A stretch of DNA of 64,000 bases from an uncultured Planctomycetales bacterium (GTDB lineage Bacteria; Planctomycetota; MHYJ01; JACPRB01). Location: contig CAZGKV010000002.1 in the NCBI GenBank assembly GCA_964526305.1, forward strand, positions 9,599 through 73,598, given 5' to 3'. A program made the position numbers and the translations under genes. Under the pieces are notes generated by a model that saw nothing but the letters and a program-made list of their open reading frames with translations, was not told the DNA's origin and did no database searches. This document shows positions 1-64,000 of this stretch, piece after piece; position 1 is the first letter of the stretch, and each line of letters starts with the position of its first letter.

Positions 1-167
1 CATTGTGTCGGCATCTTGGGAAGCGCCTCCCGCTCGCGGGCTTGGATTCCGAGGAGTCGCTCGAATCGACTTTGATGATCCGATTCCTCGGCCTCTTGCC
101 GGCGCAAGAAGTCGGCGACCTCCGGAGGCGCGTCGGGGAGAGCCGCCCGGAGGGCGTACTTAGCCAT
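1..167 (-). CDS. hypothetical protein (5' part only; gene runs off the window start)
   Basis: Minus-strand ATG at 167 opens a frame (MAKYALRAALPDAPPEVADFLRRQEAEESDHQSRFERLLGIQAREREALPKMPTQ...) that continues past position 1. It is absent from the ORF track because there is no stop inside the window. No family recognised. Confidence 0.25.
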   Translation of the reverse strand, partial: MAKYALRAALPDAPPEVADFLRRQEAEESDHQSRFERLLGIQAREREALPKMPTQ

Positions 168-830
168 GGACTCGGCGCGAAGGAAGCGCTCGAGGATGGC
201 GCGGGTCAGGTCGGTTCCAGGTTCCAAGTTTCAGGTTCCACAGTAAAGCGGGCGGCTCTGTCGTCCTCATCCCTGCGAGAAGGGGGAACGTGAGTATACC
301 GTTCCGCCTCCCGGTACGCTTCTGCGAGAAGATCTGGGATCGTGCGCAATGGCAGAAGCGAGCCCCCCGGAATCCGGCGCCATCCGCAGAGCGGGGATGG
401 AGTCATGATGATGCGCCAAGCCTCCGTGGGGGAGGTTTTATCGCCAGGCAATGCCGCGGGAAGCGCCCTGGCGCTGCGCATGGATTCGAAGGAGGAATCC
501 CGATGAGCAATCGAAGCGGCATTCGCTCCGGGACGATCGACGGATGCAGCAATGCTCCAGACTCCAGCTAGACGGACAAGGTAGTCTTCCGTTGCTCCGT
601 TCAAGCAAACTTCCATCGATGAGTCGAGGAAGGGGACAACAAAAGTGAAACTGCGAACCGACCTCCGGGCCGGGAAAAGCAAGCATGATGCCAAGATGAA
701 TCAGCCGAGAAGGAGAACCCGCCGTGAAGATTCGAAGCGCGATTCCATGCGGAGATACAAGCAAGGGCATCATCGATTCGATTGGGAGATGACGTTTGAC
801 CAAGGAGTGCCGCAACTCAACTTCTCGCGT

Positions 831-847
831 TTCGTGCTAGACTGTCT
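831..847 (+). promoter_or_regulatory. 17-nt motif TTCGTGCTAGACTGTCT, copy 1 (second copy at 1369-1385)
   Basis: The same 17-mer with one mismatch (TTCGTGCTAGACTATCT) recurs at 1369-1385, 8 nt upstream of the kinase ATG at 1394. This copy lies about 52 nt upstream of the lipoprotein ATG at 900. Candidate shared promoter or operator element. Confidence 0.35.
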
Positions 848-899
848 CACGGCCCTAGGAAGATGAGCCCAAAGATCCCCGCGATGGAAGGGAGGCGGA

Positions 900-1310
900 A
901 TGAACCGACCGTGGACATTCTTACTGTTGCTCGTGTCAGGCTGTGCCTCGTCCCCCGAACCCGATCCGGCGACGACCGCGGCGGGGACGAATCGTATCTG
1001 GGTTCAGGTTCAGCAGGGCAGCCGGACGCTCGGCAGCGGCACCGTGGATCGGAACAAGCCCATCACGATCGCACAGACGGAAGGCGCCATCGACGCCGCG
1101 GTCGCGAGCGTCAGCTCCAAGAGCGTCCGAGATGCGGCGAAAACGCCGGCGGAAAACTTGAAGAAGAAAGTCCGCGGGGTGCGCGGCAAGGGGATCTCCA
1201 GCAGTGGCGACGGGGTGTTCCGCGAGACGTTCAAGGCGAAGGAAGACGGGAAGGAGAAAACATTTCGAATCGACTTGGGCAACGCTGGAAAGGACAACTG
1301 CAAGGAGTGA
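900..1310 (+). CDS. small secreted lipoprotein, hypothetical
   Basis: N-terminal signal peptide with lipobox (MNRPWTFLLLLVSGCASS). SD-like GGAGGCGGA 6 nt upstream. Lys/Gly-rich mature part. No family recognised. Confidence 0.45.
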   Translation: MNRPWTFLLLLVSGCASSPEPDPATTAAGTNRIWVQVQQGSRTLGSGTVDRNKPITIAQTEGAIDAAVASVSSKSVRDAAKTPAENLKKKVRGVRGKGISSSGDGVFRETFKAKEDGKEKTFRIDLGNAGKDNCKE

Positions 1311-1368
1311 AGCCACCCCGGCCATCGATTACCCGGATCTATAGGAGGAATTGTCCCTCCCTCCCCCC

Positions 1369-1385
1369 TTCGTGCTAGACTATCT
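1369..1385 (+). promoter_or_regulatory. 17-nt motif TTCGTGCTAGACTATCT, copy 2, immediately upstream of the kinase start
   Basis: Matches 831-847 at 16/17 positions. It ends 8 nt before ATG 1394 with no SD in between, so possibly a -10-containing element of a leaderless or short-leader transcript. Confidence 0.35.
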
Positions 1386-1393
1386 TCAGACCC

Positions 1394-4300
1394 ATGGAAG
1401 ATGCTCCAAAGGAAAACGTCCCGGACGATCTCCGCGCCGCGCGTCGCGCCCTTGAAATGGGGCTCCTCGGCGAAACCGATTTCGAGACGGTCGTCCAGGA
1501 ACTGAAGAAGGGGCCGTCACAACTTCTGGCCACGGTGCTCCGCGAGGTCAAAGCGAATTCGAAGGGAGAGGATACTTCCGACACCACGGTGCCCGCTCGA
1601 TCCCTTCCCCCTCGGATCGGTAAGTACGAGATCCAGTCCGAATTGGGTCGGGGCGGAATGGGGGTCGTCTACAAGGCCTTCGACCCGAGCCTGGGGCGCA
1701 CGGTGGCCGTCAAGTGCCTCCTCGACTCCGCCGAACCCGAAATGGTGAAGAGATTCGAGCGCGAGGCGCGGACGGTCGCGAGACTCTCCCATCCGAACAT
1801 CGTCCCCATTTACGAAGTCGGCGTGGAGGGAGATCGCCGGTTCATCGCCATGGAGTTCGTGGAAGGTACTCCGCTCGATCGGGTGAAGCTCGATTACCAT
1901 CGCGCGGCCGAGGCCATGATCGACGTGAGCCGCGCGGTCCATTTCGCCCACCTTCACGGGATCATCCATCGCGACCTCAAGCCGCAAAACCTCATGCTCT
2001 CCAAGGACGGCCATGTCTGGGTGATGGACTTCGGCATCGCGCACCAACGGGGCGGGAAAGGCACGCTCACGGCGACGGGCGACGTCATGGGGACTCCATC
2101 CTTCATGAGCCCGGAGCAGGCCTCCGGTCGAAGTCACGAAGTGGACGCGCGAAGCGACGTGTGGAGTCTGGGAGCCACGCTCTACGCGCTCACGACCGAC
2201 CGCGCCCCGTTCCGCGGGGACACGTTGCACGCCATCCTCTTCGATATTCTCTCCACCGACCCCGTGCGGCCTCGTGCGGTGCGCGGCGACGTTCCGGTGG
2301 ATCTCGAGACGATCACCCTCAAGTGCCTGGAAAAGGACCCTGCCCGCCGTTACCTCTCGGCCGGGGAGCTTGCGGACGATCTCCGGCGATGGCTCGACGG
2401 CGACTCCATCAAGGCGCGCCCTGCATCCGTGGCGTATCGGATCCGAAAATCGCTCGCGAAACGGAAGGCGGTCGTCGCCGCCTTGGGGCTCGGATTCGTC
2501 GCGCTCGTCGTGGCGCTGGTGTTCCTCCTTCCGAGGCTCTCTGAGACCGAGCGGAAACTCTCGGAAACCGAGCAGCAGCGGCAGGCGGGGCGGGCGAAGC
2601 TCTCGGATGCCGAAGCGGAACTCCAACTGTGGAGTCGCATCGCCACCGTCCAAGCGGAGGCGGAACGACTGGCGCGAGTCGGGGAGACGAAGAGGGGAGC
2701 GAAACGCCTGGAGGAGGGGATCTCGATCTGCCGCGAAGTGCTCGCCCGCCACGAATTCGCCGCCGGGCGCTTCTTCCTCGGGAGGCTGCTCTACCAGCGG
2801 GGAAGCGGAGACGAGGCGCTGGCCGAACTCGATCGGGCTCTCGAGATGGATCCGCAGCTCGGCGAAGCCAGCGTGTGCCGAGGCATTCTGTTGGCGCGAC
2901 AGTACGAGGATCGACTCGGAGGGCTGGAGCGCGGCTTTGTCGCCGCGATCCCCGTGCGCGACGGTCGCGAGCTCGAGGAACTGGATCCCGTTCTCAAGGA
3001 TCTTCGAAGTCGTATCGAGAAGGACCTTTCCGTGTCCGTCGGCCGGAGCGCGTATTTCACGGAGGTGGAGAAGGCGTATCATCGGGGCGAGTTTCATCGG
3101 ATCCGAGGCGAGTGGGACAAGGCGACCAAGCTCTACCGCCGGATGCTCTCCCTGGATCCCGCTCAGACCGGGGCGCGGCTGGCCCTTGCCTGGATCGCCC
3201 GAATGGAGCGACGACTCGACGAGGCGCTGCAGGAACTGGACAAAGCCATCGATCACGATCGCGGTTCCTGGACGGCCTACTACGTCCGGAGCGGCGTGTA
3301 TCACGACCGGGTGGAAGCGGATCCCTATCACGCGGAGTCCGCGACGTGGCGCACGCGCTCGCTCGAAGACATCGAACGCGCCCTGAAGCTCAAGGACGAG
3401 TCCGACCCCGTCCTCCTCAACAATCGAGCCATTCTTCGCTTGGAGATGGGAAACGTGGGGGGAGCGCGGGAAGACCTCCAGCGCGCGCGGGGCCGGAGCC
3501 CCAATCTCGCCCTGGCGCACGGGAATTTCGGAAACGTCGCCAAGCGGCTGGGAGACTCGAGCGCGGCGCGCGGCGATCGTCGCGAAGCGATCGCGCATTG
3601 GAAGGAAGCCGTAGAGAGTTTCGACAAGGCCCTGAGCCTGGAGCCCGGTCTCATCGGCGCCTATCTGAACCGCGCCGACTTGCGGCGCTCCTTCGGCGAT
3701 TTCGCTGGTGCGACCGAAGACGCGCAGCGCGCCATGGCGATCCCCTCGCTGGCTCCCGATGTCCACTTCGTTCTGGGGAAGATCTTCCAGGACCAGGGAG
3801 AATTCACCCGGGCGATCGAACAATTCCGCAAGGCTCTGGCGAAACGGAATCGATTCCCCCATGCCTTGGTAGAGTGCGCTGCGGCCCTCCATCGGCGCGG
3901 AGCCTCCCAAGTCCCCCCTCAAACGGCGTGGGACGACTGGGAGCAAGCGCTCCGGGATTGCGCGGAGGCGCTGTCGATTCGGCCGCGATTCCCCGAAGCG
4001 TTCGGCGTTCGTGGAAACGTCCTCCGCGCGCGGGGCGATCTTCTTCAGGGCTCCAAGCCGGCCGAGGCGCTCCTCGAGCTCGATTCCGCGTTGAAGGACT
4101 ATGGCTCGTCGCTGGAACTGGATCCGAATCTCGTGGATTCCTACAACAATCGCGGGGCTACGTACCACACCCGAGGATTCGTTCTCCAGAAACTCGGCCG
4201 AGGCGAAGATGCGCTGGCCAGTTGGGACGCGGCGATCGAGGACTACGGTCGCGCCCTCGCGAAGGCTCCGGAGCACCGAGGGGCTCTGGAGAATCGGATT

Positions 4301-4762
4301 CGAGCCGCGTACCTTCGTGGGAAGAGAGGCCGGAAGGAGGACTTCAAGACGGCTCTCGAGGACGCTACGCGTTTGATCGGACTCGAACCGAATCTCGAAT
4401 CCGGGTATCTGCTTCGGAGCGTGGTGCGGAAGGACACCGGCGATTCCAAAGGCGCGCTTGAGGATCTCGGAGAAGCGGTCCGGATCAATCCCAAGAACGC
4501 GGCGGCGTTCCACACGCGAGGGGGCCTGCGATACGGGACGGGTGACCTCAAAGGAGCGATCGAGGAGTACACGAAGGCGTTGGAGGCGGACGGCCAGTAC
4601 CATTTCTCCCTCGAGAATCGTGGGATTTGCTACATGAAGCTCCGCCGATTCCCCGAAGCGATCGCCGATTTCGAGAAGGCGCTCGCGATCGGGCCGAAAG
4701 AGTGGGAAGATCGCACTCGCATCCAGGGATGGATCGAGATGCTGAAAAAGGCCTCTCGATGA
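1394..4762 (+). CDS. Ser/Thr protein kinase with single TM helix and long C-terminal TPR-repeat region
   Basis: Hanks kinase motifs GRGGMGVVYKA, VAVK, HRDLKPQNLML, DFG, SPE. TM segment AVVAALGLGFVALVVALVFLL. At least 10 TPR-like repeats downstream (LGEASVCRGILLARQ, AYLNRADLRRSFGDFAGA, SYNNRGATYH, AAFHTRGGLRYGTGDLKGAIEEY, HFSLENRGICYMKL). Confidence 0.9.
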   Translation: MEDAPKENVPDDLRAARRALEMGLLGETDFETVVQELKKGPSQLLATVLREVKANSKGEDTSDTTVPARSLPPRIGKYEIQSELGRGGMGVVYKAFDPSLGRTVAVKCLLDSAEPEMVKRFEREARTVARLSHPNIVPIYEVGVEGDRRFIAMEFVEGTPLDRVKLDYHRAAEAMIDVSRAVHFAHLHGIIHRDLKPQNLMLSKDGHVWVMDFGIAHQRGGKGTLTATGDVMGTPSFMSPEQASGRSHEVDARSDVWSLGATLYALTTDRAPFRGDTLHAILFDILSTDPVRPRAVRGDVPVDLETITLKCLEKDPARRYLSAGELADDLRRWLDGDSIKARPASVAYRIRKSLAKRKAVVAALGLGFVALVVALVFLLPRLSETERKLSETEQQRQAGRAKLSDAEAELQLWSRIATVQAEAERLARVGETKRGAKRLEEGISICREVLARHEFAAGRFFLGRLLYQRGSGDEALAELDRALEMDPQLGEASVCRGILLARQYEDRLGGLERGFVAAIPVRDGRELEELDPVLKDLRSRIEKDLSVSVGRSAYFTEVEKAYHRGEFHRIRGEWDKATKLYRRMLSLDPAQTGARLALAWIARMERRLDEALQELDKAIDHDRGSWTAYYVRSGVYHDRVEADPYHAESATWRTRSLEDIERALKLKDESDPVLLNNRAILRLEMGNVGGAREDLQRARGRSPNLALAHGNFGNVAKRLGDSSAARGDRREAIAHWKEAVESFDKALSLEPGLIGAYLNRADLRRSFGDFAGATEDAQRAMAIPSLAPDVHFVLGKIFQDQGEFTRAIEQFRKALAKRNRFPHALVECAAALHRRGASQVPPQTAWDDWEQALRDCAEALSIRPRFPEAFGVRGNVLRARGDLLQGSKPAEALLELDSALKDYGSSLELDPNLVDSYNNRGATYHTRGFVLQKLGRGEDALASWDAAIEDYGRALAKAPEHRGALENRIRAAYLRGKRGRKEDFKTALEDATRLIGLEPNLESGYLLRSVVRKDTGDSKGALEDLGEAVRINPKNAAAFHTRGGLRYGTGDLKGAIEEYTKALEADGQYHFSLENRGICYMKLRRFPEAIADFEKALAIGPKEWEDRTRIQGWIEMLKKASR

Positions 4763-5640
4763 GCGAGTTCGCCTTCACGGTGGTCGAGCCCAACGGCCGG
4801 CAGTCGGCGCAACTTCTCGATGTCATGGTCCCCGTCGCGGAGATCGTTCGTCGCCTGGTCGCGCTCTTGGGTTGGCCCGAGGAACTCCACTACCGGCTCG
4901 TGTCCGATGCCACGGGTGAAGAGCTTGAAGGCGGAGTCGCCTTGGCCGCGGCCGGAGTCGGACCCGGCGAGGTCCTCCATCTGGAGGTAATCCGGGACGC
5001 CTGGCTAAAGAAGCTCCTGGATCGGCTCAGGGACGAAGCTCGGGACTACGCGCGCGACCAGGTCTGGGACATGGTCCAGGAACGGTTGGACCGGATCGAG
5101 AGCATCGAGCCGGATTATCCAGGCTTGGAGGACTTGCGCGGAGGGATCGGATCTTCTCCAGCCGCGCCGTTGCCTCCGGCGAAAACGTCCCCCGCGGGTG
5201 TGGGGGGATGTTTCGTCCTCTTGGCCGTCGGGGCGGTCATCGCGGTGGCGACGCAGTGGAAGCCGATCTCCGGGTGGGTGAAGAAGTTGTGGGGGACCCA
5301 CGAGCCGGTGAAGGGGGCGGAGGGAACAATCTCGGCTGGAGCCGGGGGACGCATCGAAATCGTCGATCACAACTCGGTCCTCGATTTCGCGTACCGGCTC
5401 TATCTCAACGGCAAGCTCGTGGGGGACGTGCGCAATCCCGCTGGGGGAACGACGTCCTACCCGGTGACGTTCGCCGAGGGCAGGAATCTCGTGGAACTGC
5501 GGTATCTGGACGGGAATGCGGCACGGGACACCCGCCTCATCATCCGGATCAACGCCGGAGAATTCGCGCGAGAGTTCTCCGATAACGGCACGGGGGAGCG
5601 CAAGTCGTTCCAATGGTTGCTCGAAGGGATGCGGAAGTAA
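4759..5640 (+). CDS. membrane protein with N-terminal ubiquitin-like (YukD/EsaB/EccD-N-like beta-grasp) domain, TM helix and C-terminal beta-rich domain
   Basis: ATGA overlap with the kinase stop (ATG 4759 chosen rather than the out-of-context ATG 4627 of the track). N-terminus FAFTVVEPNGRQSAQLLDVMVPVAEIVRRLVALLGWP...GEVLHLEV resembles YukD-type Ubl folds (inference). TM GGCFVLLAVGAVIAVATQW. Confidence 0.6.
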   Translation: MSEFAFTVVEPNGRQSAQLLDVMVPVAEIVRRLVALLGWPEELHYRLVSDATGEELEGGVALAAAGVGPGEVLHLEVIRDAWLKKLLDRLRDEARDYARDQVWDMVQERLDRIESIEPDYPGLEDLRGGIGSSPAAPLPPAKTSPAGVGGCFVLLAVGAVIAVATQWKPISGWVKKLWGTHEPVKGAEGTISAGAGGRIEIVDHNSVLDFAYRLYLNGKLVGDVRNPAGGTTSYPVTFAEGRNLVELRYLDGNAARDTRLIIRINAGEFAREFSDNGTGERKSFQWLLEGMRK

Positions 5641-5811
5641 TCACTCCGGCTCGACCGACACCTCGACCGTTCCGTCGCGACGAGATCGAATCCGAACCCG
5701 CCACGGGCGGCAGCACACCGGGCAATCCATCGAGAATTCCCCGTTCTCGACCGCGACGGTACTGGGCTCGCCGCAGTACGGACATACGACTTCGACCTCG
5801 TCGTCGATCAT
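5641..5811 (-). CDS. CPXCG-motif cysteine-rich small protein (56 aa)
   Basis: Not in the ORF track (<60 aa). Minus-strand ATG at 5811 gives MIDDEVEVVCPYCGEPSTVAVENGEFSMDCPVCCRPWRVRIRSRRDGTVEVSVEPE* with stop at 5641-5643. C-P-Y-C-G and C-P-V-C-C pairs are typical of the conserved CPXCG small zinc-ribbon family. Convergent with the upstream gene. Confidence 0.55.
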   Translation of the reverse strand: MIDDEVEVVCPYCGEPSTVAVENGEFSMDCPVCCRPWRVRIRSRRDGTVEVSVEPE

Positions 5812-5834
5812 CCGCTGAAAGTGTACAATAGGGC

Positions 5835-6554
5835 GTGATCCCTGTTTGGCTGATGCTGGCTCTCCTCCAAGGGCAGGAGGAGGATCACATTCAGATCGTC
5901 CTCTCCGGGTACGCCGGTCTTGCCGTTACCCCGAGGGCCGATCTTACGCTGGAGCGCGCGGGCGGCACAAATCTGACCTTCCGCGACGTGGCCTGGGAAG
6001 ACGCGTCGTTTCGATCGCCTCAATACTACGGATTGCGGCTCGGCGTATTCCTCGGGCGGCGCTCCCCGTGGGGACTGATGCTCGATTTCACGCACGCGAA
6101 GATCATCGCGGAGGATGACGAGGAAGTAGCGGTCGTCGGAACCAGGGACGGCGCGGCGGTCGACGCGGACGAGCGAATCGATCGGACGCTGGAGTCGCTC
6201 GACATCACTCATGGCCTGAACTTTCTTACCGTGAATATCGTGCACCGGTGGCTGTTCGATCCCGAGACGTTTTTGGGCAGATTTGAGCCCTATGTGGGAG
6301 CCGGCGGCGGAATCGCCATTCCTCACGTCGAAGCCTCCATCGGCGGAGAGTCCGACCACGGCTATCAAACCGACGGCCCCGCGTTCCAGGCGCTCGCGGG
6401 TCTGTCCGCGACGCTCGTCGGTCCGCTGGCGGTGTTCGTGGAATACAAGATCTCCGTCGCTTTTCTGAATCGTCTCGAGGTGCCCGGCGGAACGATCTCG
6501 CTGGAGCCATGGACGCATCACCTTGTGGTGGGGATTTCCCTGCGGATCTGGTAG
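5835..6554 (+). CDS. outer-membrane beta-barrel protein (OmpW/PagL-like)
   Basis: N-terminal hydrophobic signal-like segment MIPVWLMLALLQ, alternating amphipathic beta-strand pattern, and a C-terminal aromatic residue (…VGISLRIW). Family assignment is inference. Confidence 0.55.
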   Translation: MIPVWLMLALLQGQEEDHIQIVLSGYAGLAVTPRADLTLERAGGTNLTFRDVAWEDASFRSPQYYGLRLGVFLGRRSPWGLMLDFTHAKIIAEDDEEVAVVGTRDGAAVDADERIDRTLESLDITHGLNFLTVNIVHRWLFDPETFLGRFEPYVGAGGGIAIPHVEASIGGESDHGYQTDGPAFQALAGLSATLVGPLAVFVEYKISVAFLNRLEVPGGTISLEPWTHHLVVGISLRIW

Positions 6555-6578
6555 GCGGAACGGCCGATACTTCCTACG

Positions 6579-7301
6579 ATGGTGCTGGCCCTTGTCTGGA
6601 TGCTCCTCGGAGACGAGGAGGAATTGGCCAAACTCCTCTCGGAAAAGGACGACGCGGTCCGGGCCCGCAATGAGGCGGCGATTCTCGCACGCGGATCGGA
6701 GGCCCTCCCCGCTCTCGACTCGATTGCGCTCAAGGGAGAGGACACCATTCGCGGCCGCGCGTCGGCGCTCAAAGGCAGGATCGCCGAGAACGGCGCCGAG
6801 GCGGGGCTCTCCGAACGAGAGCGGCTCCATCGCGTCCGGGTCTACTTGTACCCGTCCTCGTGCCTCTGTTGCGAATCTCGGCTCCGAGGATTGGAGGCGG
6901 CCGCGCGGCGCCTGAGCGACATGGGGGATGTCCTGGCCGTGCACGCGGGACGCGCGCGTCTTCCCCCGCGCCGGGAGGGCGAGGCCTACGTCCTCTCCGT
7001 CTTCGTACGGCAGGGCGCGCCCGTCGTCCTTCGACCGATCGCGAGGATCTTGGGAGAAACGCTCCGACACGGGGGAGTCGGCGCCGGAGACGCCGCGCTT
7101 CCGGCATCGATCTTTGCGGAGGCGGACGTGCTGGTCGAGGCTTGGGGTGCCGCGCAAGCCCGATTCGTGGAGACCCCGGCGGGACAGCGGTTCCCGACGT
7201 CGGATCCGGATGCGAGAGGATCGGCTCGCGTGCTTCTTCGACTGCGCGGATTCGACCGGGAACCCGGGGGAAAACCGCCTATTCCGCGGCCCCGTTCTTG
7301 A
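6579..7301 (+). CDS. hypothetical protein (HEAT-like N-terminal repeats)
   Basis: Long ORF in a coding-like frame (DDAVRARNEAAILARGSEALPAL). No motif recognised. Convergent 22-bp overlap with the next gene. Confidence 0.4.
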   Translation: MVLALVWMLLGDEEELAKLLSEKDDAVRARNEAAILARGSEALPALDSIALKGEDTIRGRASALKGRIAENGAEAGLSERERLHRVRVYLYPSSCLCCESRLRGLEAAARRLSDMGDVLAVHAGRARLPPRREGEAYVLSVFVRQGAPVVLRPIARILGETLRHGGVGAGDAALPASIFAEADVLVEAWGAAQARFVETPAGQRFPTSDPDARGSARVLLRLRGFDREPGGKPPIPRPRS

Positions 7302-8205
7302 GGATGTCGAAGGGGGTCATCTCGCGGAGCCGGCAATTCCCCAGCGGAACAATGAACGTATCCACGAAGGCGTGCTGTCCCGAGACGCATGCGTGGCTAA
7401 CCATGTCGGTAAACACCATCCACGCGGAGAAGGGCTTGAAATCGAATTGCCGGTGACCATCGGGCGTCTCTTGGAATTCCCGGCTCTCCTTCATGAAGTT
7501 GTGGAATTTCCGCATGAGCCGGTCGTAGGGAGAGGTGTCCGCCATTTTGGCGAGCGGGAAGGCGGAGGCGACCGTATCTACAAGTCCGCTATACAGTCGG
7601 TCCACCGTACCTTCCCTCAGGCGATCGGGCAACGGCCGATCCGGGCGGATGCCCGCGACCTTGCCGTACTTTCGGTAGAGTTCGGGGAACGCCCCCTTGG
7701 AGATCCAGACGCGGTCTTCGCTCGGATTGATGTTGACGAAAAACCGGAGCACCCGGTCGCCGTGCGTCGCTCCGTAGGCGCCGGCGTCGACGTGGACCAA
7801 CTCGTTGCTGGCACGTACGGACAGATTCCGGCCGCGCTCCTGGAGCGGACGGTAACTCGATGTCCCGATGAGCCACTTGTTCGCGAGCGTCGGAATCCGC
7901 TGCCGGAGGAAGGCCTGCGCCCGATCGCTGTGGGCTCGCAGGATTCGCTCCACTCTCGCGATAGCCGCGAGATCGCCCTTGGCGCCGATGATCCGTCCGG
8001 CTTCCGGATGGTAGCTGATGTTCTTGAGCTTGACGGACTTGGGCATTTCCTGCCGAAGGAACGCGAGCTCGGTTCCTTCGGGAAGTTCGATCGGACATTC
8101 CGGAAAGTAGACGATCTTTCCGTTCTCGAGCTCGTCGGAAACGGCCGTGGGTCCCGCGGATGCGAGATCGGCCGGGGTGAGCGTCGCGAGCATACGGGCG
8201 ACCAT
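7279..8205 (-). CDS. Kdo hydroxylase (KdoO)-like Fe(II)/2-oxoglutarate dioxygenase family protein
   Basis: 308 aa with a GKIVYFPECP-type N-terminus and an HVD...H candidate 2-His-1-carboxylate motif (HVDAGAYGATHGDRVLRFFVNINP), as remembered for KdoO family proteins. Family call from memory, not computed. Confidence 0.5.
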   Translation of the reverse strand: MVARMLATLTPADLASAGPTAVSDELENGKIVYFPECPIELPEGTELAFLRQEMPKSVKLKNISYHPEAGRIIGAKGDLAAIARVERILRAHSDRAQAFLRQRIPTLANKWLIGTSSYRPLQERGRNLSVRASNELVHVDAGAYGATHGDRVLRFFVNINPSEDRVWISKGAFPELYRKYGKVAGIRPDRPLPDRLREGTVDRLYSGLVDTVASAFPLAKMADTSPYDRLMRKFHNFMKESREFQETPDGHRQFDFKPFSAWMVFTDMVSHACVSGQHAFVDTFIVPLGNCRLREMTPFDILKNGAAE

Positions 8206-8260
8206 GGTAGTGAGTCCGGAGCCCGGAGTCCAGAGCGGCGACCGCCGCTTAGTTGTCGCG

Positions 8261-9022
8261 TCAGCCTTCCTTCGCGTCCTCGCGCGTGCACTTCAGCCGG
8301 AGATGGTAGTGGTTGTCGTGGTCGTTTTTCGTCGTGAAGTACTTCTCGGCGAGCTTGAGATGCTTCTCCAGGTATTCCCGTTCCGCCGGAATCCGCGATT
8401 TCAGCATCCGATCTCGAGCGTACTTGGTCAGGAGATCCTGAACCCACTCGGCCAGGATGATGAAGCGGATGTTCTCGCCGAAATACGGATTGTCGATCAT
8501 CGTGCAGACGAAGGTCCAATTGCGCTCCAGATCGAATCGGAGGTTGCCGGACTTGGCCTTTCCTTCCTTGTCGATGTCGACGATCCGGTTCCCCTGCGAG
8601 CGCCCTTTGTCGTCGCAGATGTAGAATCCGAGGTCGACATCGCGTCCTCCCTGATGGCTGATGTGGGGGCTGAGCTTGCCTCCCTCCTTGTGACCGATGT
8701 CGTACACGTGGAAGGTGCCGTCGGTCCCGTAGCGCTCCGCCATTTCGGCGCCCTGGAGCATCAGACCAAACACCATCTCGTCGGTGCCGAAGTTGGTCTT
8801 TCGGTCGGGATTGGCGACTTTGTAGCCCCAACCCTTCTTGGGCAACTCGGCCGCGTCGCGGAGCGCGGCCCTATTCGGCTCTCCCGTCGAGCAGCTCGGC
8901 GGCTTCGTTTTCCGCATCTGCTCGATCTGGCGGACGACGGCGAGATACTCGGCCGAGACCCGCCGCCTGGGGGTGTCCTGCGCGAAGGTCGCCGCGCAGA
9001 GGAGGGCGATCAGCGATTTCAT
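8261..9022 (-). CDS. mepA: penicillin-insensitive murein endopeptidase (peptidase M74, MepA family)
   Basis: Signal peptide MKSLIALLCAATFA. Metal-binding motifs HQGGRDVDL and HDNHYHLRL characteristic of MepA. Confidence 0.8.
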   Translation of the reverse strand: MKSLIALLCAATFAQDTPRRRVSAEYLAVVRQIEQMRKTKPPSCSTGEPNRAALRDAAELPKKGWGYKVANPDRKTNFGTDEMVFGLMLQGAEMAERYGTDGTFHVYDIGHKEGGKLSPHISHQGGRDVDLGFYICDDKGRSQGNRIVDIDKEGKAKSGNLRFDLERNWTFVCTMIDNPYFGENIRFIILAEWVQDLLTKYARDRMLKSRIPAEREYLEKHLKLAEKYFTTKNDHDNHYHLRLKCTREDAKEG

Positions 9023-9090
9023 GCTTTCTACGTAACGAGGGCGGAGGTTGTAACGTACATTTGGTGTCGAATCAAGAGGGAATATCCACG

Positions 9091-10692
9091 ATGAAACAGC
9101 TCCGCTTCTTCGCGCTCCTCTGGCTCGCTCCGCTCCTCGCCGCCCGCCAAGAACGCGACCCCGTCGTCGAGACGGTGGTCCGGGAGGGACGCGAGAACCC
9201 CAAGGTGATGGAGCACCTGGATCACCTCGTGAACAAGATCGGACCGCGCCTGACCGGTTCCGACAGTCTCACGAAGGCCTGCGAATGGACGCGGGACCAA
9301 TTCAAGAGTTTCGGGATCGAGAACGCCCGGCTCGAGGAGTGGGGGACGTTTCCCGTCGCGTTCAACCGGGGTCCGTGGTCCGGGGAGATGACGGCGCCGG
9401 AGAAGAAGAAGCTGACGTGCGGCACGATGGCCTGGACTCCCGGGACCGACGGGCCGGTCGAAGGCCCGGCCATGCTGGCTCCCGCAGGGTCGGAAGACCT
9501 CAAGGCGGAGTACAAGGGAGCGTGGATCGTGTCCCCGCCCCGACTTTCCGATGCGGTAACCAAGGCGCTGGACGAGGCCGGGGTCGCGGGCTACGTGCGG
9601 GGTTCTCGGAACGAGCTCCTGGTCACCGATGGGAATCATCGAATTCGTTGGGAGAATCTGCCGAAGCGGGTGAACGTGCAGGTGGTCTCGTCCGAGTTCA
9701 AAGATTTGGTCGCGCGACTGGAGAAGGGAGAGTCGGTTCGGCTCCGGTTCGACATCAAGAACGAGTTCAAGCAGGGACCGGTGAAACTGTTCAACGTCAT
9801 CGCCGACATCCCCGGCACGGAGAAGCCGGAGGAGATGGTCATCGTCGGCGGACACATCGATTCCTGGGACGGCGCGACCGGGACGAACGACAACGGCACC
9901 GGCGTGTCGACGACGCTTGAGGCCGCTCGTCTGCTCATGAAGGCGGGAGCGAAGCCGAAAAGGACGATTCGCTTCATGCTTTGGAGCGGGGAGGAGCAGG
10001 GACTCTTGGGATCGGCCGGCTGGATCCAGAAGCACCGGGACGATCTCAAGAACATCTCTTGTGTTCTCGTCCACGACGGCGGCACCAATTACGTGTCCGG
10101 TATCGTCGCGACGAACAAGATGGTGCCGATGTTCGAGAAGGCATTCGCCCCCGCACGGGAGCTGGACGGCGCGATGAAGTTCAAGATCCGAGAGGTCCAG
10201 AGACTTCCCTACGGGATCGGGAGCGATCACGACTCGTTCCTCGGCGCGGGCGTCCCGGGATTCTTCTGGGCGCAGTCGGGCCGGTCGAACTATGTCCACG
10301 TCCATCACACGCAGCACGACACCTACGACTCCGCGATTCCCGAGTACCAGAAGCACTCGGCGGTGGTGATCGCGTTGGGGGCCTGGGGACTCGCCAATGC
10401 GGAGGGCCTGGTGCCTCGCGACGGCCTTCCGACCGGGGGAGGCGGCGGGCACGGCCGAATGCTCGGCGTGAATCTCGACGAGGACGGCGTCACGGTTACC
10501 GGTCTGATGGAGGGGTACCCCGCGGAGAAAGCGGGCATCAAGGTCGGGGACAAGATCGTGAAGGTCGGCGACCGGACAGTCGCCAGCCGTGAGGATCTCA
10601 TCAACGCGATTCGCAAAGCGCCGAAGAAAACGAAGGTCGTCGTTCTGCGAGGGGGGAAGGAGATCTCGGTGGCCGTGGAGTTTACCGAGTAG
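9091..10692 (+). CDS. M28 family Zn aminopeptidase with PA and C-terminal PDZ domain, secreted
   Basis: Signal peptide MKQLRFFALLWLAPLLAA. M28 motifs (VGGHIDSWDGATGTNDNGTGV, WSGEEQGLLGS, GSDHDSF). C-terminal PDZ (GVNLDEDGVTVTGLMEGYPAEKAGIKVGDKIVKVGD). Confidence 0.85.
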   Translation: MKQLRFFALLWLAPLLAARQERDPVVETVVREGRENPKVMEHLDHLVNKIGPRLTGSDSLTKACEWTRDQFKSFGIENARLEEWGTFPVAFNRGPWSGEMTAPEKKKLTCGTMAWTPGTDGPVEGPAMLAPAGSEDLKAEYKGAWIVSPPRLSDAVTKALDEAGVAGYVRGSRNELLVTDGNHRIRWENLPKRVNVQVVSSEFKDLVARLEKGESVRLRFDIKNEFKQGPVKLFNVIADIPGTEKPEEMVIVGGHIDSWDGATGTNDNGTGVSTTLEAARLLMKAGAKPKRTIRFMLWSGEEQGLLGSAGWIQKHRDDLKNISCVLVHDGGTNYVSGIVATNKMVPMFEKAFAPARELDGAMKFKIREVQRLPYGIGSDHDSFLGAGVPGFFWAQSGRSNYVHVHHTQHDTYDSAIPEYQKHSAVVIALGAWGLANAEGLVPRDGLPTGGGGGHGRMLGVNLDEDGVTVTGLMEGYPAEKAGIKVGDKIVKVGDRTVASREDLINAIRKAPKKTKVVVLRGGKEISVAVEFTE

Positions 10693-11524
10693 GGAGGAGA
10701 CGCTCGGCGTTGGCGTGGCCAATCTTCGCCGCCGTCTCCGCCTTGAGCTGTCCGAGGACCGAGCGGTAGTACTTGACCACGTCGGGTAGGAGGGGGACGC
10801 GGTCCGCATTCTGCCCGCCGACGTCGCTGCCGAAAAGGAAGCGGTCCGGGAATTCCTCGAAGAGTTCCTTCCACTCGGGCTTGAGCGTCCCTCCGTTCTC
10901 CGTGATCGATTGCTCCGACATCGGATGGCCCCGCTTGAAATAGGGGTTGCGGCAGGACAAGTCCGCGTAGAGGTTTCCGTGCTTCCTCATCAGGGTGCGG
11001 AGGGTCGGCGGCGAGGCATCGCCCGCGTGCGCCCAAATCACCTTGGCGTCCTTGTTGTGACCGAGCGCTCGATCCAATTCCGCCGAATACGACTTCTCGA
11101 CGTGGAGGTTCACGGGCGCTCCGTACTTGGCCGCGACGTCCAAGATCTTGAGCAGGATGGGGTGGTCGGCCGGGTAGTTCACCGCGGCGCGCTTGTGGCG
11201 GAGCGGGATTTCGCCCACGCCCCGCGCCGCACCCGACTTGAGTTGCTCTTCCACATGCGCGACGGAGGTCTCGTCCAGGATCATCTTCTTGGTGTCGGGT
11301 TCGAATCGAAGGGGCGTGAATCGCACGGCGAACTTCGGATCCAACTTGAGATTCGGCTGACCGGCCATCAGACAGACGCGAGTGATTCCCGCCTCTTTCG
11401 CCTGATCCAGGAGCTTGGGATCGAAGGGACGGGCCGTATGGAGATGGACGTCATAGAGCTCGCCCTCGTAGGGATTCTGGACCATCCAGCCGGCCACGAG
11501 GAGGAGTGCGGAGATCATTCCCAT
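10682..11524 (-). CDS. amidohydrolase-2 (TIM-barrel metal-dependent hydrolase) family protein
   Basis: N-terminal TM/signal segment, then YDVHLHT metal-binding motif and later H/D residues typical of PF04909-like amidohydrolases. Confidence 0.7.
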   Translation of the reverse strand: MGMISALLLVAGWMVQNPYEGELYDVHLHTARPFDPKLLDQAKEAGITRVCLMAGQPNLKLDPKFAVRFTPLRFEPDTKKMILDETSVAHVEEQLKSGAARGVGEIPLRHKRAAVNYPADHPILLKILDVAAKYGAPVNLHVEKSYSAELDRALGHNKDAKVIWAHAGDASPPTLRTLMRKHGNLYADLSCRNPYFKRGHPMSEQSITENGGTLKPEWKELFEEFPDRFLFGSDVGGQNADRVPLLPDVVKYYRSVLGQLKAETAAKIGHANAERLLPTR

Positions 11525-12263
11525 CTATGATACCTCTCGATTCAAACGGGACACAGGTAGGAAAAAGAAGAACCACGGGACGGTTTGGGGAAACTTGGAG
11601 TATACGCCTCACGTCGCTTCCGTTCCATCCGGTCGGTTTTCGAAGCTGGGGAGGAAATCTCATGGGGCGGGGGGATCTTGGTATTACGATGCAGACAAGG
11701 CCCGCGGCTCCCGCCGGGCCGGAAGCGTCGAGGACAAGAGAAACAGCACGTTTGGCATTCGTGTGGCGCTTCAGGCCTCCCTGGGAGTGAGAGTACCCCA
11801 TCCCTCTTTTCCCGCTGCTTCGACGGGGGGCGCTCGAGGTGCATTTTATATGTGTTACGGAGTGCGCCCTCCCTCGTCCTACTGTGGGATCAAAGGAGGA
11901 CGCAACATGGTACGACGAACAAGCGTAAGGTCCGGACTGATTTCCGCCGATCGGTCAAGGATCCAAGTGGAGCGCCCGAGGGGGAGTATTGCCTAACTCG
12001 GGGTGGTTCTTGGTACCCGGACGCAGATAAGACCCGTCTCCTTCGGAGGGGCTCCGAAGAATCCTGACGCGGCGCGACCCCAACCGATTCTCCTGCGGAA
12101 GACCCATCGAGCGAAAACTCTAAAGAGGTGATTGTGTGGGCTGCAGGAGGAGGATATGTCTTTCCTTCCACACCTTGCGCCGTTCGAGGTCGATTTTCTG
12201 AGTGTTTCGGAAGGAGCGTGCGGAAGCTTGATGCCCGAGGCTCGATGCCGCTACTCTCTTCCC

Positions 12264-13532
12264 ATGCCTTCCGTCGTCCTCCTGAACGTCGTCGGCCTCA
12301 CGCCTCGCCTCGTTCCGCACGCGCCCTCCATCGCGTCGGTGGGCCGAATCATGCCGATGCGAGGACCCCTGCCGGCCGTGACCAGCACGGCCCAGGCGAC
12401 GATGCTCACGGGGACGCCGCCATCGCGACATGGCATCGTCGGGAACGGATGGCTCTTCCGAGACACCATGGAGGTCCGATTCTGGCCGCAGTCGAACCGA
12501 CTGATCCAGACGGAGACTCTGTACGCTCCTCGACGATTCACCTGCGCGAAGATGTTTTGGTGGTTCAACCAGGGGGCACCGGTGGATTGGTTCGCGACCC
12601 CGAAGCCGCACTACGGCGCGGACGGCTCGAAGGTGTTCGCGATCGTGGACGGCACCGGGTGCGATCTGGAACGCGCGCTGGGGCCGTTTCCCTTCCCGGC
12701 CTTCTGGGGACCCGCCGCCGGACTCGCCTCCAGTGACTGGATCGCCCGCGCCTCCGCGATCGTGATCGAGAAGAATCGCCCTCAACTGACGCTCGTGTAT
12801 CTGCCGCATCTCGATTACGACTATCAGCGGTGCGGCCCGGGCGATCTGGAACGCGTCCGAGAAGTCGATGCCTGCGCGAAGCTCGTGATCGACGCCGCCC
12901 GATCCATCGGCGCGAAGGTCGTGGCGGTCTCGGAGTACGGATTGGTTCCGGTGAAGCGCGCGGCGTACTTGAACCGCGAGCTTCGGCGTGCCGGCTGGCT
13001 TGCGGTTCGGGATGGCCCGTTCGGCGAGCAGCTCGACACGTTTGCGTCGAAAGCCTTCGCTGTCGTCGATCACCAGGCGGCGCATCTCTACGTTCGCGAT
13101 CTGCCGCTCGAGGCGGTCTGCGACCGCCTGGCGCCGCTGGCGGATCGGATCGTCGCTCCCGGCGAGGTCGGGCTCGACCACCCGCGCTCGGGCGATCTCA
13201 TCGCCCTAGCCCGACCGGACGAGTGGTTCGCCTATCCGTATTGGCTCGAGGATTCGCGCGCTCCGGACTTCGCGCGGACGGTCGACATCCACCGAAAGCC
13301 GGGCTACGACCCCTGCGAGCTCTTCCTGACCTCAAAGTTTCGCGCGGCGCGGAAGCTGGCCCGGAAGAAGCTTGGATTCCGCTATCTCATGGACGTGATT
13401 CCGCTCGACGCCGGGATCGTGCGAGGCAGCCACGGCCTGATGACGGATCCCGCCGACGGTGCGGTGTGCGTCGCGGAAACGCCGGTCCCGGACATGCTGG
13501 ACGTCCGGAAGTTGGTGTTGGGGTTGCTGTGA
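12264..13532 (+). CDS. alkaline-phosphatase superfamily protein (type I phosphodiesterase/nucleotide pyrophosphatase-like)
   Basis: VVLLNVVGLTP...SVGRIMPMRGPLPAVTSTAQATMLTGTPPSRHGIVGN (metal-ligand Thr/Asp region) and later HLDYDYQRCGP, VVAVSEYGL: typical AP/NPP core motifs. Start at ATG 12264 chosen over the track's upstream ATGs (12132/12231), which add a non-conserved leader. Confidence 0.8.
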   Translation: MPSVVLLNVVGLTPRLVPHAPSIASVGRIMPMRGPLPAVTSTAQATMLTGTPPSRHGIVGNGWLFRDTMEVRFWPQSNRLIQTETLYAPRRFTCAKMFWWFNQGAPVDWFATPKPHYGADGSKVFAIVDGTGCDLERALGPFPFPAFWGPAAGLASSDWIARASAIVIEKNRPQLTLVYLPHLDYDYQRCGPGDLERVREVDACAKLVIDAARSIGAKVVAVSEYGLVPVKRAAYLNRELRRAGWLAVRDGPFGEQLDTFASKAFAVVDHQAAHLYVRDLPLEAVCDRLAPLADRIVAPGEVGLDHPRSGDLIALARPDEWFAYPYWLEDSRAPDFARTVDIHRKPGYDPCELFLTSKFRAARKLARKKLGFRYLMDVIPLDAGIVRGSHGLMTDPADGAVCVAETPVPDMLDVRKLVLGLL

Positions 13533-13608
13533 ACCATGCTCGGCGCGGTAGAGATGTAGCGATTTGCGGCTTCGAAATCCACCGCAAAGGCGCGAGGGCG
13601 CAGAGAGA

Positions 13609-13995
13609 TCATCGGTTGTTCACGAGTCTGCGAATCCCCTGTCGCAGCACCGGTACGTTGAAGTTGAGGATCAAGCCCAGAGGATTCCCCGTCATCCTCA
13701 AGTCGGTCAGCAATGGAGCCTCATGCACCGGTACGACTCTCTCGATGGCTTTCACCTCGACTATCACGGTTTCTTCCACGAGCACGTCCACACGATATCC
13801 GCAAGCGAGTCTCACTCCCTTGTACTCGACCGGAATCTCCAGTTGACGTCGGAAACGCAGATCCCTGAGACTGAGTTCGCGGCACAAACATTCCTCGTAC
13901 GCGGACTCCAGCAGACCCGGCCCAAGCGCGCGGTGCACCTCGATCGCGGCACCGATCACCTCATTGCTGATCCTGTTGATCTCCGACACCTCCAT
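13609..13995 (-). CDS. GxxExxY family protein (PD-(D/E)XK-like)
   Basis: [31 protein letters not shown] matches the GxxExxY signature. 128 aa, typical size. Confidence 0.85.
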
Positions 13996-14115
13996 CCATC
14001 CTCATCGTGCCTTCAGCCATCCTCTTGTCGACGCCGAAAACGACATGGAAATCTCGGCGTCTCAGCGTTTTGAAAAAGCGCAACTTGTCCCCGCAGCGAG
14101 TATACTTGGGCCGAT

Positions 14116-14916
14116 ATGGCGTTTCTGCTCCTCATCATCCTTGCGCCTCAGGACTACGAGAAGAAGGCCCTCGAGAGAATCAACACCCATCGACGCCTCG
14201 CGGGTCTGGATCCGGTCACCCTGGATTCCGCGCTCTCGAAGGGGTGTTCGGCGCACGCGGCATACCTGGTGAGGAACGAGGGGCATCCCTCCACCGACGG
14301 CCTCGGCGCGCACGACGAGAATCCAAAGCTTCCCGGCTACTCTCCGGAAGGAAAGAAGGCGGCCGGCGCCTCCGACATCGGTTATCAGGATCCGGTGACC
14401 TCGGTCGATGCCTGGATGTCCGGCCTCTTCCATCGAGTTCCGATTTTGGATCCGCTACTCAAGAAGGTGGGTGTCGGCTATGCGAAGGGGGGAAAGTGGG
14501 GTTGGGTCTCGGTCTTGGACGTGGTCAGCGGTCGAGGGCCCGGGAAGCCGAGAGACCCCGTCCTCTATCCGGCGCCCAAGCAGAAGGACGTTCCCTTGAC
14601 CTTGGGAAACGAACTTCCGTCGCCGGTGCCGGACGATTCCGACAAGCGCGCCGGGTATCCGGTCACCATCACGTTCAGAGAGGAAGTGATGGTGAAGGGC
14701 GTGATCGCCACGATGCAGGACGAGACGGGGAAGGGATTGGATGTGTGGCTCTCCACTCCCGAGCACCCGGCAGACTCGCGCTATCAACGAAACACGATCT
14801 GTCTCATCGCGAAGGATCCCTTGCGCGCCCGGACGACCTATACGATTACCGCGCAGGGAAACGTCGCCGGCAAGCGATGGACGAAGACATGGACCTTTAC
14901 CACGGGCGGGCGGTAG
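14116..14916 (+). CDS. CAP (SCP/PR-1-like, YkwD-type) domain protein
   Basis: ALERINTHRRLAGLDPVTLDSALSKGCSAHAAYL...DAWMSGLFHRVPILDPLLKKVGVGYA: CAP domain hallmark residues. N-terminal hydrophobic segment. Confidence 0.75.
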   Translation: MAFLLLIILAPQDYEKKALERINTHRRLAGLDPVTLDSALSKGCSAHAAYLVRNEGHPSTDGLGAHDENPKLPGYSPEGKKAAGASDIGYQDPVTSVDAWMSGLFHRVPILDPLLKKVGVGYAKGGKWGWVSVLDVVSGRGPGKPRDPVLYPAPKQKDVPLTLGNELPSPVPDDSDKRAGYPVTITFREEVMVKGVIATMQDETGKGLDVWLSTPEHPADSRYQRNTICLIAKDPLRARTTYTITAQGNVAGKRWTKTWTFTTGGR

Positions 14917-14954
14917 GGATTCCTCTTCGATTTGGGGCGTGATACGATACCGGC

Positions 14955-15218
14955 ATGACGATCGAGAGTCGCCGAGCGGAGTGCTTGCGGCGGAAGGACA
15001 CCTTGGCCGACCTCATGGAGGAGGTCCGGCCTTATGTCGGGATGTCGCCGGAACGCAGGGACGAGCTGATCCAGCAGATCTCTCGGTGGGTCCTCCAGTT
15101 GTTTCTCGATCTCGGCAGCCGGCCTTGTTTGGCCACGCCGGACGCGCTGCCCGAATCCAGTCGGCGGATCTGGAGCCGACTGATGGAAGAACACCGGCGT
15201 GCCGGAAGCTCCCATTGA
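14955..15218 (+). CDS. small hypothetical protein (87 aa), candidate partner/antitoxin of the downstream nucleotidyltransferase
   Basis: ORF with 20-nt overlap into the next gene. No family recognised. Confidence 0.45.
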   Translation: MTIESRRAECLRRKDTLADLMEEVRPYVGMSPERRDELIQQISRWVLQLFLDLGSRPCLATPDALPESSRRIWSRLMEEHRRAGSSH

Positions 15219-15768
15219 TCTCGCCACGTTGGCCAGGCGCCTGGCCGACGCGCTGGAAGCGGCGGGAGTTCCCTATGCCATAGGCGGTGCGTTGGCCTAT
15301 GGACAGTGGGCGGTTCCCCGCGCCACGGCCGACGTCGACATTACGCTCTTTCTCGACGAACCGGAGTGGCCGAAGGCACTGGATCTTCTCCAGCGGGAGG
15401 GAGTGGAGGGGGACGGTCGGGTCGCCCTCACGGAGCTTCAGGACCGCGGTTCATGCAGATTGAAGGGGGGGGCGTTCTATGTCGATCTGTTCGTCCCGTC
15501 CATTCCCTTCTATTCCGCCGCAAGGAGTCGAATCGTCTTGCGTCCTCTCGTAGGTCGCCCCGCCGGCTTTCTCACCGCGGAAGATCTTTCCGTATTCAAG
15601 ATGCTCTTCTTTCGCCCGAAGGACTTGGTCGACATCCGATACATGCTCGCGGTGCAGGGGGGGGCATTCGATCGATTCTACGTGCGGCATTGGTTGGCCG
15701 AGATGGTCGGCGAGTCCGACGAGCGTGTCCTCCGTTGGGACGAACTATGCCGCGAGGTGCCTGCCTGA
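15199..15768 (+). CDS. Pol-beta superfamily nucleotidyltransferase (AbiEii/MenT/DUF1814-like)
   Basis: hG[GS]x9-13Dh[DE] NTase motif: YAIGGALAYGQWAVPRATADVDITLF. 189 aa. Overlaps the upstream small ORF and overlaps the hemE start by 22 nt. Confidence 0.6.
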   Translation: MPEAPIDLATLARRLADALEAAGVPYAIGGALAYGQWAVPRATADVDITLFLDEPEWPKALDLLQREGVEGDGRVALTELQDRGSCRLKGGAFYVDLFVPSIPFYSAARSRIVLRPLVGRPAGFLTAEDLSVFKMLFFRPKDLVDIRYMLAVQGGAFDRFYVRHWLAEMVGESDERVLRWDELCREVPA

Positions 15769-16787
15769 GCCCAGACGAATCGCGTCTGCTTCGCGCCGCT
15801 CGACGATTGCCGGTGGACCGAACCCCCGTCTGGTTCATGCGCCAGGCGGGCCGTTTCCTGCCGGAGTACCGCGACCTCCGCAAGCGCTACTCGATGCTCG
15901 AACTTTGTACGAACGCGGATCTTGCGGCGCAGGTCACGATGCTTCCGATCCGTCTTCTGCCGGGTCTCGATGCCGCCATCGTCTTCTCGGATCTCCTGCT
16001 GCCGCTTCAGCCGATGGGGCTCGAGATCCGGTTCGCTGCGTCCGAGGGGCCGCAGGTCCTGAATCCGATCGCCCACGAGTCCGATGTCGAGCGCCTGCGT
16101 CCCCTGGAACCCGAGCAGGATCTTCGCCCGGTTCTCGACGCCATTCGGATTCTTCGCCGCGAACTCCAGGTTCCGCTCATCGGTTTCGCGGGCGCGCCGT
16201 TCACCCTCGCGAGTTACGCCATCGAGGGCGGCTCGTCCCGCCATTACCTCAAGACGAAGGGCTTGATGACGAGCCATTCTCCCGTGTGGTCGAGACTCAT
16301 GACCAAGCTGGCGGAGGCTGCGCTTCGCCATCTTCGCGCGCAAATCGAGGCCGGGGCGCAGATGGTCCAGCTCTTCGACAGCTGGGTGGGGGCCTTGGGG
16401 CCCCGCGACTACGAGGAGTTCGTCCTTCCGTATTCGCGAATCGTCTTCGAAGGCCTTCGAGACACCGGTGCTCCCACCATTCACTTCGGGACCGGGACGG
16501 CCTCGCTTCTCGAACTCATGAAGCGGGCCGGTGGGGACGTGATCGGACTGGACTGGCGCGTGAATCTGGCCGAGGCATGGCTGCGCCTTGGAGAGGTCGC
16601 CGTGATGGGGAACCTCGACCCCGCGATGCTTCTGGCTCCCCGGGAGGCGCTCGTGAGTCGGGTGGATTCGATCTTGGATTCGGCGGGGAGGAGGGCCGGA
16701 CACATATTCAACCTGGGGCATGGCGTGCTCCCCGAGACGCCGGTGGAGAATCTCCTGGCCGTCCTTGAGCGGGTCCACTCGCGATGA
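15747..16787 (+). CDS. hemE: uroporphyrinogen decarboxylase
   Basis: DRTPVWFMRQAGRFLPEY signature. Full-length similarity pattern. Start at ATG 15747 rather than the track's 15306 extension, which reads through the previous gene. Confidence 0.9.
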   Translation: MPRGACLSPDESRLLRAARRLPVDRTPVWFMRQAGRFLPEYRDLRKRYSMLELCTNADLAAQVTMLPIRLLPGLDAAIVFSDLLLPLQPMGLEIRFAASEGPQVLNPIAHESDVERLRPLEPEQDLRPVLDAIRILRRELQVPLIGFAGAPFTLASYAIEGGSSRHYLKTKGLMTSHSPVWSRLMTKLAEAALRHLRAQIEAGAQMVQLFDSWVGALGPRDYEEFVLPYSRIVFEGLRDTGAPTIHFGTGTASLLELMKRAGGDVIGLDWRVNLAEAWLRLGEVAVMGNLDPAMLLAPREALVSRVDSILDSAGRRAGHIFNLGHGVLPETPVENLLAVLERVHSR

Positions 16788-17617
16788 AGACGGCGGTTCT
16801 TCTGATGGCGCATGGATCCCCGGACTCCCCGGACCAGATGGAGGAGTACCTCCGGCGGGTGATGGCCCCCCGCGTTCCGAAGCCGGAGTTCGTGGGGGAG
16901 ATGGCGGAGAGATACCGGAAGATCGGCGGCCGGTCACCCCTCCTGGAGATCACTCGCGCCCAGGCTCATGCGCTGGCATCGAGGATCGGCCTGCCGGTCT
17001 ACGTGGGGATGAGGCATTGGCATCCCCTCATCCGGGAGGCGGTGGAGGAAGTTCGGCGCGATGGGGCACGCAAGATCGTCGGACTCGCGCTCGCCCCCCA
17101 GTACTGCCCGGTCAGCGTCGGGGCGTATCACCGCGCCCTCATCGATTCGCGGGAGGATTTGGAGGTGGTGCTTGTCGGCAGTTGGGCGACCGAGCCCGGC
17201 CTCCTCGACTGCTGGGCAGCTCGGTTGCGACCGGGGGCGAACGTCCTGTTCACCGCGCACAGCGTCCCGGTCGATCAGGCGGGTCCATACCCCCAGGAGG
17301 TCCGGGAGACGATTCGCGGGATCCTGGACCGAGTCGAGGTGCGAGCCCATTTCGCCTGGCAGAGCCGGAGTCCCTCTCCGAATCCGTGGTTGGGACCGGA
17401 GATCCAGGAGATTCTCCCCTCCTTGAAGGGGCAAGAGGTGACGGTCGCCCCGATCGGTTTTGTCGCCGAACATGTGGAGACGCTCTACGACCTGGACATT
17501 CTGCACCGGGCGCAGGCGGAGCGGCTCGGGATTCGCTGGAAGCGGGTAGCGATGCCGAACGCCGATCCGATGCTGATCGAGGCGATGGCCTCGGCCTTGA
17601 AGTTTCATCTGAGCTGA
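16784..17617 (+). CDS. hemH: ferrochelatase
   Basis: ATGA overlap with hemE. MAHGSPDSPDQMEEYL, RHWHP, FTAHSVP, GFVAEHVETLYDLDI: ferrochelatase motifs. Confidence 0.9.
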   Translation: MKTAVLLMAHGSPDSPDQMEEYLRRVMAPRVPKPEFVGEMAERYRKIGGRSPLLEITRAQAHALASRIGLPVYVGMRHWHPLIREAVEEVRRDGARKIVGLALAPQYCPVSVGAYHRALIDSREDLEVVLVGSWATEPGLLDCWAARLRPGANVLFTAHSVPVDQAGPYPQEVRETIRGILDRVEVRAHFAWQSRSPSPNPWLGPEIQEILPSLKGQEVTVAPIGFVAEHVETLYDLDILHRAQAERLGIRWKRVAMPNADPMLIEAMASALKFHLS

Positions 17618-17721
17618 ACGACCCTCCATGGGCCTATTGACTCGCTCCGGTTCCGGCCGATATCATTGAAGGCGCTTTTTGCCATGCCCAAGACAACGAT
17701 GATAACAGAAACGAGAATAAG

Positions 17722-18414
17722 ATGCAGCTCTCCGTACGCGAAACGGCTCGTCTACTGAAGGTATCCGAAACTACCGTATATAGATGGATTCGCAAGGGGT
17801 CGATCCCGGCCAGCCAAATCAACGACCAAGTTCGGCTCAGCAGGGCTGAGCTGCTCGAATGGGCGTCCTCGCACAATATCCCCGTCTCCCCCGAGATGTT
17901 CCAGGAACCGGAAGGCGCTGACGGCCAAGTCAGTGGCTTGTTCCAGGCGCTGAAGGCGGGGGGAATCCTCTACGGAATCAAGGGAGCGGACAAACCCGCT
18001 GTCCTTCATGGGGTTGTCGCGGCCATCCCGTTTCCCGAGGATATGGACCGCCAGTTCCTTTGCCAAATTTTATTGGCACGGGAGGCACTGGGATCGACCG
18101 CCATCGGGAACGGAATCGCGATCCCACACGTCCGTCATCCGATCGTGATGCAACTGACGGAGCCGATGATTACCCTCTGCTTCCTGCAGCGGGCCATAGA
18201 TTTCGGTGCTCCGGACGGGAAGCCCGTGGACAAGCTATTCATGCTTTTCAGCCCGACGGTCAAACTGCATCTTCAACTTCTGTCCAAGCTCATTTTCCTA
18301 CTTCGAAGTCCGGAGTTCTGGGGCGCCTTGGTGCGAGCGGCGCCGGCTGAGGAGCTCCTATCCATCGTCCAGAGGACGGAGGGCTCGGTCCCGCGCACCG
18401 GCAAGGCCTCCTAG
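17722..18414 (+). CDS. fusion regulator: N-terminal MerR/excisionase-type HTH + C-terminal PTS EIIA(Ntr)/PtsN-like domain
   Basis: HTH: LSVRETARLLKVSETTVYRWIRKGSIPAS. EIIA type-2 domain with the phosphorylatable His context GNGIAIPHVRH. Stop 18414 lies 4 nt before the next gene. Confidence 0.8.
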   Translation: MQLSVRETARLLKVSETTVYRWIRKGSIPASQINDQVRLSRAELLEWASSHNIPVSPEMFQEPEGADGQVSGLFQALKAGGILYGIKGADKPAVLHGVVAAIPFPEDMDRQFLCQILLAREALGSTAIGNGIAIPHVRHPIVMQLTEPMITLCFLQRAIDFGAPDGKPVDKLFMLFSPTVKLHLQLLSKLIFLLRSPEFWGALVRAAPAEELLSIVQRTEGSVPRTGKAS

Positions 18415-18417
18415 GCC

Positions 18418-20415
18418 ATGCCCCTGAGCCTGGTTCTCCTGGCCGCCGGGGCGATGGCGTTCAGCGGCATCCCCGGGCTCCTCTTCCACTGGCGCTCAAG
18501 AATCGGCCAGTGGATTGCAATGGTCTTCGCAGTCGGCGCGGCCGGGGCCGGGCTCATGGGAGCGTTCGGAGGGATCTTCCAGGCTGAGGCGAGTCTCCGC
18601 GTGCCGTGGCCACTCCCTGGCGCAGAACTGAACGTCCGACTCGATGCCTTGAGCGGTTTTTTCCTCGTCCCCATCTTCCTCATCGGAGGCCTGGGCTCAA
18701 TCTATAGCTTGGGGTATTGGAGCCAACAGGATCGGCCTCGGACCGGCAGGCAGGTGCGGTTCTTCTACGGAGTCCTCGTCGCGGGGATGGCGGTCCTCGT
18801 CGTTGCGAAGAACGGCATTCTCTTCCTCTTCGGTTGGGAGGCAATGGCGCTTGCCTCCTTCTTCCTCATTACCGCCGAATCCCACGATCCCGAGGTGCGC
18901 AAAGCGGGATGGCTCTACTTGATGCTGACCCATGTCGGGACGCTTACTCTCTTCGCGGTGTTCGCGCTGCTGCGGAAGGCGACTGGGTCCTTCCTGCTGA
19001 GACCACTCGGGGTCGAAGAGGCCGGACTCGGGACGTTGATGCTCCTGTTCCTCCTCATGCTCATTGGATTCGGCATGAAGGCGGGCTTGATGCCTCTCCA
19101 TGTCTGGCTTCCGAGCGCGCACGCCAGCGCCCCGAGCCACGTTTCCGCCCTCATGTCCGGGGTGGTGATCAAGATGGGCATCTACGGATTGGTTCGATTC
19201 CTGGGGATGATGCCGCAGCCGCCCGTGAGCTGGGGGGCGATCCTCCTGCTCCTGGGGACGATCAGTGGAGTCGTCGGCGTCTTGTTCGCGATCGGACAGC
19301 ACGACCTCAAGCGTCTCTTGGCCTATCACAGCGTCGAGAATGTCGGCATCATCGTCATGGGGTTGGGTGTCGCGATGCTCGGTCGGTCGTTGGGACGACC
19401 GGATTGGGTAATCCTGGGGTTGGCCGGTTGTCTCCTCCATGTTTGGAACCATGGGTTGTTCAAGGCCCTCCTCTTCCTGGGGGCGGGCTCGGTCATTCAC
19501 GCAGTTCATACTCGTGAAATCGATCGGATGGGCGGCTTGGCCAAGTCGATGCCTCGAACCGCACTCCTGTTCTTGATCGGAGCGGTTGCGATTTGCGGGT
19601 TACCTCCCCTCAACGGGTTCGTGAGCGAACTGCTCGTGTACATGGGATTGTTCCGAACGCTGGGCATCGGCGCGGGGCCGTCCTGGGTCCAGGCGGCGCC
19701 GGCCGCTCCCGCATTGGCTCTGATCGGCGCTCTGGCCGTGGCGTGTTTCGTCAAGGTCTTCGGTGCGGTTTTCCTCGGGAGCGCTCGAAGCCACGATGCG
19801 GAGGGCGCCCGCGAGTCTTCCTGGCCTATGGTCGGAGCCATGGGTGTTCTGGCCGTCTGCTGCGTCGCCATCGGGGTGGCGCCCGTCCTCGTGGGGCCTG
19901 TCCTCGACCGAGCCGCTGCGGCATGGACGAATCAGCCGTTACCCGGCGTCGGCTCGCTCGCCCCGTTCCGGCCGCTGACCTTTCTCGGCGTTGGACTCCT
20001 CGGAGCCATCGCGGCGGGGTGGGCGCTTCTCTCTCGTGTCCGCACTTCGGGCGGAGTGGGAACCTGGGATTGCGGATATGCGGCACCGACCGCGAGGATC
20101 CAATACACGTCCTCCTCCTTCGCCGACACGTTGGTGGGCCTGTTCCGCTGGGTGCTGCGTCCGCGCGTCCATCGTCCTCATCTCGAGGGAATCTTCCCCG
20201 GGGGCACCCGATTCGCGAGTCGCGTGGACGACACGGTTCTCGACGGCCTACTGGCGCCGGCGGCGCGCGCGGCCGAGAAGGCCGTCGGGCGTGTGAAGGT
20301 ATTCCAACAGGGGAGTTCGCAGCGATACATCCTGTACGTTCTCGTCGCGCTCGTTGGGCTGCTGCTTTGGTCTTTCCCGCTGGAGCGCCTGTTCCTCAAG
20401 CTTTTTTCGAGGTGA
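18418..20415 (+). CDS. NuoL/MrpA/HyfB-like antiporter-type membrane subunit of hydrogenase-4/Ehr-like complex
   Basis: 665 aa, about 16 TM helices. WLPSAHASAPSHVSALMSGVVIK and HSVENVGIIV motifs typical of NuoL/HyfB proton-translocating subunits. Confidence 0.85.
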   Translation: MPLSLVLLAAGAMAFSGIPGLLFHWRSRIGQWIAMVFAVGAAGAGLMGAFGGIFQAEASLRVPWPLPGAELNVRLDALSGFFLVPIFLIGGLGSIYSLGYWSQQDRPRTGRQVRFFYGVLVAGMAVLVVAKNGILFLFGWEAMALASFFLITAESHDPEVRKAGWLYLMLTHVGTLTLFAVFALLRKATGSFLLRPLGVEEAGLGTLMLLFLLMLIGFGMKAGLMPLHVWLPSAHASAPSHVSALMSGVVIKMGIYGLVRFLGMMPQPPVSWGAILLLLGTISGVVGVLFAIGQHDLKRLLAYHSVENVGIIVMGLGVAMLGRSLGRPDWVILGLAGCLLHVWNHGLFKALLFLGAGSVIHAVHTREIDRMGGLAKSMPRTALLFLIGAVAICGLPPLNGFVSELLVYMGLFRTLGIGAGPSWVQAAPAAPALALIGALAVACFVKVFGAVFLGSARSHDAEGARESSWPMVGAMGVLAVCCVAIGVAPVLVGPVLDRAAAAWTNQPLPGVGSLAPFRPLTFLGVGLLGAIAAGWALLSRVRTSGGVGTWDCGYAAPTARIQYTSSSFADTLVGLFRWVLRPRVHRPHLEGIFPGGTRFASRVDDTVLDGLLAPAARAAEKAVGRVKVFQQGSSQRYILYVLVALVGLLLWSFPLERLFLKLFSR

Positions 20416-20419
20416 GAGG

Positions 20420-21328
20420 GTGGTCGAGAGGATCGTTCACGTCGTCTTGTTCTTGACGATGCCTCCGCTCTTGCTCGGAGTCATCCACAAGACGAAAGCT
20501 CTCTTCGCCGGTCGGGTCGGGCCTCCCGTTCTTCAGCCGTACTTCGATCTCATCAAGTTGATGCGGAAGGGCATGGTGTTGAGCTCGACCACCACCTGGA
20601 TCTTCCGCGCGAGCCCGGTGGTCACGGTGGCGACCGTCCTCCTGGCGGGCCTCCTGATTCCACTCGGTCGATTCGACGCTCCGATCGTATTCGCCGGGGA
20701 TCTGATTCTCTTCGCGTACCTGTTCGCCCTCGCCCGATTCTTCACCACCGCGGCGGCGCTGGACACCGGATCTCCCTTCGAGGGGATGGGAGCGGCGCGG
20801 GAAGTCACCTTCGCCTGCTTCTCGGAACCCGCGCTCTTCTTCGCGCTTCTTTCGCTCGCCAGACTCAGCGGCTCGGTGAGTCTCACGGCCATGCTCCACT
20901 CGGCGCAGTTCGGCGGCGCAGGGCTCTCGAGCGCGGCCCTCCTTCTCGTCGCCGTCGGGCTCTTCCTCTTCCTTCTCTCCGAGAATTGTCGGATACCGGT
21001 GGACGATCCGAACACGCACCTCGAGCTCACGATGATCCACGAGGTCATGGTGCTCGATCACGGCGGGCCCTTGTTCGGGATGATCCTCTACGGGGCGTCG
21101 CTGAAGCTCTTCGTGCTGAGCGCGCTCTTTGTCCACGTGGTGGCCCCCATTCGGACGACTCGTCCTTGGCTCGACACGGGGATCTTCGTCGCCCTCATGA
21201 TCGGCGTGGCCGTGCTGGTGGGAGTCGTCGAGTCGGTGATGGCCCGTCTCCGGATGCGGCACGTGCCGACGCTCCTCATCGCGTCGTGCCTTCTGTGCGG
21301 CTTCGGATTTCTCCTCCTGGTGAGATGA
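20420..21328 (+). CDS. NuoH/HycD/HyfC-like membrane subunit
   Basis: GTG start 5 nt after the previous stop. Multi-TM protein with the NuoH-family region (DPNTHLELTMIHEVMVLDHGGPLFG). Confidence 0.8.
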   Translation: MVERIVHVVLFLTMPPLLLGVIHKTKALFAGRVGPPVLQPYFDLIKLMRKGMVLSSTTTWIFRASPVVTVATVLLAGLLIPLGRFDAPIVFAGDLILFAYLFALARFFTTAAALDTGSPFEGMGAAREVTFACFSEPALFFALLSLARLSGSVSLTAMLHSAQFGGAGLSSAALLLVAVGLFLFLLSENCRIPVDDPNTHLELTMIHEVMVLDHGGPLFGMILYGASLKLFVLSALFVHVVAPIRTTRPWLDTGIFVALMIGVAVLVGVVESVMARLRMRHVPTLLIASCLLCGFGFLLLVR

Positions 21329-21329
21329 C

Positions 21330-21974
21330 ATGCTGACGACGGCGGCCGACGCGATCCTCATCGTGGTTCTCCTGATGAATCTCTTCATGCTGGGGACGAG
21401 TCGGATCAACTCGGTGATCCGGATCGTCGCGGCCCAGGGGGTGGCGCTCGGGGTGATGGCCCTGATCCAGCACGGGGAATTGGGATTGCGGACCGTCCTC
21501 CTCGCCGGTGCGACGATCGCCGTCAAGGGGGCCGTCATTCCCTGGATGCTGACCCGCGCGATGCGTCAGGTGCAGATCAAAAGGGAGGTGGAGCCGCTCG
21601 TCGGCTTGGTACCTTCGATGCTCTTGGGGGCCGCCGGAACGGGTCTGGCCGTGCTCTTCGCGGCGCAGCTTCCCATCGTTCGGGGACACGGCTCGTCGCT
21701 GATCGTGCCCGCTTCGCTCGCAACCGTATTGACCGGATTCGTTCTTCTGACCACGCGGATCAAGGCCATCAGCCAGGTCCTGGGATACCTCGCGCTCGAG
21801 AACGGAATCTTCACCTTCGGTCTCCTGCTCCTCGAGGCGATGCCGTTCTTGGTGGAGATCGGGGCGTTGCTGGATCTCTTCGTGGGCGTCTTCGTGATCA
21901 GCATCATCATCCACCACATCAATCGGGAGTTTGCGACCTTGGATACGCGGAAGCTCTCCACGCTCAAGGACTGA
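21330..21974 (+). CDS. HyfE-like (hydrogenase-4 component E) small membrane subunit
   Basis: 214 aa with 6-7 TM helices, directly abutting the previous gene. Size, hydropathy and position match HyfE of hyf operons. Confidence 0.7.
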   Translation: MLTTAADAILIVVLLMNLFMLGTSRINSVIRIVAAQGVALGVMALIQHGELGLRTVLLAGATIAVKGAVIPWMLTRAMRQVQIKREVEPLVGLVPSMLLGAAGTGLAVLFAAQLPIVRGHGSSLIVPASLATVLTGFVLLTTRIKAISQVLGYLALENGIFTFGLLLLEAMPFLVEIGALLDLFVGVFVISIIIHHINREFATLDTRKLSTLKD

Positions 21975-21978
21975 CGCC

Positions 21979-23412
21979 ATGGCTCTCGCGATGGTTCTCG
22001 CCCCGATGGCGCTGGCGCTCGTCGCCTGGGCCGTTCCCAGCGACCGCCTTCGAGTCTGGGCGCTTCCGCTCGGAGGCGTCGCCCAGATTGCGGCCACGGG
22101 GATCAGTTTGTGGCGTCCCGGCCTTCCCACCGGCGGAAGTTGGCTCGTCCTCGACGCCCCCGGCCGCGTCGTTCTCGTCACGATCAGCGCGCTCTTCTTC
22201 TTGTGCAGCCTGTACGGGGTCGGCTACTTGCGCTACCGGACCGAGAGGCCCAACCGCGTGTTCTGCAGCTGCCTCCTGCTCCTGCTGGGGATCATGAATC
22301 TGGTCGTCTGGTCCCATCATTTGGGGTTGATGTGGGTGGGGATCGAGGCGACGGCCCTGGCTACGGCGCCGCTCCTCTATTTCAATCGGACCCCGCAATC
22401 CATCGAGGCGACGTGGAAGTATCTCCTCGTCGGCTCGGTCGGAATCGCCCTGGCCCTCTTCGGTTCCTACTTCCTGGCGTATTCCTCGCTGCACGCCGGC
22501 CATGCGTCGTCCCTCATGTTCGACGATCTCCTTCGAATCGCTCCGCATCTCTCCAAGCCGTGGCTGCACGTCGCGTTCGTTCTGCTCCTGGTGGGATACG
22601 GGACGAAGATGGGAATCGCGCCGCTCCACACCTGGAAACCCGACGCGTACGGCGAGGCTCCGGGACTCGTGGGCGCGATCTTGGCCGGAGGGGTCACGAA
22701 CTGCGCGTTCCTCTCGCTCCTGCGCGTCTATCGCATCTGCGTCGCGGCGGGGGAGGGACCGTTCGCGGGGCGCATGATGATCTTCCTGGGACTCCTCTCG
22801 ATGGCGGTGGCGGGCGCGTTCATGATCGGGCAACGCGATCTGAAGCGGATGCTCGCCTACTCGAGCGTCGAGCACATGGGGATCCTCACCTTGGGCGTCG
22901 GGATCGGCGGCGGGGCTCTCTTCGGTGCGATGCTCCATCTCGTCAACAACGGAATGACGAAGGGGATCACGTTTCTGGCCGCGGCGAACATCCATCGGGC
23001 CTTCGGGAGTAAGGCCACCGGAGCCGTAGCCGGAGCCATGCGGCGCCTCCCCGTTTCGGGGACCCTCTTCCTGGCCGGATTCCTTGCGATCACCGGGTCG
23101 CCTCCTTTCGGACCGTTCGTGAGCCAGTTCGCGATCTTCAATGGAGCCGTCGCCGGCGGACGCGCCTGGATCGCGTTTCTCTTTCTGGCCTTCCTCGCCG
23201 TGGTGTTCCTGGGGATGGGAACGACGGTGCTGCGGGCGGTGCAGGGACGGCCCTCCGCAGCGGCCATGGCATCGCCATACCGGGATGGAGTCCTCACCAC
23301 GGTTCCCCTGCTCGTTTTCCTCGGGGTCGTTCTGATGTTGGGGGTGTACATTCCCGAACCGTTGCGGCGAATGCTGACGGAGGCGGTGGCCTTCGTGGAG
23401 GGCCGGCCATGA
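21979..23412 (+). CDS. NuoN/NuoM/HyfF-like antiporter-type membrane subunit
   Basis: ATG 21979 starts 5 nt after HyfE stop. WKYLLVGSVGIALALFG, PLHTWKPDAYGEAP, YSSVEHMGILTLGVG: NuoN/HyfF motifs. Confidence 0.85.
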   Translation: MALAMVLAPMALALVAWAVPSDRLRVWALPLGGVAQIAATGISLWRPGLPTGGSWLVLDAPGRVVLVTISALFFLCSLYGVGYLRYRTERPNRVFCSCLLLLLGIMNLVVWSHHLGLMWVGIEATALATAPLLYFNRTPQSIEATWKYLLVGSVGIALALFGSYFLAYSSLHAGHASSLMFDDLLRIAPHLSKPWLHVAFVLLLVGYGTKMGIAPLHTWKPDAYGEAPGLVGAILAGGVTNCAFLSLLRVYRICVAAGEGPFAGRMMIFLGLLSMAVAGAFMIGQRDLKRMLAYSSVEHMGILTLGVGIGGGALFGAMLHLVNNGMTKGITFLAAANIHRAFGSKATGAVAGAMRRLPVSGTLFLAGFLAITGSPPFGPFVSQFAIFNGAVAGGRAWIAFLFLAFLAVVFLGMGTTVLRAVQGRPSAAAMASPYRDGVLTTVPLLVFLGVVLMLGVYIPEPLRRMLTEAVAFVEGRP

Positions 23413-24908
23413 ATCGGTTTCGGCCGATGTTCCCCGGCAAGGCCGTGGAATTGGACGAGGTGCCTCGACTGGGCCTCGCCGAATTTCAGCAGTCGATCGT
23501 CGAGGGGGTGAGCGCGGGGGCGAGGATCTCGGCGCTGTTCGGCGCGGGTTCCCAGGTCGTCACCCTCTACGGCGTCCTGGCGGACGATCCGGAGAGCCGA
23601 CTCCTGGTGGCAAGGAGCGAGGTGGAGGGAGATTCGTTCGAATCCATTACGCCTCGATGCCCCCAAGCGCATCTTTTCGAGCGGGAGATTGCGGAACAAT
23701 TCGGACTGATGCCCCGAGGCCATCCCTGGCTGAAGCCCGTTCGGTTTCATCCTTCCTACCGGCCGGGACACGCCGTCTGGCCGGATCCGACGATCGGCGT
23801 CACCGACTTTTACCGGGTCGAAGGCGAGGAGATCCACGAGGTGGGAGTCGGCCCCGTCCACGCGGGAGTGATCGAGCCGGGGCACTTTCGGTTCCAATGT
23901 CACGGCGAGGAAGTCTTCCACCTGGAGATTTCCCTGGGATACCAGCACCGGGGAGTGGAGCCGGCCCTGGTGGGGGGACCGAACCGCAGAACGATCCACC
24001 TCATGGAAACGACGGCGGGCGACACCACCGTGGGGCACGCGACGGCCTACTGCGAGGTCATGGAAGCCCTGACCCGCTGCCAGAAATCGGCCCGCGCGCA
24101 GGTCCTGAGGGGGATCGCCCTCGAGCTGGAGCGGCTGGCGAATCACGTGGGGGATCTGGGGGCGTTGGCGAACGACGTCGGGTTTCTCCCGACGGCCTCC
24201 TACTGCGGTCGCATTCGGGGCGACTTCCTCAACATGACCGCACTTCTGTGCGGGAGCCGCTTCGGACGGGGATTCCTTCGGCCGGGCGGCGTAGGGTTCG
24301 ACGTGGACGATGTGCGAGTCGGGACGCTCCTGGAGCGGCTGGCCGCGGCGCAGAAGGACACGAGGGTGGCGGTCGATCTGTTGTGGGCGAGCCCCTCGGT
24401 GATGGCACGGTTCGAGGAGACCGGTGCCATACCAAAAGAGGTATGTACACAGTTGGGACTCGTCGGGCCCGCCGCACGGGCGTGCGGCGTCGAATTGGAC
24501 GTGCGTCGCGATCAGCCGTCGGGAATCTACCGGTTCAGTCACATCCCGGTTGCGAGTTGGCCGAGCGGAGATGTGTTCGCGCGGGCGTACGTGCGGTGGC
24601 TCGAGATCGAGCGATCGATCCTCTTCATCCGGGAGCAGCTCAAGGCGCTGCCGTCAGGATCGGTGGGGGTGGATGCCGGGAGTCCGCAGCCCGACCGCAT
24701 CGCGGTCTCGTTGGTGGAGGGATGGCGGGGGGAAATCTGCCATGTTGCGCTGACCGATGCGGAGGGCCGGTTCTTGCGGTACAAGATCGTCGATCCCTCC
24801 TTCCACAACTGGACCGGCCTGGCGTACGCGCTACGAAATCAACAGATCTCCGATTTTCCGCTGTGCAACAAGAGCTTTAATCTCTCGTACTGCGGGCACG
24901 ACCTATGA
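23409..24908 (+). CDS. [NiFe]-hydrogenase large-subunit homolog (fused NuoC-NuoD/HycE-like) that apparently lacks the N-terminal Ni-binding CxxC
   Basis: ATGA overlap. GPVHAGVIEPGHFRF...HRG...TVGHATAY aligns to the HycE GPLHVTSDEPGHFRL...RVCGICGFAHSTAY region (HycE recalled from memory), but with AGDTTVG in place of CGICGFA. C-terminal ISDFPLC...SYCGHD retains one Cys of the DPCxxC L2 motif with aberrant spacing. Confidence 0.8.
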   Translation: MNRFRPMFPGKAVELDEVPRLGLAEFQQSIVEGVSAGARISALFGAGSQVVTLYGVLADDPESRLLVARSEVEGDSFESITPRCPQAHLFEREIAEQFGLMPRGHPWLKPVRFHPSYRPGHAVWPDPTIGVTDFYRVEGEEIHEVGVGPVHAGVIEPGHFRFQCHGEEVFHLEISLGYQHRGVEPALVGGPNRRTIHLMETTAGDTTVGHATAYCEVMEALTRCQKSARAQVLRGIALELERLANHVGDLGALANDVGFLPTASYCGRIRGDFLNMTALLCGSRFGRGFLRPGGVGFDVDDVRVGTLLERLAAAQKDTRVAVDLLWASPSVMARFEETGAIPKEVCTQLGLVGPAARACGVELDVRRDQPSGIYRFSHIPVASWPSGDVFARAYVRWLEIERSILFIREQLKALPSGSVGVDAGSPQPDRIAVSLVEGWRGEICHVALTDAEGRFLRYKIVDPSFHNWTGLAYALRNQQISDFPLCNKSFNLSYCGHDL

Positions 24909-25660
24909 TCGATGTCTTTCTCGCGCGGCTTCAGCAGAAGCACCGGACGATTCCGTTTCCCGGTCACGAGCCGACGCTTCCCGATCTGTTCCGAGGGAGG
25001 CCGGAGATCGACGGCTCGAAGTGTCCCGAGGGGTGTCGCGATTGTGTGGAGGCTTGTCCGACCGGCGCGGTGAAGCTGGAAGGAGGAGTCTCCGTGGATC
25101 TGGGGCGCTGCCTCTTCTGCGCGGAGTGTTCGCGGGCATGTCCGCAGGGGGCGATCACCCATACGCGGGATTATCGGATGGCGACCCGCGCACGCGAGGA
25201 CTTGGTCCTGTCTGGAAAGGCGATGGAGCTGGCGAAGGCCCTCGACGGGAAGATGCGATCGCTCTTCGGGCGATCCCTCAAGCTGCGTCAGGTCAGCGCC
25301 GCAGGTTGCAACGCCTGCGAGGCGGACGTCAACGTCCTGAACACCGTCGTCTTCGACCTCGGGCGATTCGGAATCCAGATCGTCGCTTCGCCACGCCATG
25401 CGGACGGCCTTCTCATCACGGGTCCGGTATCGCGGAACATGAAGCTCGCGCTCGAAAAAACTTACGCCGCGGTCCCGCCTCCCAAGCTCGTGATCGCGGT
25501 GGGGGCATGCGCGATCAGCGGCGGGCCCTTCGTCGATTCCCCCGAGGTCTGCAATGGAGCGGGCGGAATCGTGCCGGTGGATCTCTACATTCCGGGATGC
25601 CCTCCTCATCCGATCACCATTCTCGACGGACTCCTCCGGTTGTTGGGGCGCATCTCATGA
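24905..25660 (+). CDS. fusion of 2x[4Fe-4S] ferredoxin (NuoI/HycF-like) and NuoB/HycG-like hydrogenase small subunit
   Basis: ATGA overlap. CPEGCRDCVEACP and CLFCAECSRACP ferredoxin motifs. Then NuoB-type cluster ligands GCNACE, GACAISGGP, PGCPPHP. Confidence 0.8.
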   Translation: MIDVFLARLQQKHRTIPFPGHEPTLPDLFRGRPEIDGSKCPEGCRDCVEACPTGAVKLEGGVSVDLGRCLFCAECSRACPQGAITHTRDYRMATRAREDLVLSGKAMELAKALDGKMRSLFGRSLKLRQVSAAGCNACEADVNVLNTVVFDLGRFGIQIVASPRHADGLLITGPVSRNMKLALEKTYAAVPPPKLVIAVGACAISGGPFVDSPEVCNGAGGIVPVDLYIPGCPPHPITILDGLLRLLGRIS

Positions 25661-25705
25661 GTCGAGAACTGGCGCCGGTCGCGAGATTCTGGTAGCGTCC
25701 CGCCG

Positions 25706-26017
25706 ATGTGGCCGTGGATCATCCTGGCGGCCGTATGGGCTGCCGCGGGGTATCAGGCGTGGCACGCGTATCGCCAGGCGCGGATGGCGGAGCCCGCGAA
25801 TCCGCTCGCGGCGATCGCGGCGCGGGTGAAGGTGGGGCTCGGTTTCCTCTGGGCGATCCTCATGCTCTTGGCCGGAGCGATCGCGTCGTTGACGGTGGCC
25901 TCGGCCGAGAAGAATCGCGTCGCCTCCTGGGCGGCCGGGGGGACGATGGCGCTGGCGGTCTTGGGCGGGATGGGAGCGTGGAAGTGGTTCTGGAGGCGTC
26001 GACGAACGGCGTCGTGA
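25706..26017 (+). CDS. small membrane protein, hypothetical (3 TM)
   Basis: 103 aa hydrophobic ORF between the Ehr-like operon and the ion-channel gene. Stop 26017 lies 8 nt before the channel ATG. Confidence 0.4.
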   Translation: MWPWIILAAVWAAAGYQAWHAYRQARMAEPANPLAAIAARVKVGLGFLWAILMLLAGAIASLTVASAEKNRVASWAAGGTMALAVLGGMGAWKWFWRRRRTAS

Positions 26018-26025
26018 CACCGGGA

Positions 26026-26787
26026 ATGGAACTCAAGAACGTCGTAGAATCGAAGTGGTTCCGCACTACGGTGGCGCTGCTCATCGGCCTGAATGCGCTG
26101 GTGGTAGGGGCCGAGACGTATCCCCAAGTTACAAGCCGCTTCGGGAAATGGCTTGAGGCGACCGATCGCATCATTCTCGTCCTCTTCGCGGTGGAACTGG
26201 TGCTTCGGTTCATCGCCACGCCGCCTCGGTATCGGTTTTTCCTCAACGGATGGAATCTCTTCGACATCGTGATCGTGAGTGCCGGATTCGTGCCGGCAAC
26301 CGAATACCTCTCGGTCCTGCGGTTGCTGCGGATCATCCGAATCCTCCGCGCCGTGACGGTGATGCCCCATCTGCAGAAACTGGTCCTGGCGCTCTTGAGG
26401 AGTCTCCCTTCTCTGGGGCACATCGCCTTCCTACTCGGCCTTCTCTTCTTCGCGTTCGGGGCGACGGGTACCTATCTCTTCCGGGACGTGGATCCGAACA
26501 ACTTCGGCTCCCTTCACCGATCGATGCTGACGCTCTTCGGCGTCGTCACGCTGGAGGGATGGGTCAGCGTGATGGAGGGGCTGCTGAAGCACAAACCATG
26601 GGCGTGGCTGTACTTCGTCAGCTTCATCCTCCTCGGAACGTTCATCTCCATGAACCTGTTCGTCGGCGTCCTCGTGAACAACCTCCAATCCGCCGAGGCG
26701 GAAGACAAGGAGGCTCACGACAAGGCCGTACGCGATCGCCTGGCCCGGATCGAAGAGAAACTCGACGCCCTCCTCCCTCCCCGATGA
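26026..26787 (+). CDS. voltage-gated cation channel (NaChBac/NavAb-like single-domain ion transport protein)
   Basis: S4 voltage sensor with Arg every third residue (LSVLRLLRIIRILRAV). Pore/selectivity region FGVVTLEGWVSVM (TLESW-like). 6-TM architecture. ATG 26026 chosen rather than the upstream in-frame 25708. Confidence 0.8.
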   Translation: MELKNVVESKWFRTTVALLIGLNALVVGAETYPQVTSRFGKWLEATDRIILVLFAVELVLRFIATPPRYRFFLNGWNLFDIVIVSAGFVPATEYLSVLRLLRIIRILRAVTVMPHLQKLVLALLRSLPSLGHIAFLLGLLFFAFGATGTYLFRDVDPNNFGSLHRSMLTLFGVVTLEGWVSVMEGLLKHKPWAWLYFVSFILLGTFISMNLFVGVLVNNLQSAEAEDKEAHDKAVRDRLARIEEKLDALLPPR

Positions 26788-26852
26788 TATAGAAATAGCC
26801 AGGCTTCTTTTATATCATGATATAAAAGAAGCCTGGCTATTTCTATATCATC
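26783..26852. repeat. perfect 70-bp AT-rich palindrome (35-bp arms, no spacer)
   Basis: GATGATATAGAAATAGCCAGGCTTCTTTTATATCAT|GATATAAAAGAAGCCTGGCTATTTCTATATCATC is exactly self-reverse-complementary. It starts inside the channel stop codon (TGA 26785-26787). About 30% GC in a ~67% GC context. No T-tract follows. Confidence 0.9.
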
Positions 26853-26927
26853 GAGACAAAGGGGGGCGCCGACTCCATGCGGCCGGGTGTTGACGGCGAG
26901 GCCTCAACCCGCTATGAATCTCCCTTG

Positions 26928-27653
26928 ATGGACGCGGTACCGATGATCGAGGCCCAGGGCCTCTGCAAGTATTACGGCTCCTTTGCCGCACTTCGGGACG
27001 TCAGCTTCTCGGTTCCGCAGGGCCAGGTCGCCGCCTTCTTGGGGCCAAACGGGGCGGGGAAGTCCACCACGATGAAAATCCTGACGGGCTTTCTTGCACC
27101 CAGCTCCGGCACCGCCCGCATCGCGGGTTGCGACGTATCGACCCAACGACTCGCGGCCGCGAAGCACCTCGGATACCTGCCCGAGAACGGGCCTCTCTAC
27201 CTCGACATGACTCCCATCGCCTTGCTCCAGTTCTTTGGGAAGGCGCGCGGGATGGGCGGCGCGCTCCTGCAGCAGCGGATCGGAGAGCTCGCGGGACGAT
27301 GCGGCATCGAACCGGTTCTCTACAAGCCGATATTCAAACTCTCCAAAGGATACCGCCAACGCGTAGGAATGGCCCAAGTCCTCCTCCACGATCCGAGCGT
27401 CCTGATCATGGACGAACCGACGTCCGGCCTCGACCCCAATCAGATCCGAGACGTGCGCGCCACCATCCGAGAACTTGGCAAAACCAAGACGATTCTGCTT
27501 TCGACCCATATCCTTCAGGAGGTCCCCGCGATGGCGGACCGCGTGATCTTCATCCACGACGGCCGGATCGTCTTCGACGGGACGCCGAAGGAGATGTGCG
27601 CGGAGAGCGAATCCTTGGAAGTATTCTTCCACCAGAAAACGGGGGCCCTCTAG
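26928..27653 (+). CDS. ABC transporter ATP-binding protein (GldA-like)
   Basis: Walker A GPNGAGKST, signature LSKGYRQRV, Walker B LIMDEPTSGLD, H-loop. Start at ATG 26928 (the track's 26877 ATG lies just after the palindrome and is equally possible). Confidence 0.85.
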   Translation: MDAVPMIEAQGLCKYYGSFAALRDVSFSVPQGQVAAFLGPNGAGKSTTMKILTGFLAPSSGTARIAGCDVSTQRLAAAKHLGYLPENGPLYLDMTPIALLQFFGKARGMGGALLQQRIGELAGRCGIEPVLYKPIFKLSKGYRQRVGMAQVLLHDPSVLIMDEPTSGLDPNQIRDVRATIRELGKTKTILLSTHILQEVPAMADRVIFIHDGRIVFDGTPKEMCAESESLEVFFHQKTGAL

Positions 27654-27655
27654 CG

Positions 27656-30646
27656 ATGCGAGCGTTCGTCATCCGAGCCATCTTCTGGCGGAACTTCGTC
27701 GCCTATTTCTCCAAGCCCACCGGATACGTTTTCATCACCGTCTTCCTGTTCTTGGGCGCGCTCCTCGCCTTCTTCCGGGCCGAGTTCTTCAAAAACAACC
27801 TCGCGACCCTCGACACCCTGAGCGAATACTTTCCCTGGCTGCTCGTTCTATTCGTTCCCATGGTCACGATGAGCGCCTGGGCGGAGGAGCGACTTCACGG
27901 AACCGACGAACTCCTGCTGACCTTGCCCGTCCGCGATCTGGAAGTCGTCTTGGGAAAGTACCTGGCCTGTCTTGGCATCTATACGGTCGCTCTCGCTTTT
28001 TCCGTCAGCCACCTCTTCGTGCTGGCGTTCCTGGGACAACCCGATGCCGGATTGATGGTGTCGACCTATTTCTCCTATTGGCTCCTGGGAGCCGCGCTCC
28101 TTGCGGCCGGAATGGTGGGATCGTCCCTGACTTCCAGCCTCCCGATCGCTTTCATCCTGGGACTGATTCACTGCGCTGTCCTAGTGGGATTGGGATTCGG
28201 CGACCTAGTCCTTCCTCCAACCTGGGAAGGGATCGTCGCTCCGGTGGGCATCACCGCCTATTTCACGGAAGTCAATTCCGGCGTGCTCAGCCTCCGAGCC
28301 GTCCTCTACTTTTCCTCGCTCACCGGTGTGTTGCTCTACCTCAATCTCCTGTTGCTCTCGAGGCGCCGTTGGACAGGGGGAGGGTTCTCCTTCTCCCTTT
28401 TCATCGTCCTATGCCTCAGCGTGACGGTCGGATTCCTGGTGACGCGGAGTCCTCTCAAGAGCCCCTGGCCCTGGGTACCTCTCGCTGCCGCGCTCGGCGC
28501 CGCTCTGTGGCAGTTCATTCTGGGAGGATCCTGGGATCCGCGAGCCGGCCTGGCCGGCGCGCGGTGGGGACTGCTGGCGGCCGCTCTGGTGGGAGTGAAC
28601 GCTCTGGTCGGTCGCGCCCGGGCGGGAATGGACGCCACCGCCGAAAAACTCCACACGCTCTCGCCGGAAACGCGCGGCGTTCTCTCCAGGATCTCTCCCG
28701 ACGAGCCTGTCTACGTCCATGCCTATGTCAGCCCGGAGGTTCCGAAGGAGTGGGTCCAGCGTCGCGCGACCCTCATCGCCCTCCTGCGCGACTTCGAGGC
28801 TTTGGGAGGCGGTCAGGTCCAAGTCAAGGTGTACGAGACCGAGAAGTACACCCCGGTCGCGAGGGACGCGAAGGAGAAGTTCGGGATCGAGCCTCAAGCG
28901 GTGGGGAATCGCGACGAGGGAGAGAGCGCCAAGAAGGAAATCTATCTCGGGGTGGCCGTCGTCTCCGGCGCCCGCGAAACGGTCGTTCCGTTCCTGTACA
29001 AGGGACTCTCGGTCGAGTACGAACTGACTCGGTCGATTCGCGCGGTTTCGGGACAGGCAAGGCGTAAGATCGGAATCCTCTCCACCGACGCCCGGCTCTT
29101 CGGCGGCATCACCAACTTCCAGACGTTTCAGCAGGCTCCTGAATGGCAATTCGTCGCCGAATTGCGAAGACAGTATGAAGTCGTCCAAGTCATGCCGGGG
29201 GAAGCGGTCCCCGACACGATCGATGCCTTGGTTCTTCCGCTTCCCTCCTCGCTCACCGACCCTCAACTCACCCAAATCGAGACCTTCCTGAAAACCGATC
29301 CGCCCTCGTTGGTGCCGATCGCTCCGTGTCCCGACTTGGGAGCCAAGTGCAAAGAGGCGACCGACAAGCTGAAAAAGGAGGGACAGCGCTGGATCGTGGC
29401 GAAGGGCAAGATCGAGGGACTCTGCGCGAAGTGCGCCGAACGCTTCCATCAATTCGAGAGATACGAATGGCCCGTGTTGGTCTTGGAGGACCCGCTGCCT
29501 TGGTTCGATCCGTCGCTCGCTCCGTGGCAGCAGAAGCGCCCTCCCGGCGGAATGATGTTCGGAAACATGCAGCGGCCCGAGCCCAAGGGAGACGTCGGCC
29601 GACTCTTCCGGCAGCTCGGCGTCCAACTCGACACCCAGAACGTCGTTTGGCACACCTACAATCCCTACCCAGATCTTCGGATGCTCCCCTTCGAGTTCGT
29701 ATTCGTCGGAAGTTCCGATTCCGGGGGGGCGGCTCTGCTGCGCGGGATGGGCGGCGTCGCAGCCGCGACGGACGGTCTGGTCGCGCCCTCCGGCGAACCC
29801 TTCGCCGCGAAAGACCCGATCAGTTCGGGACTCCAGAGCATGGTGTTCCTCTATACGGGAATGGTGCGCCCGTTGTCGGCCACCGGCGGTCCGGTCTTCA
29901 CTCCGCTGGTCCGTACGTCCCGTCATTCCGGAATCCGCATCGCATCGCGCATTCGCTCGCGCGAAGACGGAGAGGAGGCCCGGGGAAAGCCCACCAACGT
30001 GGAATACACTCTGGCCGCCCGCGTTAAGGGAAAGGGCGTGAATGCGGTCGTCATCGCCGATCTCGATTTGATCGGAGACGTGTTCTTCAACCTCCGGCGA
30101 GACAAATGGGAGAACAAAGAGTTCGACAACATCACGTTCGTCCTGAATTGCGTGGACGCCCTCTTGGGGGACGAGTCGACGATCGGCTTGCGCAAACGGC
30201 GTCCCAAGCATCGCGTGCTCGAGCTCATCGAGACCGAGATTCTCGCCCACGATCAGATCGCCCTTTTCCAGGAGGAGAAGGCGGAAGAAAACGCCCGCAC
30301 TCGTCTCCGAGAAGCGCAGGATCATCTGGATGCCGAGGTTCGCAAAGTCGAACAGCGTCCCAACCTCGACGACAAAGAGAAAGAGCGCCTCAAGTCCGCC
30401 AAACAGGAAGAGGAGCAGCGCAAATTCAACCGTACCAAGCGAGAAATCGAGGATGAGAAAGAAGCGGCCATCGAGGCGAGCAAGACGAGCAAGGATCGCG
30501 AAATCAAACGGATCCAGCGGACGATCCGTACCCTTGCTGTGGTGCTGCCGCCCTTGCCGGCTCTTCTCATCGGAGTCATCGTCTTCTTCTTCCGGTTCGG
30601 TCGGGAGCGTCAGGCGATCCCGAAGGAACGGTGGGTAAAACCGTGA
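27656..30646 (+). CDS. ABC-2 type permease fused to GldG-like periplasmic domain (GldF/GldG-like), C-terminal coiled coil and TM anchor
   Basis: ATG 27656 lies 3 nt after the ATPase stop (the track's 27128 extension is out of context). N-terminal 6-TM ABC-2 domain. Long extracytoplasmic GldG-like region. Charged coiled coil (EEKAEENARTRLREAQDHLDAEVRK...). Terminal TM LPALLIGVIVFFF. Confidence 0.8.
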   Translation: MRAFVIRAIFWRNFVAYFSKPTGYVFITVFLFLGALLAFFRAEFFKNNLATLDTLSEYFPWLLVLFVPMVTMSAWAEERLHGTDELLLTLPVRDLEVVLGKYLACLGIYTVALAFSVSHLFVLAFLGQPDAGLMVSTYFSYWLLGAALLAAGMVGSSLTSSLPIAFILGLIHCAVLVGLGFGDLVLPPTWEGIVAPVGITAYFTEVNSGVLSLRAVLYFSSLTGVLLYLNLLLLSRRRWTGGGFSFSLFIVLCLSVTVGFLVTRSPLKSPWPWVPLAAALGAALWQFILGGSWDPRAGLAGARWGLLAAALVGVNALVGRARAGMDATAEKLHTLSPETRGVLSRISPDEPVYVHAYVSPEVPKEWVQRRATLIALLRDFEALGGGQVQVKVYETEKYTPVARDAKEKFGIEPQAVGNRDEGESAKKEIYLGVAVVSGARETVVPFLYKGLSVEYELTRSIRAVSGQARRKIGILSTDARLFGGITNFQTFQQAPEWQFVAELRRQYEVVQVMPGEAVPDTIDALVLPLPSSLTDPQLTQIETFLKTDPPSLVPIAPCPDLGAKCKEATDKLKKEGQRWIVAKGKIEGLCAKCAERFHQFERYEWPVLVLEDPLPWFDPSLAPWQQKRPPGGMMFGNMQRPEPKGDVGRLFRQLGVQLDTQNVVWHTYNPYPDLRMLPFEFVFVGSSDSGGAALLRGMGGVAAATDGLVAPSGEPFAAKDPISSGLQSMVFLYTGMVRPLSATGGPVFTPLVRTSRHSGIRIASRIRSREDGEEARGKPTNVEYTLAARVKGKGVNAVVIADLDLIGDVFFNLRRDKWENKEFDNITFVLNCVDALLGDESTIGLRKRRPKHRVLELIETEILAHDQIALFQEEKAEENARTRLREAQDHLDAEVRKVEQRPNLDDKEKERLKSAKQEEEQRKFNRTKREIEDEKEAAIEASKTSKDREIKRIQRTIRTLAVVLPPLPALLIGVIVFFFRFGRERQAIPKERWVKP

Positions 30647-32202
30647 ACGAGTGGGTCAAGACCGGAATCTTCGGAGGAGTCGCCGCGATCGCCGTCCTGG
30701 CCGCGGTCTTCACGCAACCTCGGCGAAAGGACCCCGAGATCTTCAAGGAGGAGGGAAAACCCTTCTTCCCGAACCTGACCGATTCGCTCCAGGTCGCGTC
30801 GATGGAGGTGGTGGAGTACGACGAACTCCGTAGCCGTCCGCGGCCCTTCAAGGTCGAGGTGAAGAACGGGGCCTGGGTGCTCCCGACGCATCACGACCAT
30901 CCGGCGGACGCCGCGGAGCGGTTGAAGAAGACGGTCGCGCAAGTGGTGGACCTGCAGCGGGACTCTCTCCGGAGCGATCGGGCGAGCGATCACGAGAGCC
31001 TGGGCGTCGTCGATCCGCTGGACGATCAGGCGAAGGCGACTCGCGGACGAGGAAAGCGCATCACGCTTCGGGATCCCGAAGGCAGCGTGCTCGCCGATTT
31101 CATTCTCGGCAACGACGTCCCCGGCGGCCGCGAAATGAAGTACGTCCGCCTGCCCGGCCAAAAGTGGGTCTACGGAGTGAAGACGAAGGCGGAGTTCTCG
31201 GCGAAATTCTCCGATTGGATCGAGACGGACTTCCTGAAGGTGGACACCTACGACATCCGCCGCTTGCGCTTCGACTACTACCGAATCGAGGAGCGCATGG
31301 TCGATGCCGTGATGCGCACCGAGACGGGAGAGCAGGTGATCGTGAAGCTCCCGGTCCCGCGCCTTCATCGCGCCGACACCTTCCTCGTGGAAAAGGGAGA
31401 AGACTACCGCTGGAAAATCGACGGCAAGGAAGCCGAGGACGCCAAGGTCACCGAAGTCACCGGCGCTCTGGACAAGCTGTCGATCGTGAGCGTGCGCCCG
31501 AAGCCCGCCGGGATCGCCGCGGATCTGACGTTGGGTCGCGACGTGGTCGTGAGCGGAGAGGCGATCTCGTCGCTCTTGGGGAAGGGATACTTCCTTCGCG
31601 TTCCGAACGGCACGAGCATCGTTTCCATGGAGGCGCTTCAGCTGCTCTACGCCAAGGGAGCCTCGAAGATCTCGGTCGGTCAACTGGTCAAGGACCTCAA
31701 GAAGTACGAGGTCATCGAGAAGAACGAAGGGGAGGACCTGACGCTCGAGGTGGCCTCGAAAGCGGGCCAGATCGATCTCATCACCGAGAAGGGAGTCGTC
31801 TACACCCTGCGGTTCGGCGACATCGCTACCGGCATCGAAGAGGCGGGAGGAGAGAAGCCTGCGGGCGAGCACCGATGGATTCTGGTTACGGTCAAGTTCG
31901 ATCCTCAGTGGATTCCGGCTCCGAAGCCGGATCCCCGTCCCGAACCGACGGACGGCGATCCGCTCCTGGACTGGGACTCGCAGCGGTCGGCCTTCGAAAA
32001 GCGACAGAAGGAAGACGAGGAGTGGGAGAAAAAGTCCCAGGAGACGATGAAGCGGCGCAAGGAGGAGTGGGACCAGAAGGTGAAGGACGGCGAGAAGGCG
32101 GCGAAGGAGCTGAATCGCCGCTTCGCGAATTGGTATTACGTCATTTCCGGCGAGAATTTCGACAAGCTGCAGGCCTCGCGCGAGAAGCTCCAGAAGAAGT
32201 AG
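30631..32202 (+). CDS. DUF4340-like protein associated with GldG-type ABC systems; N-terminal TM anchor, C-terminal charged coiled coil
   Basis: 16-nt overlap with the previous gene. N-terminal TM GIFGGVAAIAVLAAVF. Family assignment by gene context and memory of the DUF4340 pattern. Lys/Glu-rich tail. Confidence 0.6.
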   Translation: MGKTVNEWVKTGIFGGVAAIAVLAAVFTQPRRKDPEIFKEEGKPFFPNLTDSLQVASMEVVEYDELRSRPRPFKVEVKNGAWVLPTHHDHPADAAERLKKTVAQVVDLQRDSLRSDRASDHESLGVVDPLDDQAKATRGRGKRITLRDPEGSVLADFILGNDVPGGREMKYVRLPGQKWVYGVKTKAEFSAKFSDWIETDFLKVDTYDIRRLRFDYYRIEERMVDAVMRTETGEQVIVKLPVPRLHRADTFLVEKGEDYRWKIDGKEAEDAKVTEVTGALDKLSIVSVRPKPAGIAADLTLGRDVVVSGEAISSLLGKGYFLRVPNGTSIVSMEALQLLYAKGASKISVGQLVKDLKKYEVIEKNEGEDLTLEVASKAGQIDLITEKGVVYTLRFGDIATGIEEAGGEKPAGEHRWILVTVKFDPQWIPAPKPDPRPEPTDGDPLLDWDSQRSAFEKRQKEDEEWEKKSQETMKRRKEEWDQKVKDGEKAAKELNRRFANWYYVISGENFDKLQASREKLQKK

Positions 32203-32206
32203 CCCG

Positions 32207-32635
32207 CTATCGGCTCCCCAGGGTCGCTTCGAGCGTGAGTTCTACGCCGTCCCGACTGACCGAGATCCATATCCTGCTTCCGGGTTGAAGCCTGCCGATG
32301 TGTCCCCGGATCCCTCGCTCGTTCATACCCCCGATTCCGTCGAAACGGATAATCACATCCCCCTCCCGAAGTCCGGCCTGACTTGCTGCGGAGTCGGATT
32401 GAACGGAGCCGATTCGGGCTCCGTGACCGTCCTCCTCGAGCGTCACGCCGAGGTAGGCCCGCGGAGGCTCTTCCGAATTCCCGTCGGTCTCGTACTTCGA
32501 GCGCTGAGAGGAGTCCAGCCGCGAGAGGAGCGCTTGTTCGAGAAACTGGAATTGCTCGTCGCTGAGTCCCAGGGTGGAGCGAAGCGACCCGAGGAGATCT
32601 TTCGGGGAGTCGACAAGTCTCTGGTTGTCCATCAT
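32207..32635 (-). CDS. PDZ domain protein
   Basis: C-terminal half LGVTLEEDGHGARIGSVQSDSAASQAGLREGDVIIRFDG is a canonical PDZ GLGF-type region. Confidence 0.6.
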   Translation of the reverse strand: MMDNQRLVDSPKDLLGSLRSTLGLSDEQFQFLEQALLSRLDSSQRSKYETDGNSEEPPRAYLGVTLEEDGHGARIGSVQSDSAASQAGLREGDVIIRFDGIGGMNERGIRGHIGRLQPGSRIWISVSRDGVELTLEATLGSR

Positions 32636-32650
32636 GAGCTCGCGCCGGGT

Positions 32651-32902
32651 CTACTCGGTGGCGGTCAGGACTTCCGCGTCCTCGCTCTCAGGCTGATGGG
32701 CCGGCGGCGTCGAATCTGTTTTGGGCTCGGGGGTGATTGCAGGAGACGCCGCCAGGACGGTGACCGTTCCCTCCGGGGCAATCGGGTACGGTGTCCTGCG
32801 GACAAGGATAGTGAGAGCCTCCTCGCGGCTGAGGCGGGCGAGCAAGAAGACGTTCGCGAGAATCGAAAAGGCCGCCAAGATTCGCCAATTCCATGAGCGC
32901 AT
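32651..32902 (-). CDS. small membrane protein, hypothetical
   Basis: Internal ATG at 32902 of the long Arg-rich track ORF 32651..33910 gives MRSWNWRILAAFSILANVFLLARL... (one TM). The upstream part of that track ORF looks non-coding. Confidence 0.25.
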   Translation of the reverse strand: MRSWNWRILAAFSILANVFLLARLSREEALTILVRRTPYPIAPEGTVTVLAASPAITPEPKTDSTPPAHQPESEDAEVLTATE

Positions 32903-32974
32903 GAGGCCCTCCTGGGAGGAATGGTATCCCAGGAAGGTGTTCGATCGACGGAATTCTGATATACACTTGTCTGG

Positions 32975-33712
32975 ATGCCGACCCTCATCCTCCCGCCGAT
33001 GTACAACGAGGACAATGTCCGATTGGCGCAGGCGGCGGCACGGGCGGGTTGGGACCTCCAGCGGTTGGAGTCGTGGGAGGTGCCCGAGGGGAAGAAGTGG
33101 CCGGACCCTGTGCTCTATGGGGAAACCGGATTCGCCGAGACGGTCGCGCCCAAGATGGGAATCCGCCTTCTCGAGCCGCATCCGACGGTGCTGGCGCGGA
33201 TGCCGCGGCGATTCGTCCGGCGCGTGGTCGAACTCGCGCCTCTGGGCGAGGCCCGAAAGAAGAAAGGGCGCTGGCTCATCAAGCCGGCGACCCCCAAGAG
33301 GATCTTCGTGAAGAAGATCTACTACGACGGACAGGGCCTGCCGGATCCTCGGGCGCTTCCGGATGCAACCCCGGTACTGATGAGCGAAGTCGTGCCCTAC
33401 GATCGCGAGCATCGCTTTTTCGTCGCGGACGGGTCCCTGGCGACGTTTTCCCCGTATCGTCGAGGCACGGCTCTGGCGAAGGAGGACGACCGCTGGCTCT
33501 TCGACGATTCGATCGACCGCGGCGCCCAGGAATTCGCGCGGGAACTTCTCCTCGAGTGCGTCGGCTTCGTTCCGGCGGCGGCCGTGGTGGACGCCGGTTT
33601 TCGCGACGGCGCCTGGGAGGTCAGCGAGATCCTCTGTCCGGCCGAGGCTCCGCTCCTCGGATGCTCGGAAGACAAAGCCCTCCCGGTGGTGGGGCGGGCG
33701 AGCCAATCCTAG
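32975..33712 (+). CDS. ATP-grasp domain protein (short, R2K/DUF4343-like)
   Basis: WLIKPATPKRIFVKKIYY (ATP-grasp Lys region) and AAVVDAGFRDGAWEVSEI (C-terminal Mg/ATP-binding E/D region). 245 aa without a pre-ATP-grasp domain. Classification from motifs, not computed. Confidence 0.5.
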   Translation: MPTLILPPMYNEDNVRLAQAAARAGWDLQRLESWEVPEGKKWPDPVLYGETGFAETVAPKMGIRLLEPHPTVLARMPRRFVRRVVELAPLGEARKKKGRWLIKPATPKRIFVKKIYYDGQGLPDPRALPDATPVLMSEVVPYDREHRFFVADGSLATFSPYRRGTALAKEDDRWLFDDSIDRGAQEFARELLLECVGFVPAAAVVDAGFRDGAWEVSEILCPAEAPLLGCSEDKALPVVGRASQS

Positions 33713-34213
33713 TGTCGCGGGTGACACCCTCCCCTCTGGATTCCCGCAACCGGACCTCGCGTAAGCTACATCGGCTCCGGGTCCGAGGGTGCACTCCGCT
33801 GGGGCGTTCGTAGGCCCCGCTCGGTGATGATCCCGTGGACGAGATGGCCGGGAACGGGTTCGAAACCGCGCAAGCCTTACCCGTTTCCATTTCGATGCTA
33901 CGGTGAACACCGCCGAGCGCGTGGAGGACGGCCTCGAGGGTACCGCTCGATCCGAACGATAGGATCATGCCGCGATCAGGAAGGATCCGACAAGCCTGTC
34001 GAACAACGCTTCTCGAGCTCTGACGAAGCCGTTTTCGGGCGTGGGGAACGCCGCGCCGGAGGGCGAGGCGCACGACGGCATCGCGCGCAGTCCGATCAAT
34101 CGCGGCACGACGGACCGCGAAAACGCGAGGGCGTCCAGCGCTCGTTCCGCCAGGGCGGTGGCTCCCCGCCGGCGGTCTCGCGCGATCTCACGAACGATTC
34201 TCTCGGCGCTCAT
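33712..34213 (-). pseudogene. possible frameshifted/truncated remnant of an eIF-2B-family (MtnA-like) isomerase gene
   Basis: Minus-strand frame A (33965-34213) encodes IVREIARDRRRGATALAERALDALA (RGAxAIxxAA-like N-terminal motif). Frame B (33621-34073) encodes ILSFGSSGTLEAVLHAL (ILTHCNSG-like motif). They are in the right order but in different frames, and only about 500 bp are available versus about 1 kb for an intact gene. Confidence 0.3.
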
Positions 34214-34736
34214 TCCAGTGCCGGCGAAGGAGGCAGACGCGCACCATGTCGTGGAACTCCTCGCGGTGGTAATACTCCTCGAGGAGCACCCCTTCTTGCA
34301 CGAATCCGAGCTTTTCGGTGATGTGCCGCATCCGGAGATTTGTCGTGTAGAAGATCGCCCAGATCTTGTTCAAGCCCAACTGCTCGAAGGCGAGCGGGAC
34401 GAGCTGCTCGATCGCTCGCGAGGCGTGACCGCGTCCCCATTCGCTTCGCTTGCCGATCACGATGCCGAGACGCCCGTTTCGGGCCGGCCAATAAATCTGG
34501 TGAATCCCGATTTGCCCGATGTAGCCACCGCCTTCGTCCTCGATCGAAAAGACACGGTCGGTGGGCGAGGCGAAATGCCGCAGCAAGAACTCGCGCTCCT
34601 CTTCTCGCGAGATCTTTCCGTCGAATCGCGCGAGGTTCTTGGTCACGTCGGGATCGTTCACCCAGGACATCACGTCGTCGAGAAGCCCGTCGACGTCCGA
34701 GGCCGTCAGAGGGCCGCGGAGGCGGGTGGCGCTCAT
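34188..34736 (-). CDS. GNAT family N-acetyltransferase (RimJ/RimL-like)
   Basis: Internal ATG 34736 of track ORF 34188..35546 gives MSATRLRGPLTASDVDGLL... with acetyl-CoA motif IGIVIGKRSEWGRGHASRAIEQLV and LGLNKIWAIFYTTN. Confidence 0.8.
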   Translation of the reverse strand: MSATRLRGPLTASDVDGLLDDVMSWVNDPDVTKNLARFDGKISREEEREFLLRHFASPTDRVFSIEDEGGGYIGQIGIHQIYWPARNGRLGIVIGKRSEWGRGHASRAIEQLVPLAFEQLGLNKIWAIFYTTNLRMRHITEKLGFVQEGVLLEEYYHREEFHDMVRVCLLRRHWNERRENRS

Positions 34737-34862
34737 CGTGAGGCGAGTATACGGATTCGGGCTCGGCGTTCGCTCTTTTTTCCGGGGGGAACCCTCGCGA
34801 AAGGGAGAGGTATTTCTAGAGGAATCGGCTTTCCGTGTGCACAGGAGAGCAAGGAGATCCAC

Positions 34863-35366
34863 ATGATCGCTCAATCGTTCTGGGTGACGTATCCGGTCCG
34901 TCGGGTCCAGCAGACGACGGCGACGGGTTGTTGGGCCGCCGCGGCCGCGATGGTCTTGGGTCGCAACCGACCGGTGTCCGCTCCCCGAGGTGTCCTCGTC
35001 CCGGATTCGATCGGGATCGATTACGCGGCCTGGAATATTTCCCGATTCGCACAGGCCTACGGTTTCGTGGCGCATCATCCTCAAACCTGGACGGTAGAGG
35101 GCTTGTACGAACTCCTGTGCCTGCATGGCCCGCTGTGGGTGGGGGGATGGTTCGGCACGGCGGGGCACGTGAGCGTTCTGGCCGGGATGTGGGGAGACGG
35201 GGGAAACGAAGATACCACCCTCCTTATCATCGACTCCCAGAAGACGCTGCCGCAGCCGATCGAGGTGACCTACCGGGAGGCGATTTCGAAGTTCCCCGAG
35301 TTCTCGGAGTGGATCCTCCATGCTCGGACTTCCAGCTATGAACGGAATCCCGTAGGACTGAGGTGA
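34863..35366 (+). CDS. papain-like (C39/BtrH-like) cysteine peptidase/acyltransferase fold protein
   Basis: SD AGGAGA 7 nt upstream of ATG 34863. Q-x5-C arrangement QQTTATGCWAAAAAMVL (oxyanion Gln + catalytic Cys). Downstream His in TAGHVSVLAG. Fold call is inference. Confidence 0.5.
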   Translation: MIAQSFWVTYPVRRVQQTTATGCWAAAAAMVLGRNRPVSAPRGVLVPDSIGIDYAAWNISRFAQAYGFVAHHPQTWTVEGLYELLCLHGPLWVGGWFGTAGHVSVLAGMWGDGGNEDTTLLIIDSQKTLPQPIEVTYREAISKFPEFSEWILHARTSSYERNPVGLR

Positions 35367-35403
35367 GAATTCCGCTCCGGCGTAGAAGGCACGCGCGGTA
35401 CGA

Positions 35404-36513
35404 CTATTTGCGTCCGGTGCCGGGGAGAAGCTGGGCTTGCGGGAAGTAGTGCGCGAGAATGCGGTCGAACTTCCATCCCTTCCGGGCCATCTCGATCGTC
35501 CCGGTTTGGCACAGGCCGACGCCATGACCGTAGCCGGCGCCGGCAAACGTGACGACGTCGCCGGCTTGGGAGACGGCGTAGAGGGACGTGGGAAGCGATA
35601 GCGCCTGGTCGACCTCCTTCGCCGAGAGTTGGGCGCGTCCTCCGGCGAGCTCGAGCGTGAGCGCCGATGGTCGCCCGCTCGAGGTCGCCTCCTTGACCAG
35701 GAGGCGCACCACCGGCTTGCCCGCGGTCTTCGACTTGAACTTGGTCCCCAGATCGGCGAGGGAAAACTTTCTCGACCATTCGTGCGATCCCGCGCACCAT
35801 CCGCACTTCACTCCGGCGAGAGGGGGAATCTCCGCGGCGCCCGTCCATTCGCGAACGCCCATCGTATGGCCGCCGCACGCGCTCGAGAAATAGGTCCGAA
35901 CGATCCGACTGCGGTAGAAGATCATGAGCCCGGAGGTCTCGCGGACGGCCCTCTCGACGTTGGAGTTCTTCGCCGGAACCCCGACGTACACTTGACTGCG
36001 CGTGTCGTCGTAGACGTCCCACGCCGGACGGGCGATTCCCGGCGACGGGAAACCGTCCACGCTCGCCGCCGCGTACCCGCGGGCCGCCACCGACTGCGCC
36101 TTGATCGCCTCGATCGGCGAGCCGCTTCCGATCTCGGCTCCTACCACCCCGAGGAGGTAGGTCTCGAGATCCACCTCGTTCACGACCTTCAGCGTCGCGC
36201 CGCCGCGGTGGACATGAAGGCGTCCCCGATAGTGGCGAGCTCCCAATTTCAAAGGCTCCTGTCGCGACTCCAGCGTGATCCGATTCTCCGCGAAGGTCCG
36301 CTCGAGAATCCGGAGTCTTCCCTCGACTAGGTCGATCCGGGTCGCGGACAATCGCGCCATCTGGAGGAGGGGGCGTGGTTGGGGGGGAATCCAGAGGTCC
36401 ACCGGCCCCGCGCACTCCACGTTCAGGGAGGACACTCCCTCCTGAAGGAGGACGCGAATGGTGGGACCCTCTCCGCTCTGAGCGAGAATCGCCGACAGCA
36501 GGACGAGAATCAT
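35404..36513 (-). CDS. SpoIID/LytB domain protein (secreted)
   Basis: Start at ATG 36513 (MILVLLSAILAQSGEG signal peptide) rather than the track's 36774. SpoIID region YFSSACGGHTMGVREW and C-terminal GYGHGVGLCQTG. Confidence 0.8.
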   Translation of the reverse strand: MILVLLSAILAQSGEGPTIRVLLQEGVSSLNVECAGPVDLWIPPQPRPLLQMARLSATRIDLVEGRLRILERTFAENRITLESRQEPLKLGARHYRGRLHVHRGGATLKVVNEVDLETYLLGVVGAEIGSGSPIEAIKAQSVAARGYAAASVDGFPSPGIARPAWDVYDDTRSQVYVGVPAKNSNVERAVRETSGLMIFYRSRIVRTYFSSACGGHTMGVREWTGAAEIPPLAGVKCGWCAGSHEWSRKFSLADLGTKFKSKTAGKPVVRLLVKEATSSGRPSALTLELAGGRAQLSAKEVDQALSLPTSLYAVSQAGDVVTFAGAGYGHGVGLCQTGTIEMARKGWKFDRILAHYFPQAQLLPGTGRK

Positions 36514-36586
36514 CGCATCACCCAACGCTCGAGGGGGCGGAATCGTACATTGACTGGTTTCGGACGTCAAGGTAGGATTCCCGCCC

Positions 36587-37090
36587 ATGCGCTGGTTGGC
36601 GATTCTGCTCGTGGTGGCGGTCGGTTGTACCAAGAAGAAACCCAAGACGCCGCCGCCCGAGATCAAGCCCCCTCCGCGCGACGAACAGAAACTGAAGCGG
36701 GCGCCCGGCGAACCGGATCGCGTCGAGATCAGTTTCATTCTCTTGTGTTTCAAGGGGAGCCACCCGGCGACCAAGGCGACTCGGAGTCGGGACGAAGCGC
36801 GCGGGCTTGCGGAGGAATTGCTCGAGTCCGCCCGGAAGCCCGGATCGGATTTCCAGGGACTCGTCGATCAGTATTCGGAGCCTCAGTTCCACAATCCGGG
36901 CGTCCTGGGCATCGTCAATTACGAGGTACAGCGGCAAGGGAACGAACAAGCGCGATTGCAGTTGCGATCCGCCTGGGGGAGTTCCGTGACCGACGCGCTC
37001 TTCCGGATGAAGGAGGGAGAGGTCGTGTTGGTCCCGCACGACGCCCGTACGGCCAAGTTCGGCTTCTGGCTCGTCAAGCGGATGAAGTAG
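36587..37090 (+). CDS. lipoprotein with PpiC/parvulin-like PPIase fold (putative)
   Basis: Lipobox LLVVAVGCT. ISFILLCFKGS and C-terminal GFWLVKRMK resemble parvulin HILV / G-HIIK elements. Weak, inference. Confidence 0.4.
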   Translation: MRWLAILLVVAVGCTKKKPKTPPPEIKPPPRDEQKLKRAPGEPDRVEISFILLCFKGSHPATKATRSRDEARGLAEELLESARKPGSDFQGLVDQYSEPQFHNPGVLGIVNYEVQRQGNEQARLQLRSAWGSSVTDALFRMKEGEVVLVPHDARTAKFGFWLVKRMK

Positions 37091-37261
37091 CGCATTCGGG
37101 ACTCCGTAGATCGGCACCGATGGCGCCTCCGGGGCACGTCGTTCTGCGCAATCTGGGGGCGCGTCCGTGGGCCCATCGCGTCTCACGGGTCGGTCACGAC
37201 GCGCTTCTGCGAAATCGGTGAGGCCGGCGGGCATCCATCCCTCTGAACCGGTACGAAGTCG

Positions 37262-38302
37262 CTACCGGACGATCTCCAACTCCGGCTGCTCCGACGTCAC
37301 CGCTTCGCCGACAATCCGCGCGTCGCTTACCCCGCGCTCCTGGAGTTTCCGGAGGAGCGCGTCGGCATCCTTGGCCCGCATGGCGATGAGCAGTCCGCCC
37401 GAGGTTTGCGGATCCCAGAACACGGCCTTTTCTTCCTCCGACAGTCCGCCGGCGAATCGAATGGAAGGGCTCGCCATCTTGGCGTTCGACCCCGTGACTC
37501 CTGTCCGGACCCCCTGAGCGATGAGATCGAGCGTCAGCGGGAAACGCGGTATCGCTTCCGCGAAGAACCGGAGAGAAACCCGACTGGCGCGGGCCATGCC
37601 GAGCGCGTGGCCGGAGAGTCCGAATCCGGTGATATCGGTCGCCCCCCGACACTCGAACTCCATCATCGTTTCGCAGGCCACCTTGTTCAGCGTCGCCATG
37701 GCGCGGACGATCGGTTCGAACGCCGCGGGTTCGATGGCTCCGCGCTTCGCCGCCGTGATGTGGACGCCGGTGCCGATGGGTTTCGTCAGGAGGAGTTTGT
37801 CGCCGGCCTTCGCTCCGGAATTCGGGGTATAGCGCCGGGGATGGACAAGGCCGTTCACCGAGAGTCCGTACTTGATTTCCTCGTCCTTGACGGTGTGGCC
37901 TCCGACCAGGAGCGCTCCCGCTTCGTGGATCTTGTCCAGACCGCCCTTGAGGATCTTGCCCAGCGTTTCGATTTCGACGCCCTCCGCCGGGAAGTTGCAC
38001 AGATTCAGAGCGGTGATCGGGCGGCCGCCCATGGCGTATACGTCGCTCAGGGAATTCGCCGCCGCCACCGCGCCGTACCAGTAGGGATCGTCCGTAATCG
38101 GCGTGATGTAGTCGGCGGTGATCACCAGCGCGGTCTCGTCCGACAGCCGATAGATGGCGGCGTCGTCCATGGTGTCGATGCCGACGAGGAGGTTCGCGTC
38201 CTTCCGGGGCTCGATCTGCCGGAACAGGCCCTGTAAGTCCAACGGACTCAGTTTGGCCGCTCAACCCCCGCTTCGAGCGAAGTCGCGGATATCGCACGGC
38301 AT
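37262..38302 (-). CDS. selD: selenide, water dikinase (selenophosphate synthetase) containing in-frame UGA selenocysteine
   Basis: The track ORF (37262..38242) starts at an internal Met. Extending upstream on the minus strand gives ATG(38302) MPCDIRDFARSGG-U(TGA, plus 38261-38263)-AAKLSPLDLQGLFRQ..., matching the SelD N-terminal SHGAG[C/U]GCKISP motif. The rest matches SelD (VGIDTMDDAAIYRL, GGHTVKD, TDITGFGLSGH). Confidence 0.85.
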
Positions 38303-38670
38303 GGGAGCTCTCCTGAATTCGTGGCCGTTCATGATAACGCCCGAGTGGGGAGAGTCCACTCCTTTCGCGTCCACATTTTTCTTGGATTCTGCGGCCGAAA
38401 GGATGCTAGAATTTCCACAGGTTCCGGGGAACACGAGATCAGCGCATACGAGAGGTCCGGCGGCAAGGTCCGGCAGACCGGCGGCGACGCCCCGCTTACG
38501 GGAGCCTACGCTCGTTCTACAAATCCGTCACCAATGATCTTCTGTCTCCGGTTTCGTTCTTCTTGGGACCCGGCAGGAAGGGAGGGGGTGAGGATCGCCG
38601 GAACTCGCTCGGAGTTTTTCGCAGGACCGCAGCTGGATACAAAGATTGGCTTAAAGGAAAGGGTCAAGGC

Positions 38671-39048
38671 ATGCCGTTCGCAGACAAGCAATTGACGTGC
38701 GTCGAGTGCGGGGGCGGGTTCACGTACACCGCCTCGGAACAGGAACTCCACTCGTCGCTGGGCTACCAGAACGAACCCAAGCGTTGCCAGCCGTGTCGCG
38801 ACGCCAAGAAAGCCCGCATGGGCACCGGCGGAGGAGGCGGCGGTCGAGGCGGCGGAATGGGAGGCGGAGGTAGGGGAGGCGGAGGAGGACGAGGCGGCTT
38901 CGGCGGTGGGGGCGGCGGAGGCGGCGGAGGAGTCCGCGAGATGCATACCGCCCAGTGCGCCGATTGCGGCAAGGAAGCTCGCGTCCCCTTCAAGCCGCGG
39001 TTCGACCGTCCCATCTACTGCAGCGACTGCTACGAACGACATCGGTAA
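38671..39048 (+). CDS. double zinc-ribbon (zf-trcl-like CxxC..CxxC) protein with central Gly/Arg-rich (RGG-box) low-complexity spacer
   Basis: SD AAGGAAAGGG upstream of ATG 38671. N-terminal ribbon CVECGGGF...CQPCRDAKKA. Spacer GGGGGGRGGGMGGGGRGGGGGRGGFGGGGGGGGGG. C-terminal ribbon CADCGKEARVPFKPRFDRPIYCSDCYERHR. Confidence 0.6.
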   Translation: MPFADKQLTCVECGGGFTYTASEQELHSSLGYQNEPKRCQPCRDAKKARMGTGGGGGGRGGGMGGGGRGGGGGRGGFGGGGGGGGGGVREMHTAQCADCGKEARVPFKPRFDRPIYCSDCYERHR

Positions 39049-39106
39049 CGGTCGGCGATAATCGAGACGGCCTCCGCTCCCCTCGAGCGGGGGCCGTCTA
39101 TTCTCC

Positions 39107-39442
39107 ATGGACGACTTCGGACCGGCCCAGATCCTTCGAATCCTCGCCGTCACCGATTCTCTCGGGATTCATCGCGAGGCCGTACGAATCCCCCTTGCGA
39201 CGGAAGGGGAAGGGATCGTTCGCCTCGTCTCTTCCGGCCGGATCCTGGAGATCGTCGCGCCGGAGACGGCAGCTTTGGAGACTTGGCTTCGCGACTTGCC
39301 GCGCCGGATCCGTCCCCTGGATCTGTCGGCGATCAAACGCTCGCAGCCCATTTGCGTTCTCTGCGGGTCTCCCGCCGAAGAGCGACAATGTAAGCTGGTC
39401 TGCACCACCTGCGGGGCCGTGGTCGATTGTTCGGATCCGTAG
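39107..39442 (+). CDS. hypothetical protein with C-terminal CxxC...CxxC pair
   Basis: 111-aa ORF with coding-like composition. C-terminus ICVLCGSPAEERQCKLVCTTCG. No family recognised. Confidence 0.35.
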   Translation: MDDFGPAQILRILAVTDSLGIHREAVRIPLATEGEGIVRLVSSGRILEIVAPETAALETWLRDLPRRIRPLDLSAIKRSQPICVLCGSPAEERQCKLVCTTCGAVVDCSDP

Positions 39443-39443
39443 C

Positions 39444-41897
39444 CTACCGTCGGACGCGCGCGGAAAACTTTTCGTACAGACGCGTCTGCTTGGTCTCGAG
39501 CGCAACCGGCTTGCCTTCGATCATCAGATAGACCACGGAACTCACGATCTCCAGTGGGTCTCCCGTCGTGATCATGAGATCGGCCGGTCGTCCTTCCTCG
39601 AGCGTCCCGCGCTCCAGTCCCAGGATCTGCGACGGGGAGAGCGTAATCGCCTTAAGAGCCTCGTCGCGGGGAAGGCCGTACGCCGCCGCCATGGCGGCCT
39701 GATAGGGGAGGTTGCGTACGTCTGAGGAGGAAGAGGACCGGATCGCGAAGCGGACACCCGCCCGATGGAGTCGAGCCGCGTTGAAGTACGCGGAGTCGTA
39801 CGGATCGTGCTTCTTCGCGGGCAAATCCAAGACCGAGAGGAGCACGGGAATCTTCTTGGCCGCCAGGACCGACGCCATCTTCCAGGCCTCTTCGCCCCCG
39901 GAAATAATGGCGCGAAGGTTCAGGTCCTCCATGAGCTTGATCGCGGCGCGAATCTGCAGGAGGGAGTCCGCCGAAAAGACCACGGGCCGCTCGCCGCGGA
40001 CGTAGGGAAGGAGCGCCTCCAAGCGCAGGTCGCGGCGGCCCGCAGGATCGTAGCGCCGGGCCGACTGAAGAAGCTCCCGCAGGTCTTTCAGCGGCTTCGG
40101 CTCCTCCTTTTGCTCTTTGTCCTCGGGAAGGGAGGGGATCTCGACGTGAAGGGCGACCGTTTCGCGCACGACAAGCTCGCGGGTCGTCCAGCCGACGAGT
40201 CGGATGTAGGAGCTCTGCCCCGCGACGAGTCCACCGGAAGGAGCGACGATGGCGCTCGTGATCCCGTTGGCCCGCGCGACCGGCAGGTGTTCGCTGTCGG
40301 CCTTCACGGCCGCGATGGCCCGCAGGTCGGGCTGCACCTCTCCGATCTCCGAGTAGTCCTTCGTTCCCGCGATCGATCCGATTTCGCTCAGCCCGAGCGA
40401 GGTTTCGGCATCGATCAAACCGGGATAGACGCGGAGTCCCGTCGCATCCACGATTCTCGCGCCGGGAGGTACGTCGACGTTCGATCCAAGCTTTGCGATC
40501 TTTCCGTCGCGAACGAGAATGACTCCTCGGAACGGCGCGGCCGTCACCGGATAAACGGTCCCGCCGATAATCGCCGTCCACTCGCTCTTGGTCTCTTCGA
40601 TTCTGGGTGCGCGGATCTCGGGGATGCGGAATTCGGGCGCCGGCTCGCGATCCCCGCGCCGCTCGAAGAACACTTCACCATCAACGAGCGTCATCACGCA
40701 GCGGGCGGCGGTGCTCAGGGGATGGCCCCGGAAGATCGCGAGATCCGCGTCCTTTCCGATCTCGATGCTGCCGACGCGGGCGTCGATTCCAAGTTGTTTC
40801 GCGGGATGGAGGGTGACGAGCCGAAGGGCTTCGTCTTCCGACAATCCGCCGTACTTGATCGCCTTGGCGGCCTCGAGATTCAGTCGCCGAATGTGGTTGG
40901 AACTATCCGAGTTGATCGAAGTCAGGACGCCCGACCGGGTCAAGAGCGCGGCGTTGTAGGGGATGGCATCGTACGCCTCGATCTTGAACGCCCACCAGTC
41001 GGCAAAGGTGGAAACGCCCACGCCTGCTTCGGCGATCTCGGGAGCGACCTTGTAGGCCTCCAGCGCGTGCTGAAGAGTGGCGATCCGGAATCCGAATTCC
41101 TTCGCCAGACGCAGGATCATCAGGATTTCATCCGCGCGATAGCAATGGCAATGCACCCGGATCTCTCCGCGAAGAATATCCGCAAGCGCCTCCAGGCGAA
41201 GGTCCTTGCGCGGCGGAGCTCCCTTCTTCGAGCGGTTCCACTCCTCCCACCCCGCGAGGTACTCGCGTGCCTCCGTGAAGGCGCGGCGGAGCGTCGCCTC
41301 GACTCCGAGCCTCGTGTTGGGGAAGCGCTTGCCCCGATTCGAGGGGTGGTTCGCCTGAACGACGTTTTCTCCGAGGGCGAACTTCACTCCTCGAGGCGCG
41401 CCCTCTAAGAGCATCTCTCGTGCGGTCTTGCCCCAGCGCAATTTGACCACCGCATCCTGCCCTCCGATGGTGTTCGCGCTTCCGTGGAGGAGATGGGCCG
41501 TCGTACATCCCCCCGCAAGGGCGCGGTAGATCGCGACATCCTTGGAATCGATCACGTCCGCGACCCGCACTTCGGGGGTGACGGACTGCGTTCCCTCGTT
41601 GATGGAGTCCAAGGCGATGTGCGAATGGCAGTCGATGATGCCCGGCATGACATGGAGATCCGTCCCGTCGATGACGGAGATGCCTTCCGGCGATTTCAGA
41701 TCGGATCCGATCTCGGCGATCTTCCCGCCGCGAACGAGCAGGTCTCCCCGAATCGTGCCTCGCGCGGAGACCGTGTGCAGCGTGGCGTTTCGAATGAGAC
41801 ACTGGCCGCTCGTGCGCGTCTTCGGTACTCGGTCGGCGTCGAGCTCGACATCCGCGTCCTGGAGCAGGAGAACGAGCGCAAGGAGGAGCCTAGTCAT
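39444..41897 (-). CDS. secreted amidohydrolase family protein (two tandem amidohydrolase domains)
   Basis: Signal peptide MTRLLLALVLLL. Two copies of the metal-dependent hydrolase pattern (VMPGIIDCHSHIAL... and VYPGLIDAETSLGL...). 817 aa. Confidence 0.8.
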   Translation of the reverse strand: MTRLLLALVLLLQDADVELDADRVPKTRTSGQCLIRNATLHTVSARGTIRGDLLVRGGKIAEIGSDLKSPEGISVIDGTDLHVMPGIIDCHSHIALDSINEGTQSVTPEVRVADVIDSKDVAIYRALAGGCTTAHLLHGSANTIGGQDAVVKLRWGKTAREMLLEGAPRGVKFALGENVVQANHPSNRGKRFPNTRLGVEATLRRAFTEAREYLAGWEEWNRSKKGAPPRKDLRLEALADILRGEIRVHCHCYRADEILMILRLAKEFGFRIATLQHALEAYKVAPEIAEAGVGVSTFADWWAFKIEAYDAIPYNAALLTRSGVLTSINSDSSNHIRRLNLEAAKAIKYGGLSEDEALRLVTLHPAKQLGIDARVGSIEIGKDADLAIFRGHPLSTAARCVMTLVDGEVFFERRGDREPAPEFRIPEIRAPRIEETKSEWTAIIGGTVYPVTAAPFRGVILVRDGKIAKLGSNVDVPPGARIVDATGLRVYPGLIDAETSLGLSEIGSIAGTKDYSEIGEVQPDLRAIAAVKADSEHLPVARANGITSAIVAPSGGLVAGQSSYIRLVGWTTRELVVRETVALHVEIPSLPEDKEQKEEPKPLKDLRELLQSARRYDPAGRRDLRLEALLPYVRGERPVVFSADSLLQIRAAIKLMEDLNLRAIISGGEEAWKMASVLAAKKIPVLLSVLDLPAKKHDPYDSAYFNAARLHRAGVRFAIRSSSSSDVRNLPYQAAMAAAYGLPRDEALKAITLSPSQILGLERGTLEEGRPADLMITTGDPLEIVSSVVYLMIEGKPVALETKQTRLYEKFSARVRR

Positions 41898-43479
41898 GAT
41901 TTCCCTCCGGCTTCGCGGTGAATTCGCTTTCTCCCATGAAGGTGCTTACCTTCCCCGAGAGCTTGCCCTCTTTCCACTCTCCTTCCACGGTGAACGCGCT
42001 TCCGTGAAATTGACCGGTGAGAGAAAACTTCTTTCCCGAAACGGAACCCGTGAGTTCGGTCTCCCCGTGATCGGTGACGAGTTTTCCCGAGAGTTCGGCG
42101 TCCTTTTGCGACAGCTCCAGTGTCGCCTCGAGTTTCATCGGCGGCTCCACCGTCACGGCCCACTTTCCCGTCAGATCGGCCTCTGCGGGCGCCCCTCCCT
42201 TCCGGACGTCGAATTCGAACATGCGGCCGTCCGCGAAGACGTATCGCACCTTCGCCTTCTTGGCGCCGAGGGGGGCCGTCAAGACCGTCAGATTCGCGAT
42301 CTTCCCCTGTTCGACCGTGCCGATTTCGGACGCCTCCAGAATCTCCGCCGCGGATTGGGTCAGCGCCGCCAACGCCTCGTCGCGGGTCAGCCCTCGAGCC
42401 ATCATCTTGACGAGGTGGTCGAGGAGATCGGACGGGTTCGCGCCGTGGGAGGCGAACGCGAACCGGACCTTGGCCTCCGCGAGTCGGTGGGCGCACGCAA
42501 CCCGTTCCTCCCACAGCCGCTTCTCTTCCTCGAGGAGTCGTTTGGGCCGGTCGTCCTTCTTTCGCGGTTTGGGTTCCCTCGGGAGGTCGAGGTGGAGAAG
42601 CACCGGCACTTCCCGGAGCCGATCCGCCACTTTCCACGATTCGCCGCCTCCCTCGATGACGAGACGGATCTCGAATTCCGACGCGAAGGCGAGGGCGCGA
42701 TGGATTTGGATCTCGGTATCGGCCTCGAAGACGAGAGGCGACTTGCGGTCGAGGACGGGGAGGATGGACTCCAGCGAAGGATCGAACGGAGGTCGGGTCT
42801 TTCCGCGCGGCGCGGCCCGGTAGTCTTTCCAGCGTTCCCGATAGGCTTTCGCGTCGTGGAGGAACTGGCGCACGTGGGCGAGCGCTCCCATCGGAGTCCG
42901 CGGGTATCCCTCTCCGGAAGCGCGGAAGGCGGCGTGCATTCCCCAGCGAGGGGTCAGGATGGATCCGCGCCGGGTTCCCTCGTTCAGGGAGAGCAGCGCG
43001 GAAGTGCCGCTGAGGAATTCCTCGTCTGCCGCGGTGACGACGAACGCGAAACCGGCGGCGTGCCACTTCTTGGTGTCGCTCTCGCTCGGGGCGACGAATT
43101 CGCACGCATTCAGGTCCGGGCGCAATCCACGCCGGTTGGCATCCTGCATTCCGAACAGAGGTCCGCGCGTGAAATCCGGGGGCGCTCCTTCCCGCGACCG
43201 AACCTGATCCGAAGACTGCTTGGTCTCCGGGAGGCCGAATCGTGCGCGAGCGTCGATGAACCCCGCGTAGACATGCAGACCCTTTCCGTCGACGATTCGG
43301 GCGTCCGGGGGAACGGCGATATCGACCCCCACCGCTTCGATGAGGCCGCGTCGAAGAACGACGGTCGCGTTTTCGAGCACGCGTCCGGGCTCGACCGCGA
43401 CGGTCGCGCCTCTCACGGCTACCGGCGGCGGAGGGTCGGACTGCACCCAAAGGGCGATCAAAAGCGATAGCACGGGCAC
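41890..43479 (-). CDS. secreted amidohydrolase family protein
   Basis: 8-nt overlap with the downstream paralog. Signal peptide MPVLSLLIALWV. VYAGFIDARARFGL-type metal-binding start. Paralogous to the previous gene. Confidence 0.8.
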   Translation of the reverse strand: MPVLSLLIALWVQSDPPPPVAVRGATVAVEPGRVLENATVVLRRGLIEAVGVDIAVPPDARIVDGKGLHVYAGFIDARARFGLPETKQSSDQVRSREGAPPDFTRGPLFGMQDANRRGLRPDLNACEFVAPSESDTKKWHAAGFAFVVTAADEEFLSGTSALLSLNEGTRRGSILTPRWGMHAAFRASGEGYPRTPMGALAHVRQFLHDAKAYRERWKDYRAAPRGKTRPPFDPSLESILPVLDRKSPLVFEADTEIQIHRALAFASEFEIRLVIEGGGESWKVADRLREVPVLLHLDLPREPKPRKKDDRPKRLLEEEKRLWEERVACAHRLAEAKVRFAFASHGANPSDLLDHLVKMMARGLTRDEALAALTQSAAEILEASEIGTVEQGKIANLTVLTAPLGAKKAKVRYVFADGRMFEFDVRKGGAPAEADLTGKWAVTVEPPMKLEATLELSQKDAELSGKLVTDHGETELTGSVSGKKFSLTGQFHGSAFTVEGEWKEGKLSGKVSTFMGESEFTAKPEGNHD

Positions 43480-43571
43480 CTCCGATTGGGATGCGGGATT
43501 CTACGGCCCTTCGAGTCGCTTGGCAACGATGCTTGCAAGTCCGGGGTCCGAATGGTAGCACAGGTACGCCC

Positions 43572-44300
43572 ATGTGCATTCTCGCGTTGATCTCCGACCC
43601 GACTCCCGGCGTGGCTCTCGTCGTAGCGGCGAACCGCGACGAGTATTTGCACCGGCTCTCCGTGCCGCCGACGGAGTTGGGCCCCGGCATTTTCGGCGGT
43701 AAGGACCTCGAGGCGGGGGGCACCTGGCTCGGACTCAACAGCTTCGGCCTCTTGGTGGCGGTGACGAATCGGCGGATTCCGCCGAAACTCCGTGCCTGCA
43801 CCTCTCGCGGCCTTCTCTGCCTCGAAGCGCTCAAGATGGAAACGCCGGACCAGGTGGAGCGCTTGGTGCAGGAACGAACGGCCTCGGGACGCTATGCCGG
43901 CTTCAATCTCGTGGCGTTGCACGGCGGAAAGGGGATCTGTCTTCAGTTCGACGGGCGAATCCGACCGGTCCGGATCGAGGGAGGGATCCACATCGTTTCC
44001 TCGCACCGAGACATGGACGACCTCCGGATGCCGGAACGGAAGGTCCTCCTCGGCAGGATCTCCGGTTGGGATCGGCTGGACACCCTGCTCGACCGACTCA
44101 GGGCGTCGCTCGCGGATCACGAAGAGACGGACGGATGGGCCGTGTGCAAGCACGGCAACGGGTACGGGACCGTCTCCTCGACGCTGCTCGTCGTTCCTTC
44201 CGGCGAGCGGTCCAGCCTCAAGTACTGGTATTCCGCGGGCCCCGCATGCCGGAATCCGATCCAGGATATCACGCCGGCCGCGCTTCGAGTCTTGGGGTAG
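43572..44300 (+). CDS. NRDE family protein (DUF833/TANGO2-like)
   Basis: MCILALI...VVAANRDEYLHRLSVPP...GGTWLGLN: NRDE signature and overall pattern. Start at ATG 43572 rather than the track's 43491. Confidence 0.75.
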   Translation: MCILALISDPTPGVALVVAANRDEYLHRLSVPPTELGPGIFGGKDLEAGGTWLGLNSFGLLVAVTNRRIPPKLRACTSRGLLCLEALKMETPDQVERLVQERTASGRYAGFNLVALHGGKGICLQFDGRIRPVRIEGGIHIVSSHRDMDDLRMPERKVLLGRISGWDRLDTLLDRLRASLADHEETDGWAVCKHGNGYGTVSSTLLVVPSGERSSLKYWYSAGPACRNPIQDITPAALRVLG

Positions 44301-44303
44301 TCC

Positions 44304-45086
44304 TTGGCGGACCTCTATTCGCGGCCCGACATCTATCGTCTTCTCTTCGGGGGATGGAGCGCGGACCTTCCGTTTTACCGGGCTCTCGCGGCACGTGTCG
44401 GCGGACCGATCCTCGAGTGCGGCGTCGGTGCCGGTCGAGTGGCGATCGCGCTGGCTCGCGAGGGACACGCGGTGCACGGCGTGGATACCGAAGGCGCGAT
44501 GCTCGACGAGTTGGCCCTCAACGTGAAGTCGGAGGCGGAGGACATCCGCGCGCGGGTTACGATGGAGCGCTCGGATGTGCGCGACTTGGAGTTGGGAAGG
44601 CGGTTTCCCCTCGTCATCGCTCCGTTCAACCTGGTCTCGCGTCTGGTCGAGGATCGGGACGTAGAGTCGTTCCTCGGTCGCGTTCGGAGACACTTGGATG
44701 CCGGAGGAACGTTCGCGTTCGACCGTTGGATTCCGGATGAAGCGCTTCTGGCCGGGTTCGTCGGCGAGTCGCCCCGGTTTCCCCATCCCCGGAACGGCCG
44801 ACCGGTGCGCTGCGAGGAACGATACGCCTTCGATCCCCGGCGACGGGTGTTGACGATGGAGATCACGCTGACGCCGGTGGAGGACTCGGAAGCCTGCGAG
44901 CGCGTCGTGAACCGATACCGCGTGTTCGCTCCGGAAGAGATCGAGCGATTCCTCTCCACGGCAGGCTTGGAGGTCGTGCACCGAACGGATCGCTTCGATC
45001 CTTGGGGCGGCGGAACAGCCACCGAGCCGGGGGATATCGTCGCGTACGTGTGCCGCGCTACCGATTCGGTTGCGCCCCGGGGATGA
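44304..45086 (+). CDS. class I SAM-dependent methyltransferase
   Basis: Motif I ILECGVGAGRVAIALA. Post I D-region. Motif II/III (LVIAPFN, LDAGGTFAFD). Confidence 0.8.
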   Translation: MADLYSRPDIYRLLFGGWSADLPFYRALAARVGGPILECGVGAGRVAIALAREGHAVHGVDTEGAMLDELALNVKSEAEDIRARVTMERSDVRDLELGRRFPLVIAPFNLVSRLVEDRDVESFLGRVRRHLDAGGTFAFDRWIPDEALLAGFVGESPRFPHPRNGRPVRCEERYAFDPRRRVLTMEITLTPVEDSEACERVVNRYRVFAPEEIERFLSTAGLEVVHRTDRFDPWGGGTATEPGDIVAYVCRATDSVAPRG

Positions 45087-45504
45087 TCCCTTCGGAGCGC
45101 TGTCGCTGGTACCTCAGCCGATCGGCCGGCGGGAGGACGGCGGCGATCGCGAGGTCGGTGCGCTCGTCCAGTCGCGCCAACTCCGCCTCCAGGCGCAGTT
45201 GATCGACCTCGCTCAGGCGACCGCCCGAGGCGTCGAGGAATTCATCTTCGATCCGATCCGCTTCCGCGTCGCGATTCGCCAGAAGTCGTTCCAGTTCTCC
45301 CGCCATAGAGAGGGACGGATTGGAGAACCCCCGAGCGGAGGAGGAATCGACTCTCGACTCTCGATGTGCGCCGATCGTTGCCGCCTGAAGGGAGCCGCTT
45401 TTCTCGGCGGACCGCCGCGAGGCGGCCTTCCGTGCGGGGCGGAAGGCCGTCGCGACAGCGACCACGCCGATCACCATGCACAGCGCGATCGAGGACTTGC
45501 TCAT
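45058..45504 (-). CDS. hypothetical membrane-anchored protein
   Basis: Internal ATG 45504 of track ORF 45058..45678: MSKSSIALCMVIGVVAVATAF (TM), then a charged coiled-coil-like region. Convergent overlap with the methyltransferase. Confidence 0.4.
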   Translation of the reverse strand: MSKSSIALCMVIGVVAVATAFRPARKAASRRSAEKSGSLQAATIGAHRESRVDSSSARGFSNPSLSMAGELERLLANRDAEADRIEDEFLDASGGRLSEVDQLRLEAELARLDERTDLAIAAVLPPADRLRYQRQRSEGIIPGAQPNR

Positions 45505-46502
45505 GGAGCTACCAGATTCGGGTCCGCAACGATGTAGTTGGTGCCGAGGAAGCCGAGAGATGCGCCGTTCGGATTCCAGTAGGTGTTGCTGTTCGCGTTT
45601 GCGTTTCCGTATCCGGGCGATACGTAGAAACACCAGGATCCTGGCCCCGCGTGGTTGGAGAACGTGTTGTGCCTCCATCGGGTGCTGCCGGCGGTCCCAT
45701 GACTGGCAAGGATCGGCCAGGCGGAATAACCGGAACCCGCCGCGGGAAGGTAGAGGAAGGTACAGTTATCGACGGTTCCCCCGCCGTTGTTGATGTGGCA
45801 GGCGCGATAGTCCCAGTTGTAGAAGGTGCAGTGATTGATCGTCACGCGCGAGCCGGAGCAATAGAGACCGTCGTCGGCCCCCGGCCCTTGCCCGTAGAAG
45901 AGCGTCGAGAGGAATGTTCCGCTGGAGCCCAAAAAGGCCCCCTTGCATTGACCGGCGGGGTTCTCTGCCGAAACGCGGATCACGCAACCCTGAACCCGAA
46001 GATTGTGGTCGGACCAACTCGTGGTGAGGGCAGCGGTACTGCCCCCGTTCGTCGACGTGAGGGTGAGCCGGCAGTTCAGGATCGAATTGTCCCGCGCGCC
46101 GTTCTTGAATTCGAAGCAGGAGACGTTTTCGCCTTCGATCTTCAGCCCGCTGAAGACGCACCAGTCCGCGCCATCACAGACGACGACGGAACTTAGGGAC
46201 GACCGAAGGATTACCTCCCCGCACATCGCGGGGTTCTTCTCGAAGCGGATTCGTCTGTTGGATCGCCCGGTCGCCCTTCCATACAGCCGGACTTGGCCTT
46301 CGTAGCCGGCGGGATTCGGGGCGATTCGGACGGTGATTCCTCCGGACCCGACCCCCCTCACGCTGATCGCGTTGGCTGCGGCCGCGGGTGTGGGATAGTC
46401 GTCCGATGGGACGTAGATCGTCCCCTGCAGCGGAGCGCTCGATTGGGCGGACGCCGCGGACCCGAGCAGGGCGAAGAACAGGATTGCCGGGAGACCTCTC
46501 AT
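45501..46502 (-). CDS. secreted right-handed parallel beta-helix repeat protein (pectate-lyase-like fold)
   Basis: Signal peptide MRGLPAILFFALLGSAASAQ. Repeated NxxxxNC/N-G beta-helix rungs (ILNCRLTLTSTNGG, VQGCVIRVSAEN, INHCTFYNWDYRACHINNGGGTVDNCTF). Confidence 0.7.
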   Translation of the reverse strand: MRGLPAILFFALLGSAASAQSSAPLQGTIYVPSDDYPTPAAAANAISVRGVGSGGITVRIAPNPAGYEGQVRLYGRATGRSNRRIRFEKNPAMCGEVILRSSLSSVVVCDGADWCVFSGLKIEGENVSCFEFKNGARDNSILNCRLTLTSTNGGSTAALTTSWSDHNLRVQGCVIRVSAENPAGQCKGAFLGSSGTFLSTLFYGQGPGADDGLYCSGSRVTINHCTFYNWDYRACHINNGGGTVDNCTFLYLPAAGSGYSAWPILASHGTAGSTRWRHNTFSNHAGPGSWCFYVSPGYGNANANSNTYWNPNGASLGFLGTNYIVADPNLVAP

Positions 46503-46657
46503 GCCAAGTTTCCTTTCCTGAATGGGTAACGATCCGGGAGGACTCTCCCGGATCCGGTCGCATCAAAATGCAGTACCGTACATGCACGAGAACCCGCCCA
46601 CCGTCTGGGAAAAAAAGAGCGGGGAATGCGGAAGGGGAGACTGGCGCGGCGGGAGAT

Positions 46658-49321
46658 CTACCCACCGATTTTCAGGATCACGCCCTCGCCGGCTTCCAGA
46701 TCGAAGCGGATCTCCAGCCGACCGTCTGGAAGGGCTTGCCAAACCAACGTCGCCTGGCCGAACGCCACCATCGGTGTCGGAGCCCCTTCCATTCCGAGGG
46801 GAGCGAGGTCCACCGTCAGTCGGACCGATTGAGCGGAGGTGGTCGGGTCGTTCAGCACTCCCGTCCGATTGTTGAGGACGGCGAAGTACACCGAGGCGCC
46901 CGATCCGAAACGCTCGACACGTAACGCCTCGGATCCGGCCGCGTCACCCGAGGCGTTGACGAACTCCGCGTACGGGATTACTTGCCATCCCGCTGCGTGC
47001 ATCGCGTCCAGGACCGGGATGACCTCTCGATAGAGAGACCGATACCAATCCTGCTGCGCGCCATCCATCAGCGGCGGAGGCGGCGTGTGCGACTCGATGA
47101 TGTTGGGATACACGCCCAGCAATGCCGCGCTCTCGAAGAACCGTCGAAGCGCATCCTGATGCCCCGGAACATTCCACCATTCCCCTTTGAAGATCACGGC
47201 GAGCGGCTTGCCCGGGAGCATCATCCTTCGGAGGTTGAATTCTCGATGGTCGAAATTCACTCCCATCGCGGGACTGCTCTCCCAACCGGCCTGATCCAGC
47301 AACGGCATTCCGAAGATCGAGGGGCCACTGGCCGTAAGATTTCCGGACATCCGTTTGTCCCCGTGTCCGCTTGCGTCCAAGCGCGCCCGCAGCGCGTTCA
47401 AGAAGGAGAGATTCCCATCGGCCAGATGCGCCACCGGCTCACCGGTATCGGGATCGTACGTGAGGGGAGAATCGCCGGCCGCCTCCGACCGATCGTCCAA
47501 CACCTTGGACTCCTTCATGAATCCGTCGAAATTCGCCCCGACGATCCTCTGTTCCGGCATCGCGGCTCCGGCGTCAAAGGCGGGGAGGAATTTCTCGGTG
47601 AGCGTCGTCTCGAGATACTCGGACTGATCCGGACGGAGGTTCGTCGGAATCCGCAAGAGCCACCGGCCACCGGAGAAGGAAGGCGCGAAGTTCCGATTGA
47701 TCCGGAGATCGCCTCGGGAGTCCCGAAGCGCCTTCTGTGCCTGGATCTTCCTCAATTTTCCGAACGTGCTCGTCGGGGTGCCGGCTACGAGGGCGGCCAC
47801 CGTCGCCTCGGCTCCTTCATAGGAAGCGGGCGGAGCCGTCGCATCGCCCGCCTCCGTCTCGAGGATCCAGGGGTAGTCGTAGTTCAGGGCCTCCAGATTG
47901 TACGTCTGCAGGCGATCGAGGAGACCGGCCGAGATTGGGGGAAGCGATCCTATCCGTTCGAGCACGGTGCGCAGCCCGAAGTCCTGGATCATTCCCGCGA
48001 GGTCGGGATAGAAGGGCGGCACCCCCGGCTGGGTCGTATCGAAGAGCGCGGCATAGAAGGCACCCGTGCCGCCCGGTGCGGGCCGCCGAATCGACGAAAC
48101 GACGGGTTCGATCTCCGTCACATACCTGCGCCACAACTCTCGGTACTTCCAGGAACTCTCCGAGCGCAGCACATGGACGGAGAACGAGGCGCGATCGTGA
48201 AGGCCGGTACCGCGAAGACCGAATCGATGCACCGCCTCAAAACTTCGCAATCGGGCGTCGTATCGAAAGAGGACGATCCGGAGAGGGGAGAGGGGAATCG
48301 CCAGGCCCGTGGTGGAGCCGGAAGGACTCGTCACCGACCCAAGGGGAACGGGACTCATCGTGAGGTCCGAATACCAGTCCGCGGAGACAGGGTCGGAGTA
48401 ATACCGGGTCGCACCCGCGACGACGCTGCCCCGGGAGATGTCATAGTCCACTCGCGCGGCCTCCAGCTCGAGGGCGTAGAGAAGATCCACGGCGACGTTC
48501 TTGCCGGTGAGGTTGACGAGATCCCCGCTTACGTTGCCGCCGGTGGAGGTCGCTTCCAAGCGGAATCCGGGGATGGAACCGGAGAAGAGAAGGGATCCGT
48601 CTGGGGCACGGGACGCGCTCCCCTCGATGCGACGCGGGAGCAACGAAGCGGGCTCGGGGAAGAACCGCACGTTGTCCAGAAAAGTCTCGTGCGGCTCGGA
48701 GGTCTCGTTCGGAACGTTTCCGGCAACGGTGAAACGCACCTGCGCCGTCACGGCGCCCCCGGGGACCGTCACCTCGCTCAAGTGAGGTCGCCAAGTATGG
48801 AGCGCGTGGTGGACTCGACGGGCGATTGTCTCCGTGAATGTCCCTCCCGCGAAGCCCCACCGGATGGCGGCCTGGACCGCGATGCTGGACGACCCGGCTC
48901 CCTGCTCTTCGGTTCCCACTCCGCCCCATCCCTCATCGAGCATGCCGAAGTCCGTTCTCGCCTCGAACGACAAGTAGTACCGCTCCACTTCGCTCGATAG
49001 AGAGAGGGACGGAGAGACGACCGTCATCCGGTCGTTTCCCGTGACGGTGGTGACGCGAAGGGCATAGCCCGTGCCGTCGGGGACTCGATCTGCGACCGGG
49101 GCGCCTCCGGGGCCTGCGAGGAACTGCCAATCGGTCGGGATGCCCCCGCTGTCGGATTCGAATCCGCCGTTGGAGAGAAGAGTGTGCGCGGGATCGTACA
49201 GGGCTCCCCGATCGATCAGCCAGAATACGCCGGGGAACTGGACCGGGCTTTCTTGGGTTCCGCCGCTTCCGCCCCCGCCGCACGAGGCGAGGAGGAGGAA
49301 GGCCATCCGGAGATTTCTCAT
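46658..49321 (-). CDS. large secreted lipoprotein, hypothetical (possible N-terminal carbohydrate-binding-like domain)
   Basis: Lipobox AFLLLASCGGG. 887 aa with coding-like composition throughout. No catalytic motif recognised. Confidence 0.65.
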   Translation of the reverse strand: MRNLRMAFLLLASCGGGGSGGTQESPVQFPGVFWLIDRGALYDPAHTLLSNGGFESDSGGIPTDWQFLAGPGGAPVADRVPDGTGYALRVTTVTGNDRMTVVSPSLSLSSEVERYYLSFEARTDFGMLDEGWGGVGTEEQGAGSSSIAVQAAIRWGFAGGTFTETIARRVHHALHTWRPHLSEVTVPGGAVTAQVRFTVAGNVPNETSEPHETFLDNVRFFPEPASLLPRRIEGSASRAPDGSLLFSGSIPGFRLEATSTGGNVSGDLVNLTGKNVAVDLLYALELEAARVDYDISRGSVVAGATRYYSDPVSADWYSDLTMSPVPLGSVTSPSGSTTGLAIPLSPLRIVLFRYDARLRSFEAVHRFGLRGTGLHDRASFSVHVLRSESSWKYRELWRRYVTEIEPVVSSIRRPAPGGTGAFYAALFDTTQPGVPPFYPDLAGMIQDFGLRTVLERIGSLPPISAGLLDRLQTYNLEALNYDYPWILETEAGDATAPPASYEGAEATVAALVAGTPTSTFGKLRKIQAQKALRDSRGDLRINRNFAPSFSGGRWLLRIPTNLRPDQSEYLETTLTEKFLPAFDAGAAMPEQRIVGANFDGFMKESKVLDDRSEAAGDSPLTYDPDTGEPVAHLADGNLSFLNALRARLDASGHGDKRMSGNLTASGPSIFGMPLLDQAGWESSPAMGVNFDHREFNLRRMMLPGKPLAVIFKGEWWNVPGHQDALRRFFESAALLGVYPNIIESHTPPPPLMDGAQQDWYRSLYREVIPVLDAMHAAGWQVIPYAEFVNASGDAAGSEALRVERFGSGASVYFAVLNNRTGVLNDPTTSAQSVRLTVDLAPLGMEGAPTPMVAFGQATLVWQALPDGRLEIRFDLEAGEGVILKIGG

Positions 49322-49396
49322 GCCCTACCCGTACCGACGCGAGAAGAATCCGTTTAGGGGAAACTGCATTTTTCATGGAACTGATTCGTCGGAGAT

Positions 49397-50059
49397 GTGT
49401 TCCATGAGGGAATGGGATCGTCGGACACGAGTCTCGTGCGGGGGTTCCCGACGACGCGGTGGTCGGCCGTCTTCGCGGCGGGAGAGTCGTCCGATCGCGC
49501 GGCGCTCGACCGACTGTGCCGGACCTACTGGAAGCCGGTGTACACGTTCATCCTCTTGGTGTGGCGGGCACGGGAAGAGGATGCGCGAGACCTGGCCCAA
49601 GGTTTCTTCGTCCGATTGTTGGAACAGAACCCTTGGTCGCGCCTTCGGCCGGAGTGCGGAAGCTTTCGCCGCTACGTGAAGAGGGCCCTTCGGAACTTTC
49701 TCATTTCCGCACAGGACCGCGTCGGCGTCATCCCCCCTCCGATGGCGACGGATCCTCCCGAGAGAGCGTTCGATCGCGAGTGGTTCCGGATCCTCCTCGA
49801 CGAGGCCATGGCCGAAACGACCCAACGATTGGAACGGGAGCACAAGCCGCTCTACGCCGAGGCATTCCGGATGTACGCGATCGACTCCGAAGGCACATAC
49901 CGGGAAGTCGCGGACCGACTGGGGATTCGGGAGTCGGACGTGAGGAATCATCTCACCCACGTACGCCGTCTCCTGCGGGAAGCTCTTCGCCGGAAGATCC
50001 GAGCCTATGTCGCAAGCGATGGGGAAGTCGAGGAGGAACTCAAGGAGGCGATGGCGTGA
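49397..50059 (+). CDS. ECF-type RNA polymerase sigma factor (TIGR02999/Sig70_X6-like)
   Basis: RWSAVFAAGESSDRAALDRLCRTYWKPVYTFI...DLAQGFFVRL (region 2-like) and C-terminal YREVADRLGIRESDVRNHLTHVRRLLREAL (region 4 HTH). Stop overlaps the kinase start. Confidence 0.8.
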   Translation: MFHEGMGSSDTSLVRGFPTTRWSAVFAAGESSDRAALDRLCRTYWKPVYTFILLVWRAREEDARDLAQGFFVRLLEQNPWSRLRPECGSFRRYVKRALRNFLISAQDRVGVIPPPMATDPPERAFDREWFRILLDEAMAETTQRLEREHKPLYAEAFRMYAIDSEGTYREVADRLGIRESDVRNHLTHVRRLLREALRRKIRAYVASDGEVEEELKEAMA

Positions 50060-51240
50060 ACGATCTCGCTTTCCCGGTCTGGAGCTTCTTGGCGGAATCT
50101 CCCACGATCTCCCGCTACGAGATCGAAGGGCCTCTGGGGGAAGGGGGAATGGCCGTCGTCTACCGCGCGTGGGATTCCGAGCTCCGCCGTCCCGTCGCCC
50201 TCAAGATTCTCAAGGACGATCGGAGCGCTCATGAGGAGGTGCGATGCCGCTTTCGGCGCGAGGCGCAGGCGGCCGCAACGCTGTCCCATCGGAACGTCGT
50301 CGCCGTCCATGATGCGGGCGAAGAGGCAGGCCGGATGTACCTCGTACTGGAACTCGTCGAGGGTTCCTCCCTCGCCGCACTCATGGTCGAGCATCGGAGG
50401 GATCTCCCGCAAATGCTTGCCTGGCTCGAACAGGCGGCGCGGGGAGTCGGGGAAGCGCACGCCCGGGGAATCGTCCATCGAGATGTGAAGCCGGCCAACA
50501 TTTTGGTGCCCCCCACCGGACAGGCAAAGGTGGGGGACTTCGGACTGGCCCACCGGATGGAATCCCCGACGGCACTCACCCGGACCGGAATGGCGATGGG
50601 GACGCCGGCGTACATGGCTCCGGAGCAAGTGCGCGGGTGTACCGGCGCGATCGGTCCACACACGGACGTCTACGCCCTGGGGGCGATCCTGTACGAGATG
50701 CTGACGGATCATCCCCCTCACGCGGGCCCGACGATCGCCGAGATCCTTTCGAAGACCCTGAACGAAGATCCGGCCCCTCCTCGGAAGGCGAATCCGGCGG
50801 TTTCCCGCGATTTGGAAAACGTCTGTCTGAAGGCCCTCGAGAAGGATCCCTCCCGACGCTATCGGACCGCGACCGAATTCGCGGAAGAGTTGAAGCGGTG
50901 TCGGATCGGGGAACCGGCTCTGGCGCGGCCCCCAGGCCGGTTCCGGCGCGGACTCCGATGGCTCAATCGCCACCGCTTCGGGACAGCTCTTCTCCTGGCC
51001 CCCATCCTGGCTTCGGCGATGGTCTGCGCCTTATGGACCTACCGAACGGAACGTCTGAAGCGACGCATCGAGACGCTCGTGCAACGGGCCGGAGAATCGG
51101 AACGAGCCGGACGCTTCGGAGAAGCCCGAGACTTGTACTCCCAGGTCCGCGCGCTCGCCGCGGATCATCCGGCGGTCGGAGAAGGGTATGCCAGGGCGGA
51201 GGCCGCGGAGCGTCGGCGGATTTCCGCTGGACCGAGATAG
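50056..51240 (+). CDS. Ser/Thr protein kinase with C-terminal TM segment
   Basis: GTG 50056 overlaps the sigma-factor stop (GTGA). GEGGMAVVYRA, VALK, HRDVKPANILV, DFG, APE kinase motifs. TM ALLLAPILASAMVCALW. Confidence 0.85.
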   Translation: MNDLAFPVWSFLAESPTISRYEIEGPLGEGGMAVVYRAWDSELRRPVALKILKDDRSAHEEVRCRFRREAQAAATLSHRNVVAVHDAGEEAGRMYLVLELVEGSSLAALMVEHRRDLPQMLAWLEQAARGVGEAHARGIVHRDVKPANILVPPTGQAKVGDFGLAHRMESPTALTRTGMAMGTPAYMAPEQVRGCTGAIGPHTDVYALGAILYEMLTDHPPHAGPTIAEILSKTLNEDPAPPRKANPAVSRDLENVCLKALEKDPSRRYRTATEFAEELKRCRIGEPALARPPGRFRRGLRWLNRHRFGTALLLAPILASAMVCALWTYRTERLKRRIETLVQRAGESERAGRFGEARDLYSQVRALAADHPAVGEGYARAEAAERRRISAGPR

Positions 51241-51257
51241 GGCGGCCGCGCAGGCCA

Positions 51258-52700
51258 CTACTTGTCGCGTTCCAAGGTCTCCGGATTCGGGAGCGGGACG
51301 TTCTTCACCGGCCCGAAGTCGGACAACGTCGCAGAGTGCTTGCCGTCGCCCTTGACCATGACGCCGATGTTGCCCACGCAGACGACGACGAGCTTGTCGG
51401 GCTTCATGTGCTGTTTGGCGACGCGGAGAACGTCCTCCGGCCGGACCGCCGCGATCTTTTCGCGATAGGTTTGGTAGTAGTCCTTCGGGTAGCCGTTCAA
51501 CTCCGCGGCCGCGAAGGTCTGAACCGTCTTCGACTTCGAAGCGAAGAAAAACGCGGGGAAGCCGTCGATGAAGTACTTCTTCGCCTCCTCGACGACTTTC
51601 GCGTCGGGAGCCTTTTCTTGCATCTTGCGGAGCTCCTCGAGGCACAGCTGCATCGCGTAGGCGCAGGACTCGTTCTTGCTTTGAAACTTGATTCGGAACG
51701 TGCCCGTATATCGAATCCCGGGTTGGAACTCCGACCGGACGTCGTAGGCGAGGCCCTCGTCGGTGCGCACGCGTTGCATCAGCCTCGAGCTGAAGCCACC
51801 CCCTCCGTAGATGTAGTTCATGATCCGGATGGCGTGAAGATCGGGATTGTCGAGGCGGATTCCGAGATGGGCCATCGTCACCCGTCCCTGCGTCACGTTC
51901 TTGTCGTCTTTGTTGAAGCAAAAGACTCCCGGAGCCGGATCGTGCGCCGCGATGCCGTTTCTCTCGTTCGCACCCTGGAACCATCCGTCGAAGGCGGCGA
52001 GCTTCTTGAGCAACGCCTCCCGGGAGAATCCTCCGGCCGCGGCGATGAGAAGCGAACTCTGCTCCAGAACGTCACGGTGAAATCGAAGTAGGTCCTCGCG
52101 GGTAATGGACTCGATGGACTGGAGCGTGGCATGGACGTTCATCGGGTGCCGCGGACCGTAGAGGAGCAAACCGGCCTCGCGCGCCTCGATCGACGCGGTC
52201 GAGTCGTTCCGCGCCTTGATTCGGTCGAGCAATTGCGCCTTCGCCAAGTCCAGCTTCTCTTGGCGGAATTCGGGGTTCTTGAGAACGTCCTCGAGGATCT
52301 CGAGTCCGCGATCCAGGTCCTTGGCCAAGAGCGATAGCGTCGCGGAGCTGTCGAGTTCGTCGGGCGAGAATCCCAGGGACGCCGCCAGGAAGTCCAGCTC
52401 CTCGTCGAGCTGTTGCGGCTTCAGGCTTTTCGTCCCGCCGGTTCGAAGCACCTCCGCCCAGAGCTGCGCGAGGCCGGCCTTTCCGGTCGGCTCGTCGAAC
52501 GATCCCCGGCGGAAGTGGAACTGAAGGTGGACGAGGGGCAAGCCCGGATCCTCGAGGGCATAGACGGTCGTTCCTCCCTTGAGGGTGCTCCGCATCGCCG
52601 CCGGGTCCGGTACGGAGAACTGAAGGGCCGGATACCGGAGTTTGTCGGGATGGTCCGGAAGATCCTGCGAGGCGAGGAAAAGGAGGAGCAGTGGCGTCAT
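51258..52700 (-). CDS. M16 family peptidase (non-catalytic/second subunit type), secreted
   Basis: Signal peptide MTPLLLLFLASQ. M16 fold pattern without HxxEH. 4-nt overlap with the upstream catalytic paralog. Confidence 0.75.
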   Translation of the reverse strand: MTPLLLLFLASQDLPDHPDKLRYPALQFSVPDPAAMRSTLKGGTTVYALEDPGLPLVHLQFHFRRGSFDEPTGKAGLAQLWAEVLRTGGTKSLKPQQLDEELDFLAASLGFSPDELDSSATLSLLAKDLDRGLEILEDVLKNPEFRQEKLDLAKAQLLDRIKARNDSTASIEAREAGLLLYGPRHPMNVHATLQSIESITREDLLRFHRDVLEQSSLLIAAAGGFSREALLKKLAAFDGWFQGANERNGIAAHDPAPGVFCFNKDDKNVTQGRVTMAHLGIRLDNPDLHAIRIMNYIYGGGGFSSRLMQRVRTDEGLAYDVRSEFQPGIRYTGTFRIKFQSKNESCAYAMQLCLEELRKMQEKAPDAKVVEEAKKYFIDGFPAFFFASKSKTVQTFAAAELNGYPKDYYQTYREKIAAVRPEDVLRVAKQHMKPDKLVVVCVGNIGVMVKGDGKHSATLSDFGPVKNVPLPNPETLERDK

Positions 52701-54196
52701 GGGTTCTTCTCCTTGCGCTTGACGATGAGGACGTTCCGGCCCTGGGGCGTCAGATACTTCACGGCCGCTTCGCGCACCTGACTCGCCGTCACCGCCATGA
52801 CGCGCTTGAGGTAGTCGAAGGCTTCGTGCCAGTCGGCGTTGATTTCGGCGTATCCGAGCGCGTCGCCGATTCCTTTGTTCGACTGAAGCTGGCGGGCCGT
52901 GGTCGCCAGCGATTGGTTCTTCACTTTCTGCAGTTCACGCTCGGTCACTCCGTCCTTTTTCAGCCCCTCGACGATCTCCTCGATTCCCCTCTCCAGGTCG
53001 GAGAAGGAGACTCCCTCCTTGGGGCGCGCGTCGACATCCGCCATTCCGCCGTACCGCAGCGCCCAATACGAGGATCCCGCGGCGAGAGCGAGGTTTTTCT
53101 CCTCGACGAGAATGCGATGGAGGCGGCCGGAGGGACCGTCGAGGATCATCATCGCGAGGTCCAGCGCGGCGGTATCGCTGTGGGCGGCGCCGGGCGCGTG
53201 CCATCGAACGGTCAAGGAGGGCTGCGATTTCGCTTCGGCATGCATGCGCCGTTCCGCGACCTGCTCGGATTCTCGGGTTACGATCGCCGGCGGTTCGTCC
53301 TTGTTTCGCGGGATGCGCCCGAAATAACGCGTGGCGAGATCCCGGATCTTGGCGGGCTCCACGTCTCCGACGAAGATCGCGGTACACCGATGAGGGGAGT
53401 AGTAGATCCGGAAGTACTCCAGCGCATCGGCCAGAGTGTACATCTCGATATCGCTCATCCATCCGATGACGGGCCAACTGTATGGGTGGGACTGCCAAAA
53501 CATGGCCCGAAAGGCTTCGTGGATGAGTCCCGTGGGCGTCGAGTCGTACCGCATCCGCCGTTCTTCCTTGACGACGTCCCGCTCCGGATAGAACTCGCGG
53601 AAGACGGGTCGGAGGAAGCGGTCCGATTCCAACCAGAAAAAGAGTTCGACCTTGTTCGAAGGAAGCTCGATGAAGTAGCGGGTCCAATCGTAGTAGGTCG
53701 AGGCGTTGAGGCCGGTCCCACCGGCTCCCATGTAGAGTTTCGAGATGTGCTCGCTCACCGTGATCTTCTTCTGCTCGGCGATCAACTCTTCGTATCGCGC
53801 CGTGTGTTTCCGGAGAGCCTGGCTGAGCCTCGTCTGCTCCTCCATGTTCGGCTTCGATCCCCGGCGTTCGAATTCCCGGTGGAGAAGCTGGATCTCACGG
53901 ACTCGACCCATGACCTGGTCCACCTCGGCGTTGATCTCCGCATCGCGCTTCGCGTCTGTGGTGCCGATGGTGGCCGTTCCCTTGAACATCATGTGTTCGA
54001 AGAAATGCGAGAGTCCCGTGATGCCGGGACGTTCGTCGACCGATCCGACTTTCCAGTACAGGGCGCAGAAAACCCGGGGGGTGTCCCGCCGAGGAACCGC
54101 CAGAATCTTCATCCCGTTCTCGAGGCGAAACTCCTCGACAGGGAGGCGGAGCTCGGTGTCTTGCGCCGCGACGAGAACGCACAGCAGGGCGATCAT
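52697..54196 (-). CDS. M16 family Zn peptidase (catalytic subunit)
   Basis: Signal peptide MIALLCVLVAAQ. Inverted zinc motif GLSHFFEHMMFKGT (HxxEH). Downstream E residues. Confidence 0.85.
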   Translation of the reverse strand: MIALLCVLVAAQDTELRLPVEEFRLENGMKILAVPRRDTPRVFCALYWKVGSVDERPGITGLSHFFEHMMFKGTATIGTTDAKRDAEINAEVDQVMGRVREIQLLHREFERRGSKPNMEEQTRLSQALRKHTARYEELIAEQKKITVSEHISKLYMGAGGTGLNASTYYDWTRYFIELPSNKVELFFWLESDRFLRPVFREFYPERDVVKEERRMRYDSTPTGLIHEAFRAMFWQSHPYSWPVIGWMSDIEMYTLADALEYFRIYYSPHRCTAIFVGDVEPAKIRDLATRYFGRIPRNKDEPPAIVTRESEQVAERRMHAEAKSQPSLTVRWHAPGAAHSDTAALDLAMMILDGPSGRLHRILVEEKNLALAAGSSYWALRYGGMADVDARPKEGVSFSDLERGIEEIVEGLKKDGVTERELQKVKNQSLATTARQLQSNKGIGDALGYAEINADWHEAFDYLKRVMAVTASQVREAAVKYLTPQGRNVLIVKRKEKNP

Positions 54197-54300
54197 GGGA
54201 TCCCTCCTACGAATCGGCCCATTCTAGGGCGGATCGGAGGGCGGTCAATGAAATCCAAGTGCGTTTGACTTCCGCATGCCCGACCGAGTACCCTTCCCCC

Positions 54301-55710
54301 ATGAACAGATTCGCCTCCGCTCTTGCCGTTTCGCTCGTCGTGATGTGCAAACCGGCCCCGGTCCCCTCGGTGACGCCTCACGAGCCCGGGGTCCAGGACG
54401 AGAAGGACTTGCCGAACGTCGCCGGGATCGACTTCTCGAAATTCCCCAAGTGGCCGGTACTTCCCCGAAAGGGGAGGTCGGTCGTCGTGAAGCCCGGCTC
54501 CGGGCCTTCCCTTGCCGAAGCGGTCGAGAAAGCGGAAGGCGGCGATACGATCTTGCTGACGGAAGGAAAACACACGATCCCCGAGGAGATTCTGGTCGCC
54601 AAGTCGGGAATCTCGATTCGATCCGAGGCCGCGAAGGCGACGTTGGCTCCGGCCTCCGCGGAAGTGCGCCAGTGCCTCGTGTTGACCGGCGACGATCTCT
54701 GGATCGACGGGATCACGTTCGACGGTTTCGGAGGGATGCCGATTCAAGTGGGGAGACGGGACGGCTCGACGCAGAAGAATGTGGTCCTCTCGCGCGTCGT
54801 CGTCCGGGGAGGGGAGGACGGCATTCGGACGGCGCCCATCGGAGGAAAGGCCGCGAAGCCTCAGATCAGCGGGCTCCTGGTGCGCGACGTTCGTCTGGAA
54901 GGCCAGCGCTTGGCCGGGTTCAACATCGGCGAGGGTCCGGCGACGGACGTGCGACTGGAGAACGTGACGATCGAGATGAAGGGAGCCGATCCGGGGAATT
55001 CGGGAGCCGACGCCATCGCGGCGGAGAACGGCGACAACATTCTGGTCAACCGATGCACCGTCAGCGGCGCCTCCGGCGATGGGATCGACTTCAAGGCGAC
55101 TCGCGTGTGCGTCTACAACACGGTGGTCCACGATCTCGGACGCAACGGCGTGAAGTTCTGGCGCGGCGGCGATCTCGTGAATTCGCTGGTGTACAACACC
55201 GGCGCGGATGCGGCCCTCGTGTTCGAGGGAGAAGGGACGTATCGGATTCTCCATACCATCGTCGCCTTCCACGTTTCGTACTCGCTCACCTGCGGATACG
55301 GGAACAAGGAGCCCATCAAGCTGACGATCGCGAACTCGATCTTCTACAACAACGCGAGCGCCGTGTGGGTCTCGGCCACGACGGAGCTCGCCGTCCTTCA
55401 TTCCCTCTTCACGGGCTCCAAGAGCGGGTATGAACTCGCCGTCCAACAGAAGAACGGCGAAGAGCTGTATGTCACTCGAGAGGAGGGATGGGGTCCCCTG
55501 GCCAAGGATCCGAAGATTCGCGGGAATCTCCCGCTGGGGACCGATCCGAAGTTTCTGGATCCGGCCAAGGGGGATTTCGGATTCGCCTCGGGGAGTCCCG
55601 CCCTCGATGCGGGGACGGTCGAGGTGAGACCCTATCCGCCGGCGGATCGGCGGGGTTCTCGCCGAAACCTCGGGCGGGCTCCCGATCTTGGACCGGACGA
55701 GCGGAAATAA
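54301..55710 (+). CDS. secreted right-handed parallel beta-helix repeat protein (pectin-lyase fold)
   Basis: Start at ATG 54301 (MNRFASALAVSLVVMC) within track ORF 54259. Repeated N/G-rich rungs (VVRGGEDGIRTAP, VSGASGDGIDFKA, NTVVHDLGRNGVKFW, NSIFYNNASAVWV). Confidence 0.7.
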   Translation: MNRFASALAVSLVVMCKPAPVPSVTPHEPGVQDEKDLPNVAGIDFSKFPKWPVLPRKGRSVVVKPGSGPSLAEAVEKAEGGDTILLTEGKHTIPEEILVAKSGISIRSEAAKATLAPASAEVRQCLVLTGDDLWIDGITFDGFGGMPIQVGRRDGSTQKNVVLSRVVVRGGEDGIRTAPIGGKAAKPQISGLLVRDVRLEGQRLAGFNIGEGPATDVRLENVTIEMKGADPGNSGADAIAAENGDNILVNRCTVSGASGDGIDFKATRVCVYNTVVHDLGRNGVKFWRGGDLVNSLVYNTGADAALVFEGEGTYRILHTIVAFHVSYSLTCGYGNKEPIKLTIANSIFYNNASAVWVSATTELAVLHSLFTGSKSGYELAVQQKNGEELYVTREEGWGPLAKDPKIRGNLPLGTDPKFLDPAKGDFGFASGSPALDAGTVEVRPYPPADRRGSRRNLGRAPDLGPDERK

Positions 55711-55804
55711 TCCGCGACAATTCCGGTTGTCGGGCGACGTTGAATCCATAGGGCGACTGGAGGAGGACTTCCGACATTCGACATCTTTTATTGGAGGACT
55801 GGCG

Positions 55805-56344
55805 ATGAAATCGTGGATCGTTTTGGGCGCGCTCCTGCTTCTTCCAGTCGCGGCTGCCGCGCAGGAGGATCAGGACCGCAAGGTTGCAGAAATGCGCCGC
55901 TCGTTCGAGCAGCGCCGCCAGGAGATGGAGAAGAAATTCCGGGAGGAGATGGCAAAGCTCGACGCGGAGTTCAAGGCGCGCATGGAGGAACTTCGCCGCC
56001 AGCACGACAAGAGGGGAGGGGAAGAGAAGCAGCGTCGGGAACACGACAAGCGGGGCGGCGAAACGCCCGGTTGGGAGAACGCCCTCCGGCGGATCGCCAA
56101 CGCCTTGGAACAGCTCCAGCAACGAGTGGAGCGACTCGAGCACGGCCAGCGGCAGGAGAATCCTCGCGAGCGGTCCGATCCACGGGGCCAGGATCGAGGC
56201 CCGGACGGCGCCGACCGGTGCCCGTGCCAGGGCCGGTGTCAGCATTGCCATCCGCGCCGAGACGACCGGCGTCCTTCGGACGATCGCCGTCCGGAGCGCC
56301 GGCGACCCCAGGAAAACCACGACGAACGGGAAGACTATCTGTAG
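55805..56344 (+). CDS. secreted charged coiled-coil protein (Spy/CpxP-like periplasmic protein?), His/Arg/Cys-rich C-terminus
   Basis: Signal peptide MKSWIVLGALLLLPVAAAAQ. Repeated RRQHDKRGGEEKQRREHDKRGGE. C-terminal CPCQGRCQHCHPRRDDRR. Start ATG 55805 inside track ORF 55688. Confidence 0.45.
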   Translation: MKSWIVLGALLLLPVAAAAQEDQDRKVAEMRRSFEQRRQEMEKKFREEMAKLDAEFKARMEELRRQHDKRGGEEKQRREHDKRGGETPGWENALRRIANALEQLQQRVERLEHGQRQENPRERSDPRGQDRGPDGADRCPCQGRCQHCHPRRDDRRPSDDRRPERRRPQENHDEREDYL

Positions 56345-56393
56345 GCTGGAGTCGTCGGCTTTCGGCCTTCGTGACGCGAGGGCCGATCGCCGA

Positions 56394-56813
56394 CTACTCT
56401 CCGATCACCTTGACGAGGATGCGTTTGCGGCGCTGTCCGTCGAACTCGCCGTAGAAGATCTGCTCCCACGGGCCGAAATCGAGTCTTCCCTGAGTAATGG
56501 CCACGACGACCTCCCGGCCGAAGAGCTGTCGTCGAAGGTGGGCGGCCGCGTTGTCCTCGCCCGTGTCGTTGTGGCGGTACTGCCCGACCGGCTCCCAGGG
56601 TACGAGCCTCTCGAGGAACGCTTGGAAATCGTGATGGAGCCCGTGCTCGTCGTCGTTGATGAAAACACTGGCGCTGATGTGCATCGCATTGGCGAGGACG
56701 AGACCCTCACGCACTCCGCTCCGGTGGACGATTTCTTCCACCTGCGGCGTGATGTTGACAAACTCCGTGCGGTCCTTCGTCTCGAACCAGAGATAGTCCG
56801 TGAGCGATTTCAG
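56394..56813 (-). CDS. YjbQ/UPF0047 family protein (secondary thiamine-phosphate synthase-like)
   Basis: [27 protein letters not shown]...[19 protein letters not shown]...AAAHLRRQL: YjbQ family pattern. No in-frame ATG/GTG/TTG after the kbl stop. Nearest start is CTG at 56813 overlapping the kbl stop. Start uncertain. Confidence 0.6.
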
Positions 56814-57997
56814 CGGATCACCCCGAGGTTCCGTCCCACCTTTTCGAAGGCCCCGAGCGCGATGTCGATGTCCGAGTCTTCGTGAGCGGCGCTGATCTGG
56901 ACGCGGATTCGCGCTTGCCCTTGGGGGACGACCGGATAGCTGAAGCCGATGACGTAGATGCCTTCGTCCAGCATTGTTCGAGCGAATTCCTGGGCGAGTT
57001 TGGCCTCGTGGAGCATGATGGGGACGATGGGCGTCTGGCCCGGCTTGACGGAGAACCCGCGCCCGACGATCCCCTCGCGAAACCGTTTCGTGTTCCGCTC
57101 CAGCTTGTCGCGAAGTTCCGTAGACCGTCCGAGGAGTTCGAGGGCCCGGGTCGCCGCTCCGACGATCGGAGGCGGCAGGGTATTGGAGAACAGGTAGGGT
57201 CGCGAGCGCTGCCGTAGGATTTCCACGATCTCGCGCCGCGCGGCCGTGAATCCGCCCGCCGCGCCGCCCAGGGCCTTTCCCAAGGTGCTCGTGACGACGT
57301 CGATCTTCCCCTGAACGCCGTGATGCTCCGGCGTTCCACGCCCGGTCTTTCCGATGAACCCGGTCGCGTGGGAATCGTCGACCATGACGAGAGCGCGGTA
57401 GCGCTCGGCCAGTTCGCAAATCTCGGGGAGCTTCGCGATGTCGCCGTCCATGGAGAAGACGCCGTCCGTGGCGACGAGTCGGACCCGTTGCGCCTGGGCC
57501 TTCTTGAGACACTCTTCCAGTTGCGTCATGTCGGCATGGGCATACCGGTACCGCACCGCCTTGCACAGGCGGATCCCGTCGATGATGCTCGCGTGGTTGA
57601 GGGCGTCGCTGATCACGGCGTCCGATTCGCCCAAGAGCGTCTCGAACAGTCCGCCGTTGGCGTCGAAGCAACTCGTGTACAGGATCGCGTCGTCGGTGCC
57701 GAGGAAGCCGGCGAGCGTCCGCTCCAAATTCTGATGGATGTCCTGAGTGCCGCAGATGAATCGAACGGACGAGAGCCCGTATCCGTGCGAGTCGAGGGCG
57801 GCGCGCGCCGCGGCGACGATTTCCGGATGGGAGGAGAGACCGAGGTAGTTGTTCGCGCAGAAGTTCAGGACCGGCCCGCGAGGCACTCGAATGCGGGCTC
57901 CCTGCGGCCCGAGAATCGTACGCTCCTCCTTGTAGAGGCCCGCCTCGCGGATGGCGCGGAGTTCCTCGTCGAGAATGGGTTTGATCGTATGAGTCAT
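56810..57997 (-). CDS. kbl: 2-amino-3-ketobutyrate CoA ligase (glycine C-acetyltransferase)
   Basis: 395 aa. PLP-Lys region [26 protein letters not shown] and full-length AONS-family pattern. Confidence 0.9.
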
Positions 57998-58077
57998 GGG
58001 GCGGATTCTACGCCCTCGAGCGGGGGCGTCAATGAAATCTCTTTGCTGTCGGGAGGGAGGGACTATACTGGCCCATC

Positions 58078-59517
58078 ATGGCGGAGCGCGCGGGCCTCCC
58101 CTTCGTATTCGGACTCTACGGTATCGAACCTCTTCCGGACACGGTCCAGCTCCTGCGCGATTCGGGGGCCTGCGGCGTCCTGCTCCTGCGCCGAAACATC
58201 GAGAGCGGCGAGCAGGTACGAGCGCTGTTGAGGTCCTTGGAGGAGGCCGTCGGCCATCCTCTCCTCGCGGCCGTCGAGCAAGAGGGGGGAATGGCCTCGC
58301 TCTTTCCGCGGGACGTGACCCCATTTCCCGGGAATCTCGCTCTCGGTCGGACGGAAACGCCGTCCCTCGCCTACGAGGTGGGGAAGGGGATGGCTCGAGA
58401 GCTCCGTCCCTTCGGAATCCACGTCGACCTCGCTCCTGTCCTGGATGCGGACGAGTCTCTGACCCTTCGCGCCTTCGGGGAGAATCCGGAGCTGTGCGCC
58501 GTGATGGGAACGGAGATGATCCGGGGAATGCAGGAGGTCGGCCTGTCGGCGGGAGCCAAGTACTTTCCCGGGCGCGGGAAGGGCGGCCACGCGACCGAGC
58601 ATCTGATGCCTTTTCGCGCCGCCATCGAGAAGGGAGTCGACGTGGTCGTCCCTTCGTCGAGCGCGTGTCCGACGCTCGACGGGAAGCCGGCGGTGTTCTC
58701 GCGGAGAATCGTCCACGATCTTCTCCGGATCGAGTGCGGTTTTCGGGGCATCGCTTGGAGTCCGGATCTCGCTTCGCTTCCCGATCGTCCCGCGGAGGAG
58801 GCCGCCGTCGAGGCCGCGCGCGCGGGCAACGACATCCTCGTCGTCGCCCACCACACCGAGGTGATGCGCCGGGCCTTCGAAGCCTATCGAACGGCGAGGG
58901 ACGCGGGCCGCCTCGATCCGACGCACCTGGAGGAATCTCAGGCCCGCATCGAGTCCCTCGTTCGCAAGCACGCCGAGACCTGGACGCCGGCCGGTGCGGA
59001 CGACGACTCTGATCCGCGCGCCCTTTCGGAGATCATCGCCGGGGCGTCCGTTCGAGTCGAGAAGGACCCGCAGAAACTCGTGCCGATTCCCCGGGGGCGT
59101 CGAGTCGGGATCCTGTTTCCGCGTCTGACCGATGTCGGAGACCGGATCGTGATCGACGACGATCTCCGGCATGGGATGGAGCTGTTGCGCTCCTGGGTTC
59201 AGGAGGTTTCGAAATCCGTGGATGTCCTCGAGATTCCGATCGAGCCGAAGGCGGATCTTTTCGCGATGACGCTGGAGTGGTGTTGCTCGCTGGAAATCGT
59301 CATCGTCTTCGCCTTCGACGCGACGACCCATGCCGGCCATCGGCGGGTGATCCAAGAGGTTCAACGCCAGTGTCCCCGGGTGGTCCTGGTCCCGATCCGA
59401 AATCCCGAGGACCGCGCACTGGCGGATGCTAAGAGCACGATCGTCCAGGCGTACGGGTTCCGAATTCCCCAACTCGCGGCGGCGACCGACGTCATCTTCC
59501 GGGGAGCGGGAGGATGA
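58078..59517 (+). CDS. glycoside hydrolase family 3 N-terminal domain protein (NagZ-like beta-N-acetylhexosaminidase)
   Basis: LLAAVEQEGGMASLFP, FGIHVDLAPVLD, KYFPGRGKGGHATEH: GH3 signature motifs. Confidence 0.85.
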   Translation: MAERAGLPFVFGLYGIEPLPDTVQLLRDSGACGVLLLRRNIESGEQVRALLRSLEEAVGHPLLAAVEQEGGMASLFPRDVTPFPGNLALGRTETPSLAYEVGKGMARELRPFGIHVDLAPVLDADESLTLRAFGENPELCAVMGTEMIRGMQEVGLSAGAKYFPGRGKGGHATEHLMPFRAAIEKGVDVVVPSSSACPTLDGKPAVFSRRIVHDLLRIECGFRGIAWSPDLASLPDRPAEEAAVEAARAGNDILVVAHHTEVMRRAFEAYRTARDAGRLDPTHLEESQARIESLVRKHAETWTPAGADDDSDPRALSEIIAGASVRVEKDPQKLVPIPRGRRVGILFPRLTDVGDRIVIDDDLRHGMELLRSWVQEVSKSVDVLEIPIEPKADLFAMTLEWCCSLEIVIVFAFDATTHAGHRRVIQEVQRQCPRVVLVPIRNPEDRALADAKSTIVQAYGFRIPQLAAATDVIFRGAGG

Positions 59518-61029
59518 TCACGGCACCCGTTTCCATCCCTCGGACTCAGGCTGGCCCGGCCAGGCCCTGACGGCCTTTCCCTTCAGATCCTGGCCGTACA
59601 CCTCGCCGACCGCGTTGATGATCAAGGTGCGCTCTCCGCTGACGCCATGACGCTCGGGGAAGGCGCAGAAGGCGAACGTGGAGAGGTGATGGACCGCCCA
59701 CCCGCTGCGATCGGTGTCTATCGCAAAGGGCTCGCCGGAGGCTCCCCGGTTCAGAACGGCGAAGAAGTACCCGCGGTGAGGTCGGGCGTGGAGAGGGGGC
59801 CCGAGGCGGGCCTCGTCCGATAGCGGCGCCGCATCGGCGCACGCGATCCCTTCCTCGATCAGAGCGAGGGGCGCACCCGCCACCCGGAGGCGATGGAGAC
59901 CCGACACGTCCCCGGTCCAAAAATCCCGCACGCCGTTCCGGTCGCGATCGTGTTCTTGGAACTCGTATTCGGAACGGAGGAGGGCACGGAGAGCCCCGAC
60001 CGCCTCGGCTTCGTTGACTCGGCATTCCACGAGAGAGCGGCGAAGACGTCCGGTGGCCGAGGCGACGCGACCGCGACAATCGATCCGCAGATTCTCCAGC
60101 CACTCCTCGAATCCTCCCAGAGCGGCCCGAGTCCGCGGTTCGTCGTCTCCCGCACCGTATCCAACGACATAGGAAAAGGCCGCTTCTTCCGGAGAGGTCG
60201 ACCGAAGACTCGCTCCCGCTCCCTGGGACCCCGCGGGAGCCGAAGCGAGGAGCCCGCGCGTCATCGTCGACATGCGCGTCCGCTCCTCGACTCCCGGCGA
60301 TTTCGAGAGCCACATCCAATTTCCCCGCGGAAGCCGACCGAGAGTCCTCCTCTGCGCCGGGGTCAGCCCTTGGAGAAAACGCTTTGCGCGACCTTCGCGC
60401 GCCTCCAGAGCTTCGAGGACAAGGGGGGGTGGGCCGGAGAGGATTCGGGTCCGAGAAACCCAGACCGCCTCTTCCGATCGCGGGTAGACGTAGAGCCGCT
60501 CGACCTTGGACGAGTCGACGACGTACCCGCGCGAGAGAAGATCGCTGCCGATCGAGGGCGGTGTGAAGTCTCCGGCGTGCACGGTCAACGATTTCCCCGC
60601 ACGGAAGACCGTGGCCGTCTCCTTCGTGTCGCCGAAGGGAAGAGCTTCCGGGGGAAAGAACGAGATGCCCTTGGAGGTGCGATAGACCACGAAGTCTCCA
60701 TCGGGAAGTTCGCTCACGAGTTCGGGGATCGGGGAGGAGGGGAACAGATAGAACCAGCCGACGATTCCGACGGCGACAACGACGATGCCGGCGGCGACCC
60801 GAATTCCGATCTTGCGGCCGAGCCGGCGGCCGGAGGGGCGCGGCGCGAGAAGCGCTCCGAGCGCCTCGGGGTCGGGTTCGCGTTCGACGATCCGGAATCC
60901 AGGATCGGAGGACTCGATCGGCGCGATGACCACTTCGGTGCATGCGCGGCATCGGACACGGCGGCCGGCCAGGGCGTCGTCGATCCGGAGTCGCGCGGAG
61001 CAGCGGGGACAGGCGAACGCTACGGGCAC
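59518..61029 (-). CDS. zinc-ribbon (MJ0042-type CxxC..CxxC) membrane protein, hypothetical
   Basis: N-terminal ACPRCSARLRIDDALAGRRVRCRAC. TM VAAGIVVVAVGIVGWFYLF. Large C-terminal domain of unknown function. Start uncertain: GTG 61029 (MPVAFACPRC...) preferred over the track's GTG 61074; both lie inside the 43-bp palindrome. Confidence 0.55.
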   Translation of the reverse strand: MPVAFACPRCSARLRIDDALAGRRVRCRACTEVVIAPIESSDPGFRIVEREPDPEALGALLAPRPSGRRLGRKIGIRVAAGIVVVAVGIVGWFYLFPSSPIPELVSELPDGDFVVYRTSKGISFFPPEALPFGDTKETATVFRAGKSLTVHAGDFTPPSIGSDLLSRGYVVDSSKVERLYVYPRSEEAVWVSRTRILSGPPPLVLEALEAREGRAKRFLQGLTPAQRRTLGRLPRGNWMWLSKSPGVEERTRMSTMTRGLLASAPAGSQGAGASLRSTSPEEAAFSYVVGYGAGDDEPRTRAALGGFEEWLENLRIDCRGRVASATGRLRRSLVECRVNEAEAVGALRALLRSEYEFQEHDRDRNGVRDFWTGDVSGLHRLRVAGAPLALIEEGIACADAAPLSDEARLGPPLHARPHRGYFFAVLNRGASGEPFAIDTDRSGWAVHHLSTFAFCAFPERHGVSGERTLIINAVGEVYGQDLKGKAVRAWPGQPESEGWKRVP

Positions 61030-61068
61030 TGGTAAAAGGTAGCCCGTGCGGCTATCTTTTACCAGTGC
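61026..61068. repeat. 43-bp near-perfect palindrome (19-bp arms, 5-bp spacer) covering the divergent start-codon region
   Basis: GCACTGGTAAAAGGTAGCC-CGTGC-GGCTATCTTTTACCAGTGC, with 1 mismatch between arms. Both strands therefore encode similar peptides (…ALVKGSPCGYLLPV… / …ALVKDSRTGYLLPV…). Confidence 0.9.
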
Positions 61069-62255
61069 GCGCACGCACCATTCGAGGCCGCCTCCTGACT
61101 CCCACGTCCCGCGGCCGTTGGCGCGAAGAGAGGGATGCGACGATCCTGGTCGCTCCCGACGGTCGCATCGAGGCGGTGAGGCCGGGGGGAACGTCGGATC
61201 ACGATTGGCGTCCCCATCTGCTGTTCCCGGGATTGATCGACACCCATGCCCATGTGCCTCAGCACTCGGTATGCGGCGTTCGGCGGGGCCGACTCCTGGA
61301 TTGGCTGCGCGAGCTGGTCTTTCCGCTCGAGGCGAAGTGCCGGGGAGAGAATGCGGAGGCGTTCTTCCGGGAAGCGCTTCGGAACGGAACCGTTGCGGGG
61401 GCGTTCTATTCTTCGGCGTGGCCCGAATCCGCCGACGCGAGCCGAGCGACGATGCGCAAGCTCGGAGTGCGTGGCTGGATCGGGATGCCTCTGATGGACC
61501 TTCAGGTGTACCGGGACGATTTGCGAAGCCTCCCTCTCCGCGAGCGCACGAGGAGGGTGATCCGGGAGCTGGAGGAGCAGGTACGGCGCGATGGTTCGAT
61601 TCGCACCGCGATCACGCCGCGGTTCGCGCTCTCCTGCTCGGACGAGTTGCTGGAGGCGGCGGGATCGTTCTCGCTGCCGGTCCAAACGCATATCGCGGAG
61701 CAGCCGGCGGAGGTCCGCCTCGCGCGCCGTAGAGGAAAAGACTATCTCGCCATCTACGAGCGGGCGCGACTGGTTCGTTCGGAGTCGATATTCGCTCACG
61801 GAGTGTGGCTCTCTGCTTCGGAGTGGACTCGGTTGCGGCGGGCGGGGGCGACGATCTCTCATTGCCCGACGTCGAATCTCTTCCTGGGGAGCGGAGTAAT
61901 GGATTGGCGGATCGCCCGGCGGGGACACGTGACGCTGGGATCGGACGTGGGCGCGGGTCCGACGCTGTCGATGTACGAGGTGATGCGATGCGCATGGGCG
62001 GCGCAGGCGTCGCGGGGGAGGGAGGCGCCGGCGGCGCGCGAGCTCCTCGAGGCCGCCACCGTCGGAGGCGCGGCCGCCCTGGGAGAACCTCTGGGTTGTC
62101 TCGAGCCGGGGTGTCGCGCGACGCTTCAGGTTCTCGATCGAGACGCGCTTCTTCTCTCCGAGGAGGACTCGCTCGACGACGTCTTGTCGCGCATCGTCCA
62201 CCGCGGCGGACTCCAGGCGATCCGGGCCGTCTACGTCGACGGAAAGCGGCGGTAG
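61063..62255 (+). CDS. amidohydrolase superfamily deaminase (guanine deaminase / MTA-SAH deaminase-like)
   Basis: GRIEAV...HLLFPGLIDTHAHVPQ (HxH metal site), later HIAE, HGVWL, GSDVGAG (metal/catalytic residues). GTG 61063 chosen as start. The track's ATG 60942 would overlap the divergent gene by more than 100 nt. Confidence 0.7.
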
Positions 62256-62294
62256 TTCTTGGGCGGCGTTCGCCTCCCTGCTATAGTGGGCGCC

Positions 62295-62576
62295 ATGACG
62301 GCGACCTTCTCCATCGATGCGACGCCGAATCCCAACGCGAGGAAGATCACCGTCTCCGCTCCGATCTCTCCGGGAACCCCATTGACGTTCAATTCCGCCG
62401 TAGAAGCGGAGAAGCATCCCCTGGTTCGCGCACTCTTCGCGATCCCGGGAGTGCGAAGCGTTTTCGTCGTGAACAATTTCGCCACCGTCACCAAGGAACC
62501 CGATGCCGATTGGAACGCCATCGAGCCCCGGCTGAGGGACGCCGTGACGCAGCAGCTCCAGGGAAAGGCGCCGTGA
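62295..62576 (+). CDS. Nfu_N (scaffold protein Nfu/NifU N-terminal) domain protein
   Basis: FSIDATPNPNARKITVSAPI...LVRALFAIPGVRSVFVVNNFATVTKEPDADWNAIEP matches the Nfu_N pattern (TPNPN...GV.SVF...FITVTK) remembered from NFU1/NfuA. No Cys, so not a cluster-binding NifU C-domain. Confidence 0.65.
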   Translation: MTATFSIDATPNPNARKITVSAPISPGTPLTFNSAVEAEKHPLVRALFAIPGVRSVFVVNNFATVTKEPDADWNAIEPRLRDAVTQQLQGKAP

Positions 62577-63550
62577 CGCTCTGGCGGAACATCGCGGGTC
62601 GCTCGATCGAAGGACGGTGTCCCACGAGGGACGAAGGGCGCGCCGTTCTCGACTGTTCCGACTCCGAGTTCCTCGGTCTCCTGGACGCGGCCTACCGGGT
62701 GCGATTTCGCTTCCACGGAAATCGCGTGAAGGTGCATGTCCTCCTGAATGCCATGAGCGGACTATGTCCGGAGGACTGCGGCTTCTGCTCCCAATCCCGC
62801 GTCGCCCACGGAGACATCCCGCGGTATCGGCTCCTCTCGAAGGAGGAAATCGTCTCGGCGGCTCGTCGCGCTAAGGAAGCCAAGGCGTGGAAATTCTGCA
62901 TCGTCACTTCCACGCGAGGTCCGAACGAGAAGCAGCTCGATGTCCTCTGCGACGCCGTGCGGGAGATCAAGTCCTCGGTCGGGATTCGGGTCTGCACCTC
63001 CCTGGGCCTCTTGAACGGCGGGCAGGCGCGGCGACTCAAGGAGGCGGGGGTCGATCGATTCAATCACAATCTGGAAACCAGCCGGCGACACTTTCCCAGG
63101 ATCTGCACGACGCACGGATACGACGATCGAGTCCGGACCCTGGAGCGGGTGCACGAGGCGGGAATGGAGGCGTGCGCGGGGGGAATCGTCGGGATGGGGG
63201 AAGACGACGAGGACGTCCTCGATTGGGCCTTCGCTCTCCGCGAACTCGAAGTCGAGTCGATCCCCGTCAACTTTCTCGATCCGAGGCCGGGAACGCCTTT
63301 GGGAGAAGTCCCGCGCCCGGAACCGCGGCGCTGTCTGCGCATCCTGTGCCTCGTCCGATTCGTGAATCCCACCCGAGACATCCGGGCCGCGGGAGGGCGG
63401 GAAACGGCGCTTCGGATGCTGCAACCATTGGCGCTGTACCCCTGCAATTCCATCTTCACGAACGGGTATCTGACGACTCCGGGAAATGAGTCCTCCGAGG
63501 ACATCCGCATGATCGAAGATCTCGGGTTCGAAGTCGAGGTGGAGTCGTGA
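62573..63550 (+). CDS. bioB: biotin synthase (radical SAM)
   Basis: GTG 62573 overlaps the previous stop. Radical-SAM CPEDCGFCSQS. BioB pattern (KFCIVTSTRGP, NHNLETS, GGIVGMGE). Confidence 0.9.
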   Translation: MTLWRNIAGRSIEGRCPTRDEGRAVLDCSDSEFLGLLDAAYRVRFRFHGNRVKVHVLLNAMSGLCPEDCGFCSQSRVAHGDIPRYRLLSKEEIVSAARRAKEAKAWKFCIVTSTRGPNEKQLDVLCDAVREIKSSVGIRVCTSLGLLNGGQARRLKEAGVDRFNHNLETSRRHFPRICTTHGYDDRVRTLERVHEAGMEACAGGIVGMGEDDEDVLDWAFALRELEVESIPVNFLDPRPGTPLGEVPRPEPRRCLRILCLVRFVNPTRDIRAAGGRETALRMLQPLALYPCNSIFTNGYLTTPGNESSEDIRMIEDLGFEVEVES

Positions 63551-63816
63551 CGAAGGCGCAGGCGGCCGGATTGGCCTTGCTCAATGTGCTCGCGTGCGTC
63601 GTCGCCGCGGCCATTTCCTTCCAATTCACCTGGAAAAAATGGTGGCTGCCCCTTCTCCTTGTCGGGGGCGTTTGTGCCCTCGTTTCCTCCCTCCATCTGG
63701 AGTTCGTCCAGCGGAAGTTGGAGGAGTCGCCGGAGAAGACGAAGGTCACGTGGGCGGGGTACGTCCTTTTCGCCGTCGGCATTCTTCTCGCCATCGGGGC
63801 GTTCCGGATTCAGTGA
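63547..63816 (+). CDS. small membrane protein, hypothetical (2-3 TM)
   Basis: GTG 63547 overlaps the bioB stop. Hydrophobic 89-aa ORF. Stop overlaps the next gene start. Confidence 0.4.
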   Translation: MTKAQAAGLALLNVLACVVAAAISFQFTWKKWWLPLLLVGGVCALVSSLHLEFVQRKLEESPEKTKVTWAGYVLFAVGILLAIGAFRIQ

Positions 63817-64000
63817 GCCTCCTGATCGGCGCGCACATGTCGGTCGCGGGCGGATTTCATCTCGCCTGCGAGCGCGCCCGCGAGGTCGACTGCGCCGCAA
63901 TCCAGGTTTTCACCAAGAGCGAGCGCCAATGGAAATCGAAGCCCATCGCCGACGAGGAGGCGGCCGCGTTTCGCCGCGCCCGGAAGACCCATGGAATCGA
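63813..64000 (+). CDS. nfo: endonuclease IV (AP endonuclease family 2), 5' part; continues beyond window
   Basis: GTG 63813 (overlapping stop). LIGAHMSVAGGFHLACERAREVDCAAIQVFTKS matches the Nfo N-terminus (xGAHxSxAGG). Not in the ORF track because there is no stop in the window. Confidence 0.75.
   Translation, partial: MSLLIGAHMSVAGGFHLACERAREVDCAAIQVFTKSERQWKSKPIADEEAAAFRRARKTHGI

Follow-up and report, generated by a model that had tools for sequence, protein, structure and literature searches.

A palindrome of 43 bp lies between two divergently oriented genes in the window, by which we mean the whole 64-kb stretch of DNA that was analysed (Table 1). On the plus strand, the amidohydrolase gene opens an operon in which Nfu_N (62259-62576), BioB (62573-63550) and an 89-aa protein (63547-63816) come next. 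The BioB assignment is genuine, with a score of 384 bits against a cut-off of 225. The minus-strand gene encodes a zinc-ribbon/DUF2950 protein. The palindrome, GCACTGGTAAAAGGTAGCC-CGTGC-GGCTATCTTTTACCAGTGC, is present as the first-pass annotation had claimed, with two arms of 19 nt each (61026-61044 and 61050-61068) that differ by one mismatch. In a repeat search the arms reach 22 nt (61023-61044 and 61050-61071), with 91% complementarity.

Table 1 Coordinates of the genes, the palindrome and the candidate promoter elements at the locus.
Feature	Coordinates	Strand	Remarks
Zinc-ribbon/DUF2950 gene, 503 aa, GTG start 61029	59518..61029	-	N-terminal MJ0042-type zinc ribbon, C-terminal DUF2950 match
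43-bp palindrome	61026..61068	.	Mismatch G 61039 versus complement of T 61055; 5-nt centre CGTGC
Candidate -35 TGGTAA, plus promoter, 17-bp spacer	61030..61035	+	Putative; 3/6 match to TTGACA; coincides with the minus discriminator
Candidate -10 TACCTT, minus promoter	61036..61041	-	6 nt (TTACCA) before GTG 61029
Candidate -10 TATCTT, plus promoter	61053..61058	+	6 nt (TTACCA) before GTG 61065
Candidate -35 TGGTAA, minus promoter, 17-bp spacer	61059..61064	-	Putative, assigned from sequence; coincides with the plus discriminator
Amidohydrolase gene, 396 aa, GTG start	61065..62255	+	Guanine-deaminase-like, below the equivalog cut-off

The start codons are fixed at GTG 61029 on the minus strand and GTG 61065 on the plus strand by orthologue alignments and an independent gene call. 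The minus-gene orthologues in four relatives start at the column of V16 of the longest ORF, which corresponds to GTG 61029, and share the pattern M-x-I-x-F-x-C. For the plus gene, the conserved block IRGHLLTPT starts 2-9 residues past GTG 61065 in all six sequences, and the database protein P0001 is identical to the 396-aa product, with the same start. The JGI gene call independently picks both starts, 36 bp apart, and gives a minus product of 503 aa. The palindrome therefore spans the whole 35-bp intergenic region between the start codons (61030-61064) as well as both start codons, and its symmetry runs one base beyond each of them. The first-pass annotation had placed the minus start correctly and had rightly put the entire gap inside the palindrome, but its plus start, GTG 61063, is 2 nt off (the codon occupies 61065-61067), and the gap that it gave as about 33 bp measures 35 bp. 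It had also proposed that both gene products begin with near-identical peptides. These peptides, RALVKGSPCGYLLPV and RALVKDSRTGYLLPV, do occur in the longest ORFs; they are not the beginnings of the gene products and are not translated, as both are encoded ahead of the true start codons.

The palindrome is far beyond chance. The longest arm across 20 Markov-1 random windows was 12-15 nt, versus 19 nt here, and by hairpin length the palindrome ranks second within the 64-kb window. Folded as RNA, it reaches -37.6 kcal/mol (z = -7.2; 0 of 200 shuffles were equally stable) on one strand and -34.8 kcal/mol on the other, with both GTGs inside the stem. Folded as DNA, each strand reaches -23.2 kcal/mol (z = -7.4). 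The genome is 64% GC, and yet the outer halves of the arms contain the A/T-rich stretches TAAAAG and CTTTTA. Two further JGI assemblies, the same-species contigs L009 and L010, match the window with 100% identity along 5.4-5.9 kb, palindrome included, and thus offer no polymorphism by which to gauge constraint; we rejected an assembly artefact on the basis of these two identical assemblies and of the flanking gene order, which is kept in relatives. An intrinsic (bidirectional) terminator was also rejected, as the terminator scan was negative and the genes on either side are oriented away from the palindrome. A search of the whole window against Rfam gave no family at gathering thresholds, the best hits at the palindrome being chance matches to miRNA hairpins with E values of 0.4-9. 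The window has another AT-rich perfect palindrome, unrelated to this one, at 26780-26855. In a search for motifs shared by the two (GGCT.TCTTTTA, AAAGNTAGCC and TAGCC-N-GGCTA), nothing recurs above chance.

Read outward, each arm has the order TAYCTT-TTACCA-GTG, which corresponds to a -10 hexamer, a 6-nt spacer and the start codon. No Shine-Dalgarno sequence (GGAG, GAGG or AGGA) was found 6-16 nt from either start. We judged the arms as candidate leaderless promoters by three sequence marks, namely a TAnnnT hexamer that ends 5-8 nt before ATG or GTG, the absence of a Shine-Dalgarno sequence, and an arrangement that is conserved at the orthologues and common in the lineage. Both arms carry the hexamer, both starts lack a Shine-Dalgarno sequence, and the arrangement is both conserved and common. 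A generic sigma-70 and terminator scan of 60500-61600 returned no promoter and no terminator, its thresholds being too strict for such weak hexamers. The good promoters of this organism, as read at two other divergent pairs, have the form GATTTCATTGAC(G/C)-N16-TAGAAT. The -10 hexamers of the palindrome (TATCTT and TACCTT), and especially its -35 candidates, are weaker than these.

The strongest part of the case for putative leaderless promoters is the comparative evidence. The comparison set consisted of five relatives with 62-76% protein identity; the contig of P0007 was left out, as it covers the C-terminal part of the gene alone and has no upstream region. The order GH3, zinc-ribbon/DUF2950 (minus), amidohydrolase, Nfu and BioB is kept in the relatives. 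The palindrome is absent from all five, and their intergenic regions, where both flanking genes are present, are 63-170 bp long and unalignable. The plus gene has a GTG start in every one of the five, preceded at 6-8 nt by TAGGAT, TAGAAT or TACAAT in each case. The minus-strand neighbour has TATAAT or TATTCT 6-8 nt before its start, without a Shine-Dalgarno sequence, in three (L001, L005 and L007) of the four relatives whose sequence includes it; in the fourth, L004, TATAAT precedes a leader that does have a Shine-Dalgarno sequence.

The same arrangement extends beyond this gene pair. By our count, about 15 of 21 first-in-unit genes of the relatives have TAnnnT at a distance of 6-10 nt upstream of the start, a figure for which the start of the L005 plus gene was corrected to GTG 3119. 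In the window, 11 of 102 first starts have TANNNT at 5-9 nt upstream, versus 9 of 909 internal RTG codons, with a spacing peak at 6-7 nt and a background of 1.1% at random positions. Internal operon genes have Shine-Dalgarno sequences of the GGAG type. In L005 and L007, bioB is under its own promoter. Across the clade, first genes habitually have a -10 hexamer immediately ahead of their start codon. The closest named relative is a MAG labelled Planctomycetes (NCBI). PMC5397173 describes Planctomycetes as among the phyla with few Shine-Dalgarno genes and ascribes the upstream nucleotide bias to leaderless mRNA and/or ribosomal protein S1.

Taking these observations together, we believe that the palindrome is likely to consist of two overlapping, mirror-image leaderless promoters that form one compact two-way promoter. 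The module would be about 20 bp long and would comprise the -10 hexamer (TATCTT or TACCTT), the discriminator TTACCA, and a GTG acting as +1 and start codon at once. Two inverted copies of this module would make up the palindrome, and the first-pass annotation had missed this nature of the arms as promoter-plus-start-codon modules. We infer transcription starts at 61029 and 61065. As these are 36 bp apart, each putative -35 would fall on the discriminator of the opposite promoter, and each -10 would lie in the opposite spacer. RNA polymerase could then bind either way round, never both simultaneously, so that the two genes would compete for initiation. As both mRNAs would begin at the outer edges of the palindrome, the hairpin would never be transcribed whole, and with the -10 hexamers 6 nt before each GTG, each mRNA would hold only about 4 nt of the palindrome. 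Counting against a leaderless GTG, leaderless translation in E. coli is less efficient from GUG than from AUG.

The symmetry itself calls for a separate account. The two arms are identical at 18 of 21 positions in the window, versus 7-10 of 21 for the promoters of the same gene pair in the relatives. Likewise, the dyad identity is 0.83 at the palindrome versus mostly 0.22-0.40 at the other divergent pairs of the window; the divergent pair at 49321/49412, with a dyad identity of 0.56, was dropped, as the repeat search finds no inverted repeat there. The arms being far less alike in the relatives, the symmetry is lineage-specific and no requirement of the gene pair, and it would appear to be unnecessary for function. 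The demands of promoter function extend to only about half of each arm, and the 18 matches among 19 positions therefore need a further cause. This cause may be a recent duplication, or it may be selection that favours a symmetric structure or binding site. The simplest cause would be an inverted duplication, via a template switch, of one promoter-plus-start module, and the near-perfect symmetry probably arose by such an inverted duplication. At the same place, L005 and L007 have a small A-tract/GGT quasi-palindrome, GGAAAAAGGtatcgggggCCTTTTCGG and GAAAAAGGTtccggacACCTTTTT. It resembles the AAAAGGT...CTTTT of the window and may hint, faintly, at the seed of the palindrome.

Besides or instead of a promoter pair, the palindrome might be the operator of a dimeric transcription factor that co-regulates both units, which we consider unlikely, though it is the alternative that survives best. 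The models for such an arrangement are BirA at bioO, between bioA and bioBFCD, and TetR at tetA/tetR. The degree of identity between the arms exceeds the needs of two promoters. The core TAGCC-N5-GGCTA, with a centre-to-centre distance of about 12 bp, is typical of helix-turn-helix dimers and is expected 0.07 times per window. The plus operon also includes a true bioB, and the classical control of biotin operons acts through a palindrome of about 40 bp between divergent promoters, according to the account in PMC5640590. Against an operator, the half-site is found nowhere else in the 64-kb window, and no half-site with up to 3 mismatches is found in 51 kb of orthologous DNA. The palindrome is missing from all five relatives, and the nearest 15 kb or so to the left contain no regulator gene. 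The symmetry ends one base past each start codon, which the duplication of a module accounts for and an operator does not. Scans of two public collections with TGGTAAAAG-N15-19-CTTTTACCA, a pattern too permissive to be informative, gave, among the matches listed, chance matches from unrelated AT-rich genomes; none of the matches listed has the inner GTAGCC/GGCTA and none comes from the contigs of the window itself.

BirA was tested as the regulator because the plus operon includes bioB. The BirA consensus is given in PMC545781 as TTGTAAACC-N14/15-GGTTTACAA. The palindrome has 6 mismatches in 18 positions to this consensus, its spacer is N17, and it has no AACC/GGTT core, and a BirA/bioO operator was therefore rejected. 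Sites as good as that of the palindrome occur 2-20 times per random window, with a mean of about 11, and the orthologous intergenic regions of L001-L008 hold no BirA site with up to 6 mismatches. A further point against BirA is that the aminotransferase on the minus side in L005 and L007 is Kbl and not BioF. With no recurrence of the half-site, no regulator nearby and a failed match to BirA, the shared operator for a dimeric repressor that the first-pass annotation had put forward found no support.

An alternative that leaves regulators aside is a cruciform. Negative supercoiling between the diverging polymerases would extrude the palindrome, bury both -10 hexamers and damp both promoters, which would give a supercoiling-sensitive feedback. 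The twin-domain model predicts that negative supercoils build up between divergent genes, that is, where the palindrome lies. The 19-bp arms, the 5-nt centre and the folding energy of each DNA strand speak for extrusion, as do the A/T-rich outer halves of the arms in a GC-rich genome. Nevertheless, the relatives do without a palindrome at the same gene pair, and nothing in the sequence separates a structural role from a neutral outcome of duplication. We therefore regard a cruciform as improbable.

Still less credible is a hairpin in the 5'-UTR, in which the palindrome would be transcribed whole and would occlude the start codons. The first-pass annotation had offered an mRNA hairpin at both starts as a candidate, and the RNA of either strand is indeed very stable, with both GTGs in its stem. 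Such a hairpin would need promoters inside the coding sequence of the opposite gene, and the promoter scan returned none between 60500 and 61600. Neither start has a Shine-Dalgarno sequence, and the conserved TAnnnT 6-8 nt before the starts in the relatives points to leaderless transcripts. A stem of -37 kcal/mol over a start without a Shine-Dalgarno sequence would abolish translation, not modulate it, and no Rfam family matches the palindrome. The idea is also disfavoured because transcription in both directions would begin at the palindrome's outer ends, as judged from the -10 hexamers 6 nt before the GTGs. It is equally hard to credit that the palindrome is the trace or terminus of a mobile element, or a site of recombination (MITE/REP-like, an IS200/IS605-type hairpin, or att/dif-like), lying between the genes by accident: the second palindrome suggests that palindrome-generating processes are active in this genome, but the one at the locus is single-copy in the window, has no match in viral contigs, phages or plasmids, adjoins no transposase or recombinase, has no flanking direct repeats, and carries on both arms functional-looking start codons in frame with conserved N-termini.

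The reading as two mirrored leaderless promoters can be compared with known systems. Symmetric bidirectional promoters, as described by Warman, Forrest, Wade and Grainger (bioRxiv 10.1101/2020.01.31.928960; PMC12825309), have divergent starts 7-25 bp apart, mostly 18 bp, and -10 elements that overlap on opposite strands. The palindrome, as we read it, would share with them pseudo-symmetric DNA, divergent transcription, and an orientation of the polymerase that excludes the other. Unlike in these promoters, the -10 hexamers (61036-61041 and 61053-61058) are 11 bp apart, the putative -35 and discriminator regions coincide, and the near-perfect symmetry takes in all 43 bp, not just a few key positions. 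With inferred starts 36 bp apart and -10 hexamers that do not overlap, the locus falls outside this class as it is defined.

Promoters of leaderless mRNAs with a -10 hexamer 6-8 nt before RTG are described in Actinobacteria, Deinococcus-Thermus and archaea (PMC5397173; Shell et al. 2015, cited there). Our locus and its lineage have in common with them a -10 that abuts the start, first genes without and internal genes with a Shine-Dalgarno sequence, and the use of both GTG and ATG. They differ in that the lineage is poorly studied and that two modules are fused as a palindrome, which is the sole novelty. The E. coli bioO/BirA system likewise has a palindrome of about 40 bp over two divergent promoters beside a bioB operon, whereas our palindrome is off the consensus, only one of its sides is biotin-related, and the relatives have no such site. 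The locus is no new kind of system; as we read it, it would be a tidy but fairly ordinary case of known promoter biology that would not surprise a specialist.

A broader view of the locus may be offered tentatively. In a lineage with leaderless transcripts, about 20 bp would carry the signals for both transcription and translation, and therefore a single inverted duplication could replace a whole divergent regulatory region. The locus would then be a natural, minimal, 35-bp symmetric two-way unit with mutually exclusive polymerase sites and mutually exclusive gene expression, and its dyad could perhaps have been co-opted for a further role, as an operator or as a cruciform that responds to supercoiling. 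If the reading as two mirrored leaderless promoters is right, the locus would show how compact bacterial regulatory regions can be where mRNAs are leaderless, with 35 bp between the genes and the promoter as the only expression signal of each. As a natural design, it would also suit a minimal bidirectional expression cassette, and it would be a simple system in which to test how polymerases compete where divergent promoters overlap. The analysis further adds sequence-level evidence that leaderless first genes are common in a little-studied lineage related to the Planctomycetes-labelled MAG, and such genes matter for start-codon calling in MAGs of this kind.

The DNA between the divergent amidohydrolase and zinc-ribbon/DUF2950 genes carries repeats of different kinds among the relatives. 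On contig L001, GGACTC/GAGTCC units are densely packed upstream of promoters (L001 3060-3236 and ~7150-7198), and among these runs is a long inverted repeat, cccagagtcccgagtc ... gactcgggactctggg, located between the two divergent genes. At the equivalent position, contig L002 has TTGCCTA units in tandem; the intergenic repeats therefore differ between relatives. Units resembling those of L001 also occur in the window at ~8205-8245, where they precede a single gene, the one whose ATG is at 8193 on the minus strand.

In two further relatives (contigs L005 and L007), an A-tract and GGT make up a small inverted repeat directly upstream of the -10 hexamer of the amidohydrolase gene. It is located at about -36 to -43 relative to each start, which is the place of proximal UP-element subsites. 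This repeat may represent an ancestral quasi-palindrome that grew into the 43-bp palindrome of the window (61026-61068).

The deposited amidohydrolase call in L005/L006 (GCA_002998485.1; L005 2990-4318; 442 aa) places the start 43 codons too far upstream, at an ATG that lies 5 nt from the start of the divergent gene. Alignment of orthologues and a TACAAT-6 nt-GTG motif place the true start at GTG 3119. The miscall is one instance in which leaderless architecture misleads start-codon calls.

Two mutually unrelated minus-strand genes, starting at 54196 and 57997, have nearly identical promoters, and their common GATTTCATTGAC(G/C)-N16-TAGAAT is the strong promoter consensus of this organism. The two also share an upstream extension, GATTTCA, possibly a binding site or else an UP-like element.

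Repeats, promoters and hairpins in the window and in relatives
Feature	Location	Strand	Sequence or remark
A-tract/GGT inverted repeat	L005 3070-3100		GGAAAAAGG...CCTTTTCGG
A-tract/GGT inverted repeat	L007 3126-3150		GAAAAAGGT...ACCTTTTT
Promoter of gene starting 54196	window 54225-54260	minus	leader with Shine-Dalgarno
Promoter of gene starting 57997	window 58010-58045	minus	leaderless, TAGAAT-7 nt-ATG
GC-rich hairpin, 15-nt arms, 5-nt loop	window 39065-39099		AGACGGCCTCCGCTCccctcGAGCGGGGGCCGTCT, then ATTCT
76-bp palindrome	window 26780-26855		CCCGATGATATAGAAATAGCCAGGCTTCTTTTATATCA/TGATATAAAAGAAGCCTGGCTATTTCTATATCATCGAG

The amidohydrolase, which is guanine-deaminase-like and scores under the equivalog cut-off, belongs to a cluster kept clade-wide (window 61065-63816; L001, L004, L005 and L007) together with BioB, a conserved protein of ~90 aa and usually the scaffold protein Nfu_N, which is missing in L005 and L007. 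The next genes downstream are often those for a methyltransferase and endonuclease IV. Linkage of the amidohydrolase to BioB is not the usual arrangement of a biotin operon, and it might reflect a salvage function or a step so far unrecognised.

The near-perfect 76-bp palindrome exceeds the 43-bp palindrome in both size and unusualness. It is AT-rich, with 38-nt arms, one mismatch and no loop, and its DNA folding energy is -36.6 kcal/mol (z = -17). On the left it starts at the stop codon that closes an ion-channel-like gene (25708-26787); on the right, an ABC-ATPase gene (26877) follows after 21 nt. Comparison with plasmids and with Rfam returned no match. The palindrome may be what is left of a mobile element, or it may act as a terminator or an operator. 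The GC-rich hairpin, which comes after a small glycine-rich zinc-ribbon-like ORF, looks like an intrinsic terminator.
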